The notes beneath the pieces are model-generated. The model did no database searches. It was not told the DNA's origin and saw nothing but the letters and a program-made list of their open reading frames with translations. From a virus: a DNA stretch of 6,318 nt. The position numbers and the translations under genes were made by a program. Shown here one piece after another: positions 1-6,318 of the stretch (positions are counted from its first letter, which is position 1; each line of letters starts with the position of its first letter). The DNA lies in the IMG/VR virus record IMGVR_UViG_3300045988_000562, positions 1-6,318 of that record. One strand, written 5' to 3'.

Positions 1-55
1 CGAATGACGGAGGCTCTTTTCATCAGTTTAAAACTTCGTCAGAATCTGTAAATAC
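1..55. repeat. Terminal redundancy: 1..55 is identical to 6264..6318, so this is a circular genome with a 6,263-nt unit length, opened inside the capsid gene
   Basis: Exact 55/55 nt identity read directly from the two window ends. The VP1 reading frame is continuous across the junction: 5312 mod 3 = 2, and 6266..6268 corresponds to 3..5. Confidence 0.95.
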
Positions 56-980
56 GGGTTCTGCTTCTTCTAAATCTACTTCTGTCTATCCTCGGTTTCC
101 TGATTCTATATCTATTCGTGGTCAAGCTAATCTTTGGGCTGTTCTTGGAGAATCCCCGGATTTAAATTTAAAATTCTCTGTTCTTGCTCTTCGTCAAGCT
201 GAAGCTCTTCAGAAATGGAAAGAGATTACTCAGTCTGTTGATACCAATTATAGAGATCAGATTAAGGCCCATTTCGGAGTGAATGTTCCCCAGTCCGAGT
301 CTCATATGTCTAAGTATATCGGAGGTGTTGCTCGTAATCTTGATATATCTGAGGTTGTTAATACTTATCTTCCGGGAGACGATTCTTCGGCTTCTGTTTC
401 ATCTTCTCAGGCCTATATATATGGTAAAGGCGTTGGATCTGGCCAAGGTTCTATGACCTTTAGTACTGGTTCAGGTTACTATATTATTATGTGTATATAT
501 CACGCTACTCCTCTTTTGGATTATTCCATTAGTGGTCCAGACGGCCAGCGACTTGTTACTTCTGTTGAGGATCTTCCTATTCCTGAATTTGATAGTATCG
601 GTATGGAATCAGTTCCTGCTGTTGAGCTCATGAATTCAAGTTTGTATTCTAATGTAAACTCTGCGGATAAGATTCTTGGTTATAATCCTCGTTATTATAA
701 TTGGAAAACTAAGATCGATCGCATCCATGGTGCTTTTACTACTACTCTTAAAGATTGGGTTGCTCCTGTTGATGATGCTTTCTTATATTCTTTATTTGGA
801 GGTAATCTTTCAACGTTTAAAGGTGTTACGTGGCCCTTCTTTAAGGTGAATCCGAATACCCTTGATGATATTTTTTCGGTTAAAGTTGATTCTACATGGG
901 AAACTGATCAACTTTTAGTGAATTGTAATGTTGGTTGTTATGTAACTCGCCCATTGTCTGCCGACGGTGTGCCTTATTGA
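1..980 (+). CDS. VP1: Microviridae major capsid protein VP1 (F-like), 3' portion. It continues from 5312..6263 across the circular junction, total about 643 aa. Stop codon TGA at 978..980
   Basis: The frame is open from nt 3 with no upstream stop and is the same frame as the ORF from 5312. The translation reads ...NDGGSFHQFKTSSESVNTGSASSKSTSVYPRFPDSISIRGQANLWAVLGESPDLNLKFSVLALRQAEALQKWKEITQSVDTNYRDQIKAHFGVNVPQSESHMSKYIGGVARNLDISEVVNTY... This is the conserved ALRxAxALQKW / YxDQIxAHFGV / YxGG block of gokushovirus-type capsid proteins. Third-position T codon bias matches the rest of the genome. Confidence 0.93.
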   Translation, partial: NDGGSFHQFKTSSESVNTGSASSKSTSVYPRFPDSISIRGQANLWAVLGESPDLNLKFSVLALRQAEALQKWKEITQSVDTNYRDQIKAHFGVNVPQSESHMSKYIGGVARNLDISEVVNTYLPGDDSSASVSSSQAYIYGKGVGSGQGSMTFSTGSGYYIIMCIYHATPLLDYSISGPDGQRLVTSVEDLPIPEFDSIGMESVPAVELMNSSLYSNVNSADKILGYNPRYYNWKTKIDRIHGAFTTTLKDWVAPVDDAFLYSLFGGNLSTFKGVTWPFFKVNPNTLDDIFSVKVDSTWETDQLLVNCNVGCYVTRPLSADGVPY

Positions 981-987
981 TTAAGTT

Positions 988-1503
988 ATGAAAGAAAAAG
1001 AAGAATATAAAACTAGTGCTTGTTTTGGCCCTGGTTATCGTAGACATGAGTTTATTCGTGAGATTTGTTTGTGTCCTATTTGCGCTTCTTCTGCCCCTGA
1101 TATTGTTCTAGAGGAACTTCCTACTGAACAATTTCGATTTGAGAAAGTGGGAACTAAGGAAAATGAGGCTATTCGTATTCGCTCTGATGTAAGTATGTTA
1201 CTTCATGCTGCTGATATGGCGAAGAAGTATGGTACAGGTTTTGTTCAGTCTATGATTGATATGCGTCGCCCTAGGTCTAGTGCTCTTCAATCTCAAATGG
1301 ATCAGATGTCTGACGCTCAGATTTTAGACACTGTTAAGTCTCGTCATCTTCAATCTCCCTCTGAGTTGATTGCGTGGAGTGAATACCTTATAGAACAAGC
1401 TAAGGATATTGAACAAGAAGCTGAACGTCTTGCTATTGAAAAAGAAGCTTCTGCTGCTGCTTCTTCTGTTGAGTCTCAATCCGATGTAACCAGTACTGAA
1501 TAG
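988..1503 (+). CDS. Hypothetical 171-aa protein. N-terminal Cys4 cluster (C-x14-C-x-C-x2-C) and a very acidic helical C-terminus. Possibly an internal scaffolding (VP3-like) or small zinc-binding protein
   Basis: ORF begins 8 nt after the VP1 stop and ends 2 nt before the VP2 start, giving operon-like packing. Coding-type T3 codon bias. Motif CFGPGYRRHEFIREICLCPIC. C-terminus EQAKDIEQEAERLAIEKEASAAASSVESQSDV is acidic and coiled-coil-like, as in phage scaffolding proteins. No family-specific motif recognised. Confidence 0.6.
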   Translation: MKEKEEYKTSACFGPGYRRHEFIREICLCPICASSAPDIVLEELPTEQFRFEKVGTKENEAIRIRSDVSMLLHAADMAKKYGTGFVQSMIDMRRPRSSALQSQMDQMSDAQILDTVKSRHLQSPSELIAWSEYLIEQAKDIEQEAERLAIEKEASAAASSVESQSDVTSTE

Positions 1504-1505
1504 CT

Positions 1506-2624
1506 ATGGGCCTTCTTGATTTTATTCCTGTTATTGGCGATGTTGCTTCTTTTATTGGTAATACTGTTTCTACAAATAAGACCAATAAGACGAATATGGC
1601 TATCAATCAGATGAACAATGAGTTTAACGCTGCCGAAGCTGAAAAGGCTCGGCAGTTTCAATTGGATATGTGGAATCGTACCAATGAATATAATTCTGCC
1701 TCTGCTCAGCGTTCTCGTCTGGAAGCAGCTGGATTGAATCCCTATTTAATGATGAATGGAGGTTCTGCTGGTACCGCCCAGTCCGCTGGATCTTCTTCTC
1801 CTGCATCTGCTGCTCCTCCTTTGTCTATGCAACGCCAGGATTTTTCTGGTATTAGTAATTCCTTATCTAGTGCTCTTCAGATTGCTAACCAGACTAAGGA
1901 GACTAATGCGGTTGTACAAAATCTCCAAGGCCAGAAGAGTTTGGCTGATGCTCAAGTTAATAGTATTCTTTCTAATGTTGATTGGTATAAGTTGAATCCT
2001 ACTTATAAAAAATGGCTACAGGCTACTGGTTCTTTACGTGCTAATATTCAGTTAAATACTGATAAGCAAAATCTTGATAATATGCGTTGGTCTGGATCTC
2101 TTATTCGAGCACAGCGCGCTGGTCAATTACTAGATAATCGAGCACAGTCTGTTTTAAATAAATATCTTGATCAAGGCCAACAATTACAATTGAATATTGC
2201 TGCTGCCCAGTACGAAGATCTAGTAGCTTCTGGTTATTTAAAATATCAACAGGCTAAGTCTGAATTATCCCGGCGTCTTCTTATGAATGCTCAGGCTAAA
2301 GGTCAAAGGATTTCTAATAATGTTGCTGAAGAGACTGCGGATTCTCTTATAAAAGCATATAATGCTGAGAATCAGGCTTCCTTGGATATTAATAGTCCTT
2401 ATATGACTAAAGAAGGTCGTAAAGATGCTGCTTCTGTTTTGCAAGCTCGTATGAGTTCTCTTAATGAGGAATGGAATTATTCTAAACGTTATTGGAATGA
2501 AGGACTTAATGCTATCAACACTATTGGTAATGCTGTTGGTAATGTAGGTAATGTCCGTCGGCGTCCTGCTCCTCAGACTTTTGTTTATGGTAATCGTACT
2601 TACAATAATTATCGTACTCCATAG
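1506..2624 (+). CDS. VP2: Microviridae VP2 minor capsid / DNA pilot protein (H-like), 372 aa
   Basis: Hydrophobic N-terminus MGLLDFIPVIGDVASFIG followed by the conserved VP2 signature ...ARQFQLDMWNRTNEYNSASAQRSRLEAAGLNPYLMM... (FQxxMWNxxNxYNSxxAQxxRLxxAGLNPYLM). There is a long Q/N/A-rich helical central region, as in the pilot protein. Gene position is immediately downstream of the capsid module. Confidence 0.88.
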   Translation: MGLLDFIPVIGDVASFIGNTVSTNKTNKTNMAINQMNNEFNAAEAEKARQFQLDMWNRTNEYNSASAQRSRLEAAGLNPYLMMNGGSAGTAQSAGSSSPASAAPPLSMQRQDFSGISNSLSSALQIANQTKETNAVVQNLQGQKSLADAQVNSILSNVDWYKLNPTYKKWLQATGSLRANIQLNTDKQNLDNMRWSGSLIRAQRAGQLLDNRAQSVLNKYLDQGQQLQLNIAAAQYEDLVASGYLKYQQAKSELSRRLLMNAQAKGQRISNNVAEETADSLIKAYNAENQASLDINSPYMTKEGRKDAASVLQARMSSLNEEWNYSKRYWNEGLNAINTIGNAVGNVGNVRRRPAPQTFVYGNRTYNNYRTP

Positions 2625-2666
2625 TCGGCGCTTGGCCTCCGTGGCCTGAACGGACCTCAGGTAATT

Positions 2667-2682
2667 GGACGTGGTAACGTCC
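2667..2682. repeat. Perfect 6-bp stem with a 4-nt loop: GGACGT-GGTA-ACGTCC
   Basis: Bases 2667..2672 are the reverse complement of 2677..2682. Read directly from the sequence. Confidence 0.7.
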
Positions 2683-2691
2683 CTTAACGTC
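2675..2691 (+). repeat. Tandem direct 7-mers TAACGTC (2675..2681 and 2685..2691), spaced 10 nt start to start. They look like iterons
   Basis: Read directly. The first copy overlaps the 3' arm of the 2667..2682 hairpin. The pair lies 7 nt upstream of the CTTGATAT octamer. Confidence 0.45.
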
Positions 2692-2697
2692 TAGTAC

Positions 2698-2705
2698 CTT
2701 GATAT
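2698..2705 (+). promoter_or_regulatory. CTTGATAT octamer identical to the core of the phiX174 gene A nick site (CAACTTG^ATATTAATAAC). Candidate Rep (VP4) cleavage site
   Basis: Sequence context is tagtaCCTTGATATCggcgg. There is an 8/8 match to the phiX174 ori core. It lies inside the only non-coding island, flanked by GC hairpins. An 8-mer has roughly 0.2 probability of occurring by chance in a genome of this size, so this is a hypothesis rather than a call. Confidence 0.3.
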
Positions 2706-2715
2706 CGGCGGAGCC

Positions 2716-2741
2716 GCACACCACGCGCGTAGCGTGGGTGC
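2716..2741. repeat. Imperfect 10-bp hairpin: GCAC(A)CCACGC-GCGTA-GCGTGG GTGC
   Basis: 2721..2726 pairs with 2732..2737, and 2716..2719 pairs with 2738..2741 with a one-base bulge. The stem is all G:C rich. Confidence 0.55.
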
Positions 2742-2867
2742 AGTTCCGTCCTTATCTACTCCCATTAGGAAGCCGGCCTCTCTCTCTCAACTGTCTTTCA
2801 TCCCCTATATACCCCTAAAAAAATTTGGCCGCATAGTTAAGTATCTCTGTACTGGCGAAAGCCTTCA

Positions 2868-2943
2868 TCATTTATCCCGTAAGGGTTTTCGGTTAATCTC
2901 CGCCGAAAACTCCCTCCCCTCTTGCCTTATATAGGATAAATGA
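2868..2943. repeat. Perfect 10-nt inverted repeat: TCATTTATCC (2868..2877) and GGATAAATGA (2934..2943). It encloses an internal 8-bp hairpin and a C-rich tract
   Basis: Read directly. The arms are exact reverse complements with 56 nt between them. The enclosed segment contains the ccc-GTAA-ggg GNRA-type mini-hairpin and the 2885..2910 hairpin. The GGC-GAAA-GCC mini-hairpin lies just upstream at 2853..2862. The single-stranded run TCCCTCCCCTCTTGCC follows the inner hairpin. Confidence 0.6.
2885..2910. repeat. Perfect 8-bp stem with a 10-nt loop: GTTTTCGG-TTAATCTCCG-CCGAAAAC
   Basis: 2885..2892 is the reverse complement of 2903..2910. No T-run follows, so it is not a canonical intrinsic terminator. 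Confidence 0.7.
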
Positions 2944-3040
2944 CAGTGTTCCCCCCTCAAAAAAACGATTTTTTTTTGTATTTTAAAAATATATTCTTTT
3001 CTTTGTGTCGTTGTTATAACCATTAAACACTTTTTTTGTT
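2941..3040 (+). promoter_or_regulatory. AT-rich, promoter-like leader upstream of the small-ORF/rep operon. Includes a C6 run and an A7-CGA-T9 homopolymer palindrome (2951..2977)
   Basis: There is an abrupt switch from GC-rich to AT-rich sequence: ...TTCCCCCCTCAAAAAAACGATTTTTTTTTGTATTTTAAAAATATATTCTTTTCTTTGTG... Several TTTG-containing segments resemble Bacteroidetes -7/-33 elements, but I could not find an exact TAnnTTTG match. The first + strand gene starts at 3041. Confidence 0.3.
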
Positions 3041-3253
3041 ATGAGTAAATATATTTCATCTGTTGTGATTATTCTTTCTCCTAAACGAGAGTATTCGTCT
3101 GAGCCTCTTGTATCTAAGGTTCTCGGATTGGATTATGTTTCAGGTGCTACAATTCCTCATGCTACTCATTTTGTTTATAAGAGTCCTCTGATTAAGCCTT
3201 ATCTCTCTAAATATGATATTGTTAGTCTTACATTTAAATATTTTGATTTATGA
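3041..3253 (+). CDS. Hypothetical 70-aa protein, first ORF of the accessory cassette
   Basis: Codon usage matches the phage genes (tct/gtt/att/cct third-position T). The stop overlaps the next start as ATGA (3250..3253). No recognisable motif. Confidence 0.5.
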   Translation: MSKYISSVVIILSPKREYSSEPLVSKVLGLDYVSGATIPHATHFVYKSPLIKPYLSKYDIVSLTFKYFDL

Positions 3254-3447
3254 AAATTACATCTCAGCAATGGATTGAAATCATCAAATTGATTTCTACT
3301 TTTATCATTGGTATTATTACTACTCTTGCTGTACAATCTTGTACTGCGTCTATGTCTATTTCTAAATACAATAGCAATAGTTCTCAGGCAACTGAACAAA
3401 CTTCTACTTCCTCTGTGGATTCGACTAAAATAAATATTGATTATTAA
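3250..3447 (+). CDS. Hypothetical 65-aa lipoprotein-like or single-pass membrane protein
   Basis: Translation is MKITSQQWIEIIKLISTFIIGIITTLAVQSC-TASMSISKYNSNSSQATEQTSTSSVDSTKINIDY. It has an N-terminal hydrophobic helix ending in a lipobox-like LAVQSC, then a Ser/Thr-rich tail. The ATGA start/stop overlap with the upstream ORF indicates translational coupling. Phage-like codon bias. Confidence 0.55.
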   Translation: MKITSQQWIEIIKLISTFIIGIITTLAVQSCTASMSISKYNSNSSQATEQTSTSSVDSTKINIDY

Positions 3448-3465
3448 TTTTTTACAATTACAATT

Positions 3466-3663
3466 ATGAAAGAGAATAATTCTTTATTGGTATCTGTTAA
3501 GTCTAAAAAATCTCAGCCTCAAAGTCAAGGCCGAGTGTATGTTGTTTCAAAGGAAGATATTTCTTCTTTTGTGAAAAAAGTTCTTGATGATGATACTATT
3601 TTGTTGATTGATTCTGTCGAAACTTTTGTTTCTGAACCTCTTTCTATTGACGAGATGTTATGA
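3466..3663 (+). CDS. Hypothetical 65-aa protein with a basic N-terminus and an acidic C-terminus
   Basis: Translation is MKENNSLLVSVKSKKSQPQSQGRVYVVSKEDISSFVKKVLDDDTILLIDSVETFVSEPLSIDEML. The stop TGA (3661..3663) overlaps the rep start ATG (3660..3662) as ATGA, so it is translationally coupled to VP4. Phage-like codon bias. Confidence 0.55.
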   Translation: MKENNSLLVSVKSKKSQPQSQGRVYVVSKEDISSFVKKVLDDDTILLIDSVETFVSEPLSIDEML

Positions 3664-5300
3664 TAAATCAAGAGGTCATAGATAAGTATCTTCTCTCTGA
3701 GTGTCTTCATCCTTGCAAGGTGTTTAATAAGTACACAAATGAAGTTGTATATGCCCCTTGTGGACATTGCTATTCGTGTCTTAAAAATAAGTCGAATCGT
3801 GATACTGCATTAGCTATGAATATTGCTTCAAATTTTAAGTATTGTTATTTTGTTTGGCTTTCTTATGAAGATTCCTATCTTCCTTATATGGAGCTTAAAA
3901 CTATTGATCATTTGGGTGATACTCGTTTTAATTACTCTTTTTCATCTATCAATAGAAATCTGCGTATTTCTGTTCCTAATGGTAAAGATAGGATTATAGA
4001 AGACTCTCCATTTGAGATTACTCATTCTATGACTTCTTCTGAATATCAAGATATTATTGTTAAGAGTCATGGACGTTATGACTTTCTTCGTAAATGCGTT
4101 GTATACCCCCGTTTTGAAGATTGTGATAATCGTATTCCTTATTGTAATACTTCTGATTGTCAGAAGTTTTTAAAGCGTTTAAGATTTCATTCAAAAGATA
4201 AATATAATGAAGAAATACGTTTTTACGGTGTATCAGAATATGGTCCTCGGACATATCGTCCGCATTGGCATTTGCTATTATTCTTTAACTCGGACAAACT
4301 CGCCTCGTCTATACAGCAACTTGTATTTGAGAGTTGGTCCTACGGTCGTACAACTTGTGAATTATCGAGAGGAAGCGCTGCTTCCTACGTTGCGTCGTAT
4401 GTTAATAGTAATGTATGCTTACCTTCACTATACGTCCAGCACAAAGAGATTAGGGCGCGTTCCTTCCACTCTAAAGGATATGCAAACAATCATGTCTTTC
4501 CCACTCAAGCCTCGATACATGAGCTTGATAAAATGTCCTCTATCCTCCTTGATGGAGAAAGCATCTCTATTAATGGTGAAACTAAGCGAATCTACCCTTC
4601 ACGGGCGTATAAATGTACCGCATTCCCCAGATTCTCGAATCTTGTTTGCAAATCTCCATATAGCAGTGCTTACTTATTTTCAGCTGCGTTCTTTGCACCC
4701 GAGAGGCTCATTCGTTTCGGATATTTGGACATAACTTATGACAAGTCTATTTCTCCTGTATCTGAACTTGCTTATGCTTATACTGATTTTTTTTTAGATC
4801 GTGAAGATAAAGGGTTTGTTCATTCTGATGATGAACTTATCGTTGCTGCTGTTCGTCTTGATGCTCCTAATCGTAAGTATTGGCATTGTCTTACTTATGA
4901 TCAAATTCGTAGTAAATTTTACAGGCTTTTTAATACAGTTATTCGTTCTGCTCGGTTTTGGAATTTATTTGGATGTGTAGATGTTTATCGTCGAGGTCCT
5001 ATTTACGCCCTTATGGAAGCATCTGATAATTATTGGAATGAATTTGCTCGTCGTCAGCTTCATGATTATTATGAATTTCTTGAAAGTTGTAGTGAAGAGC
5101 AGCGTTCTTTTTTATTTTCTCGGTCTGTTTATAATGAAATAAAGAACTCTACTAAAGAGATTAAAAAAGAATATTCTTATGATTACGAACTGAGTGACAA
5201 ATTCCTTAAAGAGTTAATCGCTATTAATCGGAAGGCGTGCGTGGATAAGATTAAACATAAGGAATTTAATGATCTTAGTGGTTTATTGTTAAATACTTAA
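3660..5300 (+). CDS. VP4: Microviridae replication initiation protein VP4 (gene A-like HUH rolling-circle endonuclease), 546 aa
   Basis: N-terminal Cys/His cluster CLHPCKVF...YAPCGHCYSCLKN, typical of gokushovirus Rep. HUH motif RPHWHLLLFF (HWH codons at 4263..4271). Catalytic tyrosine motif SYVASYVNSN (Tyr codons at 4386..4388 and 4398..4400). It is followed by a roughly 300-aa C-terminal region. Confidence 0.9.
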   Translation: MINQEVIDKYLLSECLHPCKVFNKYTNEVVYAPCGHCYSCLKNKSNRDTALAMNIASNFKYCYFVWLSYEDSYLPYMELKTIDHLGDTRFNYSFSSINRNLRISVPNGKDRIIEDSPFEITHSMTSSEYQDIIVKSHGRYDFLRKCVVYPRFEDCDNRIPYCNTSDCQKFLKRLRFHSKDKYNEEIRFYGVSEYGPRTYRPHWHLLLFFNSDKLASSIQQLVFESWSYGRTTCELSRGSAASYVASYVNSNVCLPSLYVQHKEIRARSFHSKGYANNHVFPTQASIHELDKMSSILLDGESISINGETKRIYPSRAYKCTAFPRFSNLVCKSPYSSAYLFSAAFFAPERLIRFGYLDITYDKSISPVSELAYAYTDFFLDREDKGFVHSDDELIVAAVRLDAPNRKYWHCLTYDQIRSKFYRLFNTVIRSARFWNLFGCVDVYRRGPIYALMEASDNYWNEFARRQLHDYYEFLESCSEEQRSFLFSRSVYNEIKNSTKEIKKEYSYDYELSDKFLKELIAINRKACVDKIKHKEFNDLSGLLLNT

Positions 5301-5311
5301 TTTTTTTTATT

Positions 5312-6318
5312 ATGTCTCATTTTACTGGTCTTAAGGAGTTGCAGAATAGGCCTCACAAATCAGGTCATGATATCTCCGCTAAGAATTGTTTTACGGCTAA
5401 GGTTGGAGAGTTGCTCCCCGTGTGGACTGATTTTGCAATTCCGAATTCTACTTACAGATTCAATCTTGAGTATTTTACTCGTACTCGCCCAGTGCAGACT
5501 TCTGCGTATACTCGCATTCGTGAGTATTTTGATTTTTTTGCGGTTCCTTGTGACCTTATTTGGAAATCATTTGATTCTGCTGTGATTCAAATGGGTGAAA
5601 AAGCTCCTCTTCAATCTAAGGATTTGTTGTCTAATCTTGCTGTTAAAGGAGATTTACCTCATTGTACCCTTAATGATTTGAGCATTTCTTTGTATTCTGC
5701 AGCTGGAAATCCTCATCAATTAGGTGATGATGTTTCTGTTGTATCTGGATATGGTAATATTTTTGGTTACAATCGTGGAGATGTAAATCATAAATTACTC
5801 TCCATGTTGGATTATGGTAACGTTGTTGCCAAGACTGATTCTAAAATTGGTACTGGTACCAATCGTTGGTGGAATATGCAATCAGCATTAACAGATTCTT
5901 CTAAATATTCTCAGAAGTACAATGTGAATTTGACTGTCGAATTGATGACTCTTGCTAGTTATCAAAAGATTTACCAGGATTTTTTTCGTTGGTCTCAATG
6001 GGAAAATGCCGATCCGACTTCGTATAATTTTGATTGGTATACCGGTTCTGGAAATATTTTTTCTACTGGTATTTCTTCTGTGATTCCTCCTAATAATAGT
6101 TATTGGAAGCGAGATAATTTATTCTCTCTTCGCTATGCTAATTGGAATAAAGATAAATTTATGGGTATTCTCCCGAATTCCCAATTTGGTGATCTTGCAG
6201 TAGTTGATCTTGGTACAATTGCTACTACTGGATCTAAGATTCCGGTAGGTGCTTATGATCTTTCGAATGACGGAGGCTCTTTTCATCAGTTTAAAACTTC
6301 GTCAGAATCTGTAAATAC
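5312..6318 (+). CDS. VP1: Microviridae major capsid protein VP1, 5' portion. It runs off the window end and continues at 1..980
   Basis: ATG at 5312 lies 11 nt after the VP4 stop. Translation is MSHFTGLKELQNRPHKSGHDISAKNCFTAKVGELLPVWTDFAIPNSTYRFNLEYFTRTRPVQTSAYTRIREYFDFFAVPCDLIW......NWNKDKFMGILPNSQFGDLAVVDLG... This is the classic VP1 N-terminus with the L-P-Q-FGD block. I found no in-frame stop through 6318 by manual codon reading. The ORF track omits it because it has no stop inside the window. Confidence 0.93.
   Translation, partial: MSHFTGLKELQNRPHKSGHDISAKNCFTAKVGELLPVWTDFAIPNSTYRFNLEYFTRTRPVQTSAYTRIREYFDFFAVPCDLIWKSFDSAVIQMGEKAPLQSKDLLSNLAVKGDLPHCTLNDLSISLYSAAGNPHQLGDDVSVVSGYGNIFGYNRGDVNHKLLSMLDYGNVVAKTDSKIGTGTNRWWNMQSALTDSSKYSQKYNVNLTVELMTLASYQKIYQDFFRWSQWENADPTSYNFDWYTGSGNIFSTGISSVIPPNNSYWKRDNLFSLRYANWNKDKFMGILPNSQFGDLAVVDLGTIATTGSKIPVGAYDLSNDGGSFHQFKTSSESVN
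6264..6318. repeat. Second copy of the 55-nt terminal redundancy (identical to 1..55)
   Basis: Exact identity. See feature 1..55. Confidence 0.95.

Follow-up and report, generated by a model that had tools for sequence, protein, structure and literature searches.

The GC-rich intergenic island of this microvirus genome probably serves in cis as the phage's replication-origin region. Its core module is under selection for a fold on one particular strand, carries the signature of a phiX174-type plus-strand origin, occurs as a single copy per genome, is restricted to microviruses, and is oriented in constant step with the genome-wide strand skew of the viruses that bear it. The first-pass annotation, made from the letters of the DNA, had already called the island the best candidate for a replication origin, and these properties, most of them evidence beyond what that reader had, support the call strongly. 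From them we infer that the Rep protein cleaves within the module, at a position that can be predicted by homology, and that the module has a putative role in priming.

The intergenic island and its folded core

The window analysed here (the whole stretch of 6,318 bases) contains a circular microvirus genome, 6,263 nt long, and its two ends overlap by 55 nt (1..55 = 6264..6318). Every long ORF of the window lies on the + strand: the major capsid protein (from 5312 through the wrap to 980), the scaffold (988..1503), the pilot protein VP2 (1506..2624), three small ORFs (3041..3663) and an HUH Rep of 546 aa (VP4, 3660..5300), with the genes flanking the island assigned through PHROG and Pfam. VP2 is separated from the first of the small ORFs by 2625..3040, which according to the ORF list is the only intergenic gap in the window longer than 20 nt. 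G+C reaches 0.54 over 2601..2800 and 0.495 over 2701..2900, compared with 0.28-0.46 (about 37%) in the rest of the window, and the earlier description of a GC-rich island forming the single large intergenic region is therefore correct.

When 2600..2960 is folded and compared with dinucleotide shuffles, the check that the annotation had suggested, the native sequence is more stable than all 100 of the 100 controls with both DNA and RNA parameters (z = -3.99 and z = -4.82, respectively). The island had been described as hairpin-dense; this is true of 2634..2742 (z = -2.7) and of 2851..2947 (z = -4.81), and fails for the 108 nt between these two blocks (2743..2850), where the fold z-score is 0.05 and the sequence is unstructured. 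By thermodynamic z-score the two strands are alike (-2.69 versus -2.56). There is no conserved ORF in the island, and because relatives carry frame-breaking indels there (of 1 nt and of 21-24 nt) we conclude that it is not coding. None of the Rfam 15 covariance models matches 2625-3040 at E <= 10, and ARAGORN finds neither a tRNA nor a tmRNA in the island.

The core module (2634..2742, + strand) consists of four hairpins arranged around a single-stranded, invariant core; it is delimited by alignments, covariation and a covariance model (R1) built from 55 non-redundant copies, and it is common to both virus lineages considered below, one with the module in the sense of the genes and one with it antisense. 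The first hairpin, H1 (2635..2662), has an outer helix (2635-2638/2659-2662, 85.5% paired), an inner helix (2639-2642/2650-2653, 95.5% paired) and a bulge on its 3' side, and the inner pair 2639/2653 is CG in 31 sequences, GC in 16 and UA in 3. It is this pairing, of 2635-2642 with 2650-2653 and 2659-2662, that covariation backs, and the hairpin first placed at 2634..2646 is not the conserved one. H2 (2667..2682, GGACGT/ACGTCC) is 95.2% paired, with compensatory changes in five of its six pairs. H3 (2706..2716, CGGC-GGA-GCCG) is 100% paired; its pair 2708/2714 is GC in 36 sequences, CG in 11 and AU in 7, and it holds the DNA mini-hairpin GCGGAGC (2708-2714), which reads GCGAAGC in the majority of relatives. 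H4 (2719..2740), which has a bulged A2723 and the ACCAC block in its 5' arm, is 98.8% paired and shows compensatory changes in four pairs, with pair 2725/2735 being GC in 35 sequences and G.T in 20. The three remaining hairpins annotated in this block (2667..2682, 2706..2716 and 2716..2741) are thus upheld by compensatory changes across the 55 non-redundant relatives. Between H2 and H3 runs an unpaired, nearly invariant linker (2692..2707, TAG(C/T)ACC-T--TATCG), recognised from invariant alignment columns, in which variation among relatives is confined to positions 2699, 2701 and 2702. We also considered, by eye, a long-range helix between GCACCTT in the core and AAGGTAGC downstream, and rejected it since the partner is missing from a whole subclade.

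Over the 55 aligned copies (on which RNAalifold was run as well), 95.7% of cells at paired positions are paired, compared with 81.7% after column shuffling and 30-41% when the partners are slid. Cells in which both bases have changed number 214, against 64 expected, and compensatory changes are found in 14 of the 27 module pairs. G.T cells outnumber A.C cells by 44 to 8 in sense genomes and by 45 to 14 in antisense genomes. This excess in both lineages indicates that the fold is selected on the strand that displays the module, and not on its complement.

A phiX174-type signature and the sequences downstream

Functionally, the phiX origin is made up of the key sequence CTTG^ATA, an AT-rich spacer and a 3' recognition block, ...GACCAC, which stands at a fixed distance from the nick. 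The core of the module matches the phiX174 rep_origin at 2698..2724 (+ strand) with a signature of the form CTTGATAT-N14-ACCAC, which in the window reads in full CTTGATAT-CGGCGGAGCCGCAC-ACCAC and reaches into the start of H4. Its first part (2698-2705) is identical at 8 of 8 bases to phiX174 4302-4309, and ACCAC (2720-2724), invariant in 55 of 55 aligned copies, follows 14 nt later, the same spacing as in phiX174. In that phage the rep_origin, at 4306, is annotated within CAACTTG^ATATTAATAACACTATAGACCAC, with ATAT followed by TAATAACACTATAG, ACCAC and a hairpin with a GAA loop. The signature occurs once in the window and in none of 200 shuffles, one mismatch being allowed, and within the module it occupies the unpaired stretch where conservation is highest. 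In about 25% of relatives, CTTGATAT is replaced by CATAGTAT, CTTAGTAT or CTTAATAT.

The likeness to the 30-nt (+) origin of phiX174 and the Bullavirinae extends to a hairpin that comes immediately after ACCAC, to the placement of the motif on the T-rich strand, and to a phage-encoded HUH Rep with a motif of the two-tyrosine type. The window's Rep contains YVASYVNS, which we take to resemble the two-tyrosine motif of gpA, and it weakly matches the phiX GPA family (PF05840). The differences are that phiX174 has an unpaired, AT-rich spacer and the window a GC-rich one, CGGCGGAGCCGCAC, which folds into the mini-hairpin H3; that the phiX174 site lies inside gene A, the Rep gene, whereas the site in the window is intergenic, with VP4 beginning about 950 nt downstream of it; and that the window's site is accompanied by two further conserved flanking hairpins. 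Cleavage of the window's site is a prediction, and by homology with phiX174 the Rep may nick between G2701 and A2702. The bases that flank this phiX-equivalent nick, unlike those of phiX174, vary among relatives (GA, AG or AA), and we find no co-variation between the core variants and the Rep, with Reps that are 98.8% identical adjoining different variants. Because 2701 and 2702 vary without tracking the Rep, the exact cut site is uncertain: either the Rep tolerates variation at these positions or the nick lies elsewhere.

Downstream of the core, the unstructured linker 2743..2850 (+ strand) is pyrimidine-rich and holds two conserved unpaired boxes that are present in both lineages, CCTTATC at 2750-2756 and CCCCTATATACCCC at 2802-2815, both identified from alignment conservation. 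The 3' module (2851..2947, + strand), defined by its fold and by the alignment of the window's subclade, is restricted to that subclade. It comprises the mini-hairpin GGC-GAAA-GCC (2854-2863, GGCGAAAGCC), a long-range stem (2868-2875/2936-2943) that encloses CCC-GTAA-GGG (2876-2885), and a hairpin at 2886-2892/2903-2909. Both mini-hairpins had been singled out before and are indeed present and conserved, and within the subclade the previously proposed hairpin at 2885..2910 is borne out, as is the 10-nt inverted repeat (2868..2877/2934..2943). All 546 of 546 cells of the 3' module are paired (31-57% in slid controls), compensated pairs number 4 against 0.3 expected, and each stem substitution is either compensated or a wobble. 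Another inverted repeat, 2790-2809/2928-2947, is not conserved by relatives and was discarded.

The element GGCGAAAGCC contains the classical DNA mini-hairpin d(GCGAAAGC), and a conserved CTG (2852-2854) lies 5' of this mini-hairpin. In relatives GGCGAAAGCC swaps with GGCGAAGCC, with GAAA and GAA loops interchanging. A 2026 review describes d(GCGAAAGC) and d(GCGNAGC) as extraordinarily stable DNA hairpins; GCGAAAGC occurs at the primase start site of G4, resists SSB and melts at 89 C, CGGCGAAAGCCG is a poor binder of SSB, and hairpins of the GCGGAGC/GCGAAGC type function in the ssiA of RSF1010 and in the single-stranded promoters of N4 (PMC13037366).

Beyond the 3' module lies an inverted repeat that forms an A8-CGA-T9 hairpin (2958-2978, + strand). 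Alignments also point to a candidate Bacteroidota-type promoter for the downstream genes on the same strand, with TTTG at 2975-2978, a gap of 19 nt and TTTCTTTG at 2998-3005; we name it on the basis of TTTG/TAnnTTTG, which we take to be the Bacteroides promoter consensus. The promoter-like TTTCTTTG is replaced by TATCTTTG or TATATTTG in relatives.

Distribution, orientation and strand skew

The whole island is conserved in the close relatives MT837631 and Dulem viruses 244 and 245, and 2634..2742 (about 110 nt) is found at 78-90% identity in microviruses whose capsid and Rep proteins have no BLAST-detectable similarity to those of the window. Scanning viral and metagenome contigs with two independent motifs yields about 109 contigs with the module, all of them microvirus-sized save a few chimeras and concatemers (L091 is two different genomes joined, and L098 is a concatemer). 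Scored with R1, the module is present in a single copy per genome, at 133 bits in the window and 79-143 bits in relatives, with chance loci at or below 15.5. Among 185,579 bacterial and archaeal genomes we find 2 matches, which is the chance expectation, both in coding sequence and with nothing beyond the pattern; among plasmids, no origin relatives of the module matched. Three apparent prophage junctions (L084, L099 and L116) were rejected, as these contigs are complete circular genomes with terminal repeats joined to DNA of 60-65% G+C and are probably chimeras, and seven large-contig matches of the second search pattern were set aside as chance. As a separate observation, a relaxed form of the origin motif gives 12 matches in module-less relatives, all on the non-coding strand and in about four sequence families; the best of these is not homologous to the module, and we give it little weight.

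The module lies on the gene strand in about 48 contigs and on the opposite strand in about 61. The sense genomes form one clade, which includes the window and splits into two subclades, S1 and S2. The antisense lineage has a Rep of 269 aa and an F-type capsid protein, and its proteins cannot be aligned with the window's by BLAST. When this lineage is fetched by its capsid protein, down to about 50% identity, 21 of 21 complete genomes bear the module, always antisense. Both lineages encode HUH Reps (PF23343), and these are barely alignable (25.8 bits) although the modules are 80-90% identical. We do not find that Rep specificity was transferred along with the module, the similarity to the window's Rep being 24.3 bits for module-bearing and 23.0 bits for module-lacking genomes. 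The elements of S2 are up to 90.8% identical to those of the antisense lineage and at most 73.5% identical to those of S1, and the elements of ON840045 (sense) and OP549868 (antisense) are 89% identical. That S2 is closer to the antisense elements than to S1 argues that the module has moved between lineages.

Orientation is coupled to base composition. At third codon positions, read on the gene strand, sense genomes have A.18, C.12, G.17 and T.53, and antisense genomes have the mirror image, A.48, C.20, G.13 and T.18. The strand that bears the module is always the one that is T-rich and C-poor at third codon positions, whichever strand bears the genes. A T-rich, C-poor skew in ssDNA phages has been ascribed to cytosine deamination in single strands (PMC3278643). 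Distant relatives without a detectable module are likewise A-rich on the coding strand, as is the cultured phiMH2K, and the coding strand is T-rich in phiX174, Chp2 and SpV4. Because the mirrored skew is a trait of the whole lineage, module-less relatives and phiMH2K included, the coupling represents few independent skew events.

It is quite possible, and we put it forward tentatively, that the antisense lineage packages its non-coding strand and so consists of negative-sense Microviridae, that the module sets the displaced strand, and that a cassette of about 110 nt has been exchanged between viruses of opposite polarity. Among CRESS-DNA viruses, circoviruses and cycloviruses carry the origin on opposite strands relative to their genes, which changes the strand that is packaged; these are eukaryotic viruses, with the nonanucleotide in a stem-loop. 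To our knowledge, no such flip in origin orientation has been described for Microviridae. Roux et al., 2012 reported a single ORF on the complementary strand, considered its orientation highly unusual and knew of no other cases in Microviridae (PMC3394797). Our own search of the literature found no description of a plus-origin signature, of the module described here or of polarity differences in Microviridae.

Proposed origin function and alternative explanations

In the mechanism that we propose, the single-stranded stretch between H2 and H3 would display CTTGATAT...ACCAC, the HUH Rep (VP4) would nick the + strand there, and this nick would both start and end rolling-circle synthesis of the packaged strand. 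The extra-stable mini-hairpins (GCGGAGC and GCGAAAGC) would fold in the single strand that is packaged, remain unbound by SSB once injected and, in that state, recruit the host priming machinery for synthesis of the complementary strand. Such a priming role is plausible: a complementary-strand origin fits because mini-hairpins of the G4-origin type are present (PMC13037366) and because the structure lies on the presumed packaged strand, and that viruses with hardly any Rep relationship share the module suggests that host factors recognise it. The data fit a cassette made of a structure read by host factors of both lineages plus a short nick motif, one that the HUH Reps of the family would have kept since their divergence from phiX174. 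Against an origin we count the variable bases around the predicted nick, the GC-hairpin spacer, the intergenic site, the barely alignable Reps, the z-scores that do not tell the two strands apart and the small number of independent skew events; the evidence as a whole is computational.

Known systems offer partial parallels. The complementary-strand origins of G4, St-1 and alpha3 are primase-recognised hairpins that contain GCGAAAGC or GCGTTAGC mini-hairpins, and like them the island groups stable hairpins in an intergenic region of the packaged strand, with an exact GCGAAAGC inside an element that shares 10 of 12 nt with the G4 sequence CGGCGAAAGCCG. The similarity in sequence is limited to the mini-hairpin, however, the CTG of the window is arranged differently, and its host is probably a member of the Bacteroidota. 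The Ff phages (M13, f1 and fd) also have a single large non-coding region that joins a plus-strand nick site to hairpins for complementary-strand initiation, read from the packaged strand, but they belong to a different virus realm with a different Rep family, share zero sequence similarity with the window, and have a packaging hairpin, while in microviruses packaging accompanies rolling-circle synthesis. No replication origin is known to have been defined for the microviruses most abundant in animal gut viromes; our searches of the literature turned up hairpin predictions, of a tentative kind, for two small clades. For reekeekee- and roodoodoo-microviruses, Olo Ndela et al., 2022 described intergenic hairpins with compensatory substitutions and tentatively assigned them to negative-strand initiation (PMC9865509). 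These share with the module the setting (uncultured viruses, intergenic DNA hairpins) and the kind of support (compensatory substitutions), but they are one or two simple hairpins in single clades and come without a plus-origin signature, whereas the window's 109-nt, four-hairpin module has been exchanged across protein-unrelated lineages and occurs in both orientations.

The same evidence can be read in other ways. The island might serve as a complementary-strand origin only, with its hairpins recruiting primase, PriA or RNA polymerase, the likeness to phiX being coincidental and the Rep nicking elsewhere. This would sit well with host recognition of a module that is common to, and has passed between, viruses whose Reps are hardly related, with the G4-type mini-hairpins and with the variable positions around the phiX-equivalent nick, and yet we think it unlikely, because the match to phiX comprises 13 bases at exact spacing in an invariant core, for which the chance expectation is essentially zero, and because the window has no second phiX-like site.

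We give a little less credence to a structured non-coding RNA gene of gut microviruses, with host defence or translation as conceivable targets, which in the window's lineage would share a transcript with the upstream genes and in the other would be driven by its own opposite-strand promoter. The strong covariation with G.U-type wobbles, the RNA fold score (z = -4.82) and the occurrence of the element in either orientation relative to the genes are what such a gene would produce, and a conserved TTTTAAC(T/C)TT, similar to a Bacteroidota -7 box, is found just upstream in antisense genomes. In most copies, however, this box does not have the conserved final G of TAnnTTTG, and the island matches no Rfam family at E <= 10. 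An RNA gene would also leave unexplained the phiX origin signature, the DNA-type mini-hairpins that swap GAAA and GAA loops, and the constant match between orientation and genome-wide strand skew.

An element acting at the 3' end of mRNA, whether as a terminator or stabiliser of the long upstream message or as an insulator before the downstream promoter, is very unlikely. The position of the module directly after the VP2 stop and before the promoter-like region would suit it, as would the A8/T9 hairpin that follows at 2958..2978. The terminator for the long message that the first-pass annotation suggested finds no support, though, since 2500..3150 holds zero sites with a stem plus a T-run; all genes of the other lineage run antisense to the element, whose folded strand would thus be missing from mRNA; and 109 nt kept at 80-90% identity across protein-unrelated viruses far exceeds what a terminator needs.

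A recombination or attachment site for lysogeny (Xer/dif-like, or an attP that corresponds to a structured-RNA gene of the host, from which the apparent covariation would be inherited) is scarcely credible, for although Bacteroidota microvirus prophages exist (cited in PMC9865509 and PMC3394797) and such a site could lie in either orientation, the bacterial and archaeal genomes hold no copy apart from the two chance matches in coding sequence, the longer contigs are full circular genomes fused to the GC-rich DNA away from the element, as in chimeras, and the G.T over A.C asymmetry reflects single-strand folding and not recognition of a duplex.

A replication-origin region thus remains our preferred reading of the island. 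The proposed origin module offers a target for Rep nicking and priming assays, for the building of replicons and for the rebooting of synthetic genomes, and its covariance model can be used to orient metagenomic microvirus genomes. If the orientation reading is true, the textbook view of Microviridae as uniformly positive-sense would have to be revised, and models of strand-specific mutation would have to include polarity.

Conserved boxes and insertions in the linker

Between the core module (the four-hairpin candidate origin element, 2634..2742) and the 3' block of the window's subclade (2851..2947), two unpaired boxes are kept in both lineages, that is, whether the module lies on the gene strand (sense) or opposite the genes (antisense). 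The first, CCTTATC (2750..2756), and the second, CCCCTATATACCCC (2802..2815; CCCGTTATACACC in the other lineage), both lack a pairing partner. The linker also varies in length: a ~24-nt insertion, TTTGGCCGCATAGTTAAGTATCTC (2824..2847), occurs in the window and partly in L073 and is absent from close relatives. In one sub-subclade (L029, L030, L078, L087 and L115), ~200 nt of additional sequence, rich in G+C and in hairpins (GCGGTGCGAGCTGGAAGCTCG...CCGCGCGTAGCGCGC), are inserted downstream of the core module, before the 3' block and its common GGCGAAAGCC block. Among the compared metagenome contigs, L084, L099 and L116 are probably chimeric assemblies: each consists of a full circular microvirus genome, with its terminal repeats, fused to a stretch of unrelated DNA (2-7 kb, 60-65% G+C).

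Third-position skew and phiMH2K

Across a broad microvirus lineage (antisense-lineage loci L119-L184 and L191), which takes in module-less relatives and the cultured Bdellovibrio phage phiMH2K (L191), the coding strand is rich in A and poor in G at third codon positions, whereas phiX174, Chp2 and SpV4 show the mirror-image skew. The Rep gene of phiMH2K contains, on its coding strand (+, ~3765..3790), a perfect 6-bp stem-loop, CTTGCC-GACTTAATAT-GGCAAG, whose loop ACTTAATAT is phiX-like. This stem-loop is a possible origin, and if it does serve as one it would favour normal polarity in phiMH2K.

A candidate overprinted gene within Rep

Within the gene for the HUH-type replication protein Rep (3660..5300, +), the +1 frame holds an ORF of 175 codons (4207..4734, +) that lies over the catalytic core. 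This ORF is stop-free in all 33 sense-lineage genomes, at amino-acid identities as low as 50%, and across the same interval the third-position T signature of the Rep frame is lost (0.36 vs 0.62-0.63 in the flanks). We regard the ORF as a candidate overprinted gene, an arrangement that resembles B and K inside A of phiX174.

Hairpin and putative promoter downstream of the origin candidate

At 2958..3005, an A8-CGA-T9 hairpin is followed directly by a putative promoter with TTTG, a 19-nt spacing and TTTCTTTG, and relatives have a perfect TAnnTTTG. We call it Bacteroidota-style by comparison with TTTG/TAnnTTTG, the consensus of Bacteroides promoters. This arrangement suggests a Bacteroidota host for the window's virus, and the region may be an easily melted one adjoining the candidate origin.

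What the first reader, a model, noticed from the sequence alone, without database searches (positions are those of the whole stretch)
2667..2705. phiX174 nick-site core CTTGATAT next to a hairpin and tandem TAACGTC 7-mers, a candidate Rep recognition and cleavage module
The phiX174 gene A protein nicks CAACTTG^ATATTAATAAC. The octamer CTTGATAT occurs at 2698..2705, in the only non-coding island. Upstream lie a perfect 6-bp hairpin (2667..2682) and two copies of TAACGTC one helical turn apart (2675..2681 and 2685..2691). This is the layout seen at many HUH-Rep origins, with iterons beside the nick site. In phiX-type phages the origin lies inside gene A. An intergenic origin with an iteron plus hairpin would be a different and undescribed arrangement for this branch. 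The octamer alone could be chance, with probability about 0.2.
Basis: partly seen in the sequence, partly recalled or inferred. Interest (0 to 1): 0.6.

Follow-up and report, generated by a model that had tools for sequence, protein, structure and literature searches.

The report
Conserved folded-DNA replication element in microviruses
The hairpin and CTTGATAT motif are real, but they belong to a ~185-base folded-DNA cassette shared by many gut microviruses, which most likely primes second-strand DNA synthesis and is probably not a Rep cleavage site flanked by iterons.

Summary
All the literal features are present at the stated coordinates.

The window is a complete circular microvirus genome. 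Region 2667-2705 sits inside a ~185-nt element (2633-2815) that I found in 113 distinct microvirus contigs. It was absent from 185,579 bacterial genomes, from plasmids and from Rfam.

- **Hairpin 2667-2682.** It is kept by compensatory changes, as are four other hairpins.
- **The two TAACGTC copies.** These are not iterons. Copy 1 is the variable 3' arm of that hairpin. Copy 2 is half of a 2-bp "mini-hairpin" (2687-2695).
- **CTTGATAT.** It lies in a 10-nt single-stranded stretch between two GNA/GNNA-type DNA mini-hairpins. One of them, CGGC-GRA-GCCG, nearly matches the phage G4 primase-origin hairpin.
- **Core variation.** The octamer drifts (TTGATATC, TTAGTATC, ATAGTATC, TTAGCATC) even between genomes whose Reps are 96% identical.
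- **Conservation across Reps.** The cassette is ~75-80% identical between lineages whose Reps barely align.
- **Strand.** The cassette always lies on the T-rich strand, even where every gene is on the other strand.

My best reading is a host-directed complementary-strand origin that works as folded single-stranded DNA. Rep nicking at the octamer remains possible for this genome but is less likely. Lineages with inverted genes carry a far better phiX-like nick motif elsewhere, on the same T-rich strand.

The parts
2633..2815 (+). Whole conserved structured cassette ('module A')
   Evidence: nhmmer profile hit at 2633-2818. Found once per genome in 113 distinct microvirus contigs. BLASTN hits to distant microviruses cover only this stretch.
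2639..2653 (+). Hairpin Pa: CCGT / loop GGCCTGA / ACGG. It is optionally extended by P0, GCCT 2635-2638 with AGGT 2659-2662.
   Evidence: helix 2: 97.7% of cells paired, and 2 of 4 pairs change on both sides (CG:28, GC:11; UA:35, CG:5). P0 is weaker at 87% (helix 1).
2667..2682 (+). Its 3' arm holds 7-mer copy 1.
   Evidence: helix 3: 95.6% paired, and 5 of 6 pairs show changes on both sides (for example GC:28/AU:17; CG:18/GC:16/AU:5).
2687..2695 (+). Mini-hairpin Pm: AC-GTCTA-GT (consensus GC-G(N)CTA-GC). Its 5' half is 7-mer copy 2.
   Evidence: the stem is GC/GC in 84 elements, AC/GT in 9 (two separate lineages) and GT/AC in 2, and is never mismatched. One lineage has GCGTTAGC, the St-1/alpha3 origin mini-hairpin (PMC13037366).
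2696..2705 (+). The family pattern is C-[T/A]-T-R-R-T-A-T-C-G.
   Evidence: using a search pattern that left the core free: TTGATATC 62, ATAGTATC 14, TTAGTATC 5, TTAGCATC 1, TTAGTACC 1. L090 has TTAATATC.
2706..2716 (+). Mini-hairpin Pc: CGGC-GGA-GCCG (contains GCGGAGC)
   Evidence: helix 4: 100% paired; the third pair is GC:29, AU:8, CG:7, UA:1. Loop census: GAA, AAA, GGA, AGA and GTA, always closed by C.G. The G4 origin has CGGCGAAAGCCG. phiX174 has GCGAAGC at 2358, between genes F and G.
2719..2740 (+). Hairpin Pd: CACC-A-CGCGC / GTA / GCGTG-GGTG, with a conserved bulged A and a G.T wobble
   Evidence: helix 5: 98.8% paired, and 5 of 9 pairs change on both sides. The pair at columns 107/121 is GC:27, GU:16.
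2750..2769 (+). Weak hairpin Pe (CCTTA ... TTAGG)
   Evidence: helix 6: only 75% paired. Tentative.
2802..2815 (+). Conserved 3' block CCCCTATATACCCC (family pattern CCC[T/G]NTATAC[A/C]CC)
   Evidence: Alignments.
2854..2885 (+). 'Module C': two further DNA mini-hairpins, GGC-GAAA-GCC (2854-2863) and CCC-GTAA-GGG (2876-2885)
   Evidence: Present in 47 loci, all from large-Rep lineages, on the same strand as the cassette. Loops alternate between 3 and 4 nt (GAA/GAAA, GTA/GTAA).
2886..2946 (+). Hairpin TTTTCGG...CCGAAAA (2886-2909), an 11-nt spacer, then the conserved CTTGCCTTAT..GATAAATGACAG (2921-2946). This is an alternative candidate for the Rep-specific origin in this lineage.
   Evidence: Conserved among close relatives. 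The function is inferred only.
2975..3005 (+). Bacteroidetes-type promoter-like TTTG, 19 nt, TTTCTTTG, upstream of the small ORFs
   Evidence: Sequence. Relatives have TATATTTG. The promoter consensus is from my own knowledge and was not tested.

Best explanation
Region 2667-2705 is the centre of a ~185-nt cis-acting element (2633-2815) that works as folded single-stranded DNA on the packaged strand. It most likely marks where a host enzyme starts the complementary strand after infection.

The proposed mechanism is as follows. Four to five short hairpins resist coating by single-strand-binding protein. Two of them are 'mini-hairpin DNA' motifs, GC-G(N)CTA-GC and CGGC-GRA-GCCG. Between these two lies a 10-nt naked segment, ACCTTGATAT. 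A host primase or RNA polymerase recognises this arrangement and lays down a primer.

The two 7-mers are arms of two different hairpins. The octamer is the exposed segment.

**Shown:** conservation, covariation, strand asymmetry, the mini-hairpin motifs, and distribution across lineages.

**Inferred:** that the element works as DNA and not as RNA, that its partner is a host factor, and that priming occurs there.
For: 1. **Structure under selection.** 93% of cells are paired, against 30-42% when partners are slid. There are 181 double-sided changes against 58 in shuffles (0 of 500 shuffles reach it).
2. **Strand-specific folding.** G.T pairs outnumber A.C 73 to 19 on the strand shown. The ratio is 17:3 in same-orientation genomes and 16:8 in inverted ones.
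3. **DNA-type hairpins.**
   - Pc is CGGC-GAA/GGA/AAA-GCCG, and GCGAAGC is the commonest form.
   - Pm has a covarying stem of only 2 bp, closed by a G...A loop.
   - Module C alternates between GAA and GAAA loops.
   - The mini-hairpin review records GCGNAGC/GCGNNAGC at the G4, St-1 and alpha3 complementary-strand origins, at RSF1010 ssiA and at N4 promoters. It also records poor SSB binding and much lower stability of the RNA versions (PMC13037366).
   - phiX174 carries GCGAAGC at 2358 in its F-G intergenic region.
4. **Conservation independent of Rep.** The cassette is ~75-80% identical between lineages whose Reps align only at E=0.002. RCR plasmid single-strand origins show this cassette-like behaviour (my own knowledge).
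5. **Universal presence.** It occurs once per genome in 8 of 8 relatives of this Rep and in 26 of 27 relatives of the small Rep, both sampled by protein.
6. **Strand of the cassette.** It is always on the T- and G-rich strand. Coding-strand third-position AT skew is -0.54 in 42 genomes with the cassette in gene orientation and +0.46 in 57 with it inverted. phiX174, Chp1, Chp2 and SpV4 show T>A and G>C on their coding strand.
7. **No other explanation from databases.** There is no Rfam or tRNA hit, no bacterial-genome copy and no plasmid copy.
8. **Precedent.** Covarying intergenic hairpins have been proposed as negative-strand origins in other microviruses (PMC9865509).
Against: - There is no experimental evidence at all.
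- Composition is only a proxy for the packaged strand. phiMH2K, a cultured gokushovirus, has an A- and C-rich coding strand.
- In this genome the element would also be transcribed as a 3' UTR, so an RNA role cannot be excluded.
- The G.T excess is weak in the inverted lineages (16:8).
- Orientation and skew may reflect as few as two deep clades, so the 99 of 99 agreement is not 99 independent events.
- This genome has no other CTTGATAT in non-coding DNA. The core could therefore still serve Rep here.
- The host enzyme and its start site are unknown for Bacteroidetes-type hosts.
Confidence: 0.6

Rival explanations
1. ACCTTG^ATAT is the Rep (VP4) nick site of the viral-strand origin in this genome. 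It is held single-stranded between stable hairpins, and Pb and Pm act as positioning elements. The cassette would then hold both origins, as the Ff phage intergenic region does.
For: - 10 of 12 bases match the start of the phiX174 origin, CAACTTGATATT.
- The Rep has the HUH motif (HWHLLLF) and a phiX-like two-tyrosine motif (YVASYVN).
- The core is unpaired and sits on the T-rich strand.
- It is the only CTTGATAT in non-coding DNA of this genome. The copy at 339 is explained by codons N-L-D-I of a conserved capsid motif and is missing from L068 and L004.
- The geometry, a hairpin followed by ~12-15 nt and then CTTGATAT, resembles module B of the small-Rep lineages.
- The variants TAGTAT and TAATAT resemble nick motifs of other HUH replicons (my own knowledge).
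Against: - The core differs at 3 of 8 positions between genomes with 96% identical Reps. It changes both bases around the phiX-type scissile bond within one clade.
- Lineages with very different Reps share the same core.
- The small-Rep lineages have a much better candidate elsewhere, 12/12 identical to phiX with its own covarying hairpin. That site stays CTTGATAT when the cassette core drifts.
- Two cleavable sites in direct orientation on one strand would generate subgenomic circles.
- Lineage-specific modules B and C track Rep type, whereas the cassette does not.
- The 18-nt phiX origin has no match in the window at up to 3 mismatches.
Confidence: 0.2
2. The element is a structured non-coding RNA. 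In this genome it would be a processed 3' UTR domain. Where it is inverted it would be an independently transcribed antisense gene. It would act on a host factor, for example in anti-defence, as a decoy, or in mRNA stabilisation.
For: - There is strong covariation with G.U-type pairs.
- The RNA fold z-score is -4.2.
- Orientation is independent of the genes.
- In some inverted genomes a TAtcTTTA box lies just upstream, weakly resembling a Bacteroidetes -7 element (my reading).
Against: - There is no Rfam match even at E<=10.
- Covarying 2-bp stems and C(GNA)G triloops that interchange with GNNA loops are typical of DNA mini-hairpins. They are far less stable as RNA.
- No promoter-like sequence is conserved across lineages.
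- No terminator was found.
- Orientation always follows the T-rich strand, which an RNA gene has no need to do.
Confidence: 0.1
3. The element is a recombination or packaging site. One option is a folded single-stranded attP used by host XerC/D, as in CTX phage, given that related Bacteroidetes microviruses integrate at dif-like sites. The other is a packaging signal.
For: - The gene order Rep, capsid, pilot and the ~6.3-kb size resemble the Bacteroidetes proviruses, which are flanked by dif-like sites. Some of them carry two such sites (PMC3091885).
- A second core-like motif lies at the 5' edge of the cassette: CATAGTCGG at 2620-2628 in the window, and TTGATAGTCGG or ATAGTATCTT in relatives.
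Against: - There is no long forked hairpin with two inverted 28-bp dif-like arms.
- No copy or half-site was found in 185,579 bacterial genomes with the core pattern.
- Microvirus packaging is coupled to Rep-driven synthesis in phiX174 (my own knowledge).
- I did not test this in depth.
Confidence: 0.05

Closest known systems
Complementary-strand origins of phages G4, St-1 and alpha3 (primase-dependent oric), and the phiX174 F-G intergenic hairpin region
   Same: - Non-coding and located on the virion strand.
- A cluster of short hairpins that includes GCGNAGC/GCGNNAGC mini-hairpins.
- The window's CGGC-GGA-GCCG compares with G4's CGGCGAAAGCCG.
- One lineage's GCGTTAGC equals the St-1/alpha3 motif.
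- phiX174 has GCGAAGC at 2358.
   Different: - There is no sequence homology beyond the mini-hairpins.
- The element is larger (~185 nt, at least five hairpins).
- The hosts are probably Bacteroidetes, for which the priming enzyme and its start triplet are unknown.
- Priming was not demonstrated.
phiX174 viral-strand origin (gene A protein site CAACTTG^ATATTAATAAC...)
   Same: It shares CTTGATAT (10 of the first 12 bases), lies on the T-rich strand, and the Rep has HUH and YxxxY motifs.
   Different: - It lies outside the Rep gene.
- There is no match to the rest of the 30-nt origin.
- The core is variable among close relatives.
- It is flanked by hairpins.
- A truer phiX-like site, 12/12 identical, exists in the related small-Rep lineages at another place.
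Single-strand origins (sso) of rolling-circle plasmids
   Same: Both are strand- and orientation-specific folded DNA. Both depend on host rather than Rep. Both are shared as a cassette between replicons with unrelated Reps (plasmid behaviour is from my own knowledge).
   Different: There is no sequence match in 72,556 plasmids, and the element is found only in microviruses. The TAGCGT in the consensus resembles the ssoA CS-6 hexamer only by my recollection, which I did not test.
Intergenic region of Ff filamentous phages
   Same: One non-coding island holds several single-stranded-DNA hairpins, with both origins and a promoter nearby (my own knowledge).
   Different: The sequence is unrelated. 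A division of labour among the hairpins has not been shown here.
Conserved intergenic hairpins of reekeekee- and roodoodoo-microviruses (PMC9865509)
   Same: They are covarying hairpins in microvirus non-coding DNA, proposed to act as negative-strand origins.
   Different: Those are single or double hairpins specific to their own clades. This is a multi-hairpin cassette shared across deep lineages in both gene orientations.

Membership tests
phiX174-type viral-strand origin (Rep nick site) | Match to the ~30-nt origin CAACTTGATATTAATAACACTATAGACCAC | tested here: not met
   Only CTTGATAT plus 2 flanking bases match. The first 18 nt have no match at up to 3 mismatches.
phiX174-type viral-strand origin (Rep nick site) | The nick-flanking bases stay constant among genomes with near-identical Rep | tested here: not met
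   L068 has TTGATATC and L120 has TTAGCATC with Reps 96% identical. GA, AG and AA variants occur within clades.
phiX174-type viral-strand origin (Rep nick site) | Located inside the Rep gene | tested here: not met
   The site is intergenic at 2698-2705, while Rep is at 3660-5300. The phiX origin at 4306 lies inside gene A.
phiX174-type viral-strand origin (Rep nick site) | Cleavage by the cognate Rep with covalent 5' attachment | not testable with these tools
   This needs a nicking assay.
Iteron-bearing HUH origins | Two or more direct repeats conserved in sequence and spacing beside the nick site | tested here: not met
   Copy 1 is a freely covarying stem arm. Copy 2 has the consensus TTAGCG(A/T)C. 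The repeat exists only in this subclade.
Complementary-strand origin of single-stranded DNA replicons (G4-type oric / plasmid sso) | Strand-specific secondary structure in non-coding DNA, maintained by compensatory changes | tested here: met
Complementary-strand origin of single-stranded DNA replicons (G4-type oric / plasmid sso) | Lies on the packaged (displaced) strand in a fixed orientation | tested here: inconclusive
   It is always on the T/G-rich strand (99 of 99 genomes), which is the virion strand in phiX174, Chp1, Chp2 and SpV4 by composition. phiMH2K is an exception, and polarity was not measured.
Complementary-strand origin of single-stranded DNA replicons (G4-type oric / plasmid sso) | Mini-hairpin DNA motifs (GCGNAGC / GCGNNAGC class) | tested here: met
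   Pc, Pm and the two hairpins of module C, judged against the motif definition in PMC13037366.
Complementary-strand origin of single-stranded DNA replicons (G4-type oric / plasmid sso) | Independence from the replicon's own Rep (cassette shared across Rep families) | tested here: met
   The element is ~75-80% identical across lineages whose Reps align at E=0.002.
Complementary-strand origin of single-stranded DNA replicons (G4-type oric / plasmid sso) | Primer synthesis by host primase or RNA polymerase at the site | not testable with these tools
   This needs in vitro or in vivo primer mapping.
Known RNA families (Rfam 15) and tRNA/tmRNA | Covariance-model or ARAGORN match | tested here: not met
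   No hit at E<=1 over the whole window. Only chance-level hits outside the element at E<=10.
Phage attP copying a host RNA gene or dif site | The same sequence is present in bacterial chromosomes | tested here: not met
   The 20-base core pattern gave only two chance matches, with no flanking similarity, in 185,579 genomes.

The most novel reading that the evidence does not exclude
The cassette is a portable, host-specific single-strand origin that marks which strand is packaged. In the large group of gut microviruses where it is inverted relative to all genes, a hairpin plus ACTTGATATTAA motif lies on that same antisense strand. This motif is 12/12 identical to the phiX174 origin. The third-codon composition of these genomes is the mirror image of that in phiX174. 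These phages would therefore package the strand complementary to their mRNAs, making them negative-sense microviruses, which as far as I know have not been described.
Probability: 0.45. Interest if true: 0.8.

Novelty: new member of a known kind. Interest (0 to 1): 0.55.

Why it matters
Origins of replication are unknown for almost all uncultured microviruses, which are among the commonest phages of the gut. This cassette is a sequence-defined, easily searchable marker. It is unannotated in every GenBank record I examined.

- It gives a concrete substrate for priming and nicking assays.
- It supplies natural examples of mini-hairpin DNA under selection, including a covarying 2-bp stem.
- It offers a way to orient metagenomic microvirus genomes by their packaged strand.
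- If the strand inference holds, it shows that a major microvirus group has the opposite genome polarity to the textbook one.

Tried and rejected
- **Known RNA families and tRNA/tmRNA.** Nothing was found.
- **Host-derived attP or host RNA gene.** The core pattern gave only two chance hits in bacterial genomes. Six of 56 metagenome hits were chance matches, four of them on contigs longer than 20 kb. All true copies lie on contigs of 13 kb or less.
- **Plasmid sso cassette.** No match.
- **Sigma-70 promoter and intrinsic terminator scan of 2400-3200.** Nothing above shuffles.
- **Minimum-free-energy register for Pd (GCAC/GTGC plus CCACGC/GCGTGG).** Rejected, because the A-to-G and T-to-C changes in L008, L009 and L068 fit CACC/GGTG instead.
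- **Pairing of GATA in the core with TATC at 2753-2756.** This is predicted by folding, but core variants do not covary with it.
- **Long-range helix GGCGGAGC with GTTCCGTCC.** It covaries within this genome's lineage (my reading). It competes with Pc and does not hold in other lineages, so I left it open as a possible alternative conformer.
- **CTTGATAT at 339-346 as an origin inside a gene.** It is explained by codons of the conserved capsid motif ARNLDISEV and is absent from L068 and L004.
- **CTTGATAT at 4043-4050 on the minus strand with a nearby TAACGTC.** There is no flanking similarity to the element.
- **A phiX-like motif in phiMH2K or SpV4.** Only chance-level matches.
- **RNAalifold on a raw MAFFT alignment of module B.** It gave no consensus because the hairpins were misaligned. 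The hairpins are visible by eye.
- **Literature searches for a description of this element.** None found.

Full report
**The window and the literal observation**

The first 55 bases repeat at the end (1-55 = 6264-6318), so the window is a complete circular genome of 6,263 nt. All long ORFs are on the + strand:
- A capsid gene that wraps the ends, ending at 980.
- A scaffold gene at 988-1503.
- A pilot gene at 1506-2624.
- Three small ORFs at 3041-3663.
- A 546-aa Rep at 3660-5300, with a Pfam REP_ORF2-G2P match (E=1e-13) and the motifs HWHLLLF and YVASYVN.

GenBank relatives (Dulem viruses 244 and 245) are annotated the same way. The only non-coding island is 2625-3040. It has ~50% G+C against ~35% elsewhere.

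Counts alone say little. CTTGATAT occurs three times in the window and TAACGTC three times, against ~0.45 expected for each.

**A conserved element, found only in microviruses**

BLASTN of the island against GenBank phages hit 18 microvirus records. In the distant records only window positions ~2635-2745 matched. No record annotates the element itself; a few place a hypothetical-protein CDS over part of the match.

Further searches gave these results:
- Pattern scans recovered the element in IMG/VR and in metagenomes.
- A profile search finds it once per genome in 113 distinct contigs, nearly all 5-6.6 kb.
- The few longer contigs that were checked are concatemers; L061, for example, has two copies 5,954 nt apart.
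- In 185,579 bacterial and archaeal genomes the core pattern gave two hits, the number expected by chance, with no flanking similarity.
- It is absent from 72,556 plasmids and matches no Rfam family or tRNA.
- Sampling by protein homology instead of by motif gave the same picture. All 8 relatives of this Rep have the element, as do 26 of 27 relatives of a small Rep, down to 59% identity.

**Structure**

I aligned 45 representatives that are at most 93% identical to each other. The hairpins I propose are paired in 93% of cells, against 30-42% when partners are slid by 1-3 columns. There are 181 cells with changes on both sides, against 58 +/- 7 in shuffles (0 of 500 shuffles reach it).

- The other well-supported hairpins are Pa (2639-2653), Pc (2706-2716) and Pd (2719-2740).
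- A two-base-pair stem, Pm (2687-2695), is GC/GC in 84 distinct elements, AC/GT in 9 (this subclade and, independently, L100/L121) and GT/AC in 2. It is never mismatched.
- G.T pairs outnumber A.C pairs 73 to 19 on the strand as written, so that strand is the folded one.

**What this means for the 7-mers**

Copy 1 of TAACGTC is the 3' arm of Pb, whose sequence varies freely. Copy 2 is the 5' arm and loop of Pm. Its consensus is TTAGCG(A/T)C. It reads TAACGTC here only because this subclade carries the A.T version of a G.C pair. The 7-mers are not iterons.

**What this means for the octamer**

ACCTTGATAT (2696-2705) is the unpaired segment between Pm and Pc. A search pattern that left this segment free showed that it is conserved but not invariant:

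| Core | Count |
|---|---|
| TTGATATC | 62 |
| ATAGTATC | 14 |
| TTAGTATC | 5 |
| TTAGCATC | 1 |
| TTAGTACC | 1 |

L090 has TTAATATC. The two purines around the phiX-type scissile bond therefore interchange.

These variants coexist with nearly identical Reps:
- L068 (TTGATATC) and L120 (TTAGCATC) have Reps 96% identical.
- L104 (TTAGTATC) and L113 (ATAGTATC) have Reps 93% identical.

Conversely, this genome's 546-aa Rep and the 345-aa Rep of L006 align only around the catalytic motifs (E=0.002). Their cassettes are nonetheless ~75-80% identical. A Rep recognition site should track Rep, and this element does not.

**DNA rather than RNA**

Pc is CGGC-GAA-GCCG in most copies and CGGC-GGA-GCCG in the window. 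The loops are GAA, AAA, GGA, AGA or GTA, always closed by C.G. Pm is GC-G(N)CTA-GC, and GCGTTAGC in one lineage. Downstream, the island holds GGC-GAAA-GCC and CCC-GTAA-GGG, which become GAA and GTA triloops in relatives.

These are the 'mini-hairpin DNA' motifs GCGNAGC and GCGNNAGC. The review by their discoverer (PMC13037366) records the following:
- They occur at the complementary-strand initiation sites of G4 (CGGCGAAAGCCG) and of St-1 and alpha3 (GCGTTAGC).
- They occur in RSF1010 ssiA and in N4 virion-polymerase promoters (GCGGAGC).
- They bind SSB poorly.
- They are far less stable as RNA.

phiX174 itself has GCGAAGC at 2358, between genes F and G. Selection on a 2-bp stem, and free exchange of 3-nt and 4-nt G...A loops, makes sense for DNA and little sense for RNA.

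Covarying intergenic hairpins have already been proposed as negative-strand origins in other microviruses (PMC9865509).

**Orientation and strand**

- In genomes like this one (large Rep, ~550 aa) the cassette has the orientation of the genes.
- In lineages with a ~345-aa Rep it lies downstream of Rep on the opposite strand.
- In all 99 genomes tested the cassette strand is the T- and G-rich one. Third-codon AT skew on the coding strand is -0.54 in the 42 same-orientation genomes and +0.46 in the 57 inverted ones. GC skew is +0.21 and -0.23.
- phiX174, Chp1, Chp2 and SpV4 have T>A and G>C on their coding strand. phiMH2K is the reverse.

Composition is therefore suggestive but is not proof of polarity. 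The comparison may also rest on only two deep clades.

**Lineage-specific modules**

The inverted lineages carry a second non-coding module, between the capsid and pilot genes, on the same T-rich strand. It is present in 74 of 79 loci and absent from all 53 same-orientation loci. It consists of a covarying hairpin, ~12 nt, then (T/A)TACTTGATAT(T/A)A(A/T)AT.

ACTTGATATTAA in this module is 12/12 identical to the phiX174 origin. It stays CTTGATAT in genomes whose cassette core reads CATAGTAT, such as L114.

The large-Rep lineages, including this window, instead share 'module C' (2854-2885), found in 47 loci and all on the cassette strand. In this lineage it is followed by a hairpin (2886-2909) and the conserved CTTGCCTTAT..GATAAATGACAG (2921-2946).

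Modules B and C go with Rep type. The cassette goes with both. This points to B and C as the Rep-specific elements and to the cassette as the host-directed one.

**Conclusion**

The iterons are an accident, and the nick-site reading is the less likely of two replication roles.

| Reading | Probability |
|---|---|
| Cassette acts as a complementary-strand origin in folded single-stranded DNA | ~0.6 |
| Octamer is the Rep nick site in this genome | ~0.2 |
| Element is a non-coding RNA | ~0.1 |
| Recombination or packaging role | ~0.05 |

None of this has been tested experimentally. The decisive experiments are listed separately.

Noticed in passing
L020:3194-3290 (+), L114:5201-5297 (+), L067:2415-2511 (+) and 71 other loci; not in the window: In lineages whose genes are antisense to the cassette, a second non-coding module lies between the capsid and pilot genes, on the T-rich (antisense) strand. 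It has a covarying hairpin, ~12 nt, then ACTTGATATTAA, which is 12/12 identical to the phiX174 origin. This is a candidate Rep nick site on the strand complementary to all genes.
   Followed up: partly
whole genomes of 57 'inverted' loci versus 42 'same' loci: Third-codon composition is mirror-imaged between the two groups. Coding-strand AT skew is +0.46 against -0.54, and GC skew is -0.23 against +0.21. This suggests the inverted group packages the negative-sense strand. The cultured phage phiMH2K shows the same reversed skew, unlike phiX174, Chp1, Chp2 and SpV4.
   Followed up: partly
window 2854-2885: Two more DNA mini-hairpins, GGC-GAAA-GCC and CCC-GTAA-GGG ('module C'), are shared by all large-Rep lineages and absent from small-Rep lineages. 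Their loops switch between 3 and 4 nt among relatives.
   Followed up: partly
window 2886-2946: A hairpin TTTTCGG..CCGAAAA is followed after 11 nt by a conserved CTTGCCTTAT..GATAAATGACAG. The geometry resembles hairpin plus CTTG in module B, so this may be the lineage's Rep-specific origin.
   Followed up: no
window 2620-2628; relatives' 5' edge of the cassette: A second core-like motif sits at the 5' boundary of the cassette. It is CATAGTCGG here, overlapping the pilot stop codon. Close relatives have TTGATAGTCGG and other lineages have ATAGTATCTT. It is in direct orientation, ~75-90 nt upstream of the core. I have no explanation for it.
   Followed up: no
window 2975-3005: TTTG, 19 nt, TTTCTTTG lies upstream of the small ORFs; relatives have TATATTTG. 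It resembles the Bacteroidetes -33/-7 promoter consensus, which hints at a Bacteroidetes host.
   Followed up: no
window 339-346 and homologous sites in relatives: AATCTTGATAT(T/A)TC inside the capsid gene is conserved across large-Rep lineages. It encodes N-L-D-I within the conserved motif ARNLDISEV and is missing in L068 and L004, so it is probably a coding coincidence.
   Followed up: yes
L143:2140-2620 (- strand): L143 is the one sampled relative without the cassette (Rep 43% identical to the query Rep of L006). On the T-rich strand of its post-Rep non-coding region it has four to five CTAGTAT repeats and a TTGATATTG. This may be a different origin with true repeats.
   Followed up: no
window 1-55 and 6264-6318: An exact 55-nt terminal repeat shows that the window is a circularly permuted complete genome of 6,263 nt.
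   Followed up: yes
window 2707-2714 with 2743-2751: An alternative long-range helix, GGCGGAGC with GTTCCGTCC, competes with mini-hairpin Pc. It shows compensatory changes within this lineage (GAA with CTTTG, AAA with CTTTG, AGA with CTCTG) but not in others. It may be a conformational switch.
   Followed up: partly
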